From assembly GCA_001938485.1 (NCBI GenBank), contig MQRK01211181.1, positions 26,033 to 90,032 of the forward strand: 64,000 bases of DNA. The letters are read 5' to 3'. The DNA comes from Girardia tigrina. Its lineage: Eukaryota. Shown piece by piece: positions 1 to 64,000 of this stretch. The position numbers were made by a program, and so were the translations under genes. Position 1 is the first letter of the stretch. The number at the start of each line of letters is the position of its first letter. Below the pieces are notes generated by a model, which saw only the letters and a list, made by a program, of their open reading frames with translations, did not search any database and had not been told where the DNA came from.

Positions 1-39
1 TTTTGTATTTATATACAGGTGAATTGATTATTAATTAGT

Positions 40-78
40 GACCTGAAGATGACGGTAGATCCGTCGAAATATATTGTC
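40..78 (+). ncRNA. Minimal type I hammerhead ribozyme (Penelope pLTR type)
   Basis: GAC-CTGAAGA-T-GACGG-tagat-CCGTC-GAAA-TATA-TT-GTC: intact core, 5-bp stem II, palindromic loop III, stem I GAC/GTC. Confidence 0.85.
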
Positions 79-1129
79 TTAAAATATATTTTTAAATGGA
101 TGACTTTGGTTATTTTATTTATGATATATTTTTTAATGTTTTTAAAATTTCTTTTTTTTAGATTTAGTTGAAAAATTTATATGAGTTTCCCAAAATCCTC
201 ACAATCCTCATGATCGTGATCAAGATATACGCAGGATATAGAGATTATTCATTAATTAATTATTATTAATGCAATTAGAATCGTCTTTACATCAGTCCTT
301 AATAACACTCTCGATTAATACTCTTTCTCAATTTATACTTTCTCAATTTACACGACGACATGAGATTGAACAAATAAATATAAAATTTAATTATCAAAAA
401 TATAATGATTTTTTATATTTTAAGAATATTTTTTTTATATTGCTGAATAATTTATTTAATCAAGACTCAAAAATTATAATTCTAAGCTAGAATCAGAAAC
501 GTTTTTATGGACAAATTTATTTAATTAATTATTAATTAAATAAAAATGGAAATATTAGTTGATTTTTCGAAAATAATTTGATACTTTCATCAAGATTCTC
601 ACTCATTTTCAAATTCTCTCCTTAATACTTTAACAACAATAAGAAATAAAAATTAATTAAAAATTAAACGAAAATTAATTAGAGTTTAAATGTCGTAAAA
701 TAAAGGATGATGTCGGAAAAGGAAAACAAACAAAATCATCCCAGTAATATAACAAGGGGAAAATTAATGTTTTAGATGTTTTTAAATGGGATTTCAGTTT
801 GTCTACGTTGTAATTAATTAAACAGACTTCGAATTGTTTATTTGAGGTAACTTGAAATTAAATTAAATATGTAAAAATAAAAATTTTACTTAATTAATCT
901 CACGATTTGACCTATATAACCTTAAATTGATATATGTGATAAACTTTACGTCCATCTGTTTTAAAGACGTCCTATCGGCTGTAGTATCATATTGGGAAAG
1001 GTTTAGGACCACAAAAATGGTATAATGTCTATTAACAACATAAATATGAGTTTTACAACATTTATTAATATAACAAGCGCATTCACTATTTGACATCTCT
1101 CTTGATCAATATATTTCTGAGTTCATACT

Positions 1130-1470
1130 AATTATTTTCAATAAATGAAAATATGTTAATAAAAATTATTAATTATAAAGAATCTAATTGGTTAAAATTA
1201 AATCTAAAAAATTTTTAAAAAAGAACATATTAAATTAATATATTAAAATTTTAAATTACATTAAAAGATAAATAATACATTCAAAAATTATTTTACATCT
1301 TTTTACTTTAAAATTAAATTAAATTATTTTTAATCAGTAGGAATCAAAGAAAATACCAATCATCCATCTGTGCAGGAGAGGCACAATCCGAATCAACATA
1401 CAACATGCACAATATCAACACACAATGTCAATACAACTATTTAATTTCATTGCGAAATTTCACAACATTT
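1130..1470. repeat. Dispersed repeat family copy (other copies 16080-16340 same strand; 7860-8010, 47220-47400 and 47850-47960 reverse)
   Basis: Shared blocks such as aattggttaaaatt.aatctaaa and ccatctg.g.aggagag.cacaatcc. Confidence 0.7.
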
Positions 1471-1559
1471 GAGAAAGAGAGATAAAGTTACTTAGATAAA
1501 AGGCTTTTTTATTAAATCCACTGTCGAATTGTGGCTTGATACTTTTGTAAAGTGTCGAT

Positions 1560-1900
1560 AGTGGTAAGTAGATTATATTATGTTCTTCAATGTCATCCAT
1601 GGGAACATGTGATTTATTTTTTTTCTTTGATCAGTTAATTGATTTTCAATTCATTGAAACACTAGAAAATTCCCTTTCACCTTCCATTCAATTATTTGAG
1701 ATTCCAAGTTTAAGAGTTATTCATGACTAATGCAATTCACAGCACTCGTATATTTTAAAATTTGTTTCATAAACACAATTTCCATGATAGTCTCATTCCA
1801 TTGCCTCCAAGAAGCCCTGATCTAAATTACATAGAAAATATTTCGCATTTACTTAAACATCATTTATCTAAACTGATTATCTTCATGAAAATTCTTTCAA
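1560..1900 (+). mobile_element. Tc1-like transposase remnant
   Basis: Translates to LPPRSPDLNYIENISHLLK at about 1801-1860; frameshifts and stops upstream. Confidence 0.7.
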
Positions 1901-1914
1901 TAAAATTGAAGAGG

Positions 1915-2150
1915 ATGATGTGAAGCATTGTTGATCAAATCCTTTGATCCTAAAATCAATGTGCAAACACCGTCCTCTTCAACTTTATTGAAAGTATTTT
2001 CATGATTTAAATGACATAATGATTACATAAAGATTGCTTTGATAAATAAACGCGAATTTATCATTCTTAATTCAGTCTGATGATGACGGTTGATCCGTCG
2101 AAATTAATCACAATAAATTCTGACGATCATTTATTGATTTTTAAAAATAA
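1915..2150 (+). mobile_element. Penelope-like element 3' end (GIY-YIG C-terminus plus pLTR)
   Basis: EALLIKSFDPKINVQ...LLKVFS* followed by a hammerhead; related sequence at 35640-35720. Confidence 0.7.
2075..2111 (+). ncRNA. Minimal type I hammerhead ribozyme
   Basis: GT-CTGATGA-T-GACGG-ttgat-CCGTC-GAAA-TTAA-TC-AC. Confidence 0.8.
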
Positions 2151-2749
2151 TTTGTCTTCATTTCGTAAATATTTATATTATCTTAACCTAAATATTTTTT
2201 ATGAACATGTTCTAAATGCTTCAGAAACCATTTAAACCAAAAATGGTTATCTTGGTAGTTATTAATAGTATATACCATTAAGACTCTGATAAATAAACAT
2301 TTCAATTATACAAAAATACACTATTGAATGTGTTGAAAATTAAAAAAAAACATATTGTCTAATGCATAAAAACAATAAAACAAGTTCCATTGTCTTTCCT
2401 CATTCATTAATTATTCTCTCTCTTTCACACGTAAATCCAACTTTATTTACAAACAAAAACAATCAATTACGGTTACTCTGAAACATTTGTTTCATCATAA
2501 ATATTCCTCATTTATAATAACTACAAATAAAAATTTCATTTGAAAACATTTCTAAAAAGGTTACAGCTCTAACTACAATAAAATATAAATTATTTTTTAA
2601 TAAAAAAAATTTCGCAAAAACCATTTTAAGTAATTATATTTATCGAATTCAAATTGTAACAGGTTTATATCATGATTTTTTATTTTCAGTAGTTGCCTTA
2701 GCCACGAAACTGTCTTTTATTTTTACTTAAATATTGAGGCAGAGATAAA

Positions 2750-3485
2750 CAGCGGTATACAAGAAAAGAAGTTTTAGCAAATGCTACCTAGTAAATACTA
2801 GTGCTGGGAAATGCTAAGATTCTTATATAAGAAAAGAATCTAGCCCTAGTATTGACTATCTAGCAATCACTTAAGCGTTGCAATGGCTCTTGACCAATCA
2901 AATATGCTTTTAAATTATTTAATTTTTAGCAACCTTTTTTTCCTTTGGTATTCCTTAAATGACAACATTGTTAATAAAAGTATTTTATAAAATTTGAATT
3001 TTATTAATTTTAAATAAAAATAAACTAGCTCTTTGAATTTTATGAAAAGGCTAGTTTTTATTTTAATAAACTTTGCATTTTAAATGTAATTAAAATAATA
3101 AATTTAAAAATGAAATATTATCGTGATAATCTTTAAATTCAATTGACACTTTGTCATGCAAATTTCTTGGGGCCCCTCATTTGATTTTAGGAAATTATTT
3201 GTAATTAAATCACATTTTCTAACTTCTCATTTCTTCAATATGAAAAATATTTAAAATCAAAGCATTCAAGAAATTCATCCTTTTGGTTACATGATTCATC
3301 TAGATAGCTTCAGAACTATGTAGCATTCAGCCTAGCATTTGCTAGATTAAATGTTAGCATTTTCTACATATTTTTTACTCATTTTCTTATCTTGCATAGG
3401 AATTGACCCCCAGCAATTGCTACTAGCATTTACTACCTAGCAAATGCCTTAAATTTAGGGTATTTTCTTTTCCTGTATCCCGCTG
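2750..3485. mobile_element. Non-autonomous DNA transposon (hAT-like MITE)
   Basis: TIRs CAGCGGTATACAAGAAAAGAA / TTCTTTTCCTGTATCCCGCTG; subterminal CTAGCA repeats; TSD not clean. Confidence 0.75.
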
Positions 3486-3699
3486 AAAGATAGTCAACTA
3501 AGCCATGACTAAGTGAACACCCTTCTAGTTTTCGAGACTCAAACCTCATACAATTGTAATCCTTTTTCGGACTGCTATTGTTTTATTTTGGACAACAGGA
3601 ATTCTAATGCAATATCAGCTGTAATTAAATTTACGTTTCGTCAACAATATTCTTCTATAATAAGGTAGAGTATTCAATTAATAAATTTCATTCAAATAA

Positions 3700-4273
3700 T
3701 CCACTCGGTGTCCGCTTGTGCTAATCCTGATCAGCCCAACGAGATACAACAACAACAATTACCATTCTAAAAAGTTGTACAAAACGAAGGGGTGGCTAAT
3801 CAGGCACCTCTACTATGATCATAAATTGGAGGAGACAGAAGAAATTGTAGAACCGACAATGACACCAGCGTAAACCAGTACAACAAATAACACAGAAGAA
3901 AGAAAAAAATGTAGAAAACCTCAACATTCCAGGCGACCAGATTCCATCCGTGACGGACCCCCGACTATCTCGACGGCGGTGGAGGAAACGATAGATACTG
4001 GAGAAACACATCTGACTTTTAGGATTGCAGATTTAAATGCAAGGGGAGAGTTCAGATGTCCCTTTCGCAGCTGTACGAAGTCCACGAATACAGCCAAAGG
4101 TATGCAGAACCATGGATATACAACCCATGGATGGTCGTTTCTCACAGGGAAGCCGAAAAGATCTATCCGACCCATTAGGAGGCCTATCGGGGGGCTGCTA
4201 GTGATTCTTTAGTTTGGGTGGACCCTCTAAAGAGCCTAGAGGCTCAATAACATTCGAAAGAGATAGGAGGCCC
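3700..4273 (+). mobile_element. 3' fragment of a C2H2 zinc-finger retroelement (probably RTE-like), copy 1
   Basis: KKLYKTKGWLIRHLYYDH and CPFRSCTKSTNTAKGMQNHGYTTH, stop at 4212, GC-rich structured tail; homologous to 11271-11820. Confidence 0.65.
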
Positions 4274-4446
4274 GCATCGGGGAGACAAATCGTCATCTCA
4301 AAACCAAAATTAGTGAGCACTTGCAAAATAGTCGATCAAGTAAGGTTCTTGATCATTGGTTATGTTGTAAGGATAGAACCTCATCCATTTCAAAAGATGA
4401 GTTTTCTGTTCTACGAAAGGGATTTGATTCATATTACGAACGATAG
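4274..4446 (+). mobile_element. Penelope-like GIY-YIG endonuclease fragment (distal half)
   Basis: IGETNRHLKTKISEHLQNSRSSKVLDHW...FDSYYER, collinear with the GIY-YIG at 34060-34312. Confidence 0.8.
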
Positions 4447-4724
4447 CTATATTATATTAATAGTTGTATTTGTTTTAGCGTGCTAGTTTCGAGTGTCATT
4501 GGTTTTTTGTTGATGATTTAAAGAAAGATTTGCGGTTCTTCAATTAACGCAATAAAAATACAACATTTTCGAAATTATCGCGTTTTCAATTTAAAAAGTT
4601 AAATTTGAAATATTATTTAAACAAAAAAGAAATTTAGAAAATATTCTAACGTGTTTTTATCACGAATAAATAATTTCAAAATTGTCTTTGAAAATTTGTT
4701 ATTTGGCTTTTGGCTTTAAATTGT

Positions 4725-5040
4725 GGAATTTCAGTCGTTGTATGACTATGATAGAAACACAACAGCCTCCCTAGCTGTCCATTTGTTTTATAAGTCTTGT
4801 TACGTTATATACATTTGAAAAGTTATGCGTCTTTTTCGGTTTACATCAACGTTGTTCTTTCTGTTCACGCGGGATATGCCCCCGCTTTATGGTCTTTCCT
4901 GATATGTCTATTTAGCTACATGTTCTCGGTAAAATCATTTTAGAATGCCTGTTTTGGAAATTGTAGAATATTCTGTCTCTCATTTACTAGTTTCGGTGAA
5001 TCAGTTTTTGTTCGATAGAACAGGAATAATATGATTTTCG
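4725..5040 (-). mobile_element. Decayed zinc-finger retroelement fragment (same family as 3700 and 43330)
   Basis: Minus strand gives LNRHIRKDH and LFKCI*RNKTYKTNGQLGR across frameshifts. Confidence 0.5.
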
Positions 5041-5509
5041 TACTATAAAACTTTTCATTATCGTCATAGAAATCACTCAACATTTAAGTAACAGTCTTAA
5101 GATTTAAATGATGATAAAAAGAAACAACCAAATATAATAAATATAAACTTCTAATAAAGTAAATTAAAATATATGAAATTTCCATAAAATTGCAGTAAAA
5201 TTAAAATGTTTGTAATTACAAATTTTCAATGGTAAAAAATGATATTTACAATCTCCAGATAAATTGTGATAATTTTTTTCTGAAGTTCAAATGAAATATA
5301 ATATTTTTTATCTTTTTATATTACGCACAAAAAACTTTTTTCTTTATGTTTGAATCTCCTGAAAAGTTAAAACATTTTTTCAAAGGAAATTCTCTGAACA
5401 TTTTTTGCTGTATAGAATACCGTTCTACACACAAATATTATTGTAAGGATGACTAATTATAAACAATCTATATTATATTAAATACATATTGATATTTATA
5501 TTTAAAAAG

Positions 5510-6106
5510 ATTCAGCACATATCATTGAACTCCGTTATTTGCTAACATATTACGAGGTTCTTCAGCCTCTTGATCTGAGTCACTGCTAATTTCGTCATCG
5601 GAATTAAGTACTTCCACAACATCAACACCCTCATCAATATCATCACCACTATCTTCACCAGAATCATCCTAGTTTATATTATTCAACCGTTGAAGAATCT
5701 CAAATATTTTGCTTGACATGCCTTAAATTAAATGAAATTCACGATTGCCGTATTAAATATTCAATTTAAACCTTTTTTTGTCAAAAAGGTCTATCATAAA
5801 TTAAAAGTTTTTTATCTTGAAACCTATGTATTTATAACAATTGAAAAATTTACATTATTCAGATTTTTACAAGTCTACAAACAGAAGCACTCACCTCGTT
5901 TTTATAAATGTTAACTTGAACTGATCATTGTATTCATAATGAATAAAAAAAATATATTTGAAAATCATTTATTGCTGAATAATTTTAATTCTGAGATAAA
6001 ATAATATAATAAATAATATTACTCCGACAGCAGCAATATATAATATAAGCATTAGAAAAAGAGGTAAAAATGACCCTACAATCTTTATAGGTAGTTTTTC
6101 TAGTGT
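5510..6106 (-). mobile_element. piggyBac-like element 5' end
   Basis: TTAA|CACTAGAAAAACTACC...GGTCATTTTTACC terminus; acidic N-terminus MSSKIFEILQRLNNIN*DDSGEDSGDD...NGVQ*. Confidence 0.65.
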
Positions 6107-7165
6107 TAAATTAGTTTCAAAAAGTAAGAATCAAAATATTAATTAGTTATCTTAAAAGAGAAACACAAAATCAACATACAACATTCGAACAGAGAATATC
6201 GAACATTCCAAACATTCTCACCTAGTGTATTATTGATTTCGATTAAAAAATATTCTTTTTAGTCTAAACTCGTGACTTGTAAGTTAGCTTGTAACTGGAC
6301 GGTTCAGTATCCATGGATTTTTGGGTCTGGATCCGTAACTTATTGTACTCACCTCCAGTTTTATCGCAGCATTGATGATTTATTGTCTTTTCATAAAATT
6401 GAAACAGTAGAAAATCTTACACTTGAGTAGTCATGGGTTAATAGTTCTCTCAGCCTTCATTTCTTTATGTTTATGAAAAAGAATTTAGAAAAATTGATCT
6501 GTTGTATAAAAATACTGTCATTGGTGATAGAAGGGGTTCAATGTTGACAAAATTAGAGTCGACGGGGGCTCAAAGAAAGAAGCCATTAAAGGTTACATAA
6601 ATGTTTCAACTCAAGAGATCTTACATTACTGAAAAGAAAACATTATATTATAAAGATAAATTAAATTATTTTAAACGAAGAATTTAATTTTTTTGAAAAA
6701 AGAAAAACAGCAAAAAGTTAATTAATTTTGATCACATTAAAATAAAATTGAAGCCATGAAGAACGTTGAGGAGAATACGTCTTGATGTAGATTTTAGTAC
6801 TTCGAACACAAATAATGAGTATCCCATATACAATTTAACATCATATTTAATAAATAATTAATAATTCATTTAATGACAAAACAATTATGCAACATTTATT
6901 TAATGGACGGATATTTATCAGTCTAAACAATGGCAATGATAATTGTTGTTCCGTTTTTTACCTCTGTAGCTTTTCTTTTGTTTATGTGATGGTAAAACAA
7001 TGTTTATATATGTTACTATAGACGTTAGACAACGTTGTCTCCTTTTCTATATAATCTGTTGGAAAAAATAATTAATTCCATCAGAAAATATAATAACATT
7101 AATAGTCCAAATTTTTCATCCAACAAATATCTAAACAAGTTTGATTTTCTAACTTCATTATGTTA

Positions 7166-7415
7166 TTGGGTTGAGGAATAAGTTCCTGCCGTTTTTTGAA
7201 AAATTAAAATTCTATTTTTTCACAAAAAAGTTACTAGAAATTAATCACAAATATAATCTCCGCCATTGTTCACGACTTCTTTCCAACGTTCAACGAGTTT
7301 TTCAAAGCCTCTTTTGTAGAAATCGCCCGGTCTTGACTCAAAAATTGATTGAAATCGATTGACTAAAAATTGATTAAAAATTCAAAAAACGGCGGGAACT
7401 TATTCCTCAACCTAA
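7166..7415. mobile_element. Mariner-derived MITE
   Basis: About 35-bp TIRs TTGGGTTGAGGAATAAGTTCC.GCCGTTTTTTGAA, TA TSD, internal minus-strand mariner C-terminus KLVERWKEVVNNGGDYI. Confidence 0.9.
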
Positions 7416-9147
7416 TAGCATTTTTATGTTGAAGACAATACGTTTAGACTTTATAATGAAAGCCCTTTAATATTTCCCTTATAAGTCGTGATTGTGTGGT
7501 TAAAACCCCAAGTCATTTTGCTGGAACAACTGTTATGAGGTATTGTTATTGAATGTAGAACTTTGTTTTTCAACACTTTGAAGACCGCATAAATAAAACT
7601 AGGGGTTAAATAATGTCTATCTTAAATTATTGCACTCTTTAAAATATTTAAAAAATAATAAACGTAATTTACAATAAAATGCCGGTCTGTATGTGAGAAA
7701 TACGATTTTACAATGTGCTGTTCAGAATGTTAATTATAAGTCCCATGAAACTTTGTTTTGATTGAATAAAATCGTTTGGAATACGAATGTTGAGTTGGGT
7801 ATTCCCTAAACAACCTCAATTCATAAACTTTTAAATCAAACTATATGCGAGGAATATTTTCAAATGATGTTTATTGTATATTGTGTTTGGTATGTTGTTT
7901 GTAGATTTGTGTTTCTGCACCCACATGGTAGATTGATTTTTTAATATTTTGAACCGTCGGATTATTCGAAAAAAATGAAATGTAAATAACTACTTTAGAA
8001 TTAAATTAATATATTTTAATCAATAAATTTATAATAATATTTTAATCAAAATATTTAAAAACGATTTGAAAGGTTTTTTTAAATATTTTAATACCCGATC
8101 GTAACGTAAAGATTAATTTAATATTAAATAAAGAATTAAAATGAATTAAAATAGTTGAGAAAATAATTTTTAAATATTTCCGTAAGGAATGATAATTTAA
8201 ATTTATTCGAAAAACTGGAGGTTTAGAAATAGAATTTTACTTTAAAAGCCGATTCTACTTGTGATGTCAATAAAAGTATTGGAAATCATGTAAGTGTTCT
8301 TAATACTATCAATTTGTCAAGAGTCTTCTGACAATAAATAAATTATGATAACAACAATTTAACGTATAATTCTTCATTTACATTGTAGAGTCCCTTAATA
8401 GTTTGAAACTTGCTGTTATCCATTTAAAATAAAACGACTAATTCCGGTTCTAAGATTTATTAATTATCCCAAAATATCATCAATCTCGAGTATTTAATGT
8501 GGAAAATAGTGATATTATAATGACTCACATTTTCAAAGCCTTTTCATTGGTTTACGCCATCAAACACACACATACTATCAACATACATTCTATATCAGAT
8601 GATTAAATCATATTATTGTATCATCACAACAGACGTTACATAATCAATTTAATCAGTAAGACACCATAATTATTACATACTTATTCTTAATTATTTTTGT
8701 TAATAACACTCAATAATTATTACATAACTATTCCCACTTATACTTACATTTGAGAATAATGCAGAGAATTAAGTCGAAATTTAATCAATAATTATTTTTG
8801 TAAAAATCTTTGTGACTTTTATTTTTTTTCATTTATGTATCAAAATCAATTTACTTTTTCTTATTATTTTATCTAATTATTTTATGACATTTTATATCTT
8901 CTTGCTGTATCTACTTTTTGTTCCATTTAGTCCAAGGTAAAATGAAGAAAGATTTTTTTATAATATGAATATAAAATTTTATATTATAATTATTATAATA
9001 ACTTTGCATAATAATATAATGTATATATAACACTTATTCAGGAACGAAAGATTCGGAATATCTTATAATTAATTTATTCATATATATTCTTTATTATACG
9101 ATTTCAAGAGAAACAATTAAAATAATAGAATTATTAAAAATTAATTA

Positions 9148-9564
9148 CCATGTTTTATGGTTATAAGGTACCACTGCTTACTTAAATTATTATTATAAAT
9201 TTTTATTATTTTAAATTATTATTAATTTTTTTTATTTATTAAATTTTTTTGGACCCTGAAATTTTATGTTTTTTTTTCTTAGGTGCCACTTTCTTCTAAG
9301 GTGCCATCTTATTATATGTTTTTATACTTTTTTTAAATTTTTTAATAAATTATTTTATAATGTTTTTAATAATGTTTTTTTATGCTTTTTTTAAAAATTT
9401 TATTTATTTATTTTTAATTTTCTAAAATTTTATTTTAAATTTTTGTTTCGTTTTACTAAAGTGCCACTTTTAAATAAGGTTCCACTGTTTACTAAGGTGC
9501 TTTCGGGGTAACATTTTGTCTTTTAAAATCTACTAAGGTGCCACCATATAACCATAAAACAGGG
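9148..9564. mobile_element. Tc1/pogo-type MITE
   Basis: TIRs CCATGTTTTATGGTTATA / TATAACCATAAAACAGGG, TA TSD, internal AAGGTGCCAC repeats. Confidence 0.8.
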
Positions 9565-10734
9565 TATGTTGATTCTTTAATTGCATATCCATTAAAAAGA
9601 AAGAAATTTTGATCTTATTTTTTTCTGAATCATAATATTTATTCTATATTTAATATTGTATTATTTCTTATTATTTTTTATTTAGCTTTAATTTTTCATT
9701 TTCATTGAGAAATTTAATAATTAAATAATTATAAAATTACGGACCGAAATCATAGAAAAATGTTGAAGTATTATTAAATTGTAAGAAATTAGAGAGAAAA
9801 GGATAAGAAAATTTTTTAAAAAGTATAATTTTAGTAAATCAAAACAAAAAATATAAATAAAATATAAATTTAAGTAAAATAAAGCTGTAAATATAACTGA
9901 AATGGAAATTTTGTTTAAATTTATTTATATAAAAAAACCTTTTTTAATTTGGAAGAATATATAAATATAATTAATAATTATTTTTTGATTTTTTACAAAA
10001 AAAACAACTAAATTTATTAATTTAATAATATTATATAAAAAGCTAATTATAAAATATCAAAAAAATAGAAAATCATTTGTTAAATCAGATTTAATTAATT
10101 TCAAAAAATATTTCCAATTAATTATGTTCGTCATAAAATAAAAGAAGAAATTTTATATCCACTTCTTTCAATTTGCGAAATATTTATTCTTGTTTTATTT
10201 AATTAAAATGGAAATTTTTATTATTAGATGAAACAGTAATTCGATAAATTCTCATATATTCTCAAGCTGATAAATTTAGAAAAAAATCAGTAAATTATTA
10301 ATATTTTTATTTATTTTTTTGATGAATATTTTATTTCACTTAATTAATAACATTTTGAATTATGATAGATGGGGTCTCCTTAAATTTGGTATTCATTAAA
10401 TTAATTAAAAAAATCATCTTTCGTAAAATTAATTTATTTTATGCCTAAAACTAATGATCATTATTTTGAGACCAATGTCGGGTTCATTAATAACTTGATT
10501 AGTTTCTATCATAATTATTCTTTACAACAGGATTAGTATAACGATGTCATTTTTTGTATAAGGGTAATGCAAAAGTCCCTTCCAAGGAGCAAAATAACAA
10601 AGCCAATTGAAATTTTTTTGAACCTTTGAATTTTATATTGTTTAAATCTTTAATACAAGGTAACATTTCCAAAATATAATTAGACTTCCCAAAAAAATGC
10701 TGAGTAACCCTTACCTAATTGGGGTGAATAAAAT

Positions 10735-10772
10735 GACCTGATGATGGGATTGTTATCCCGAAACGAGTTGTC
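10735..10772 (+). ncRNA. Minimal type I hammerhead ribozyme
   Basis: GAC-CTGATGA-T-GGGAT-tgtt-ATCCC-GAAA-CGAG-TT-GTC. Confidence 0.85.
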
Positions 10773-10799
10773 TTCTTTTAAAACATGTATTAGCGAGGT

Positions 10800-11906
10800 A
10801 TAAAAATAAGATGACAATTATGAAAGTATGGAACGATGGAATAAACATATCGTTTTCTCAAACGGTAATAGATAGATGTCATTGGTTTGTTTTCGAGAAT
10901 GGAATTGACTGATTAAAGAATATTTGAACCATGTTCTGCGATTTTAAAATTATCCAGAAAGACATCAGATAATGTCTATACACGATACCACAACATTGAG
11001 GTTATATTGAACAAACTATGTTCTCTAACAGGGGTTAAGAAAGGAACAAAGGAAGAAAACATTAATGAGTACAAAAAATAATCAGAATACTATATTCTAA
11101 TGGTTTTAAAGCATTTAGAAAAGTTTTTTCGAGAATACTGGTAGTGTTAAAGTGGTTTCAATGACATCCAAAGTTCAAAGCTTCATCTCGAATAAATCGG
11201 AAACGATTTCTGTAATGCAAGCTAATCTGTTTTATAAATAGAATTGTCACAAATGTAAAAACTCGTACATTGACATTAACAATTACCATTTCTATATACA
11301 CTGTGTAAAAAGTCATATAAAACGAAGAGATGGCTGACCAGAGACCTCAACTGGGATCATAAATTGGAGTGAACAGAAAAAAATGGAGAACCGACAATGA
11401 CACCAGTACAAACCACTACGACAAGTAACACAGAAAAAAAGAGTCGAAAAACTCTCAACATTCCAGGCAACCAGATTCCATCCGTAATGAACCCTCGACT
11501 ATCTTGATGGCGGGGAGGAAGTGATAGGTACTGAAGAAACACATCTGACTTTTAGGATTACAGATCTCACTGCAAGGAAAGAGTTCAGATGTCCCTTTTG
11601 CAGCTGCAGGAATTCCAAGAATATAGCCAAAGATGCGCAGAATCATGGATATAAAACCCATGGGTGGTCGTTTCTTACATGGAAGCCGAAAAGATGTTGG
11701 AGACCGAAACTATCCAACCCCGTAAGAGGCCTATCAGGGGACTGCTAGTAAATCTTTAGTTTGTCCTGAACCCCTAAAAAGCCTAGAGGCTCATCACCAT
11801 TCGAAAGAGATAGGAGGCCCACATCGGAGAGACAAATCTTCATCTCAAAACCCGGATTACTGAACATTTACAATCAAGTCCATCGAGTAAGTTTCTTGAT
11901 TACTGG
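10800..11906 (+). mobile_element. Penelope-like element remnant; GIY-YIG split by an insertion at 11271-11820
   Basis: VMQANLFYK*NCHKCKNSYI | IGETNLHLKTRITEH; preceded by a hammerhead. Confidence 0.75.
11271..11820 (+). mobile_element. 3' fragment of C2H2 zinc-finger retroelement, copy 2
   Basis: QLPFLYTLCKKSYKTKRWLTRDLNWDH and CPFCSCRNSKNIAKDAQNHGYKTH; flanked by ACAT on both sides. Confidence 0.7.
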
Positions 11907-12564
11907 TCGAGAAAATTAAAATTGATCGAACTTAAGCAAAATTAAGCACAAAAGAATGGGTTTAAAATAGAGTTAAACAGATTAAAAATTAAATTTAAAA
12001 ACTAAAGTTATTTTGATAAAATCAGGCGAGTGCAATAATCGTCAATGACTTTTACAGCAAATTGTTAAAAAAATTTTGCAATTTAAAAATCATAAAGTTA
12101 ATATTTGTTAAATACAAATGTGTAAATGTGTAATTTGTTATGTTGGTTGTTTAATTGTATTAAGTAAAGAATTTTAAGCGGAAACTCTGCACAAAGTTTT
12201 AAAATAAATTGATTTGGAATAAATGCTTTTATTTTCTGTAATTTAAGAATGCCGAAATTATCGAAAAATCTCAATATCACTCCGATTCACAATAACAACG
12301 AATTGAACAATTTAGGCGAAGGAATTTGTGTATATGTTACGAATTAATAATATATTTATAAAATTTATTGTAATTTTTTTGTTAAAATTTTTTTTAAAAT
12401 TGTAATTAATGTTGGTATCTGGAAAATTCGAAAAATGTAATTTGTTTAAATAATATGATTGTAAATTATAAAAGTTTGTATGTCGATTAAAAATAAACAG
12501 TTGTGATTGAACTTCGAGTTTTCAATTTTTGAATATAATTAGTAATTAAAATTAGCATTTTCTG

Positions 12565-13388
12565 ATGGCATTATTTTCTCCGACAAATCAAAAGCGATTG
12601 ACAAATGTTTCCGATGTGAAACTAATCGTAAAAACCGATAGAAAACGTCGTCTATATGAAATATCATATTTTTCCGGATAAAGTGATCGCTTGGCAACAA
12701 AAACTTGAATTTCAAATCCAAACTCTGCAAAATGAGCTGATTTACACGAATGTGTCAAAAGCGGAAATCTCGAGCAAAGACGATTCGAAAGACGCTTTTC
12801 AAACGACGAATATTTTGGAGATTTGTAAAATTATATTAGAGAAAGGAGAGCTCCAATTGACGGAAAAAAAGACAATTTGTGATGGATAATTTAATTAAAG
12901 ATGTCGCAAAAATTCTGACTAGTAAAACGTTGAATCCGAGTACAAAACTATGCTTTCCACCGGGTGTGATAAAAAAATGATTCACGATTGTCACATCAAT
13001 TTGAAACCGAATAAATCCACAAAACAACAATCTCTCGACGTTATACGAATGTTGATAAAGAAATTGAATGTTCCGATCGATGTCGCTCTTTTATCTGTCA
13101 ACATTATTGTGACACAAAAACAAATTAAATCAATCAAACTAGAATTATTGAGTTATTGTGAAAATATTTTCTCAGAGGTACCGCAAGAGCACGATTATGA
13201 AGGCGATTTTCGAACCGGAAAATTATGATTTATTCAAAGAAAATTTCGAAACGAAATGCAAAATCGAATTACACAAAAAATGCAACAACATAATATATCA
13301 TTTGCATCAACGACCTCGGATTCGGATAGAAAATGAACGGAACTTGAACTCGAGCTGTTATGTGAAGAATGAAGTTGTCACTCGATAA
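12565..13388 (+). pseudogene. SBDS: Frameshifted intronless copy of ribosome maturation factor SBDS/Sdo1
   Basis: MALFSPTNQKRLTNV...IYTNVSKAEISSKDD...ICKIILEKGELQLTEK...NPSTK...KPNKSTKQQSLDVI; about four frameshifts. Confidence 0.9.
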
Positions 13389-13763
13389 CTGCATCAGTAT
13401 GCAGATTGGAGATAAAGTTCGAGTGGAAAAACAAAAGTGAAAAAGAAACGGTCCTCATAAGGGCCAAAATTACGGATTCTTCAAAAATTACGGTTTAGTT
13501 ACATTGTTAAAATAACATTTCTTCTGTTTCAAAGCATAAGTTTTCTGTTTTACCGAAGTGCTTTGATTCACACTATGAACTGCAGTTTTATGAATCATTA
13601 TTTATAATCAAAGTAGGTAAAGTAAGGCCATCCCAATTCTTAAAATTTTTAATTAAAATTAATAAAAATTTTGCCTATAATATGCAATAAAATCCTAAAG
13701 AAATTAATGTTTACCGATCAAATCTTCCATTAATTACTATTTTATTATCTTACATATTACATA

Positions 13764-13803
13764 ATTTCTGATGAAGGAAAATGAGTTCCGAAATATGTAC
13801 AAT
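13764..13803 (+). ncRNA. Minimal hammerhead ribozyme (weak stem I)
   Basis: CTGATGA-A-GGAA-aatgag-TTCC-GAAA-TATG-TA-caat. Confidence 0.65.
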
Positions 13804-15078
13804 AACCAAATTCTTAAAAAAGCTTTAACGAAATTGTTTTTGAAAAATATCAAATTTGCGTTCACAAGATAGAATAATATATATATATATTGTTTAATTG
13901 TTTCAACAAAGTGAACGAGAAAATATCATACAACCAACAATTTATGTCATTAGAATTCACTACATATTTCGTTCTTGAGAGAGCATCTTCAGTTGGATCG
14001 ACCATTGAGAGAACAAATATTAAAAATTCAAAACTAATTGAATCTTCTGTATCAAACACAGAATATAATTATTATTATTATCATAATTACTACATTATTA
14101 TTATTATTTTTTATATAATTATTTGTTGAGGAGATTGCAAAGATAATCATTTCATAGACGCGCAAGAAAATACATCTACATAGAAAAATAAACATTTTTA
14201 TTAATGCTAAATTTTATCATGAAATTCATTTATAATCATTTTCGATTTCATTGAATAATTATTATTTTAAGCTTTTTTTCTGAAGACTCTTCTCTTCTGA
14301 TGAGAGAGATAAATTTTGTGTAGCTTTAAATAATTCAATACAAAAGGAAAAGGCTTGCAATTAGTTTTGTTAACTCTAACTGAGAACAGCTGCGGTTCTA
14401 TAGCAGGCAACAGCAGCGAACCTACGGAGTTACTTTTAAATAACAAAAGAAAGATATTTTTATGATTACTAAGAACAAAAACTACAAACAGCACTGAAGC
14501 TGTGCACAAAACGTTCTTAAAAAAGATACAATCTAATGAATAACCAGAAATACTTTTGTATTTATCAACGACTAAAATAACTATTAACTCTATATGAATC
14601 AATCTTCTTTTAGAGTATATATTTTTTATATAATTAATATAATGAGCCCATAATATATGTTGATTATATTTATAATCTTAGTTTTGTTGAATAATAATTT
14701 TGCTCATTGTGTAAAATTGTAATGGTGAATACAGTATTCGACAATTTCCGAATAAATAAAATTTTAAACCAGCAATTCTAAAACTGTGATGAGCGGCTCT
14801 TCGGTAATCTAGGGTAGGCTGATTGGGGGTAGTTATTATGTTCTCTTTTATTTATATTGCGATTACAGACATCACCCTTTTAAAATACTTACTAATTACT
14901 ATTTGGATATTAAATGTATTAACAATACAAATATGAATTTGTGAACATTTATTAAAATAACAAACAGAATTGTCATTACAACAATTATTCAAACTACTTT
15001 CGCTTTCGACATTTTTCTTTATTAATATATTTGTGAAATTTATCCTAATTTTTAAAATAATTAAAAAATATTTATTAA

Positions 15079-16078
15079 CTAGTCATGTATGTCGGGTATA
15101 ATTTATATAGAGTTAAATCTCAAATAAATTTTCAAGACGTATAATTCATATAACAGCCAAAATATTCAGTGTTTTTTTATATTAAATTAATGTAAATTAT
15201 TGAAAAATCTCAATCTAGAATGAAAAAACTGTGCTTTGAACATAAATAAGTTTAAATTTTTAATAAAAAAATAACACGAACTTACCGCAAAAAAATTCTG
15301 AATTGATTTGAAGTGAAATTGCACAAATAAAAAAACATAAAAAATCAAGTTCAACTTTGATTTACTCACACTAATGTAATTTTAATTCCTCAATAAAGGA
15401 GAAAACTCTTCACACTATGAGAAAATATTTCTTCACTAACACTACATTAAAGAATTGAATAAATTTTTACTGTCTGTTAAAGAAGACGAAATACAATTTA
15501 AAATTCATTTTTTTTACAAATGAATTATTATTAATTTAATTATCTACTTACAATTGTAAGTAAATAATATAAGCGTTCTTGACAGAATCAGTCAGTCACA
15601 GATCAAGACAAATATATATACTAGTAAATAACCCGTCATGTATGACGGGTATAATTATATAGAATAAATTTTCAAAAGACTATGACAAATTTTTTTTATT
15701 TATTTGTTTTAAGATTAGTGTCTTAAGATTATAGTGTTTTAAGATTATCAGATCTAATATATAATCAGATAAGATTAAATTTTAGACTATAAATAAAAAT
15801 ATTATATGTAACATATCATTTGACCACAATAAAAATCTGTTACCATCCTGATAGGTTAAACATGTCCTATCTCCTTAAATTAAAATCAAACTCCTATTAA
15901 CATATTTACATGTTATTTGTCATAAATTTTAATTTAAGTTATTTGCACTTAAAATTTCTTAAAATTCATTTTTTTCCATATGAATTATTAATTTAATTAT
16001 CTACTTACAATTGTAAGTAAATAATATGAGCGTTCTTGACAGAATCAGTCAGTCACAGATCAAGACAAATATATATAT
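15079..16078 (-). mobile_element. Two head-to-tail non-autonomous Helitron-like units
   Basis: Minus-strand 3' hairpin CCCGTCATacATGACGGG then CTAG at 15621-15649; eroded second end at 15079; 15500-15619 repeated at 15960-16078. Confidence 0.7.
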
Positions 16079-16079
16079 T

Positions 16080-16850
16080 TATAATTATTAATTATCAAGA
16101 ATGTAATTGGTTAAAATTTAATCTAAACATTTTAAAAAATGTACCAATGTAATTAATACATTAAAATTTTAAATTACATTAAAAATTAAATATTACATTT
16201 GAAAAATATTTTTAATCTTTTTACTTTAAAATTAAATTAAATTATTTTCAATCAGTAGTAATGAAAACAAATAACAACTAGCCATCTGGGTAGGAGAGAC
16301 ACAATCCAAATTAACACAACATGCAAAATATCAAACAACAAACATTTCAAAACATTCCTCCCAATATGAAATCAATTTTAATTAGTTATATAATAAATTT
16401 TAAACCAATTCAATTTTACAAAAGTTGTAGGAAACTCAATATAATATTCTTCCAAGTTAAAAAAATAAGTAATATGAAACCTTACTTATATCTAAGCTTG
16501 TTTTGGTTTAACATGTGTTTCTTATTTTCAATAGTTCCTGAGTAAAAGGAATGAGAAGAATGACAAAAAATCGAAATATCTTATTTTGATTATGTTGGTG
16601 TTCCTTTTGGTGAACTTTAAATTTTTGATATATTTAAATTAAAAATCATATTTATATTTTAGATAAATTAAAAATAATGTTCGACTAATTAAAATGAAAT
16701 AATTTTTTAAATAAAAAATTTAAATTTTTTACTAATGAAAATAAATAAGGTTTCATAAAAAAATATATATTTTATAGGTAATATTTTTACTAATTAAATT
16801 GAAATAAAGTGTGCAAATTATGACTTCGAATTTTAATCACGAACCCAATA
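16080..16850. repeat. Dispersed repeat family copy; 16560-16850 matches 40700-41190 in reverse
   Basis: Direct sequence matches, e.g. ttttaatcacgaacccaata versus tattgggttcgtgattaaaa. Confidence 0.7.
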
Positions 16851-16881
16851 TGGCGACCACACCAGGACCCGAACCTGGAAT
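16851..16881 (-). other. tRNA 3' fragment with CCA (Arg-like); PBS-like on the plus strand
   Basis: Minus strand ATTCCAGG-TTCGGGT-CCTGG-TGTGGTCG-CCA: paired T-arm, acceptor strand, CCA. Confidence 0.65.
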
Positions 16882-16946
16882 ATTAATTAAACAAATAATA
16901 ATTAAAGCTGTTATAATTATGGTTAATATATTTATTAACTTTAAAG

Positions 16947-17148
16947 CAGGGCTGCGGAGTCGGACTAAAATTGCCCGATTCCGACTCCGACTCCGACTTC
17001 AACTTCGACTCAACCTTCGACTTCGACTCCGATTCCGACTCCGATTCATTTTTAGGTCAATTTTTAATATTTGTTATTATTTATGTCGGAGTCGAGTTCA
17101 CGAATCCGACTCCTTGACTCCGACTCCGACTCCGACTCCGCAACCCTG
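16947..17148. mobile_element. hAT MITE with (CCGACT)n subterminal repeats
   Basis: TIRs CAGGGCTGCGGAGTCGG / CCGACTCCGCAACCCTG; perfect 8-bp TSD CTTTAAAG. Confidence 0.92.
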
Positions 17149-17845
17149 CTTTAAAGTATATCATTTTTAAAATAGGTATTAATCATAATCATAACTTATA
17201 ATCATAAGTCTAAAATAACTGATTGATAAAATTTTAAGTTAATAAATATTTAAATAATATATAATTAGAATTAGAAAAATTTTATTTTCTAGTCGATCTT
17301 ATAATTTATTTTTTTCATGATCTAATGAAAATAAATTTTAAGATCATCAAAAGAAAAATGCTTAGATTTAGTAAACCGTTTATGATATTATTTTTGGGGA
17401 TATGGAACTGGTTCCTAATTTTCATTTAGATCAGCAGTTATTAATCTGGAATTGTGACTATTGAAATGCACTACCAAATTATTTAAGTTCCCGAGAAATC
17501 AAGAAATTACAGGAAAATATAAGACAAAACTCTGTTGTAAATTCAATTGAATTCTGGTTCCTGATCTGATATTCATCGGCTCTCCTTTCTAAATGTAAAA
17601 GACAGACCTAATTACCAAATAAGTGGCTTGATTTAAGTAATGTATCGACTCAGAAAGCTCCAATCTTTCATCTTCTATCATCACACTAGCTTGAAAGTTA
17701 AATTATATATATGTTTCTTTAAATCAATGATCAAACACCAGTTCCAATAAACTTATTCAGAATTTTTGATTTGAATCATTTCATACAATCGATTACATAA
17801 TCACCATTTTCGTTTATGTATTGGTGACTCATATAATTAGTCAGT

Positions 17846-17882
17846 GACGTGACGAGGACGGTTGATCTGTTGAAATATATTT
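17846..17882 (+). ncRNA. Degenerate hammerhead of the GACGG/CCGTC family
   Basis: GAC-gTGACGA-G-GACGG-ttgat-CtGTt-GAAA-TATA-TT; C3 mutated. Confidence 0.5.
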
Positions 17883-17932
17883 TTATAAAGAAAATGAATG
17901 AGCTTTATTTTTAAAAGTAAATTTTCTACAGG

Positions 17933-18088
17933 CTCAAATTTTAAATACTATTTGAGTATAAAGTTTGATTTTACTTTCTAACTATAAACATTCATGCAAA
18001 TGTAAAATTTTGATTATACATTTGCATGATTGTTTATAGTTAGAAAGTAAAATCAAACTTTATACTCAAATAGTATTTAAAATTTGAG
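17933..18088. repeat. Long inverted repeat, 72-bp arms, 12-bp spacer
   Basis: 17933-18004 versus 18017-18088; one mismatch found by eye. Confidence 0.92.
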
Positions 18089-19789
18089 TATATTTCAGTA
18101 TTGTATTTTACAAAAACAATCATTAAACCATAAATATTAATGAATTACTACTTGTATTTTAAAAGATATCATTAGTAAAAGTCAAAGATAAAACCGAAAT
18201 TGGGAAACGAGTGTCATTCAGTAAGTCGAAAATCCCATTTGTTCATTCAGACAAACCAGAAGTTTTCTATGAAAGTGCCAAATTGTTTGATTAACCCCAC
18301 AAAAGCAAATTTATTTTGATGGTAATGTGACAATTTATTTATTATTTATATTCCGTATTCATTTCCGCGTGTCATCGTTAGCTTAATTAGAAGTTAAAGG
18401 AAAAGAAGGAAATTTATAATATTTGACAAGATTAAACAAAATTAAAATAAAATTGAGATATAAATTATACTATACATGAAGCATTAAACATTCTATTTTA
18501 TATTTTCGGTAAAGAAATTTGAATATTCTATTATTCTTGAAGGGTAAATAGATGTTTAAAAATTCTTCATATGATAATTTATTGATTCTCTAATGGTAAA
18601 GAATATGACAAATTTCGATGGCAATTTTCTAATGACCATAGACCATTGCAAATCTTTATGAAAAAGAGCTAAAACCAACTAAATTTCGCAATCCAATTAC
18701 CTTTAGAGTCAGTTCCGCTCCTGGACACTCAACTGTGTAGGGTACTGTCACTATGGAGTCCTTACATATGGATCTCACTTCCGTCCTACTCCCCATAGAC
18801 CAACCTAGTGGTGTGGCCGATTCCATGGAATAGCTTCCCTGTTTGATGGCGGCACCCTCTGATGCTCATTTGGATTTCTAACTTCCGTCTTGGCCGACAG
18901 AGTCCTTTATTATGGTTTGTAGACGATGTATCAGACGATTACCTTGAGACAACCGCTTCGTTCAGCATATCCTTCCGTTTGTGGTTCAGTAATCCATCAC
19001 AATGCATTGTGTAAGCCCCGAAATACTGTGCTTAGCCTTAGTACAAAACTACTCGTTCGATTTCACAAAGAAGTGATTTAACATTTTAAACGTTTTTAAA
19101 ATGTTGGTCTCGAAAGAGAAAATCAATTTCGACGAAAATTTTATTCAACATACAACTCGCTATTTGAAAAGTGCCATACATGTCCAACATTATTTAAACG
19201 ATAAGAAAAAGTATTTTTTACCCAATTTTCAAAGTCAATAAAAATCGAAGAAACTGTACAAAATTCAGATCAAAATTGTCAAGAGCCCGCACCAACACGG
19301 ATTAATAGCTTGATCTTCTAATGGGCTATTGGACTAATTGGGAAGTGGTAATGGTTTTCGTCCATAAATAATAAAAAATTCTTTAAGAGATTTGAAATCG
19401 AATAGCAGATTTTAAAACATTAAGAACATTCTTTTCAATTTTTGTCACTTATATATAATCTAGGGTAGGGTTAAGAAGCTTAAAATTTCAATTATAAGAA
19501 TATCCAATTTAATATCATTTTATCTTCAATATAGACTTCTTCACATTGAAATTGAAAACCGACTACCTAATAAAAGCAATTTTGAATATATATTCAATTA
19601 TTATGTAGGTCATATTTCGTTAATTATACAAGACGGCGCTCACCTTTGAATGAAGGGAAGGATCAATACGTTTTGTACGGGTACGTTACTTTCACATGTT
19701 CTAACTGTATATTTAATTTCATAAAATAGGATAAAAACTTTAGAGACAAATACTTAAATGGACGAGGAGTTCCAAATTGCACATATAAA

Positions 19790-20735
19790 CGCATTAGAGC
19801 TGCTCGAATGTCAATTTAACGCATGTTCTAAGTCCACAGCGTTCAGGCGTTGTAGATGTAGCTTGGCACCCTGACCTGATGAGATCTCCAAAGCTTTCAG
19901 TCTGCTGAAATGGCTCAAACACTGGCTTGATCTTCGTAAACTTAGGAGATGAGGTAGCAAAATTTTTAATTCTACTGTCTTTGTACCTCTTCATAATTTT
20001 GGTAATGTGCGTAGAGGAATACCATTTTAATTCTCTCCTCAAGAGGGTGTCATATCGATATTTCATTCATCTGTAAATAAATGAAAATAGTCAGTGTTAA
20101 AACGTAAATATGAATTTCCGCGAAATAAAATGCCTTTCTGGAAATAGATTAAAACAATCATCTTTCCATTACTTTTGGAACACTCTATATGTCAAATGAT
20201 GAAGTATAACAACTTTTTTTGATAGGAAATCTTCATATCTTGTATCACGTCTTAGTCCAAAGACTAAAATTCTAGTGGAATACACTACTGAATAAAATAC
20301 AAGCTTTTCATTTATCAGTTTTCTCTGTGCTGGGAAGAATATTACACTATGCAAGTTCCATTGTTCAATTAAAAGCGTTTCCTAAATATGCTTTAGATCT
20401 TCCATGTGCGGCTATTTAAAACCTACTTAACAAGAATATCCTATAATAAAGTGTTTTAAGGAATTATTGGTACTTAATCTTTCTTATAACGAGTATCTTC
20501 TTAAATTTTCCTGTCATGCAAACAAACAGTAGCAAATATACATTATACTATTACTATACATTCCTTTTGTTTGCTAGAGCTCGGTAAAATTACCCTGTTT
20601 TGTATATATTGAAGATGTCGCAGCCTTTACTGATTTCCTGAAACTCATTCTTCCAGTTCTTAACTTTTGTGAAAAGCGCCAGGAGGCTTTGAAGAATTTA
20701 ATTTTCATATCTTGAGAATATTATGAGGTATGATA
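19790..20735 (-). mobile_element. pogo/Tigger-like transposase remnant
   Basis: WKNEFQEISKGCDIFNIYKTG*FYRALANK and SLD*DVIQDMKISYQKKLL resemble the DIFNxDETGLFY and PLDQGII motifs. Confidence 0.7.
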
Positions 20736-20737
20736 TA

Positions 20738-22072
20738 CAGGGTGAGTCAGAAGTCGCCGAGCAGTCATTATATTAGTGATCCAAGTGTACAAAAATGAGT
20801 TTACATCGATCAGTCGGTTGATTTCTTGGTGTAAACTCACTAAGAAGATCATGTGAACACATCTTACAAATAGTCAATTTAAGTCGATAATTTAATATTT
20901 ATAGTCGATAATTTCATCATTTAACAAACCTTAAAAATGGCAGAGTCAAATAATTCCAAACTAATAACTGAAGAACGCGTATTTCTCATAAAAATATTTT
21001 ATAAAACGGACAACAAAAGTGAAACATGTTGACGATTCCAAGAAAAATTTGGTAGGACAGTTAAAAGAGACGCAATAGCGAATCTAATTTACCACTTTGA
21101 AATAACTGGTTCCTGTGAAGATCTTCCTAGATGTGGTAGACCTAAATCTGTTTGCAACTCTGAAAACAAACAAATTATTACATATTGTTTTACGAATAGT
21201 CCTCGAAAATCTACCAGACAAGCATCACAAGAGCTTAGCATTTCTCAAACTTCAATTGTCAGGCTCCTGCACGATGCTCATTTAAAACCTTACCGTCCAC
21301 ATTTACTCCACTCCTTGAATGAAGATGATTATGACCGTCGAGTTGAATTATTTCAGATTTTTCAACAACTTTACCACGAGGACGCTACATTTCCGGAGAA
21401 GATTATTTGGAGTGATGAGCTTAACAGACAGGTCAATCGTCACAATTCTGTTTACTGGGCCCATGAAAATCAGCATGAAATCCTAAAAAAAGAAGTCAAC
21501 GCAGTTGGTGTCGCAGTTTGGATAGGAATCACTGCTTCCGGTCTGTTAGGGCCGTTTTTCTTTGAAGGTTCTGTGACAGGTAATAGTTACGTGTCAATGC
21601 TTAACAATAATTTTATACCCTGTGTGAAGAACTGGCCGCTTGGGGAGATGTGGTTTCAACAAGATGGTGCACCTCCCCATTACAGCATTGTAGCGCGAAA
21701 CTGGCTCAACAACAACTTTCCAAACAGATGGATTGGTCGCCGCGATTCCATCGAGTATCCTCCTCGCTCTCCAGACCTTACTCCTCCTGATTTCTTTCTT
21801 TGGGGTGTGTTAAAGAATTCAGTGTATGCCAAAAAGCCGGGAACAATAGATCAGCTTGTGACAATGATAATGAATTCTTGAACAGAAATTCGTGATGATT
21901 TATGCCGAAGTGCTTGCTATTCTGTCGTTCGAAGGACTGCAAAATGCATTGAAGAAGGCGGCTAACATTTTGAGCATTTACTCCGTTAGATTATGTACTC
22001 AATTTTAATGTAACAATAAATTTAATTTTTAAAACCTGTGTCGTTTTGACTGTCCGGTGACTTCTGACTCAC
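20738..22072 (+). mobile_element. Near full-length DD41D (rosa/VS-type) Tc1/mariner element with in-frame stops
   Basis: TIR CAGGGTGAGTCAGAAGTC...; ATG 20937; WSDE, QQDGAPPH, SPDLTPPDFFLWG with 41 residues between the second and third Asp. Confidence 0.92.
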
Positions 22073-22179
22073 TATCAAACTTATTTGAAATTAATGCATA
22101 CTGTATATGCTTTTCGTTTAGATATCTTCATTCTTCCTGAACGTGTCAAAGAATTTTAGTGGCATGGAAGTAAAACTAA

Positions 22180-22320
22180 GAGACATATTAAATTATTGGT
22201 ATTTATCTATCAGTAATAATTCTTGCAAAGACTTTGCCCCCTAAGTCTAATGAAAATATTTCATGGTAGTCATTTAATTTCTTTTTAGATTCCTTTTCGT
22301 TACTTGATACTCATCATCCT
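22180..22320 (-). mobile_element. RTE-like RT N-terminal fragment
   Basis: NDYHEIFSLDLGGKVFARIITDR resembles NYRGISLL..GKVFARII..RL. Confidence 0.6.
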
Positions 22321-22581
22321 ATCCAGATGGATGATTAATATTTTAATTCTTATTATCTGAAAATATGTAATGTTTAAATTTATTTTTAATTTAAAATACT
22401 TGTAAAATTTTAAATAAGTTAATTAATTTTATTTACAATTTTCAAATAAATAAATTGAATTATTTTTTTTAATAAATTAATACTCCTTTTTATTTTTAAC
22501 CAATAAAATTTTGAATAAATATTTTTACAATATATAAAATTCTTCATTTGTTCAGATAATAATATTAAAGTCATTAATCAA

Positions 22582-23155
22582 TTAATTAATATTCAATCGT
22601 ACGAAAGATTTCCTTATTCTCTCTCTGATATCTGTCTCACGAGTTCCGTAAGAAGATATTATTGAACCAAGGTAACTGAACTCGGTAACCCACTCGATTC
22701 CAGATGTCATCTTGCAACCTGCCGTGTGTATTTTCGAGTCACCATTTAGATTTATAATCTTGGTCTTTTTTATGTTGATCTTTAAACCTACTTGCTGGAA
22801 CACTCTGTTTAGAATACGCAGATTTCTTGTTAACCTATTATAGTCTTTGTCAATGAGACAAAGGTCATCTGCATACGCTAAATGATTGATTTTCAGTTTG
22901 GTTCCGTCCTCATTTCGTAATTGTAACCCTCTTGTCATCCCATTTGCTTCTGCTAGTTTGAGTGCTCTGTCAAACACAACATTAAACATAAATCGGTCCC
23001 AGGACACAAATTTCTTGTTGATTCAATCATCATATTTTGGACGAATTTGGCTTTGCTGTTGTTACTCGTCCAAATCGAGGTAGACGTCAACGAGAAGAAC
23101 CCACCTATTTGATTGTTCCAATGGAAGTCGTAATATTTCAGTACTCGCGACAATG
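22582..23155 (-). mobile_element. RTE-like non-LTR retrotransposon RT fragment
   Basis: INHLAYADDLCL...VGLKINIKKTK...FSYLGS...DIRERI. Confidence 0.9.
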
Positions 23156-26100
23156 AACAAACGTTTTTGAATAGGTTTGAAATTTTGTAAATTTTTTCTT
23201 AACCGGAACCGGAATTACCTTTATTAAATGGTCGAATTGCAGGATATCCGGATTTTAACTGTGACTACTTAATTTTAATCAATTCATTTTTTATAAATCT
23301 ATCAGGAAAAGAATATTTAAAAATAATTAAACACACGAAAAGATTAATTTATGTAAAATTAATTTTTATTTTCTTCATTAATTGTTTCCTATTATTTAAC
23401 AAGAAAAATAAATTTAGTTTTGTAATAAGTTTTTTTAGGGAAAAAATAACTTCTTCAATTAAAAAATAATTTAAATGCAAATTTGTCACAACAACTGACA
23501 AAACGGGGGGCTCGGTCAGTCCGAGAAAAAGCAATTAGTGTTATTAAGTCTCCCATATCAATTTAAATGAAACATAACTTAGACAATTATGATTTTATCA
23601 TATTTCTATTTTTATAAAATATAAATAAATTATTTATATTTTTCCAAAAAAATTCGCGCGATTTTTCCAAATTATTAGAATTTTTGTCGAAATTTGATAA
23701 TAAATTATGACAAACAATTAATTTTATAATCTTTTGTTTGAATAATGTCAGATATAATTTGGTAAATTGTAACTTTAATATTAATATTTACAGTGATGAC
23801 TTCTGTTCCGGTTTCGGAATTAATTTAAACAATTAAAAAAAACTAAAATTTAGTTTTTTTTAATTATATTATTAAATAATTGATGGAAAAATAAAATTAA
23901 TAGTAAAAAATAATAATTATTATAGTTATTTATAAAATTGGTGTTTGTTTTACTGCATCAATGTCAGTTATTTTTGTTGAAATTGATTTGTTGTCGTGAG
24001 AGATATTTTCCGATTTTTGAATGAAATTGTGTAAACTGTGTTCGTAATGTGAAACAAATAAATTCTTTTTACTATTGACTTAATTTTTTTGACTTTGAGA
24101 AGTGAATTAACAGTTTCAAATGGGTTTTAATTATATTGAATAGTTTGTCATATAAAAATCACATCTGATGAGAATATTCCTTTTAATACGATTGATTTTG
24201 ATTTGTGTTCAGTGAGAAAGAAACTTTTCGATCAAAATTTAGCCTAAAATTTAAAACAAACTCGTAATCAAATTTAAAAATGTCAAATAGACAATGAAAA
24301 TTTAATAGTTTTAGCTGTGATAGTCAAGCAGACCTACTTGAATCATAGTGATATTCACAAATTTACGAATTCGATTAAAAATTTGGTTTTACAAACCAAT
24401 AAAAGCTTGAGTTTACTGTCTATTTGGAAACGATTGGACAGATATGGTGCCATAGGTAGTGCAATCACTCTGGAAACTTCGGCCCTGTCGGTTCATCCAG
24501 AGGTAGCAGGGAAAAGTTCTGGTTGAGGAGAGCGATAGTGCACCCTTTCATTTAAATGGGTGAAGAGAGATCACAATTATACCATTTTGAGAGCTCTGTT
24601 TCGATAAATCGATCAAGCCTGTGTCGGAAATCTTTTGAAAGACTAAATATGACACTTGCACCTTCTTCGCGCCTTATGTTTATAAATCTCCATCACAAAT
24701 TCTAGAAACATTATGTCGAGTCCCACGATATGGAAAACCACATCAACTTCATTGCATCAAATGAAACCATCAAATCAAATATTACTTCTTATTTTGATTG
24801 TAAAGAAATGTATTGTGAGGACCTGGCGCACTCTTAAAATTTTTGAATATTTAAAATAAGAAAATATCTAAAATCAAAAGTTTTTGAAAAGAATTATAAT
24901 TAAAATATCTCTAATTAATTTTAAAATGTGCATCTCAAAATAATTTAATGAAATTTTATTTGTTAAAATGTATGTTTTAAATTATTCGTTAAATAATTGA
25001 TTTTTTAAAAAAATAGTTAATTTAAAAAAAAAATATAAAAGCGAAAGAAAATTATATGTTTTACAATTAATTTTAAAAAGTTATTCTCATAAATAATTTA
25101 AGGAAATTTTATTTGTTAAAAAAAAATAAGTTTGAAATTATTTGTTAAATAATTGATTTTTAAAAATCATTGATTTTTTAAATATGAATAACTTTGAGAA
25201 TTATTTGTAGTTAAATTCTGTAGATTTTGAAATTTATTTTAAATTAAATTTTATAAAATATTGAATGGATTTCTGCAAAATTATTTCAACTAAAAAGAAA
25301 GTAAAAAAATAAATTCAACAATGTAAAAATAACGACTTTAATAAATAACTTATCAGTATTTTTATGTATATTTAATCTGGTCGAAAAGAAAAAAAAGAAA
25401 AAATCCTCAAAAAACTGTTTAAATAATTGGTAATTGTTATAAAAATAATGTTTTGCGTTTTAATGAATCCAATTCTTGACCAAGATCCCGACATGTATTA
25501 AATAAATAAATTTAATGAAAAAAAACGATAAAATGACCGAAAATAAACATAAGAATGAAACATTTCTTAATGACCAAATTCAAAACCATATTTCCTGAGA
25601 ATTAGCATTTAATAGTGTTATTTAGTGGTAAAACCAAAGGAAATTATCGTATGTCAATGCTGTGAGAAAATATTATTCTGTATTTTATTCACTTGAGAGA
25701 CAAATATTTGTTTATATTTCTGATATTGTATTTTATGAGACTTTTTTGTTACAATAACTGTGATGTATTTGTTGGTAGATTAGAGTCCATGATACTGTGA
25801 CAGACAACTATATCTTTTATTTCTAAAGCAAAATAAAGGATAGAAATAAAAAAATTTAAAATCCAATCAAATTTTTAAAATTAAGTTTAAGAAGCATAAA
25901 ACTATATATATTGAATTCTTTAGTTTCGGTGTCTCATGATAACGAAGCGACAAAACCAGACACCAGACACTCCGGCAAAGAATATTATTTATTGCCCCTT
26001 CATCAAATACTCTTCTCTAAAGACAACAATCTATAATTAAGAATGAATCCATCTGTTATTCCTGAATTACTTTTAAATAAAATGTTTTTTCTATTTTAAT

Positions 26101-26355
26101 GAGTTATTTTAATGTAAATATTTTTCTTTTATATATTCACTCATTTTTGAACAATTTATTAGAGGTTAAAACTTTCTGAAGTTATCTCAATATTCATTTA
26201 ATATAATTTGTGTTTAATGGATATCAATTTTTATTTTCAACCAGAAAAAGTATTTTTTACATCCATTAAATTTTCAAATTTACAAACTCTTATTTAAATT
26301 TCTTGTCCATTTTCGGAATTGTTAAATCTCCTTTATACACACATATATATATACA

Positions 26356-27293
26356 CCGCCCTACCAAAAGTCACCGACCACCGGTGTGTTCGCAGTAATG
26401 AGAGATTATGAGAATTTTTAAACGAATGATATATTTACAAAAAATAGAATGTATANNNNNNNNNNNNNNNNNNNNNNNNNNNNNNNNNNNNNNNNNNNNN
26501 NNNNNNNNNNNNNNNNNNNNNNNNNNNNNNNNNNNNNNNNNNNNNNNNNNNNNNNNNNNNNNNNNNNNNNNNNNNNNNNNNNNNNNNNNNNNNNNNNNNN
26601 NNNNNNNNNNNNNNNNNNNNNNNNNNNNNNNNNNNNNNNNNNNNNNNNNNNNNNNNNNNNNNNNNNNNNNNNNNNNNNNNNNNNNNNNNNNNNNNNNNNN
26701 NNNNNNNNNNNNNNNNNNNNNNNNNNNNNNNNNNNNNNNNNNNNNNNNNNNNNNNNNNNNNNNNNNNNNNNNNNNNNNNNNNNNNNNNNNNNNNNNNNNN
26801 NNNNNNNNNNNNNNNNNNNNNNNNNNNNNNNNNNNNNNNNNNNNNNNNNNNNNNNNNNNNNNNNNNNNNNNNNNNNNNNNNNNNNNNNNNNNNNNNNNNN
26901 NNNNNNNNNNNNNNNNNNNNNNNNNNNNNNNNNNNNNNNNNNNNNNNNNNNNNNNNNNNNNNNNNNNNNNNNNNNNNNNNNNNNNNNNNNNNNNNNNNNN
27001 NNNNNNNNNNNNNNNNNNNNNNNNNNNNNNNNNNNNNNNNNNNNNNNNNNNNNNNNNNNNNNNNNNNNNNNNNNNNNNNNNNNNNNNNNNNNNNNNNNNN
27101 NNNNNNNNNNNNNNNNNNNNNNNNNNNNNNNNNNNNNNNNNNNNNNNNNNNNNNNNNNNNNNNNNNNNNNNNNNNNNNNNNNNNNNNNNNNNNNNNNNNN
27201 NNNNNNNNNNNNNNAGAGATGCGGTTCTATCAAAAATTCTCATAATCTCTCATTACTGCGAACACACCGGTGGTCGGTGACTTTTGGTAGGGC

Positions 27294-27295
<2 letters not shown>
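26356..27295. mobile_element. TIR DNA element in a (TA)n tract spanning the assembly gap
   Basis: About 64-bp near-perfect TIRs CCGCCCTACCAAAAGTCACCGACCACCGGTGTG... Confidence 0.85.
26456..27214. other. Assembly gap (N run)
   Basis: Ns in the sequence. Confidence 1.
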
Positions 27296-27338
<43 letters not shown>

Positions 27339-27701
27339 ACTTTTTTACAAGTATTATGACTTAACAATCTTCCGTCAATCTTCTTTAACATATTTATTAG
27401 GGGAATATATTAATTTACAAACAAATTTTCTGATACATGTTCAAATAAAAAAAATTATATTTGGTTGATAAGTATATTAAAATTATTTCAACGAGAGATA
27501 TATCAATTAGTTTATTTGAAAAAGTTGATACCAATTGGCAAGTTTTAACTTAATTTGATGTTATAAGCGGTCAAAGAACCGTTGTTTTGTTAAAATATAT
27601 TATTTTTTACCATAAGGGCTTGACACTGTTTTTAGAATAGCGAGACAGAACATTTAGTAACTTTTATTTACTTATCCTGAGCAATAATCATTTATGCAGT
27701 A

Positions 27702-28780
27702 CGTGGTGTGTTCAATAAGTATCCGGTCTGGCAAATAAAACGAATTCCAAAAGATGTCATATTTATAACACAACAAGCTTAATGTATGTAAGTATCAATT
27801 TTCAATATATTGTCCATTTCGCTCCACGACACTTCCACGTACGAATAATAAACTCAAAAAAAACGTTCTTATGAAAATTTCTTGGGGGCAAGTGGTGCAG
27901 AAATCCTCCGCGGAAACCTTCAAATCATGTTTGGATCCAAACTGGATGCCACTCAAATTTTCTCTGTACGAAATTTTTACCTTGCTGTGGAGGGTTCAAA
28001 AGCATTAGTGCCGCACCTTCAATAGCAGTTCGAGAAATGTCCAATGTGTGCACTGGCACATTGCCATGGAGAAACCATAGTGTTGTGTTCATCTGCTTCC
28101 ATCTATTATTTCTCGCTGTTTCTACGAGTTGGCAGTAATTGACAGCGTTGCTGATTATGCATTCATCCTTGAAATCCATGAGAATAACACCTTTATGATC
28201 TAAGAAAATGTAAAATATCATAACCATGACTTCACAGATGGCGTCTGTCCAGACAGTTTACTCTCTGCTGACTCAGGCTTTGTTTCCGACAAATATATAT
28301 TGAATGAGGTTTCATCCTCTGTAATTAAATTTGCCAGGAAAGTCTCACCATGCTGGGCCCTCAGGTTCAAGTTGTTCTGAATACACTCCAAACGAATTCA
28401 TATCATTCCACCAGTGAAGAAGTAGGTACAAATGTGGAGCACAGTTTTCTGATATCCATGGATTTCAATTTTGCGTGGGCTGTAATAACACTGATGTTGA
28501 GAATCGTTCCCAGAATTTCCATGGTTATTCGAATCTCTTCTTGGTCTTCCATTTTCTCCTATTTTTCTTCAACTACATCAAAAGTTTCTGGTTGGATACC
28601 TGATTTTTCTTTTGAACGCCTTTAAACTCTCTGACCCAATATTTAACAGTTATCACAGATAAGGAGTCATGTCGATAAGTTGACTGCAAAAGATATTAGA
28701 TTTCATTGCACGTCTCCTTCTGCTACAGAAAGAAGTTGATAACGCTGCGATATTCGATTGAACTAATAAAAAGGAAATGT
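27702..28780 (-). mobile_element. Mariner transposase remnant
   Basis: ITEDETSF, DHKGVILMDF, FLHGNVPVH motifs; TA|CGTGGTGTGTTCAATAAG end. Confidence 0.85.
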
Positions 28781-28845
28781 TTGTAAAAATATTTATTTAT
28801 AATATAAAATGTCCATCTCGAACAATATAAAAACTCAGTAAAAAA

Positions 28846-29814
28846 CTATTTAGTCATATATAAAGCTTCTAAGTCTATTGGGAAATTTTCCTCCAATGTT
28901 GTCCTTGATCTGTAAAGAAGATCGAGAACTGGCCGACTAAAAATAAAATTGACAGCAATAAACAGAGTTTGCAAGGAGCAGCACAGTGTAAACACATGCC
29001 ACAATGCTGGACTGATAAGATGCGTTGCGGCACCCCCAATCGTCCAAATCAATAAATAAGTGAAAACTAATTTACAACACATTTTATATCTCGCCGACAA
29101 TTCTTGATTTTGAAAAAGAATAATTCTATCTTCCCGGGTTTTATTACAACTCATAACGTAAATAGCTATTAGAACGAAAATAGTTGTCAAAATTCCAATG
29201 AAAATCGGAATGTAAAAAAACAAATCCATGTAGATTGTGTTCGTAAAACTGCACTCGATTTCATGTTTAAAAGTTTCTATAATTTTCGGGTTGAGATCCA
29301 GCAAATTATCCATGTAAGACTTAAAGTAGCAGCATAGAGCCGGTAGAAGAAAGGAAACTAATGCTCCCCAGAAATATTGTACACAATCGAATAATTTGAA
29401 TGTCGATGCTGTATGACAACCCCTGTACATAACTAAGCATATCTGACAAGAGGTTGCTAGATTCCAGTAGATTGAGGAAACGAAACTGAATTGGGATACG
29501 GATTCCATTATCAGTCTTTTATGAATCCAGTTATAGTTAGAAATATACTGAATTGTTTTAATGTCCATGCTGCAAGTGGTCATGAAGAAAATATACGAAA
29601 ATGCCATCATATATAAATTGGTTAAAATAAACGATCCGTAAAGCGTCCGTATATTACGTATACATGTAACGAAAAGGCAATGCATCCCCATTGTTAAAAT
29701 AGCAACAACAAAACAAACTTTACTAACGGCTGAAGGTTGAAACAGCGCGGTTGAGTTATCTCGACATCGCATAAACTCAAATTCAGATTTAAAGTTAGAG
29801 CTATTACATTCCAT
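28846..29814 (-). CDS. 7-transmembrane GPCR, secretin/adhesion/Methuselah-like class
   Basis: Open 322-aa ORF, seven hydrophobic segments; IRTLYG (cf. LRNLHG), SSIYWNL (cf. ASFFWM), SLQTLFI (cf. SLQGLFI); AATAAA on the minus strand near 28792. Confidence 0.85.
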   Translation of the reverse strand: MECNSSNFKSEFEFMRCRDNSTALFQPSAVSKVCFVVAILTMGMHCLFVTCIRNIRTLYGSFILTNLYMMAFSYIFFMTTCSMDIKTIQYISNYNWIHKRLIMESVSQFSFVSSIYWNLATSCQICLVMYRGCHTASTFKLFDCVQYFWGALVSFLLPALCCYFKSYMDNLLDLNPKIIETFKHEIECSFTNTIYMDLFFYIPIFIGILTTIFVLIAIYVMSCNKTREDRIILFQNQELSARYKMCCKLVFTYLLIWTIGGAATHLISPALWHVFTLCCSLQTLFIAVNFIFSRPVLDLLYRSRTTLEENFPIDLEALYMTK

Positions 29815-29956
29815 TGCTTTTCTAATAAAATTTCTTCGGGATAATTAATTTATCATTCATACAGCTTTAGATTTACTAGTTTAGAAATTGTCCAATAGGA
29901 ATATCAATATTTCAAGAAATATAATTTATTTATATTATTATGAATGAATATTCATT

Positions 29957-29996
<40 letters not shown>

Positions 29997-30379
29997 CAAG
30001 GGGTACAATAGCTGTCCATGAACTTTTAAGTTATGGTGTTTTCTCTGCTTTGTAAAAGATAATTTCTTCTCTAATTTTGCTGAGGGAAGATTTATCATCA
30101 AATATTTGTCTTACGAAACAAGAAGTACAAATAAATAAAAGAATCAATAAAAAGAGATTTGCTGAGTTAATTAAAACGTATATAAAAATGAGCTTCAATG
30201 AATATTTGAAGAAAAAAATTATTGTTCATAGAAATAAATAAAAAAATTCAACTTATTAATTAAAACATAACGAAATTAATTATGTCTTTAATAATTTATC
30301 TTTTTCATAAAATGATGAAGAAATTAATTAACAAAATATTATTGCAGGGTTGCTAAGAAATATAAATCAAAAATTCAAT

Positions 30380-31420
30380 TAATATAAAAACAAAATAAAA
30401 TTTAATAATTTACCAAAGTCTCAAGAAAAAAGACAAACAGTGAATTTTGAAGTTTCAAAACTTCTAAGAACTTATGTCCTGAAAGGGTACACTGTAGCCA
30501 AGATCGCCTCTAAACTTGATCAATCAATTTGCTTCATTTAAGCAGGATTCATAGGATAAAAGATGTAAATGATGAAAAGGAAATAAAAAACATTCTTTGC
30601 CACTCGGAAGGAAACTAGTTGGGTGTACTGTGGGATGTAATTAATTATCAAATATAGTACAAAACGATCCTGCTTTAAATTAAAAACGGTATTGCTAAAT
30701 AAATGAAAGAGGAGAGGTTTAAAGTAAGTCGTGTGCTGTCTGTAACTATTTAAAGAAATTGGAAATTACAAGAAAAGGAGCAGTAAAATTTCTTGACAAA
30801 AGAAATAAGAGTGAGTTGATCCCAATGAGAACAGCTTTCGCTATACGATATAGTCTATAATATAATAAATATAATAGATGTAATTTAATTTATTTAGATG
30901 AAACAGTAGGGGATTTACATACTTCTTCAAAGTACACGTACAGTCCAAAAACGTCACCCACGTGAATTATTGTGCCAATTACGAGAAGGAAAGCCATTTC
31001 GGTAATTGTATTCATTTCGAATTCTAGGCTTTTTAAATTACTAAGTAGTCAGTGGTTTATTCAATTCAGAAAATTTAATTGATTTTATACAACATTGTAA
31101 TAACGATGGAAATTTGACAAACAAAAAGATTGTAATGAGATTTTACAAAAGTAATTAAACACTTAAACTTCTAAAAAAATTAATACTTCTTACGATTTTG
31201 TACCTTCCTACAGCCCATAATTCAACCCGATTGAGGAAGCCTTAAGTGCAAAGAAGTCGTTATCATGACAAGCGACCATCTCAAACAAGTAGTGAAGAAG
31301 CTGAAAATTATTTAGCTGTTAAGTTAAATTTAGATGAACGTTGAATCGAATTTTGAAGATTTTGTTGAGCATATGCTTGTTTATTTGGATCATACATTTT
31401 CAGGACATCAATTTTGATTA
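30380..31420 (+). mobile_element. IS630/Tc1-like transposase remnant
   Basis: IYLDET...YTYSPK and LPSYSP*FNPIEEAL. Confidence 0.8.
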
Positions 31421-32949
31421 AATTTTGGCCATTAAATGTTTTTAATAAGTTTTTTTTTATTGTGTAAGAATAATTTTAGTATATTTTCCATGTTATTTAT
31501 TTTATGAAATATTTTTGTAAAAATTAATCGACATGTGTACATAAATACTTTTTCAATAATTGAATATTTCACTCGCTCCATTTATTTGATTTTCTTTCTC
31601 TAAATTATTTGAATTTGTAATTTATATATCATCAAAATATTCAAAAATTTCATTAAAAAATATCATCAAAATGTTAAAAATAAAATACCTATTATTGGGT
31701 TCTTGATCAAAAGACGTTGTCATTAACACAAAACTTTATTTCTACCACAATTTGAGTTTTTTTAATCAAATATTTCCGAGGAACTTTTGTACATTCTTTT
31801 TACACAGACCATTATAAATAAGAATTGATATAAATATAAATATGGTTATTTTATTTTTTACGAATTAAAATTCTATACTTTTTTTAATAAAAAATTATAA
31901 ATTGAATTAAAATTTTGTCACAAAGATTTTTTTGCGTCTTTCATTAAATTTCAATTTTATTGTACCTTTAAATTTATCTGTTTCTCAATTAAATTTCCCA
32001 ATTCTATACAATAGCATTTTTCATTTCGTTTTCATAATAGTTTTAAAAATTACTTTGGATTTAGTAAAATAATATTTTGAAAATAGAATTTAAAATCGCA
32101 ATTTCGTTTAATTTAACAACTTTTAAATTACCTCTTTTTCTATATAAAAAATAAAATTATATTTCGATTAATAATTACGTTTTCAAAAATAAAATTAAAA
32201 CTGCATTTTCATTTAAGTCGATTTCATTGTTTTACAATTATAATTTGATTCCAATTACAATTTCCGAAAAAAATTATAATTACATTTTTAATTTACTTCG
32301 ATTTAATCGTGTAAAATAAAGTTACAAAAAATAGTTTAGTTTACTTTCATTTCGCAAATAAAAAATTAAACTTTATATTACTTTTGATTTTATTTCAATT
32401 AAATATTTTCATCAAATTTGAAATTAACTTTTTTACTTTATAATAAATCTTTTAATAAACCTACCGTAAAATTTATTTTATTTCTTACATAAATTAATTT
32501 TTACATTAAATTTCTGAAAATCTTATTTTAACATATCTATAAGAATATTTTACGGAATGTAATTGTTTAATTATTAATTTGATAAGATTGTAAATTCAAA
32601 AATTTTATGAACTCAACAGCGCTCCCAACACCTATTATCTTTGAAAACAATGCCCTCCATAAATATGATCATGGTCTTATTTTCTGGCACTTAAAAAATT
32701 GTTTTCCAAAAATTACGATTTTTATAAAAAAATGAATCAGATAAAATAGAACTAATGCAATTAATCTTTTGTTTTATAAGATTAAATTTATAGAAAAACT
32801 ATTTTAAATGATTAAATAATGAGTTATAAAAATTTATTTGTTAATTTCTTATTTTCATATCGAACTTCGTAAGCTTAATAATTTTATACTTATTCGCTTT
32901 CCAATTTTTTTTATGTTTGATGATTCATTATTTTTAGATTTTGATTTTT

Positions 32950-33350
32950 TATACTATGCGTAGTAAATCATAAGATCAAGACTTGAAATTTTGAGACAAA
33001 ATAATAGCAATATATCCAAATCAGCAAGAGATTGTGGCATTATGAATAAATTTGTGCGTGATTGGAACATAAACAGGAAAAAAGATAAGCGTTTATTAAA
33101 ACAAATCTTCAACATTTAAATTCGGATCTGACAGAACACTATTCTTTCCTGGACTTGAAAAAGATCATGCAAAGTGGTTATACACGGAGCGAAAAGAAAA
33201 CAAAAGACTTGTAACATACAGTCTATTGATGAAGCAAACAAATAACATTTTTAGGTAGTCTTATTATCGGAAAAAAAATTACATGTAAGAAAACGTGTCT
33301 TTGAATATAAGACCCAGTCTCAGTTTGTAAGAAAACTAGAAATTACTTCT
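32950..33350 (+). mobile_element. pogo-like N-terminal HTH/CENP-B remnant
   Basis: NISKSARDCGIMNKFVRDW; FPGLEKDHAKWLYTERK. Confidence 0.55.
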
Positions 33351-33961
33351 ACTTGATTTTATTTGAGATAATATTTCTAATAATAAGAAATTATTATTTT
33401 ATTATTTCTGATTAAATAAAATGATAATACTTTAGTTAGATCAATATAATAAATGATCAACATGTTTGAATCACTGTATACAAAAGGATTAGTTAAATGA
33501 TATATCACACAATATAGACGGCAGATAAGTGCGACAAAATAAATAGTTTATGATAACATCCAGATAACAACCAGAGCTGCATATTTAGTCAATGAAAAAA
33601 GTCGTTCCGTACTTTTCCTTCTTTTATATTGTTGTCGAACTGGTATGAGATCCGGAGATAAGTTCGCTGAGGATTCGGATATTATGGATTTGGAAGGATT
33701 TATAAATAGTGTAAGTATTTTATTTTTTCGCGTCTTTATTAGAATGAAAAAACAATTCTTGATTCTGTAAGGTACGTAACGAAGACATAATATTTCTATC
33801 AATAATGTTTCTCCTTTTACTAACGGATTTTTAATTTTTTAATTATTTTTAATCTTTCTAGCTCAAAGTAATATTGATTAGTAAATATATATTTATATTA
33901 TAGTAAATAATATATATATATATATAAAGAAAAAACGTCATACTAATAGTTTTTTACTTTT

Positions 33962-33996
33962 CAAAACATGTTTCGCCATTTCGGCATCATCAGTTG
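33962..33996 (-). ncRNA. Minimal type I hammerhead ribozyme
   Basis: CAA-CTGATGA-T-GCC-gaaat-GGC-GAAA-CATG-TT-TTG. Confidence 0.85.
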
Positions 33997-34433
33997 TAAA
34001 GTAATTTCAGATTACAAGCCATTTATATGGCACATTGACTATTACATAAATAAATCGAAAACCCCATCGGGTGTACAAGCTAATCTAGTATATCAATTTA
34101 AATGTCACAAGTGTGAATCCTTGTACATTGGAGAAACAAATCGTCATCTCAGCACGAGAAGAGCTGAACACACTCAATTGAGTAGGAATAGCTTCATTCT
34201 AGATCACCTTAAGAAATGCAGAAATAGAGGTAAAGTTAACTATGAAACTGAATTTACAATTTTGAAGAAAAATTTTGACACATATCATGAGAGGATAGTC
34301 ACTGATTATTAATAAAGCATTTAAAACAATGCTAAAATGTCCAATCATAGTAAAATCTTTTCATATTAAAAAAAGATAAATTGCGTAATAGTCAATGTGC
34401 CATATAAATGACTTGTAATTTGAAATTACTTCA

Positions 34434-34468
34434 CAACTGATGATGCCGTAATGGCGAAACATGTTTTG
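34434..34468 (+). ncRNA. Minimal type I hammerhead ribozyme
   Basis: CAA-CTGATGA-T-GCC-gtaat-GGC-GAAA-CATG-TT-TTG. Confidence 0.85.
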
Positions 34469-35432
34469 AAAAATAAAAAAACTATTAAAATAGCATTTTT
34501 TTTCTTTATTTTGTTTATAAATAAATTGCCATTAAATCTAAATGATATATATAAATATATATTATAGTCATCCTCATCACTTCCACCACCTAAAGCAAGG
34601 CTTTTCTTGGGATAGACTGGACATGAACGATGTGGACTTTAAAGCAAATAAATAGAAAAATAAATGTATTTATCATAAATAAGCAATATAGGGGGTCACA
34701 CCAAAAGCCTTTACATTTGGTACTCTTGGATGATATTAATCTAATCTTTTCTAATTATATCCTTTTCTTTATTTTTTGTTTCTTTTTTATCTTGTAGATA
34801 TGTATTCAATATTATCATAACTTAGAATTCATAGTAACGTTTTATTTAAAATAAAATCATCTAACATGTTGATGAGATGGTTAATGTTCAAGGCATGCTT
34901 TGTAAAAAACCTTCTTTTCAAGATATGTCCAATATTCGGAGAATAAGTGTTAGGTCTTTGCGTAAATAATAAATAACTAATTTCCTAATAATCATGAACA
35001 AAAAAAATCTTTAGCAAAAATATATCCATGAAATTAGTAAATAATCCGAGAAATTCGATTTTTTATTTTAGACATCATAAAAGAAAACGAAAAATTTGTT
35101 TCGTCTCTCAACATCAAAGATGAAAGAAAAAAAATAATATATACTGATAAAAATATATAAATATAAATATATTTCCATTGTATTAGATGTTAGAAAAATA
35201 TTTTTATTGATAAATTTTATTTAAATAAATACATAAATATTAAAAAAAAATTTTAGAAGTTTAATATTAAGTAAAACATTAAAAGTAAATTATAAAGCTA
35301 TAATTTTGTAAGTGCATTTTTGAAAAATAAATATAATAAAATAATAAATTTTAAGAATTAAATTATTGATAATTAATAAATAGAGATGAAAAATTGTTTT
35401 TAAAACTCAAATGACGGTCATCATAATATATT

Positions 35433-35468
35433 GCTATTAAATTTCCTGATCAACCGGCATTATCAGAC
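35433..35468 (-). ncRNA. Degenerate hammerhead homologous to 2075-2111
   Basis: gtCTGATaAtgccggttgatcagGAAAtttaatagc; downstream flank also similar. Confidence 0.45.
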
Positions 35469-37482
35469 TAAGTTCCTATATATTCTCATTTACACACGGC
35501 TTCTGATAACAAATTTAGGATCATAATTGAAATAAAAGTGATTGTAATATTGCTCAACATTAATTAATTTAAAGTTTATATAAATAAAATATAAGAGTTT
35601 GCGTTCATAATTTAATATTTACTGGGACAAGGTGATGTTGGAAGAATTGGTGATCAAACAATGATCTTTAATCCTAAAATCGACATCTTTAACTTTATTG
35701 AAAGTATTTTTATGATTACATTTGATCCAAAGACATTAATAATAAGTAATTAGGAATTCTGTTTTTGTCTATTAAAAACAATTTTCCATCACTATTTACA
35801 TATTTATAATAGTTATTTATTATTTTTTTTAATTTTTTAACTTTACCCTTTGATCATAATTATTTTTATAAAAATCGAATGCACAATATGAATTCTTTAT
35901 ACAAATCTTATTTACTCAGTTAATATTAGATCTCAAGTTATTGATATTAGTGTAGTGCCCACATTTACCGATCAAACTGTCCTAAACGGCAGAAACCACT
36001 CACAACGTATTTTAGCAGAATATAAATTTCTCTATTCAATGCTCGTGATGTGTCGCTCATGCAGAAATGAAAATCAATTAATCGATCATAAAAATTAATT
36101 AACTAAATATTAATCGATGTTTATATAGAAAATATATCAAATTAAAAAAACATTGTTTTTTAAATATTGTTGATTTTTGTTTTTTTACATTCCTTACGAT
36201 TCTTATGTTTATGTTTCATCGGATTTAATTTATATAATAATACTTGATAGTTGAGGTGAAGTTCCTACTGAAAAGGTCGATCGACAGGTCATATCCAACT
36301 TCATCACTTACAAAAAGTAATTTGAAAATAAAGACGGAAACACTGAAGTAGGACAAAAGTTTCATTTATGGTAAAGAATCTTGATTTGATACTTGAATCA
36401 CACAATCATTACCGAAAGATTCAGTTTTGTGAAAAAAGCCTCATAAGAAATATTAATGGAAAGCTAATACAAAAATAAACTAAAGATTGTGAAAATGGCG
36501 AAATCAAGAGGACATGTAGTATTCAGTTTTATATAAATGGATTAATAAAAAACTTAACATTGATCTGAAAGTACTAATAAAATATTTCTTATTTTTTATC
36601 TTGTATAATTTAAATACTGACATATTTTCCTTAACAGAAATATAATGTCAGACTATTTATAATTGTAGAATCACTCAATTGTGACTCCTTTTTCTGAATT
36701 ATCTGAGTTCTCTCTTCTGAGTTTTCTTCTTTCATTAAAGTCGAACGGAGATTATTATTAGAAATTATTAATATTCTTTGTCGCGATCGGTGAATATTAA
36801 AAAGATTTAAAAATGAGAATTATTCTCAAATAACAATAATCCGTACACTCTGCGTAGTCTAAATGATACGTTATTAATAACGTATTAATATTCAAAATCT
36901 TTTAAAAATAATTTTCATTATTTTTCAATATTAATTGATAAATAAATATCAAAATTATGCATAAAAAAATATATATCCTAGTTTGATAAAGGAAATTAAG
37001 CCAATAAATTTTTGAATTTTTATGTATATTAGCATCGAAGGATAGACCATCGTCGTCACAACAGAGGATAATTAAAAATAATTCTACTTATATAGTGCAG
37101 TTAATGAATATGTAATCAATACATCACTAACTCATAATTTAAAACATTCAATAAAGTTGTAAACGTTAATTTTTAGAATCTAAAAATATTATAAACATAG
37201 ATTCTTCATATATCTCTCTCTTCAAATAATTCTTACGACATTGACGGACGTTTGTGTCTATAGACGTCAAAGCGAAGTTCACTATGTGAAATGATGGCAA
37301 TTGCATGCACAATGTAACTGTTGTTTTTAGATACTACAGCTATAGTGGCACAAATGTTCATTTACCGGTTATATCAGCAACATAATTAAATGTGCTGAAT
37401 TACTCAAAATTAAGTAAGAAAGAGTAGAACTATACGTCTGATATTCTAAAAATTACAAAACCATAAAGAGTTAATTTTCGAA

Positions 37483-38900
37483 TTTTTTTTTGTCAGTGAG
37501 CAAAGTGCCCCGTTGGAACTATATTCATTTGCAACATGTTTCGAACCGTACCCGTCCTCAACATGTGCCCTGATTTTCACAGGGGTTCTTTTCTCGCGGC
37601 CTCCCCACGTACCCTTCAATTGGGTGATCGTTTCTGCCGAGTCCGACACTTTCACTCATTCCCTATCAACTCATCATCGGAGGAAATCTCTTCCTCCCAT
37701 GATGAGTTGTTTTCATCCTCAGATGAATCTCCAACCCGCCTCCTATATGGGAGACTTCTTCATCTTCGGATGATTCATGGCCTTGGAGTTCATCCTCTTC
37801 AGCCCCCTGTTGCGTTCTAATTCTATAATTGTATGATTGTAAGAGTGCAACCAGTATGGCAGGATCAAGATCCTCTGTCGCCTCCTGTTCCAAATATTCA
37901 AATTCAGTTTCTTCCATCATGAGCAACTATATTTCTTCGACCTTTATTCTTCTTATTATTTTTGTGTCTTGAAGAATCACACCATTTCGGTAATACAACC
38001 ATTGTGCAGCTGAGTATTTTACATTTGATATTGAACAGCCAATGGCAATTTTCCGTATCTCCTTTGGTTGGATCTTTAAGTTTGTCAGGATATTGGTGCT
38101 CCTCTTCGGCCAGGTTCCTATTGCGCCAACCTGGAGAGTGTGCTCCGATACCGTTGTCTCAGGCATAGCCCGACGGCATATCACCGCCAAGTTCTCGTAG
38201 TGATCAAGATTCCTGACATTGCTATTTTCTATATTCTTTTTTTGTGTCATAAGGACACTTTATATATATTAAATACAAGTGATTCGACCCTGGTACATAA
38301 ACTTCTTTATCAACTGGGTCTCTCAAAGGTGCATATTGACACTCAAAATCTATGTGCACTGTGCAATCACGATACTGAGTTATTTGTTTTCCTATACACC
38401 TGAGGACCGAGTTATGTCTATATTTCTAAAAGCCCTCACTAAACAGACATCCGGTCAACACATGAGCAAGGGTTTCCATATTGTTGCGACACCTAAGACA
38501 GTGACCCCTGTTTTTCATACATCCTGGGTGGTAATTCACAGGGACTGTGTAAGACATCGCCTTGTGAAAGAAATATCACTCACTGTAATTCAAGCCCCCC
38601 ATAAACAGCGCCGTGGAAGCTAATTGTAGAAATTAAACTTCTCGCAAAGCGACCAGCACTGCTTTGTTTTTTCCATTTGTGTGTCCATGATTTCTCCACT
38701 AATCTTCTTAGTGCTCTGGACACAATGTCCTTCAGAAGGGATGTGAGCAGTATATTCTCGTCCTTATCATCCCTTATATTCTCTGTCTTCCCATTCGGAA
38801 GTGTCCTTTCCCATACAAGGGATTGGTGGAAATGGAGACTCAATCCTTGTTCTTTCTCACATAAATCTGGTGCAGCTTCTTGAACGAATTTTAAAACAAA
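37483..38900 (-). mobile_element. 3' part of an RLE-type (R2/NeSL/R4-like) non-LTR retrotransposon
   Basis: CCHC knuckle CLRCRNNMETLAHVLTGC (about 38448-38503); RLE tail LDHYENL...VGAIGTWPK; GC-rich 3' UTR and A9 tail. Confidence 0.85.
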
Positions 38901-39859
38901 TATCATTTTTTGACATGATTTTTTTACATTATAAAATTATTTTTACATAGAAAGTGTTGTGTACGATTAGTTTTTTTTACAATAAAATATGTTGTTTTTT
39001 TAATGTATGTAGTATTGTAGTAAAATGTTGTGGTACACAACAATCGAATATTGAAATTATAGATTTTATTGCATATATTGGTGTGCGGTAATAATAATAA
39101 CATTTATAATTATAATAACATTTATTATTTATATATTCTCCAAAACATTTCTAGTACCTATGTAACTTTAAATTACCAATAATAGGTTTATTAATAATAA
39201 ATGCCGATGATTATAGTTTTAAAAATATACTTTTACATTCTCTCTGAATAAGTTTTAGTAATTAATAAATAATGAATTTTATTTTATCTCTTGGAGCACG
39301 AACTTGGCTTCATTTTTATATTTTCTCTAAATGCATTTGTCATATTCTGATAAATAATTAATTCATTTTAAAACGTAATTTATATTTTTTTTATTGATCG
39401 AAATTTGCAATAAATAAAAGCACGAAGTTTTCCGCATTCGATAGTTTTAATAAAATATCTTGACTTTATCACAAGAAGGAGTTCTTTATAATTACTTTGG
39501 ATATTTTTTCATCCTTCATTAACGAAAAGAATCAGTGGCTTCATATATCCATTCCGTTGAATGAACAACCTTCGGATAAAATACAGTGACCCTCATGAGA
39601 TGCATTAGAGGTCAAACTTTACCCCTTTTTAGTTTATAACTTAAAAATTATGAGAAAAAGATATTTATAGAAAAATGATTTGCACGAAAAGTGGTAGAAT
39701 TTTGTCATTTACTTCCTTTCATACGTTAAACTCAAATCCTCAATCAAGATTCCTTTTTGTTTTCCGTTTAATTACCTTTAACAATTGGTCAAATTTCAGA
39801 TCTATTCAATAAAGAAAGCTACATTGAATTTATTATACTAGAATCACAATAATTTAACT

Positions 39860-40480
39860 TATTAGGTCGTCAAGTATGAAATTTGTAGAACTAGAATCAA
39901 AGTTTATTGATAATTTACTAATGCAAATATTTATCTCATTCATGAAAATATGGATCCATATTATCGATACACTTTTGTCATTTGAGAGGCAGCTTGTTGA
40001 AGCCATTTGAATAAAAATTTGGTAGGCAAGAATCTATAAATTCCTGGAAGGCGACTTTTACGGCATCTTCGGAATTGATTTTTTTCTTGTCAAAAAGTTT
40101 TTTAAATCGAGGTAGAAATGGTAGTCAGTTTAGGCTAGGTCTGGTGAGCATGTATAATGATGCAGAAGTTCATGTGTCTTAAGTGAATTATATGGTTTTG
40201 CATTGTAGAAGAACAAGATGGTGGTCGACCTGTACACCTAACGAGGCTGTTTTCTTTAAGTTTCCCCATCATATTTTCCAATCGATTACAGTATACATCT
40301 GCTGTGATCGACCAACCAGGTTTCATAAAGTCATAATGTATTACACAGGCGACAGACCACTAAACACTCTCCATCAGCTTCTTTTGATAATTTTTTGCTT
40401 TAGACTAAGGTTTGGCGTTTCTTTGTGTTAACTCAGCTTGCTAAATGTTTGCAATTATCATTTTGAATCCCCTTTTCATG
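39860..40480 (-). mobile_element. Mariner remnant
   Basis: KPGWSITADVYCNRLENM; same family as 44630-45540. Confidence 0.85.
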
Positions 40481-40699
40481 CAGTCAAAACAAATATCACT
40501 ACTACTACTACTATTAGTCCTTATTTGTTTTTGAGAATAAATTATTTTAGAAGATAAAAAAATTATTCTAGAATATAAATGGATTAAACTAGAAGATAAT
40601 TTTTTGAATGAAATCAGCAGGTAAATTTTAATGTTAAAAATCGAAAATTAGAAAAAGGTAAAAATATAACTAAAAAGATAAAATAAATTGTATTACTAT

Positions 40700-40886
40700 T
40701 ATTTTTTATTGGGTTCGTGATTAAAATCCAAAGTCATTATTCATAAACTTTATTTCTAATACAACTTTCATTATTCAAACAAATTTATGAGGATATTTTT
40801 TCAGTTACAGATTTCAGTTACAATATTTCAGTTACATAAACCAGATTTTAAAATTCTAAATATAAATAATAATATCGATATATTAT

Positions 40887-40917
<31 letters not shown>

Positions 40918-41950
40918 TTTATTTTATTCAATTTTGCATAAATCATATTTTGTTTTTGCTTTATTAATTTTTACAATGTTTATTAATTGAAATATAAATT
41001 TAGATCTTTAAAAATATTTTAATGGACATGTCCTGTAAAAATTCAATTCCTATATAATTTTTTCTTTAATTTTAAATCATTATTTTATTTTAATTAGTAG
41101 AACATTATTTTTAATTTATCTCAAATATAAATATGATTTTTAATTTAAAAATATCAAAAATTTACAGTTCACCAAAAAGAACCCCTAAACATTTTTAAAA
41201 AAAATTTTCATCAAAAAGCCATGAACTTAAAAATTTTAAATTACCGGACCAAGACAAAACAGATCCAAACAATAAAGAAGAAGTCAGGAACCTAGAAAAT
41301 TAAGGTTCAAATGACTCAAGTGATGATTCCAGTAAAGAATAATTCATTAAAATCCGAAATCAACAAACAACATCTCAGTCAGTATATAAAAATAGTGCCA
41401 GTTCCAATAATAAGCGTGGAAAATATACAACGTATGAAAAAATAAAAACATTTAGTGACAAAGACGATGCTAAAGACTATGCAATACAAGATAATTTATG
41501 GATGAAATCATATCTACGGGACTGACAAACTGAAGGAATGAAGCAATTCTAAAAATGTGAATTTAAAGCTTCTTGTCGATGCCGAGCAAAAATTTATCAC
41601 CACGGCAAAGAAGGCATTTAAATGTATCAATCAGAGACAAACAAAAATGAGCATGTGAAGCTAAGCAATAGTGGAAAACTGGATAAAATAAAAGAAGCGA
41701 TTCAAGTTATATTTGTGAACTTTCAAAAGTCAGATCAGAAAAACTGGAAAAAAATTTCCTAATAGACAGCTGCATAATTGGATTCAAATACGCAACTTCA
41801 TCCACACAATCAAGAAAAAAGGGATCCAAAACATGCCTTCAAATTACCTAATCCAAAACAAAAAAATCGAACTTGCAAAATTAAAGTCCACAGTATGCAG
41901 CAAATATATAAACACTGTCGCTAGAATGCGCAATTGTTAAATTTTTAAAT
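40700..41950 (+). mobile_element. Decayed element with a WRKY/FLYWCH-like domain (possibly MULE)
   Basis: NLWMKSY...KCEFKASCRCRAKIY...NEH; stops and frameshifts. Confidence 0.4.
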
Positions 41951-43329
41951 TTTTTGAAAAAGGCAAAGATAATCTGGAAGAAGAATCATTTCAAATTTTA
42001 TTTATCGAGAAGCATTTTAAAAATTTAATTGGGACTCAAGGACAAATCAATTTTTCAAATTTTATTTGACAAGAACCATTTTGAATTTTATTTTTTTTGA
42101 GAGTCAAGAAGAAATCAATTTTTATTGAAAGAAGCGTTTAAAATTTTTCGAGAGCGTATTAAAATATTTGAGAAAATTTGATTGAAATCAATTTACGGAT
42201 TAGCTTAACGGGTTATTATAATCATATAACTAAGATTTAATATTTAATTTTCCAAATTAAATTTGATAAAATAATATTTCATTTTTACATATTAAAATCC
42301 TCATCAAACTGAATTTACTAATTGTAGAACTCTGATTAGTGAAAAATCAATCGATATAGGCAATCTTTAATCTTTATTTATTTATATTGTAAAAATTGTA
42401 ATAAAATAAATCTTATTGAAAATAAATCTGATACCTTTTAATTATTGAATTTAATTCATAGTAAATTTTCACGAAATAATTAAACGCTTACAATCAAATT
42501 TTTGGTTTTAACCTTCAATCAATATCTTAATCCAAAGACCTAACATCTCTCGGAAAACCATCTAGAAAGGCAAACCAGAGAAAGGAAAAAAATTTTTGTT
42601 TGGTTTCCGAAAGTTTAAAATACTTCTCCGGAGACCCAACAAACGCAACCAAGATTTCGTATTCATATTCAAATCAATTAAGATGTGTACCAAACAATTC
42701 GAAAACTTTTATTATCAACCTGAGACATTACTAGGGGATGTCGCAGACGAAACGACCCTTGGATTCAAATCAGTATTTCGTGAAACTTTCTCTAAATTTA
42801 TCTTCTGGGATCATTTATTTATCTTCGAATTAATTCATTTATCTACTGTTTTTATTCATGCCTTTCTTTTTTGTATTTTTTCTTTTCGTTAAAAAGTAAA
42901 TATTAAGCTTTAAAATTGGTTAACTCATTTAAATTTCTGATAATGAACTTTTGAGAATGACTAACAGCAAGATTTAGCACAGAAATAAAAATACGTTTAA
43001 CGATAAACCAGAACAAAAATTTTAAAAATTCAGAGGGATAAAATCAATGAAAATGGTGGTTTACTGTGGTAAAGACTTGTAATAAGCTGTTTAATCATAT
43101 TAGATAACAACATATAACTTGTCATCTTCCGACCAAAATTTACCTCACAACGAGCAAACAACTAAGTACTAGATACTGGTTAGTGATGAAATCGGTTAAA
43201 AGATTTATGTCAATCAATTTACCTCTGGGGAAAGTTGACAACACATTACTGAATAGTTTTTTGCAAAGGAACCTGAACTTCATAAAAAACTTCCAATCAA
43301 CAACAAAAGTGATATCAAAGGTAATCGAA

Positions 43330-43562
43330 GGAAAAGAGTACCCGAAAATTCTCTAGTCGTGTATCAAAAGAGTGCAATGCACGTATCCTTCTTGTTTCAA
43401 AGATTTTGCGGAACAGAAGGAACTAAGAAGACACAGCAAAAACGTACATACGGTCACGATGTCGTAGCGATTGAATGGCGACATACCTTTCCAATGTCCC
43501 ATGGAAAATTGTCACAAGGCATATAAAAAGGATGGATGGTTAAAGCGACATTTAAGAAAATT
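43330..43562 (+). mobile_element. Zinc-finger retroelement fragment with two C2H2 fingers
   Basis: CTYPSCFKDFAEQKELRRHSKNVH and PFQCPMENCHKAYKKDGWLKRHL. Confidence 0.7.
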
Positions 43563-43709
43563 GGACCTAAAATTCATCATTTTATTTTTGATTTGAGCCA
43601 AAATATCATCAGTTTTGAAATTTTACCATCCTTTCTCAGCTACGAACGTATTCTTCAATTGAAATTGATTTCCGAATACGATCATCTAACCCTTCTAATC
43701 TTCATTTAA

Positions 43710-43990
43710 CCCGTAACTACTACAATCCTGTTTTCGGTACATTGACACTACAATCAGGTCAAATTGACCGGCAACATAATTCATTCAGTTTTCATTGTTT
43801 TAACAAGTAATTATCAATAATTATAAGCAAAACAAGCCAAATTAGAGCTTGGCTAAGATGGATGATGGTATAACACACAAAATATACCCTTCAAATTATT
43901 AAAAAACATCAAACATTCAAACATATATCATTTATTTTTCACTTATCTAGAGTTAAAAGGTCAAATTGACCGGCTAATAGCAGTTACGGA
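43710..43990. mobile_element. piggyBac-type MITE
   Basis: TTAA on both sides; TIR CCCGTAACTACT / AGCAGTTACGGA; internal GGTCAAATTGACC palindromes. Confidence 0.85.
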
Positions 43991-44629
43991 TTAAAAGAGA
44001 AAATTCAAAAGTTAAAGGAAGGAGAATAACATTTACAGATTGTAGTCATAGAAATATGTGATACATATTTCACTTAAGTGAGTCCAGCCTTTGTTAGTTT
44101 AAGTAAACATTCATAGTTAAAAATTCCAGTTGAGGAAAACAGAAATTTCCTGTGTCTGGAAAATAAGTTGAAACTTGCCGAGTGCGATTGTTTTGTGAGA
44201 TAAAAATATTTCCCCAGGTAAAGCATATATACATAAATCTCTTTTGAAAAAAGAAATAAATAGTTTTATTAGTTTTCACAAATTCCCATTTCTGTGTGAA
44301 AAGTTTGTAGATATCAATAGAAAGGGAAAAAGACATCCTACAAATGAGTCTTATATTTTAGACCAATAAGGAATCTGCGATTTGGTTAACCCGATATTGA
44401 TGATAGACTGGCCAGTATCATTATTTTGAACACTTAATTGTATCTGAAGAAATAAAAAAACTATAATCAAATGAAAGCAAAAACAGAAAATATGAGAAAT
44501 CAAAAAAAAATAGTTTCAATGACATAATTGTGAATTAAACTATTAAAAAGAACTTTAGCGAACCCTGCATGTTTCAAATAATTCAAGATATCATGAAGGT
44601 CTCCAAGAACAGGAACACTTTAACCAAGA

Positions 44630-45540
44630 TTGTATTTCATTCAGTTGAATTTAATATTTCCTAACTTAAACAACATCATGAAAAAGAGGTTTAGTAAACT
44701 TTTTAATGGAGCGCCCAAGAACTCAGGTAAACAACGACGAACTGAAGGTAATCATGGAGTCGGATCCATCACAAAGTGTTCATGATGTATTGCTAACATT
44801 TGGTGTTACAAAGCAAACAATATTGAATGACTTGGCTAAAATTGGTAAATTGAAAATTCGGATTCAACATTAGTTGACTGAAAAGCTGAAATAAAAGTCT
44901 TTGGATGCTTGCTTGATGATGTTTTCTCGTTAAAAATTTTATCACGTTTTAAATTGAATCGTCCCTTGTAAAGAAACATTGATCCCCTTTTATAATTGTA
45001 AACGTTCAGCAAGCTGGGTTTACACGAATAAAGCACCAAACACAGTCTAAAGCATAACATTCATCAAAGAAATCTAATGATGAGTGTTTGGTGGTCGACG
45101 CACGGGTATAATCCATTATGACTTCTTGAAACCTGGTTTGTCGATCACGGCAAATATCTACTGCAATCAATTGAAAGATATGATGCGGAGACTCATAGAA
45201 ATACAGCCGTGTTGGTAAACAGGTCGACGCCCATCTTTCATTACGACAATGCAAAACCCCATACTGCACTTAAGATATTGACAAAACTACAGGAACTTGA
45301 GTTGGAACTTCTAGATGATCCTCCATACTCGCCAAGCCTAACTCAAACTGACTACCATTTCTTCCTCAATTTTAACAACTTTTTGATAGGAAAAAAATTC
45401 TATGCCGAAGAAGTCGTAATAGTTGCTTTCCTGGAATTTAGAGATTCTCAAACACTATGCTGCCGCTCAATCGGCAAAGATGTTACGGTATTATCGATGC
45501 AGACTTTGATGAATGAGATAAATATTTGTATTTAAAATCA
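44630..45540 (+). mobile_element. Mariner (DD34D) transposase remnant
   Basis: VWWSTH, HYDNAKPH, PPYSPSLTQTDYHFF. Confidence 0.9.
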
Positions 45541-45944
45541 TGTGAAATAAAATTCATACACACTGAAAAAAACTAATGTATAATATATTATATATTACAA
45601 AGTTTAAAATAATAATTTATTTTCAACTCAAATATAAATTTTAAATATAAATCTATTTTTGTGTTCTTTTAGCTGAAAAAATAATAATTTCCCCTTGAAA
45701 TCTGAATGTCTAATTAAAAATTTGTTCTCCATTGAAATGACTTCAAGTGCCTTTAGCCTTTCCTGATCGATACTGCTCCTTACATATGTCGTTAAGATTC
45801 AAATGGAGTTTTAAAAATTGCAAGGAAACATTTTAACGAGAAGTGTATATCAACTGAATTATTTCATCGTGTTTTAACTTACCTTAGGATTTCAATATAT
45901 ACATTTATTAAGGCATCATAATAAAAATAATTAATAAGTAATAT

Positions 45945-46400
45945 TATTTAGTTTACCAGTATAAATGTCACAAGTGTGAATCCTGGTACATTGGAGAGAC
46001 AAATCGTCACCTCCGTACTAGAATTGCAGAACATACCCAATCAAGTGGAAAAGCTCAATTTTGGACTACTTAATGAAATGTCATAAAACTCAGGAGGGTA
46101 TATGGTAATGATTTTCAGGTTATAATTAGTAACTTTGATCACAATCATGAAAGTACAATTACTGAAGCACTGTTAATAAAGTTTTGTTTAAACCTAGTTT
46201 AAATATACAAATTGATTCATCCAATCATATTAGAGTATTTTGATGTAACACATTGTGATATAATGGTCATCTTACTATATGAACAAAAAGATTTTACTTA
46301 AATACAGAACTGAAGATGCCGCAAAAGTGGTGAAACATGTTTTCTAATAAAAATTTAAAAATTAAAATGGTGTCATTTTAGTCTAATTTTAAATAAAATA
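45945..46400 (+). mobile_element. Penelope-like element 3' end
   Basis: LVYQYKCHKCESWYIGETNRHLRTRIAEH...TEALLI, followed by a hammerhead. Confidence 0.88.
46306..46345 (+). ncRNA. Minimal type I hammerhead ribozyme
   Basis: AGAA-CTGAAGA-T-GCCGC-aaaa-GTGGT-GAAA-CATG-TT-TTCT. Confidence 0.8.
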
Positions 46401-47579
46401 TATAGTTTCAAGTCAGTTCAGATTTTGGATGAGAAGTTGACGAATTTAATCGAAAACAAAATTATGGATTATCGTAAAGATGATTCAAATTGTGAATGTA
46501 GTAAATTTTCTATCAAATGTGTGAGTTCTCTTACCAAAGAATAGTCTTATACGCACAAATATACGACAGTTAATTAAGTACTTAATGTACGTGCACGAAC
46601 TCAGTTCGGGTATGCAACAGGCACAAATTTGCTATTGCCCGAACCCAGATCGGGCGTTCATATTTTTAATGTTCCGCATTAATTTTGCCTGAATTGAATT
46701 CGTTGTTTGAACTAAACTGTGTATGTTTACTATTGTTGTATATATTTTTGTCATTATCTTGTGATTATATCAATATTATATCAATTTTTATTATATCAAT
46801 TTTTAGCCTTTGACAATGAGTGATGTTGATGAAGACTACGTAAATTTGTCAGAAAGTGGCTACGTTTTTCATAAAATCGAAGACCAAACTAGAAAATCTT
46901 TCAAGAAATTTAACTAAAACCAAAGGTTAGAAATCATTATTTTTTGCATTAAATGTGTATTTTTTTAGTCTTACGTTTAAAATGTTTCAACGTTTTTTAT
47001 TCTAGTCTATACAGAGTATATACAGTTATCTCTTTCTAAAAATAAGTTTTTGCCAGGATAGTTGTAAACAAAATTATTCCTTTGGCTCCGGTTTTTGACC
47101 AAGTATTGTTTTTGTCAAATATTTTTGGATCTATATTTTTTAGTTATTGTAACAAAAAACATAAAAATTTATTTTTAAAAATAAATAATTTTACTCTAAA
47201 ACTTTTTTAATAATATGATGAATGTTCTGAATGGTTTGTTGTTTTATAATTTACATGTTGTGTGCTCATTCGGATTGCGTCTCTCCTACCCAAATTGCTG
47301 ATTGGTATTTTTTTGATTCGTACTATTTGAAAATAATCTAATTTTAATGTGCAAATATTTAAAATACGTTTCAAATGTAATATTTAAATTTTTAAATGTC
47401 ATTGTGGTGCTCCAATAACTGAAAAAAAAACATTATTCACAAATTTTATTCAAATATTTAATTCGCTTGTTTAAATTATATTGTTTAAATAATATTGAAA
47501 ATAGATCTACACAAATTTGAATTAATAAATAATTAATTGTAATTCTATCGCGTTGTCCTCATTATCGAAGTTAAATTTT

Positions 47580-47831
47580 TATCATTATTCGTTTGACGAT
47601 CTCTTTCGAATCTGGATTCGTCCCGACACATCGACCGACTATATTTCGTCTCACTCGGAATTATCAATGACGAATCAAAACATGTTCTGAAACCTGCTGG
47701 CCCGACGGGCCCCCACTATCCAGGTGCGATCGAGAGATCCGACCGACTTTCAGAGGACGGGTCAACGACTGAGCAGGGTACTCTATCAGAAGAGACCATG
47801 AAAATAAAGCTGTCGGGAGTGGGATCGAACC
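47580..47831 (-). mobile_element. SINE-like element: truncated tRNA-like head, GC-rich body, degenerate hammerhead, A-rich end
   Basis: Minus strand begins GGTTCGATCCCACTCCCGACA (B box and tRNA-Leu-like 3' end); GATTCGTC/GACGAATC stem at 47615-47676. Confidence 0.55.
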
Positions 47832-49561
47832 GAGAGACAATCCAAACTAGAGTAATATTTAATTTTTTATGTAATTTAAAATTTTAAATTATTAAATTAA
47901 TTGGTACTTCTTTTTTTAAAAAAATATTTAGATTTGATTTTAAGCAATAAGAGTTTTGATAATCAATCTATATGATAAATATTTTGTCATTTTTTTCATA
48001 AAATAAAATGCTTGACGGAAAAAAATTAATAAAGAAAGAAATCTTAGAGTGAACGTAATTTGAATAATTGTTATAATGACAATTCTATTTGTAATAGTAA
48101 TAAATGTTCAAAAAATCATATTGATGTTGTTAATAAATAACATTTATAATACTACAACACGTGACCATACAATTTTGAGCCAAAAATTACGGGACTGCAA
48201 AATTAGGTCTCAGAAAATACGTGACCGAAACATTTGGCGCCAAAAAGCACTGTATCCGTTGTAAAGAACTAAAAAACCCGAAATTAGTGTGAAATTCTTC
48301 TTAATTAATTCCATTAGTACCTAATTTTTGATGTCGTGTATCATTTTGTTTCTATTCATCATGTTACAATTATTAGTAATCTCAAGATGACATAAATCAA
48401 TTAAATATACAACAATAATTACCGAATATATAAATACTCGCACAAATGCCTATTTCCTGGTCCGTGTATCAGACTTATGGGATTCGGCAATATGGTTTAT
48501 GTTATCCTAATTATTTGTACGCCCTGCACTGAATATGTCAGAGTTTTTTATTTCTTACAAGAAACACGTTTATGCATTTCCCGCTACAAAAAGATAGACC
48601 TCCTTACTTTTTTGATTTTATTTCAATTTTGTCTGATTTATTTGATTAAATAAAAGATGCCGTAGACATTCTTTAATTACACATAAATATATCAATACAA
48701 AAAATGTTAATTATGTTTTGATGATTATTATTAATTTAAAAAATAATTTCAATCTCCATTATTCAACAGAGGGAGATTATTTATATTAAACTTTAAACAA
48801 AAAACTTATCTTTTCCATTGTCTAGTTTTGAGAGAACTTCATTTATTACTCTTCTACTGAATTAAGACAGTCTCTTGAAGCAAATTTTACTTCATTCGTC
48901 GAACCAGTTGGATGTGATCTAATGTTGTTAGATAAAAAGCGAAATAAAGCCTCTTGTCGTTTATCTCTTTTTTATCCCTTTCTGAGTTAAAACAACCGTC
49001 TATGATTCAACTGAAGACATAATATGAAGACGTATTAGTATAATTTATTTATCAAGGTATTTTTAATTAAACTATTCAATATAAACTTTAAAAGTGATTT
49101 TTCTAAAATATTTTTTAATTATTTCTATAATTTATAAAATAAATAGTGATATTTTTTTAGTTACGTGGTGCGCCAAATAGGTCGTGAGACTAATACAGAA
49201 AGATATCTGAAAATATAAGAAATTAAATTGAAGAAAATTTGGTAGTTTGAAGATTTTATATGTGGATTATTTAGAATTAATTGAGTGTTTTTGTAAATAA
49301 AGAAATGTAAGTTTAAAAATTTCATTTATTTTGTTTGTTTTAATCTATTATTTTATAAAGAAATTTTGATATCCAATAAAAGAATTTAAGCGAAATTGAT
49401 TTTTTATTGCTATTGAGAATGAAAGAAAATATTGCTTTTGATTCAAGAACTGCTCGAATAATGTTCAGGATATTTTAAAAAATATTTAGAAAAAATATTT
49501 AGGATATTTAGCATCTTTATCAATTTCCGAATCAAAAAATAAAGATGAAGGACAAATAACA

Positions 49562-49891
49562 GAAATTTTGCTGCGGCAGATGAACCAAAAATCTGGTATT
49601 TCCAGCACATTCATGTCAAATATGAATAATTTCGTGGATGATAAATTTGACCGGATTGCAAATGAAGCTAGTTGATTGGCGCATTGCCACGAGAAGTCGA
49701 TGATCACGAGCAGAGAGATCCAGATGAGAGTGGTATTGCTGCTGTTTGGAGATTTGGCTATGAAAGTCGAAAGACAAGAAGGGAATACGGTCCTCTTTAG
49801 GGCCAAAAATGATGGTTGGCATATACATGCAGGTTATAAAAAATTCAATAAAAAGAAATCAATAACAAGACCCGAGTTGAAGAACTCTTGA
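49562..49891 (+). pseudogene. H2B: Divergent histone H2B-like fragment
   Basis: [62 protein letters not shown]; one TGA at a conserved Arg. Confidence 0.88.
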
Positions 49892-49974
49892 GCTGCCGCG
49901 CTCAAACTGCCGCTCTGCGATCAAAAGACTTAAGATATCATCACAACACTTATTTAAAACAAGGATGGTAAATA

Positions 49975-51090
49975 GGCATCATTTCGCAAAATAATTTCTT
50001 TGCGCCCTGACGCATTTTCCCCAATGATTAACGAGGTTTTAGAAGGCATTTTTGAAGGATTCTGGAGGTTTTTCTCCCAGAAAAATCTCCACGGTGGCTC
50101 TCAAATCATGTTTTTTTGAAAACATCTAACCCGCAGATACTTCTTAAGATTGTTAAACCGGAAAAAATAGGGGCGAACCAAATAGGGATTCTAAAGTGGA
50201 TGGCGGAGCTGAGTCCGCTAAGCCTAATTGTGTCCATGGAAACGCTGCTGGTGTGGGGGAAAGATAGATTAGATATGAGTTCAGATATCATAGATATCAT
50301 ACACTCTTCTCTTGTGTCGTGCCTTCGTTTCTTGCAGCACAATGTTGAAGTAGTTAAAATTATTGATCTTCATGCCGAATTCAGCATAGTAAGTCAGAAT
50401 AATGCCATTGGTGTCCCAAAACACCGTCAGTATGAGAAGCTTTAGGTGGGAAGTTGAGGACCGCATTTTTAGTGAGCTGCTTTCTCCAGGCAGTTTCCAT
50501 TCTTGCAACTCTCTTTTAGATTCGGGGACATAAATGGACATTGTTGTCTCGTCTCCAGTTATGATATTATACATAAAAGAGTCTCTAACATTGGTCCTGA
50601 TCTGCAGATTCTCTAAGTAGCATTCCAAACGTCAGTGTCGCATTTCCAACGTTAAGAAGCGTAGCATAAAATGGGAAAATAGTTCTCGAATACCACTTTC
50701 AGCGAGGAGATTATGCAGAGTGTTTTTGCTTACATTTAGATGGGTTGTAAGCTATCTCATTTTAAACAGCTTCTGCAGCTTTTGCGTTATTTTTTCATCA
50801 ATTTTTAATGGTTTTCCGGATCTTTCTTTGTCCACGACGGAGGTTCTACCACTCTGAAAGTAATTAAACGAACGATAAATTGTTGCTGTGGATGGCCACT
50901 CTTGTTGATAAACAGCTTTAAGTTCAGAAAGAACCTCTTCTCTATTTTTAAGTGTTTAAATTAAAGAAATAAATTTTGGTGAGTTAAACGGCATTTTAAT
51001 TTTAATTGAATTGTTTTCAAATTTGCCTGAAGGCTGCGATGGTACAGAGAATTTATATTACAAAAATGTCCAAGAGATGTCCACGTCTCT
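49975..51090 (-). mobile_element. Mariner transposase remnant
   Basis: IITGDETTMSIYVPESKRELQEW, VFWDTNGII, LVNHWGKCV; candidate 3' TIR at 49164-49191. Confidence 0.88.
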
Positions 51091-51149
51091 CAATATGGTG
51101 AGTGTAACAAAGTTCGTGATGGAGCGATGAAGGAATCTAATCTGTTAAC

Positions 51150-51545
51150 TAAATAGAAACGGGTGATCATAATTTGAGTATATTTTGTATAATCCGCCAC
51201 ATTACTGGTGGAAGTAGCGGTTCTGATCGCAGCTCTGATTCGTCACTTTTTACGATTTTGTAAACAGACAGAGGCGATTATCTAAGCTGTTTGATTAACA
51301 GTTTTTTCGGAATATTGTCTTTCGATTTCAGATAAAACTCTTCAGAATATATTTTCTCTGATCAAAATTTTAATAACATCGTTACTCGGACTGTGAATTA
51401 GTTTGACCAAGCGACTGACGAAGTCAATGTTCCCGACTGTAACATTGACTTGGGTGTATTGATCACTTTTTCTGAAAACGAGGAGAGAATACAGAAGATC
51501 ATACTCGTTGTGCGGGTCACTCTGCAACGTTTTGCCTGTCTGTTT
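51150..51545 (-). pseudogene. Decayed ARM-repeat (importin-alpha-like) fragment
   Basis: LLVFRK...FVSRLVKLIHSPSNDV...VNQTA*IIASVCLQNRK; similarity by eye only. Confidence 0.4.
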
Positions 51546-52379
51546 TAACTATTATAATAATTTGAATATGAATATTTAATTTCATATTGTTTTAAACTTT
51601 TACATCAAAATATAAACAAATGTAAAATTTGATAAAAATATTAAAAAATTGTTACGATTTCGGTTATCGTTCAAAATTGAAAAATTAAAATTTTTTGAAA
51701 CATTTTTTTACGCAGCAAATACAAAATGTATAAAATGTGAATTTAATTTATTTATTGGATTTTAGTTTTCCATTCAATTACTTTGGGATATGAACTCCGA
51801 ATTCAACGTGGCTTTTATCAAGAAAGCAAAGTCGATTTTCATGATTCCTCGGGAATGTCTGAATGCTGACGTCAGGAAAAAGTTGTCTTCCTTGGTCTAG
51901 ATACCCTCTCAAACACTACCGCTTTCAGCGGTATTATTTTTTGGCTCATCACCCCTTACTGGAGGTTGACTGTTATCTATAACCCCAATTTTACTTGAAT
52001 TATTTGCCATTATTTTAATTTTAAGTAAAGTATTTAAATTTTATGTTCACTGTAAATAATAAGCAGAAATAATAAAGCAGAAATTGACCGACAATAAATC
52101 GACAACGGTCAGCGGCGGCTTGTTGTAGACCATTTGAGTTAAATAATGACAATAGCGCTTGATGGCGTCGTACGTAATATTTTTTCTCGTTAAAAGATTA
52201 AGCAAAGAATATAAGAGAAAAAAATCGATAATTTCGAAATCTCGCAAAAATTTATGGATTAATAAAACAATTGTTATTTCAGTGATATTTATTATTTACA
52301 TTTATTTTTTATATAGATAAGTAAGATAAGTGATTTTTGGTGTAAATAATAATACTATTATTTTATGATAATAAAGATT

Positions 52380-53640
52380 TTTTTATTTAATTATAAGTGA
52401 TCACTACAGAATGATATTCTATGATATTTCGTTAAAAGATAAATTTTTAACAAAACTTCCAATGAAGGGTACTACGCGAAATTAAGACATTTTCACAACA
52501 TTTATTACATTTACAGAGAAAACAAAATTGCCTTTATAAAAGTTGATTTCCATATCAACCGATGGAGCACCTGCAATGATATATCAAAAAAATGACTTTT
52601 CGACTATTTGTCAACAAAATCAACAATTTCCTGATTTTATAACATTTCATTGTATAATTCATAAGAACGTCTTATGTGCAAAAATATTGGATGTTAATGA
52701 TATTATGAATGTGGCTATGAAAATAACTAACTCAATAAGTGTTCATGCTTTAAGGAGGCAACTATTCCGTACTCAACTTGAAGAAAACGATTGCCCATAT
52801 GAAGATTTTTTACTTTTTTGTAATGTCAATTGGCTTAGCCAGGGAAGCTTTTTAGGAAGATTTTAAAATCTTTTACCTGAAATTGTGGAATTTTTATATT
52901 CGTTTGGAGAAAAACAAGAAAAGTGTGAAGATCCAGTTTGGTTACAAAATTTAGACTTTCTAACGGATTTTATGGGTCATTCAAACTTTCAATTTGCAAT
53001 TACAAGGAAAAAAAGAATATTATGGAGTTAGTCAGTTCTGTAAATGCTTTTAAAGCAAAATTAAAATTATATAAGTTACAAATAAAAAACAATGACATAA
53101 AGAATTTTCCATATTTGGAAAATCAGATTAAACTTCAATGCAACATTGAAAAATTTTGTTCTGAAATATACAAAATTAATTAAGAATTTGAGAAACGATG
53201 TTCAAATCTCGATCACTTTCAAACTATTTTTGAATTTATTTACTTTCCGTTCGGAGAATATGAAATCGAGAATATGTCATCCAATGTAGCTCATATTTTC
53301 AATTAAATTCATCAGATGTAGAATCGGAAGTTTTAACAATAAAGTCAGACATTAATTTTAAAATCACACGCGAATGAAAATTCTTTTTGAAAGATAGTTC
53401 CTGAAGAAAAATATCCATTATTAAGATCAGTAGCATAGAGTATATTTGCATGTTTTTGCTAAACTTATTTATGCCAAGCCGCATTTTCGCAAATGGAAAT
53501 AATCAAATCGCAACTTAGGAGTTATCTGACCGATTTCATGGCAACTATCAGATTGGGTATCAGTGAATACAAACCTATACAAGACTGCTATGAAATGGAA
53601 TGCCATGCATCAACATACAAAAATTAATGACAGTTGCATT
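52380..53640 (+). mobile_element. hAT transposase remnant (SPIN/GTF2IRD2-like)
   Basis: ISTDGAPAM, FHCIIH..LCAK, NVNWLSQGSFLGRF, TYLCQAAFSQM. Confidence 0.9.
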
Positions 53641-53759
53641 GTACAATAATTATGTAATTTTTATAATAAAATTAATATATTCAAAAAATTAAAAAATGAT
53701 GGCGATATATTTTTAAAGACAAAAATACGCCTTTTATTAAATAAACATTTATTTTTTAA

Positions 53760-53797
53760 GACAATTAATTTGACGGTATAACCGTCATCGTCAGGTC
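53760..53797 (-). ncRNA. Minimal hammerhead lacking G12
   Basis: GAC-CTGACGA-T-GACGG-ttata-CCGTC-[-]AAA-TTAA-TT-GTC. Confidence 0.7.
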
Positions 53798-55604
53798 TCA
53801 AGAAAAAAATGAATTTTAAATCTGCTTATATATGCAAGCAGTGATTATGCCATCAATGGATTATTATGTCATCTAAACATGCTCAATAGGGTTTTCGAGA
53901 GACCCGTTTGCACATTAATCTTAGGATCTAAAGATATGATATAAAGTGCTCACAGGCCACCCTCTCCCAATATTTTTTAAAACGAGTACACAGAATTTTA
54001 AAATTGTTATGTTTTTTGGATTTTATATCTTTGTGATATTATTTTTAAATTAAAGGCATTATTTAAACATTTTAAAATTGAACATTTAAATTGACCAAAT
54101 CCCTCTGAATATGGAATGCTTAAAAAAAATTAAGATACAGCTGTGTTATGTTTTCTCATTTCTGAAAAAAGTCGATCGTAGTTAAGTAATAAAAATTTTA
54201 GTCGATCATACAACTTTAAAGTGCACCCACCCCTGTCATAATATTTAGTATTTCGGAGGTATTTTAATTAATTTTAACTTTTAAGTTAAAAATAATCATC
54301 AAATGTAATTTGGATAAATAAATTTTATAAAATAAATACTTCTTAATTTTAATTTTCTTTTTAATATGTGATTAAATTTAATTTATGATTTGTAATCTGT
54401 TATATTAGTATATAAAAAATGATTTATATTTACAATATTTGTTTATTAATATTATTTATTAATAAAACAACCATTTTCTTGGGAAGGAATTTTCATCGGA
54501 CAAATTTTCTGCAACCAAAAATTTTAATTGTATATTGAAGTTTATTCGTTTTCTCCAAATTAAAAAGTTATAAATTTTTCTAGGGCCCCCTACCACAGAT
54601 ATTTATATTTGTTGATAAAATTTATTAATAAATGAAAAAAAAATGATTGGAATTTTTTAAAGAAATATAATCTAAACAAAATAGTACAAAAATAATCATG
54701 GAAAGCCAGCACATGTCAGATAGGAGTGAATAAATTATTTATATTTGTACAACACCAATATGATTTCTATCTTGATTTTTCTAAACTTATTCAATTGCAA
54801 ACAGAAACTCTTTTTTATGGGAAATAAAATGTTAAATGGAAAATTAATACAGTTTTTTTGTGAAGATATCGTTTAGGAAAATCAAGAATTTTTAACACTA
54901 ATTATATTTACAGAATGCGCTTTTTTCGAAATCGTTATATTTTATATTATTCCCAAGTTCCAAATTAGAACAATCTGTTGCTAGTTGAGGATCCCCGGAA
55001 ATTTTAGGGATTCCAAATTTGTATTTAGACATTTGTTTAATTAACTATTTTCCTCCAGTTATTAAAATCGTCACATGACAAAATATATTTCAATTTATTT
55101 TACGATATTTTAAATATTATAATATAATAATTTTAAAATTAATATTTGAATAAAGTTAATCAATATTTAAAAATACAAGCATAAATTATATTTTTATATA
55201 TTCAAAGTAAGCAGGGTTTCTTTCAGTATTGTACAGGGGGGGAAACATTCCCCCCCACAAATGTTACGCTTTCTCCTCAAAACATTTCCAATTATAAGCC
55301 ATATTTAGCAAATGTTTTCAAGTAATAACACTCAAATAATTACATACCATGGAAATAATGGAGCAAAACAACAGTACACATACACGTTTAAAAATAAAAG
55401 GGGTTTCTATCATCCTGTCTATATATTAAAATATGCTGAATGACATACCACCATATATTAGGTTAGACAGTTAGTGACGTATCCACATATTTTTGTACAC
55501 AAATATACATAAAACAGTGTTAGTGGAGTATGGTGGTTATGAGTCAGTAGAAGTGTAAGTATATATAAATTTAAGGCGCACATATTAAATTAATAATATT
55601 AAAT

Positions 55605-56094
55605 TTAAGGCGCAATCGGTAAATAGCCCCGATTTAAATGTTCTCGATTTAGGTTTTTTCAACTCCATACAATCGCTGCAACATGAAGCTTCCCAAACAC
55701 GATGAATTAATAAATTGTGTTCAAGATGCATTTCATCAATTAGAAGCAAATACTCTCGATAACGTTTTTACAACATTGCAAGCATGTATGGAGTTAATTA
55801 TGTTAGCAGGTGGAGGAAATTGCTATAAAATACCTCATTTAAGTAAAAAAAAACTTCGTCGCGAAGGTGGACTGCTAGAAAAATATGTATGTTTCAAATA
55901 AGCGTACAATAAAGCCAAATCAAATTTCGAGTGAAAAAAATCATTCTTATTTAATTAAAATTTTTCAAATAAAGTTAATATAATATACTTGTCATGTACA
56001 TTTTTTGATTTATTTTATTTTTTCACAAATGTATACCATATTTCCGGACAACAAAAATCGCTAAAATGCATATCATATTTCCGGACGAAGGGAG
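55605..56094 (+). mobile_element. DD39D-like (Stowaway-related) mariner 3' end
   Basis: NSPDLNVLDLGFFNSIQSLQ...GGGNCYKIPH; terminus GGACGAAGGGAG|TA. Confidence 0.85.
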
Positions 56095-56149
56095 TACTTT
56101 AGTCCAAAAAATCCTTTGTTTTATTAAAAACAGTACGTCATTTTAATTA

Positions 56150-57170
56150 TTTATTTATTATATACAAAATTAATCACCAAAATATCATTTTTAAAAAGAT
56201 AGTCCCATATAAATGGCTTGAAATGTATGTAATAGTTTCTCAAGTCGTGGTAGTCTTCATTTGTAGCCACCTTTTCTATGATTTGTCTCAGACTTCGACT
56301 TGATTAATGGACAACATTTCCGGAAAATTGGTGATTTTCGTTCTGATATCCCTTTTGAATTGAGCAAAAAAAATCTCAATTGGGTTGAGAAAGGTGAGTA
56401 GGAAGGCAAGTTGACAACCGTATGGTTTGATATCGTGTTCATATGAATGCAGACATTGTTCTGTATCAGAAAGTGTTGTGTATTTGTCAACATATTTGAC
56501 AATTCCTCGATAAAGGTATTTGATGTGATCCAAGCTTCCACTGTATATTTTGAATAACAGTGAGCCTTTCTAGCTGATCGCAATTACGACAGACATATTT
56601 TTGAGCAGGTTAGTGGGCACCAAAATGTTGACTGCCATTCCTTTTCTCGATCGGCCTTCAAGTTGATAGGTTAAATCCTATTTCGTCAATGTAAATACAT
56701 TGACTCATACGCCAATTTTCTTTTATAAGTCGAGTGGTGTATTCAAAACGGATGCCCTCCATTCTATAGGAATTCCTTTCCTGGACATCTAGCTTTCTTT
56801 ATTGTAAATAACTGCCCAATGAGGAATCTTAATATTGTTGGCTGCAAATATTTCAATTTCTTTATTTTCCTTAACGTATTTCTGCATTTCAGTCGACGAT
56901 GATTGAGGATGGTCTTCTACGTATTCAATAATTGATTGCCCAACTTCTTCATTGATTATTGGTTTCCAATAACCTCTTTGTTTCCAAAAGAAATAACTCC
57001 CTATCGACGGTATTTGTACACGATATTTTTGGTGGCCTAATCTGATATATCCAGTTGCCTGGCCAGGGTCAGGCAATATTCTGATTTATTGTAGGCTCTA
57101 ATACGCTACTTTTTATCAATTTTAATAACTCTAGAAAAGGTATTTAAATAATGATGGAAATCGTATAAAA
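56150..57170 (-). mobile_element. IS630/Tc1-like transposase remnant
   Basis: IYIDEIGFNL; LPSYSP/FLNPIEIFFAQFK. Confidence 0.85.
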
Positions 57171-57649
57171 TTTACGATTTTTTGGTCATCTTGTCGCAAT
57201 AAGGTATTGTCTTTTCGCTATCTCCTGACTCAGAGCTATGATTAATTAATAATATATATGATTTTCATTAATAAAAAAACCTTAGTTCATTTTCGCTTAC
57301 ACTGAAAATCGTGGAATATTGAAAATTTTCCATTTTTTAGAAATATAATTTTTAAATATTTTATTGAAATTAACTGAAAGATTTACAATTAAATTTAATG
57401 CAAGTACGTGTGTTTTGACTTCTGTATGTGTGTAATGTATGTGTGTAATGTATGTATGTAGTGTGTGTATAGGGTTAAAAATTATTTTTAATATTTAATA
57501 CCACTATTAACTTTTACAAGCTATTTTAAAGTAAGATTTCAATTTACTTTTTTGTGTTTGTTATTGGGTATTTATTTTTAGATTTTGATTTTTACAATAT
57601 AATTTACAAACAATTGTCCAAAAGTTGCTATAAGTGAAAGCGAATGTAG

Positions 57650-58720
57650 TTTATCCTCCACTGCCTTCCTACATTATTGTGAAAAGAAGTGACTTTACTG
57701 CATTGTCTATTCTCAGGGTTAACTTCAGTATTAGAGTTATTTACATAGATGCAGTGATACACCATCAATGACTTCTAATAAGCGACCTGTCACATCTCAA
57801 TTAATTATTTTTGTAAAATCTATGTCATTGTGGATTTATGCTCTTCTACCAAACAAACTCAAGTTTCAGTGACTTCCTTTAAGTCGCATTCCTCGACCCG
57901 TTTTATTGCCCACTTGATTTTTTCAAATATCTCGTTTCCAATTTTGTCATCCTATTTGCCTTCCCTGAGACATTTCAAGTATAAGCAAGTTGGACGAGGC
58001 TAGCTCGCTACAGGATGTATGTATATGTGTATGTCTCCAAATCATCCGCACACCAAATACAACTCACGTCTGGACATTGACGCAGTATCCGACACTTCCC
58101 TTACTCGATTATCTCTCTTCCATCTCACTTAACGGTCTTTTTTTAAGACACTCATTCCCAAAACCCACACTTCATCATCTTTTGTAATACTTTCTGGTTT
58201 CTTGCATCTTAGATCAAATTTTTACAACAATTGTTCTACTTCATCAGCGTTAATTCTACTCTCATTAACAAAAATTTCGTCTATATATGAATCGACATGA
58301 TCTCGAATTCTCGCATCAGAGTCCAACACCCACTTCACAGTTTATGTCATGAATTAAAGTGAAATAATTAATCCGAACTCCATTCTGGTCAAAGCGTACG
58401 TCTTATTATTAATGATACACGATTGATTACGCCACATATCCTCGTGAATCCGTACATGCATGTACACCTCTGACAAATGGAGCATGGAAAATTTAGGACG
58501 CTAGTTGCGTAACTTATCCAAAATAATGTCGGACGAGCAGTTATAAACGTCCACATACTTATTCAAATTCCTTAAGTCAAACACTGGACGTGCTTTATCC
58601 TTATTGATCTGTATTGTGCCAAATATAGGATTCGATCAAATTGACTTACCAAGTTTCCTCTCATCATAATTGATTAAATATCCTTTGCTCTTCCAGTTCT
58701 CTAAGATCTTATACGTGTCT
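57650..58720 (-). mobile_element. LTR-type (Gypsy/DIRS-like) reverse transcriptase remnant
   Basis: KARPVFDLRNLN, YMHVRIHEDMW, LTRMEFGL, SYIDEIFV. Confidence 0.7.
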
Positions 58721-59575
58721 GGGGAAATTTTGGTTTTTTGGACAAGTTTTAAGATAATCACACTATTACATATTATTTATATTGTGTTTTATTCCAAAAG
58801 TACAATTATGTTTCGTTTTTTGGGGCATATTTTTTAACCTAAAAATAATATTTAATTTTGGTCTGAAATAAGTATCAAAATTTCCCCAAATTTAAAATAT
58901 TACAAGCTTTTTTTAAAAAATTTTGTTAAATTTTATATTAAATTTTGTTTAAATTTATATTATTTTTTGAAAAAAAAAATTTTTAGCAACTGAAGAAGAT
59001 GATTTAAATAATGATCTACTTAAAAACATTAATATTAAAAATGCTATTGTTTTTACTTCTATTGCCTGGGAGTTAATATCCAAAGAATCGATTATTAATT
59101 GTTTCAAAAATGCATTTTCCAAAAAAGAAGAAACCAACCAAAATATGAAAATTCATATGCTTGAGGAAGATATAGAGGACGTTATTGTTGAGGTTTATGA
59201 AGAAAATTTATCAGAACCGCTGAAGAAGGAGACTGGAACAGCTGAAATTTGTGAAAAAGTTCGTTATGATAAACTAAAGCTGGGATGGGAAAAACTTAAA
59301 GAATTGGAAAATGTTATTGAATATATATATATATATATATATATACCTTTTGATGTTCAAAAAGAAAACATCAAGTTTAGAATGCAATTTAATAATTTTT
59401 TAAGGAAGGAATTTAAATTTGGGAAAACAATAACTGATTATTTTAAAAAATTGGAATAAATTTTATTTAGTTTTTCGATGTTTTTTAATTTTTTGGGGGT
59501 TTTTTGGTTTTGGGGGAATTCTTGGTTTTTTGGGCAAAATTTGATATTTTTTGCCCTAAAACCGAAGGTGGACTG
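58720..59575 (+). mobile_element. pogo/Tigger remnant with 3' TIR
   Basis: IAWELISKESIINCFKNAF...KTITDYFKK; end CCGAAGGTGGACTG|TA. Confidence 0.75.
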
Positions 59576-60878
59576 TATATATTTTTTTAAATTAAATCAA
59601 ACTGACATTCAATTTCATTATATCTATAAAGAAGTTTTTTTAAAATATTATTTATTTCTATTTTTGTAATTGATATTCCATAAATGTCACAAAAAAAGAT
59701 ATCAAAGATGTCTGAGAAAAACGAATTTACATTTTCAAACGAAAAAAAATCCCATTTGCAAATTTAAAATATTCTAGGGGAAAATCCGACAATTTTAATA
59801 CGCCTAAATCCAATTAGGAGTCGTAAATTTTGAAACGAAAAAAAACGAAATATTAAAAATCCCTTCATATTTTCATCAGTTCATCAGAATGACTTTGATG
59901 ATGAATAAAATTATGTGTAAATTAGATCGTTTCACAATTATAAGAGCCGTTTGGTTGACTATTCAATTAATTTTCTTCAAAAAACCAAAAAAAAGAATTA
60001 TTTTCAGCAATTTCAAATGAAAAAGCAGAAAATAATTTTGCTTCACTTGCTTCCTCTGAAAAAAAATTTGTTTTGATTTTTTATTTAGTTATCTGTAGAA
60101 TCTTTTGCAAGTTAATGAAGCTTTAGAAATATTCCAGGAAAACTTTAAAAATTATAATAATATTTTTTTATAGAACAATAATAAATTATATAACTTTTTA
60201 TTAAAATAATATAAAATGAAAATTTTTATTTTTATCAAAATTATATTTCTTTATTAAAAAATAATTTATGTACGGTTTTACAAGAATACTTTTTGTAATT
60301 TTTTTAGTAAAAAAAGCAATAAAAAAATGTTTAAAATATTTTTTATATTATATTATAATTATTATATTTTTATAAGAAAAGAATTTATTTTTTAATTTTT
60401 ATTATTTATTTTAAATATTTATAAATGATTAATATCTATGATTTTAAATTATTAAATTTGACCTAGGTCATTAATAAGATATATTTTCTATTAGTAAATT
60501 AAATTTATTTAAATATTTAACTTTGAATTTTTAGAAAATATCACATCTGCCATATGTGACATTTGGTTTGTTGATAAAGTAAATTCTCATTTTCTAATGA
60601 GATTTTTTTAAAGTACTCTTTTGTAAAAATAGATTCAATTATATAATACCATTTTTCGTTACGTTACAGAAAGTCAAAATAAAGTTTTATACATTCAATA
60701 AGGTACATAATTCAGAATAAATTTTTTATCAAATCTTGATTCGAGTAACAAATTCCTAACCCAGCAGTAACTATTTTAATATTAAAAATAGCAAAATAGT
60801 GGGACCTCCAAATAGCCCACACTCACGGGACCAACTTAAAAGTGTGACTTTGTGGGGTTTCCACTGTATTATTTAAAT

Positions 60879-62360
60879 CAGTGGTTCCCAAAGTGGTCCT
60901 TGCGGAACCAAAGGGGTATCTGAGATAATTCAGGGGTCCATGGAGAATGAAAATCGATTTGTGGGTCCTGAACAACCTCAGGCGTCCCGCGCAAGGTTTA
61001 ATATAAAATAAAAAAATTGTGACGCATTAATTTATTTGGAAGTTAAAATAAAGAACAATGAGTAAATTATTTTCGATTTTTACGTCTTAAGTAAAATATA
61101 AATATAGACTGGTGCATGAAATACAAGTCATAACAGTCATCGCTGTTCTTGAGACAGGTTTATACAGGAAGGCAATAGAATCAAAAGAGTGTCTCATCTA
61201 ATCTACAATTTAGTTCTATCTTATGTGTGACGGGAAGTGCATACTACAAAATTTCCTTCTCTATAACAAAAAGAATTATAATTTTTTTGTATTGTAAACT
61301 TTATTATTATGATTTTTTCCTTTTTTTTAAATCTTCATATAAAAAAATCATATACTAAAGTTTTCATTTTGATTTTACATTCTTTTAAAATTTCATTTTA
61401 AATAAATTCTCATTTTTATAATAATACTTAGAAATTAAAATTCAAAAATCTATGTGAGCTCCTTAAACTATTAATAAGTATATTTAAATAAAATTGATAT
61501 CGCTTTAATTTAAATTTATTTAAGCAAAGTTATACTCTTGTTTAAGTTGATTAAAAAAATATCTTTCTTAAAAAATTAATTTTCTTAATTAATTTTTTTA
61601 ATCAAAATACAGTGAAAAAAGTTGAGAATTTAACATTTTTTCAAGCAATCAAAGTAAAATATTTGAAAACACCTACACTTCAAGAACTCATAGGGCAACA
61701 TATGAGAGATGACGATAGATTGCGTGTTTCTTATTACATTTAATGACCACGAAGTCCGGAAAGCCGCACAATATTGGAGAACTTATTCTACCAGCTGTAA
61801 GTAAGGTAATACGCACTGTGTTGCACAAACCAGCTTTCAATATTATAAAAAAATTCCACTGAGTAATAATACTGGACGTAGAAGGATCGACGAAATGGTT
61901 TAGAGTTTAGAAAACTCTTTATGTGACTATTTAAAAACATATGAAATCTCTATACAGCTTGACAAGTCAATATTACCAGGAAACGAAGCTTTACTTTTAG
62001 CTTATGTTTAAAAAGAATTTCCAAGAATTGTTATTTGCTATATGTTTGGAAAATGATACGAAAGGTAAAACTTTATTTACTAAATTATAAAGGCTTTTTC
62101 GATACCCGTGACTAATATCATATCCATTGTAACTCATTGTGTTCCGGTAATGGTAGAACGACAGCGATGCCTTCTGGCATACTTAAAACAAGCTATGCCT
62201 ACTGTATTATCGATACATTGTGTCATTTGATCGCAAAAACCTTTAGTGAACGTTTGCATGAATCACTTCATTATATCAGTAGAGCATTCAATAAAATCAA
62301 AAGGAATACCTTAAATGAGAGATTATTTGCTCAATTTTGTTCGGAAAATGATGAAAAAGA
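60879..62360 (+). mobile_element. hAT (Charlie/Buster-like) remnant
   Basis: TIR CAGTGGTTCCCAAAGTGG; KPHNIGELILPAV, QLDKSILPGNEALLLAYV, LFAQFCSENDE. Confidence 0.85.
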
Positions 62361-64000
62361 AAAGGATAAAGAAGAATAAAAGAAATTCGTTGAATCAAAT
62401 GAATAAGAAATGGGAATGTTATTTACCAGAAGACAATTTGAATTAAACTAATTAATTACATTCCAAGAAGTGATGACTACTGTACTAGGCAAATTAAATG
62501 GAAAAGAGGTAGTTGTATACCTTGATGATATACTCATTTTCCAAAAACAGAAGAAGAACATATTGAAAGGATTGAACACGTTTTTGAACGGATTAAAGAA
62601 TCGGGATTGAAAATAAATCCAGAAAAATGCACCTTTATGACAAAAGTACCCCAGTTTTTAGGATATATTATAAGTGAGAAAATAATACAAACGGATAAAG
62701 AGAAGATAGAAGCTATCCAAAATTTTAAGAATCCAGCTTGTATCAAACATCTACGCAGTTTTTTAGGATTGACCAACTACTATCGGAAATTTATTAAAAT
62801 TATTTATTTATTTAATCTACATATGCTAAAATTTTGGAAAGTTTGTGTGGGAAAAATAGTGGGAAATCATTTAGATCGACAACGGAATGCAATAACGCAT
62901 TTTTAGAGTTGAAGAGACAACTAACAAAAACACCAATTTTAGCGTATCCAGATTTTAGCAAACAATTGATTTTGGACACAGATGCGAGCTTCGACACGAT
63001 CGGAGCTGTTTTATCCCAAAAAGACGATCATGGGAGAGAAAGAGTAATTTCATTTGAATCTCATAAAATGAGCAAACATGAAACAGGATATTGCATTACA
63101 CGAAAAGAACTCCTTTCAATATACTATTTTACACAACATTTCAAACATTATTTGTATGAGAAAAAATTCCTATTAAGAACAGATCATAAAGCTCTTACAA
63201 TCATTATGTCAACAAAAAATTCGATTACACCCCAATTTCAAAATTGGATCAATTTTCTTAGCGGATTAGGCATGGATATCTCATACAGGAAAGGTATACT
63301 CCACAGTATGCCGATGCGTTATCCCGGACCTCATCGGACCTATGCAGTCGATGTCAAACTGTTCATGAGGAATCTAAGAAAGGAAAGATAAAAGCGATGA
63401 TCCTCGCACTAAATGAAACATCAAGAAGTGGTAAATGGCAAGAAAATAACGAAGAAATATTAATGATCAATTAGGAATCGAATCCGCAAAAACCAAACAA
63501 TGGAAAATAAGGGACGGAACAATTCTGACTAGAGATAACAAAATTTGGATAACAAAAATTAGAGAACAAAGAATAGAATGCCAATTCCGGATAATACACG
63601 ATTTATTAAATATAAGAATGAAAGACAGAAAACACCGGGACTGGGTAGAGCTATTACCAGAAATAGAAATCACATTAAATTGCACCATACAGGCGACTAC
63701 AGGGGTAACATCAGCTGAAGTAATATTTTGGCGGCAACCAAAACATTGGTGGGAATCAATTGATTCAGAAAATCACAACAAACAATATATAATATATAAA
63801 GTCAAAACGTCGTATACACGATATGGAGCAGAAGCTGAAGAAGTAACAAAAAGGAAATTTGATGTAGGTGACTTCGTTTAGATTAAAAGTGAGAATTAAT
63901 AAAAAACGAGAGACAGATACCTTGGACCGGCGAAAATAGTTAAAAAACGACATGACAGAAGTTACGAATTACAACTGTAAGATAGAAGGATATTAGTTAG
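62360..64000 (+). mobile_element. Ty3/Gypsy pol remnant (RT, RNase H, integrase end)
   Basis: VYLDDIL, LRSFLGLTNYYRKFI, LDTDAS..IGAVLSQ, RTDHKAL, DWVELLPEIE. Confidence 0.93.

Follow-up and report, generated by a model that had tools for sequence, protein, structure and literature searches.

A shared 3′ junction of a zinc-finger retrotransposon fragment in the YIG codons of two Penelope elements of Girardia tigrina

Can one retroelement repeatedly insert at a single position within the catalytic codons of another? We asked this of a 64,000-nucleotide stretch of Girardia tigrina contig MQRK01211181.1 (the window), in which two copies of a zinc-finger-encoding fragment end at the same base of a Penelope endonuclease motif. 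The window is AT-rich and animal-like in composition (GC 17-36% per 2 kb), and decayed transposons are dense across it. An earlier note on this DNA had proposed independent site-specific insertion, with a chimeric master element as the alternative.

Two filled sites and their Penelope target

Comparison of the window with itself yields one strong pair, 3768-4360 and 11306-11907, 80.6% identical over 609 columns, that marks two copies of an insert lying 7.5 kb apart (Table 1). The copy 2 insert is 550 bp long and contains fingers 2 and 3, a stop codon at 11746-48, and a 72-nt 3′ UTR. It interrupts the Penelope frame at the Y-I codons of the YIG motif, the frame picks up again at 11823, and ACAT is present on both sides, just as the earlier note had described for a C2H2 fragment splitting this motif. 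An alternative reading of the duplication is 6 bp with one mismatch, and the position at which the insert ends 3′ is ambiguous by at least one base. A 4-base overlap at copy 2 has a chance of less than 1% by arithmetic from base composition; the ACAT repeat could be microhomology instead of a target duplication.

Copy 1 aligns with copy 2 without gaps across the junction. Its stop codon lies at 4199-4201 in the source frame, the insert terminates at 4273, and after GCAT the I-G-E-T frame runs on from 4276. Both copies have two stop codons at the ORF end and then 72 nt up to the junction, and neither junction has a poly-A or repeat tail. At the 5′ side the copies differ by ~16-18 codons: copy 1 begins at residue 522 of the reference protein P0053 (window 3702) and copy 2 at about residue 538-540, which amounts to variable 5′ truncation in two copies, although the 5′ end of copy 1 could be a later break. 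No target duplication was found at copy 1, and no Penelope proximal half upstream of it in 2100-3700 at a score cut-off of 45. The earlier note had claimed the common terminal base followed by the Penelope frame, the longer 5′ reach of copy 1, its missing upstream GIY half, and the absence of poly-A, and all of these hold. A MITE-like element with 21-nt terminal inverted repeats (2750-3485) lies directly upstream of copy 1.

The I-G-E-T codon pattern occurs at four sites in the window, two filled and two empty. Two 3′ ends of the insert family were found in the window, both on YIG-E-T sites, with the same 3′ junction in 2/2. Given the first junction, a random second insertion onto another such site has a probability of about 7e-5, which excludes independent random insertion.

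We take the interrupted element to be of Penelope/Poseidon type, and its endonuclease to be GIY-YIG partly on the basis of characteristic motifs. The related proteins P0036 and P0050 combine RVT_1 with an intact YIGET motif, giving the target the RT, C-terminal GIY-YIG, and pseudo-LTR (pLTR) of an EN+ Penelope-like element; Pfam GIY-YIG was not reported in P0036 or P0050, and its only match is the window copy at 33950 (E 0.0015). EN+ elements of this kind (Penelope/Poseidon) are described as having an RT followed by a C-terminal GIY-YIG domain and a pLTR that repeats the ORF start (PMC3846280), and next to these the target shows nothing unusual. The YIGET motif is kept in all 15 members of the P0036 cluster and in P0037, which reflects selection for open ORFs and not site occupancy.

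The Penelope element surrounding the copy 2 insert is complete. Its proximal half matches intact P0036 in three frame pieces (24/43, 11/23, and 32/50) and may start farther 5′, following a hammerhead-like core at 10738. The earlier note had let this Penelope end at 11906; instead, it resumes at about 13495 after a second insertion, and the 3′ pLTR beyond it matches the N-terminus of P0050 (E 7e-5). Within the 1.59-kb insertion, Pfam detects SBDS_domain_II at 12926-13225 (E 2.8e-7), and the SBDS-like sequence at about 12564-13340 is frameshifted and apparently intronless. No terminal repeats or duplication were found at this insertion, which could be host DNA captured by Penelope.

Hammerhead-like cores, scanned for with a motif that we presume to be characteristic, occur at 42, 2077, 10738, 13768, 19876, 33993 (minus strand), and 34437, most of them beside Penelope pieces; the Rfam scan of the window reported no hammerhead. 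An inverted pLTR-like pair (33869-34045 and 34385-34564) surrounds one uninterrupted GIY-YIG copy.

Table 1 Features of the filled and empty sites in the window
Feature	Position	Strand	Basis or remarks
Copy 1 insert	3702..4273	+	Same element as copy 2, longer 5′, less decayed; P0053 residues 522-695
Penelope distal half behind copy 1	4274..4443	+	51/56 identical to intact P0036
Penelope proximal half of copy 2 (thumb/linker to Y of YIG)	10950..11270	+	Match to P0036
Left copy of 4-bp target duplication (ACAT)	11267..11270	+	Sequence
Copy 2 insert	11271..11820	+	5′-truncated 3′ end of APE-RT-3xC2H2 non-LTR retrotransposon; decayed
Right copy of 4-bp target duplication (ACAT); distal Penelope half starts here	11821..11824	+	Sequence
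Penelope distal half of copy 2, first piece	11821..11906	+	70% to P0036; 69/87 nt to copy 1 flank
Second, unrelated insertion, about 1.59 kb, frameshifted SBDS-like sequence	11907..13494 (approximate)	+	Penelope frame resumes beyond
Penelope distal half of copy 2, second piece, to ORF end	13495..13656	+	tblastn to P0036 and P0037; 58/83 nt to copy 1 flank
3′ pseudo-LTR of copy 2 Penelope	13750..13860	+	Hammerhead-like core at 13768, ORF-start repeat
Uninterrupted Penelope GIY-YIG region, other subfamily, empty site 34125	34049..34294	+	tblastn; Pfam GIY-YIG E 0.0015, below curated cut-off
Uninterrupted Penelope GIY-YIG region, other subfamily, empty site 45988	45948..46181	+	tblastn; motif scan

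The source family of the inserted element

Using the ORF at 3874-4209 as a query, we found 17 proteins, and in the longer RT-bearing ones the match sits at the C-terminus. A search with one member of this cluster leads to the source family P0053, the end of which is exactly the end of the window ORF. The 3′ UTR is matched by four frameshifted members of sister clusters (P0058, P0196, P0203, and P0185) that read into the window UTR frames, and it is thus conserved between subfamilies with proteins of only about 50% identity. Since the window ORF ends together with P0053 and the UTR is kept across subfamilies, the insert is, judged from its sequence, the natural 3′ end of a non-LTR retrotransposon with 5′ truncation. 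The copy 2 insert matches P0053 residues 540-695 in two frames (49/72 and 59/77).

In P0173, a 1188-aa member of the P0053 cluster, Pfam detects Exo_endo_phos at residues 2-239 (E 2e-5; 24.9 bits, cut-off 24.5), RVT_1 at 534-780 (E 1.5e-35), and zf-C2H2 at the end. The architecture of the source family is thus a single predicted ORF with an APE endonuclease, an RT, and three C-terminal C2H2 fingers, and its best PDB match is LINE-1 ORF2p. An N-terminal APE followed by RT places it among the APE-type non-LTR elements, an assignment made on the source family, the window copies keeping only the 3′ end. The earlier note had suggested reconstructing the full-length element and typing its endonuclease, and P0173 answers with APE and not RLE. 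Membership of the RLE group (R2, NeSL, CRE, R4, HERO) does not fit: three C2H2 fingers and then the stop follow the RT, and the endonuclease is APE. Full-length 1188-aa ORFs lie on contigs of 3889-3925 bp with no space for an ORF1, although these contigs may be incomplete. About 340 nt precede the ORF of L001, a full-length multi-finger member (1-3725) on a 3.7-kb contig of a bacterial MAG (Paraclostridium sp.), where its presence is most likely eukaryotic contamination; P0067 is a comparable case in a Thiodiazotropha MAG.

We placed the source family in a tree of 58 selected RTs (26 likely relatives and 32 others), which consists of sequences without clade labels. The 25 RTs with at least two terminal fingers fall on one side of a branch (SH-aLRT 95), and the five that carry the window's C-terminal motif form a subclade (SH-aLRT 97). 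Named relatives come from Schistosoma mansoni, S. rodhaini, S. haematobium, Calicophoron, and Hymenolepis, and are outside the motif subclade where placed. The source family appears to resemble the RTE clade, and its nearest finger-less RT matches include DUF6451-bearing proteins, which we take to be RTE-type. The short tandem repeats that mark the 3′ end of RTE elements are absent, with no repeat tail at either copy, and we therefore call the family RTE-like and do not class it as RTE. An Atlas search returned one match at 0.92, to an unnamed zinc-finger cluster.

Other identities for the insert were considered and rejected. The fingers are C-terminal, which rules out the N-terminus of an RLE element, and a solo LTR or DNA transposon is ruled out by the lack of terminal repeats and by the insert encoding the end of an RT family. 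Kinship with an RLE-like fragment at 37.9-38.9 kb is ruled out, there being no similarity. That fragment (37927-38936, minus strand) appears to be the C-terminal part of an RLE-type element, which by its motifs is presumably NeSL/R5-like; it has no Pfam support and adjoins an acidic ORF-like stretch at 37450-37900.

Four internal fragments in the window belong to other subfamilies of the same multi-finger clade: 22992-22594 (minus strand; 86% identical to P0054), 22295-22071 (minus strand), 43237-43560 (plus strand), and 5014-4730 (minus strand). None of the four has a 3′ end. Folding of the 3′ end gives no significant structure (z -1.15 to +1.06 in 12 folds). The last ORF codons (4176-4192 and 11724-11745) form a motif that is common to the whole subclade and resembles the junction in copy 1; this motif may be a signal that acts in the RNA and overlaps the stop.

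A single insertion or two?

Because one insertion is enough to inactivate the nuclease, any copies it later gave rise to should have diverged without selection and to the same extent in insert and flank, and should be equally decayed. The two copies agree at 432/510 positions of the insert and 127/170 of the flank (Fisher p 0.005), and a longer flank (148/201) differs from the insert with p 0.0008. Amino-acid changes affect 19/55 flank codons, fewer than the 26-27 expected under random placement of these substitutions (p 0.0006 and 0.0024, depending on the reference copy), which indicates purifying selection. This signal is retained when the first 11 codons are left out (p 0.001-0.004), the second flank piece by itself is borderline (p 0.05-0.09), and neither control frame of the flank shows significant selection. 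The insert behaves as neutral, with 37/126 codons changed versus 38 expected.

Decay is also unequal. Compared with intact references, which may come from another species (P0053 in a three-way alignment for the insert and P0036 for the flank), copy 1 is about 90% identical in both parts (108/120 and 51/56) and copy 2 about 70% (88/120 and 38/55). Copy-specific amino-acid changes number 26 in copy 2 versus 6 in copy 1 for the insert (p 0.0005) and 14 versus 2 for the flank (p 0.004). The two Penelope halves of copy 2 are roughly equidistant from P0036 (32/50 and 38/55), the pattern that a clean insertion would give. Since copy 2 is the shorter insert and directly abuts its duplication, copy 1 is not derivable from copy 2 in its present form. 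Copy 1 is the more recent of the two, lies in a Penelope similar to a family that is still intact, and retains more of the element than copy 2. Taken together, these sequence comparisons favour two separate events at one base over a single duplicated insertion or a plain chimeric master. Of the earlier note's proposal, the independence of the insertions is what gains from the divergence, the flank selection, and the unequal decay, while family-wide specificity rests on two junctions; the same three observations count against its alternative, a plain chimeric or duplicated master. The tree comparison that it had suggested, carried out on flanks, does not reject an origin in one clade: the six-row flank tree does not resolve, and the AU test does not reject copies 1 and 2 as one clade (57 columns, p 0.55).

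The two inserts also share features. Relative to P0053, both are one base short at the same C-run (3958-62 and about 11492-96), which is in frame in 9/9 P0053 members reaching the C-terminus (among 15 listed of 17), and both share three amino-acid differences from P0053. The frameshift is compensated in copy 1, where four bases are gained upstream, and uncompensated in copy 2. It can be parallel slippage, a compensated local-source variant, or one defective master.

The shared frameshift leaves room for a reading in which the homology comes from one resident master. A master that had landed by chance in a Penelope YIG, having no tail itself, would be transcribed on into the Penelope sequence, and this 3′ extension would pair with the YIG of other Penelope copies, either during target-primed reverse transcription (TPRT) or in a template switch of the Penelope RT; the insertions would be site-specific only for descendants of that master. 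We consider such homing possible, though on the unlikely side. It accounts for the shared frameshift and residues together with flanks of differing subfamily and age, a template switch would explain why copy 1 has no proximal half, and avian R2 is described as requiring pairing of its 3′ tail with the target primer (PMC13580325). Over its first 33 bp the flank is 29/33 identical, like the insert, and identity then falls to 40/54 and 58/83; however, these 33 bp are also the most conserved stretch in all four motif copies, and so their identity says little. No master was seen, and the third finger of copy 1, nearly as in P0053, misfits a long-lived master with an uncompensated frameshift. The shared frameshift also fits a single ancestral insertion that was duplicated locally or carried by Penelope, after which copy 2 was trimmed by deletion and the flank of copy 1 was replaced by recombination with a younger subfamily. 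The two copies are near each other, one clade is not rejected by the AU test, Penelope pLTRs are reported to mobilise cargo in trans (PMC3846280), and a 4-base microhomology lies near the 5′ junction of copy 2. A duplicated dead locus should, however, decay equally and neutrally, whereas decay differs at least fourfold between the copies, in insert and flank alike, and the flanks bear signs of selection on the coding sequence. For this history to hold, a crossover must also have fallen less than 30 bp from the junction, a deletion must have stopped at the duplication, and the young insert of copy 1 must have a cause of its own; we find it improbable.

A looser preference for a short GC-rich motif, rare in an AT-rich genome, would make Penelope an incidental carrier. 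Both filled sites read CATCGG and both empty sites CATTGG, and the ORF-end motif resembles the junction in copy 1 (5/5000 shuffles were as good, in a post hoc comparison); in copy 2 the resemblance is not significant (920/5000 shuffles). The window contains 13 CATCGG and 10 ATCGGRG sites, yet the element stands upstream only at the two junctions. As such short motifs are common outside Penelope, two hits in Penelope require a longer one, and we give this explanation very little credence.

Further junctions were sought beyond the window. Among 236 proteins, four reach the UTR and none reads through into the target, and proteins of 49-158 aa include no candidate for a junction-spanning off-frame peptide (P0035). 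A scan of genome contigs gave one locus from 29 pattern matches, a distant relative (28%) on a contig that ends 15 nt past the stop. No junction beyond the window was seen in these proteins and contigs.

A possible mechanism and its relation to known targeted elements

The reading we prefer, with confidence about evenly balanced against doubt, is that an RTE-like single-ORF element gave rise to this 3′ junction at least twice, on separate occasions and in two different Penelope subfamilies, with the site probably recognised by protein. In such a scheme the APE domain would nick just before the ACAT of the Y-I codons, and insertion would most likely follow by TPRT, as in the general non-LTR pathway. 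The RT would prime on the conserved tail-less 3′ UTR and stop early, giving variable 5′ truncation, and a staggered second nick would give the 4-bp duplication. Recognition of the site would be built into the protein, for which the fingers and the APE are the candidates. Copy 1 would be a deleted primary insertion or else a Penelope-mobilised 5′-truncated copy of a donor with such an insertion; with either origin, its junction would have arisen apart from that of copy 2. Insertion strikes the most conserved coding motif in a repeat that is both multicopy and dispensable, so the host cost would be low and the nuclease of a rival would be broken. The broader proposal, that the subclade evolved specific insertion into the Penelope GIY-YIG catalytic codons across subfamilies with the C-terminal fingers reading DNA, is one we put forward tentatively, as somewhat short of an even chance.

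Tx1 elements have two ORFs and belong to the L1 group. Tx1L and Tx2L of Xenopus (Tx1 clade) are described as targeting the DNA transposons Tx1D and Tx2D (PMC6719617) and so resemble the present case as non-LTR elements inserting into another element; the Tx1 clade is given as APE-type (PMC4640811), as is the source family. Unlike in Tx1L/Tx2L, the target here is a protein-coding catalytic motif of a retroelement, and the source family is predicted to have just one ORF, which ends in three C2H2 fingers. The RTE clade (RTE-1, BovB, SR2/SR3) shares with the source family this apparent single ORF, an N-terminal APE with RT, and a short 3′ UTR. Unlike the source family, RTE elements are described as integrating broadly (PMC13708176), and plant RTEs as ending in short tandem repeats (PMC3747384), whereas no tail is visible in the source family, which also forms a multi-finger clade of its own among the 58 RTs of the tree.

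The RLE group shares C2H2 fingers with the source family, but carries them at the N-terminus. It differs from the source family, with its APE and C-terminal fingers, in having an RLE and in mostly targeting RNA genes or microsatellites. Its members R2, NeSL, Utopia, and planarian LIN are described with a fixed 3′ junction, variable 5′ ends, and a multicopy target (PMC4640811); the two window copies likewise have one 3′ junction and differing 5′ ends in a multicopy element. According to the same source, target-specific families are mostly found in the early-branched (RLE), Tx1, and R1 groups, with transposons among the targets (PMC4640811); Tx1 into Tx1d is a named example of a retroelement targeting another element (PMC6719617). 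The full-text literature that we searched, which lies outside Repbase, Dfam, and most subscription papers, holds no account of the source family or of insertion into the Penelope YIG.

If this RTE-like lineage is indeed specific, it would represent a further independent origin of targeting among non-LTR elements, and its target would be of a new kind, codons for the active site of another retroelement, which stay constant through selection on the protein of the victim. It would also be a direct case of conflict between elements, a retroelement hunting and disabling a competitor, and would offer a compact single-ORF protein in which three C2H2 fingers are testable as a specificity module.

Elsewhere in the window, a 332-aa open frame at 28846-29844 (minus strand) looks like a seven-transmembrane receptor by eye, with no Pfam match. 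A near-perfect 156-bp palindrome at 17933-18088 is the source of two weak Rfam matches to miRNA families.
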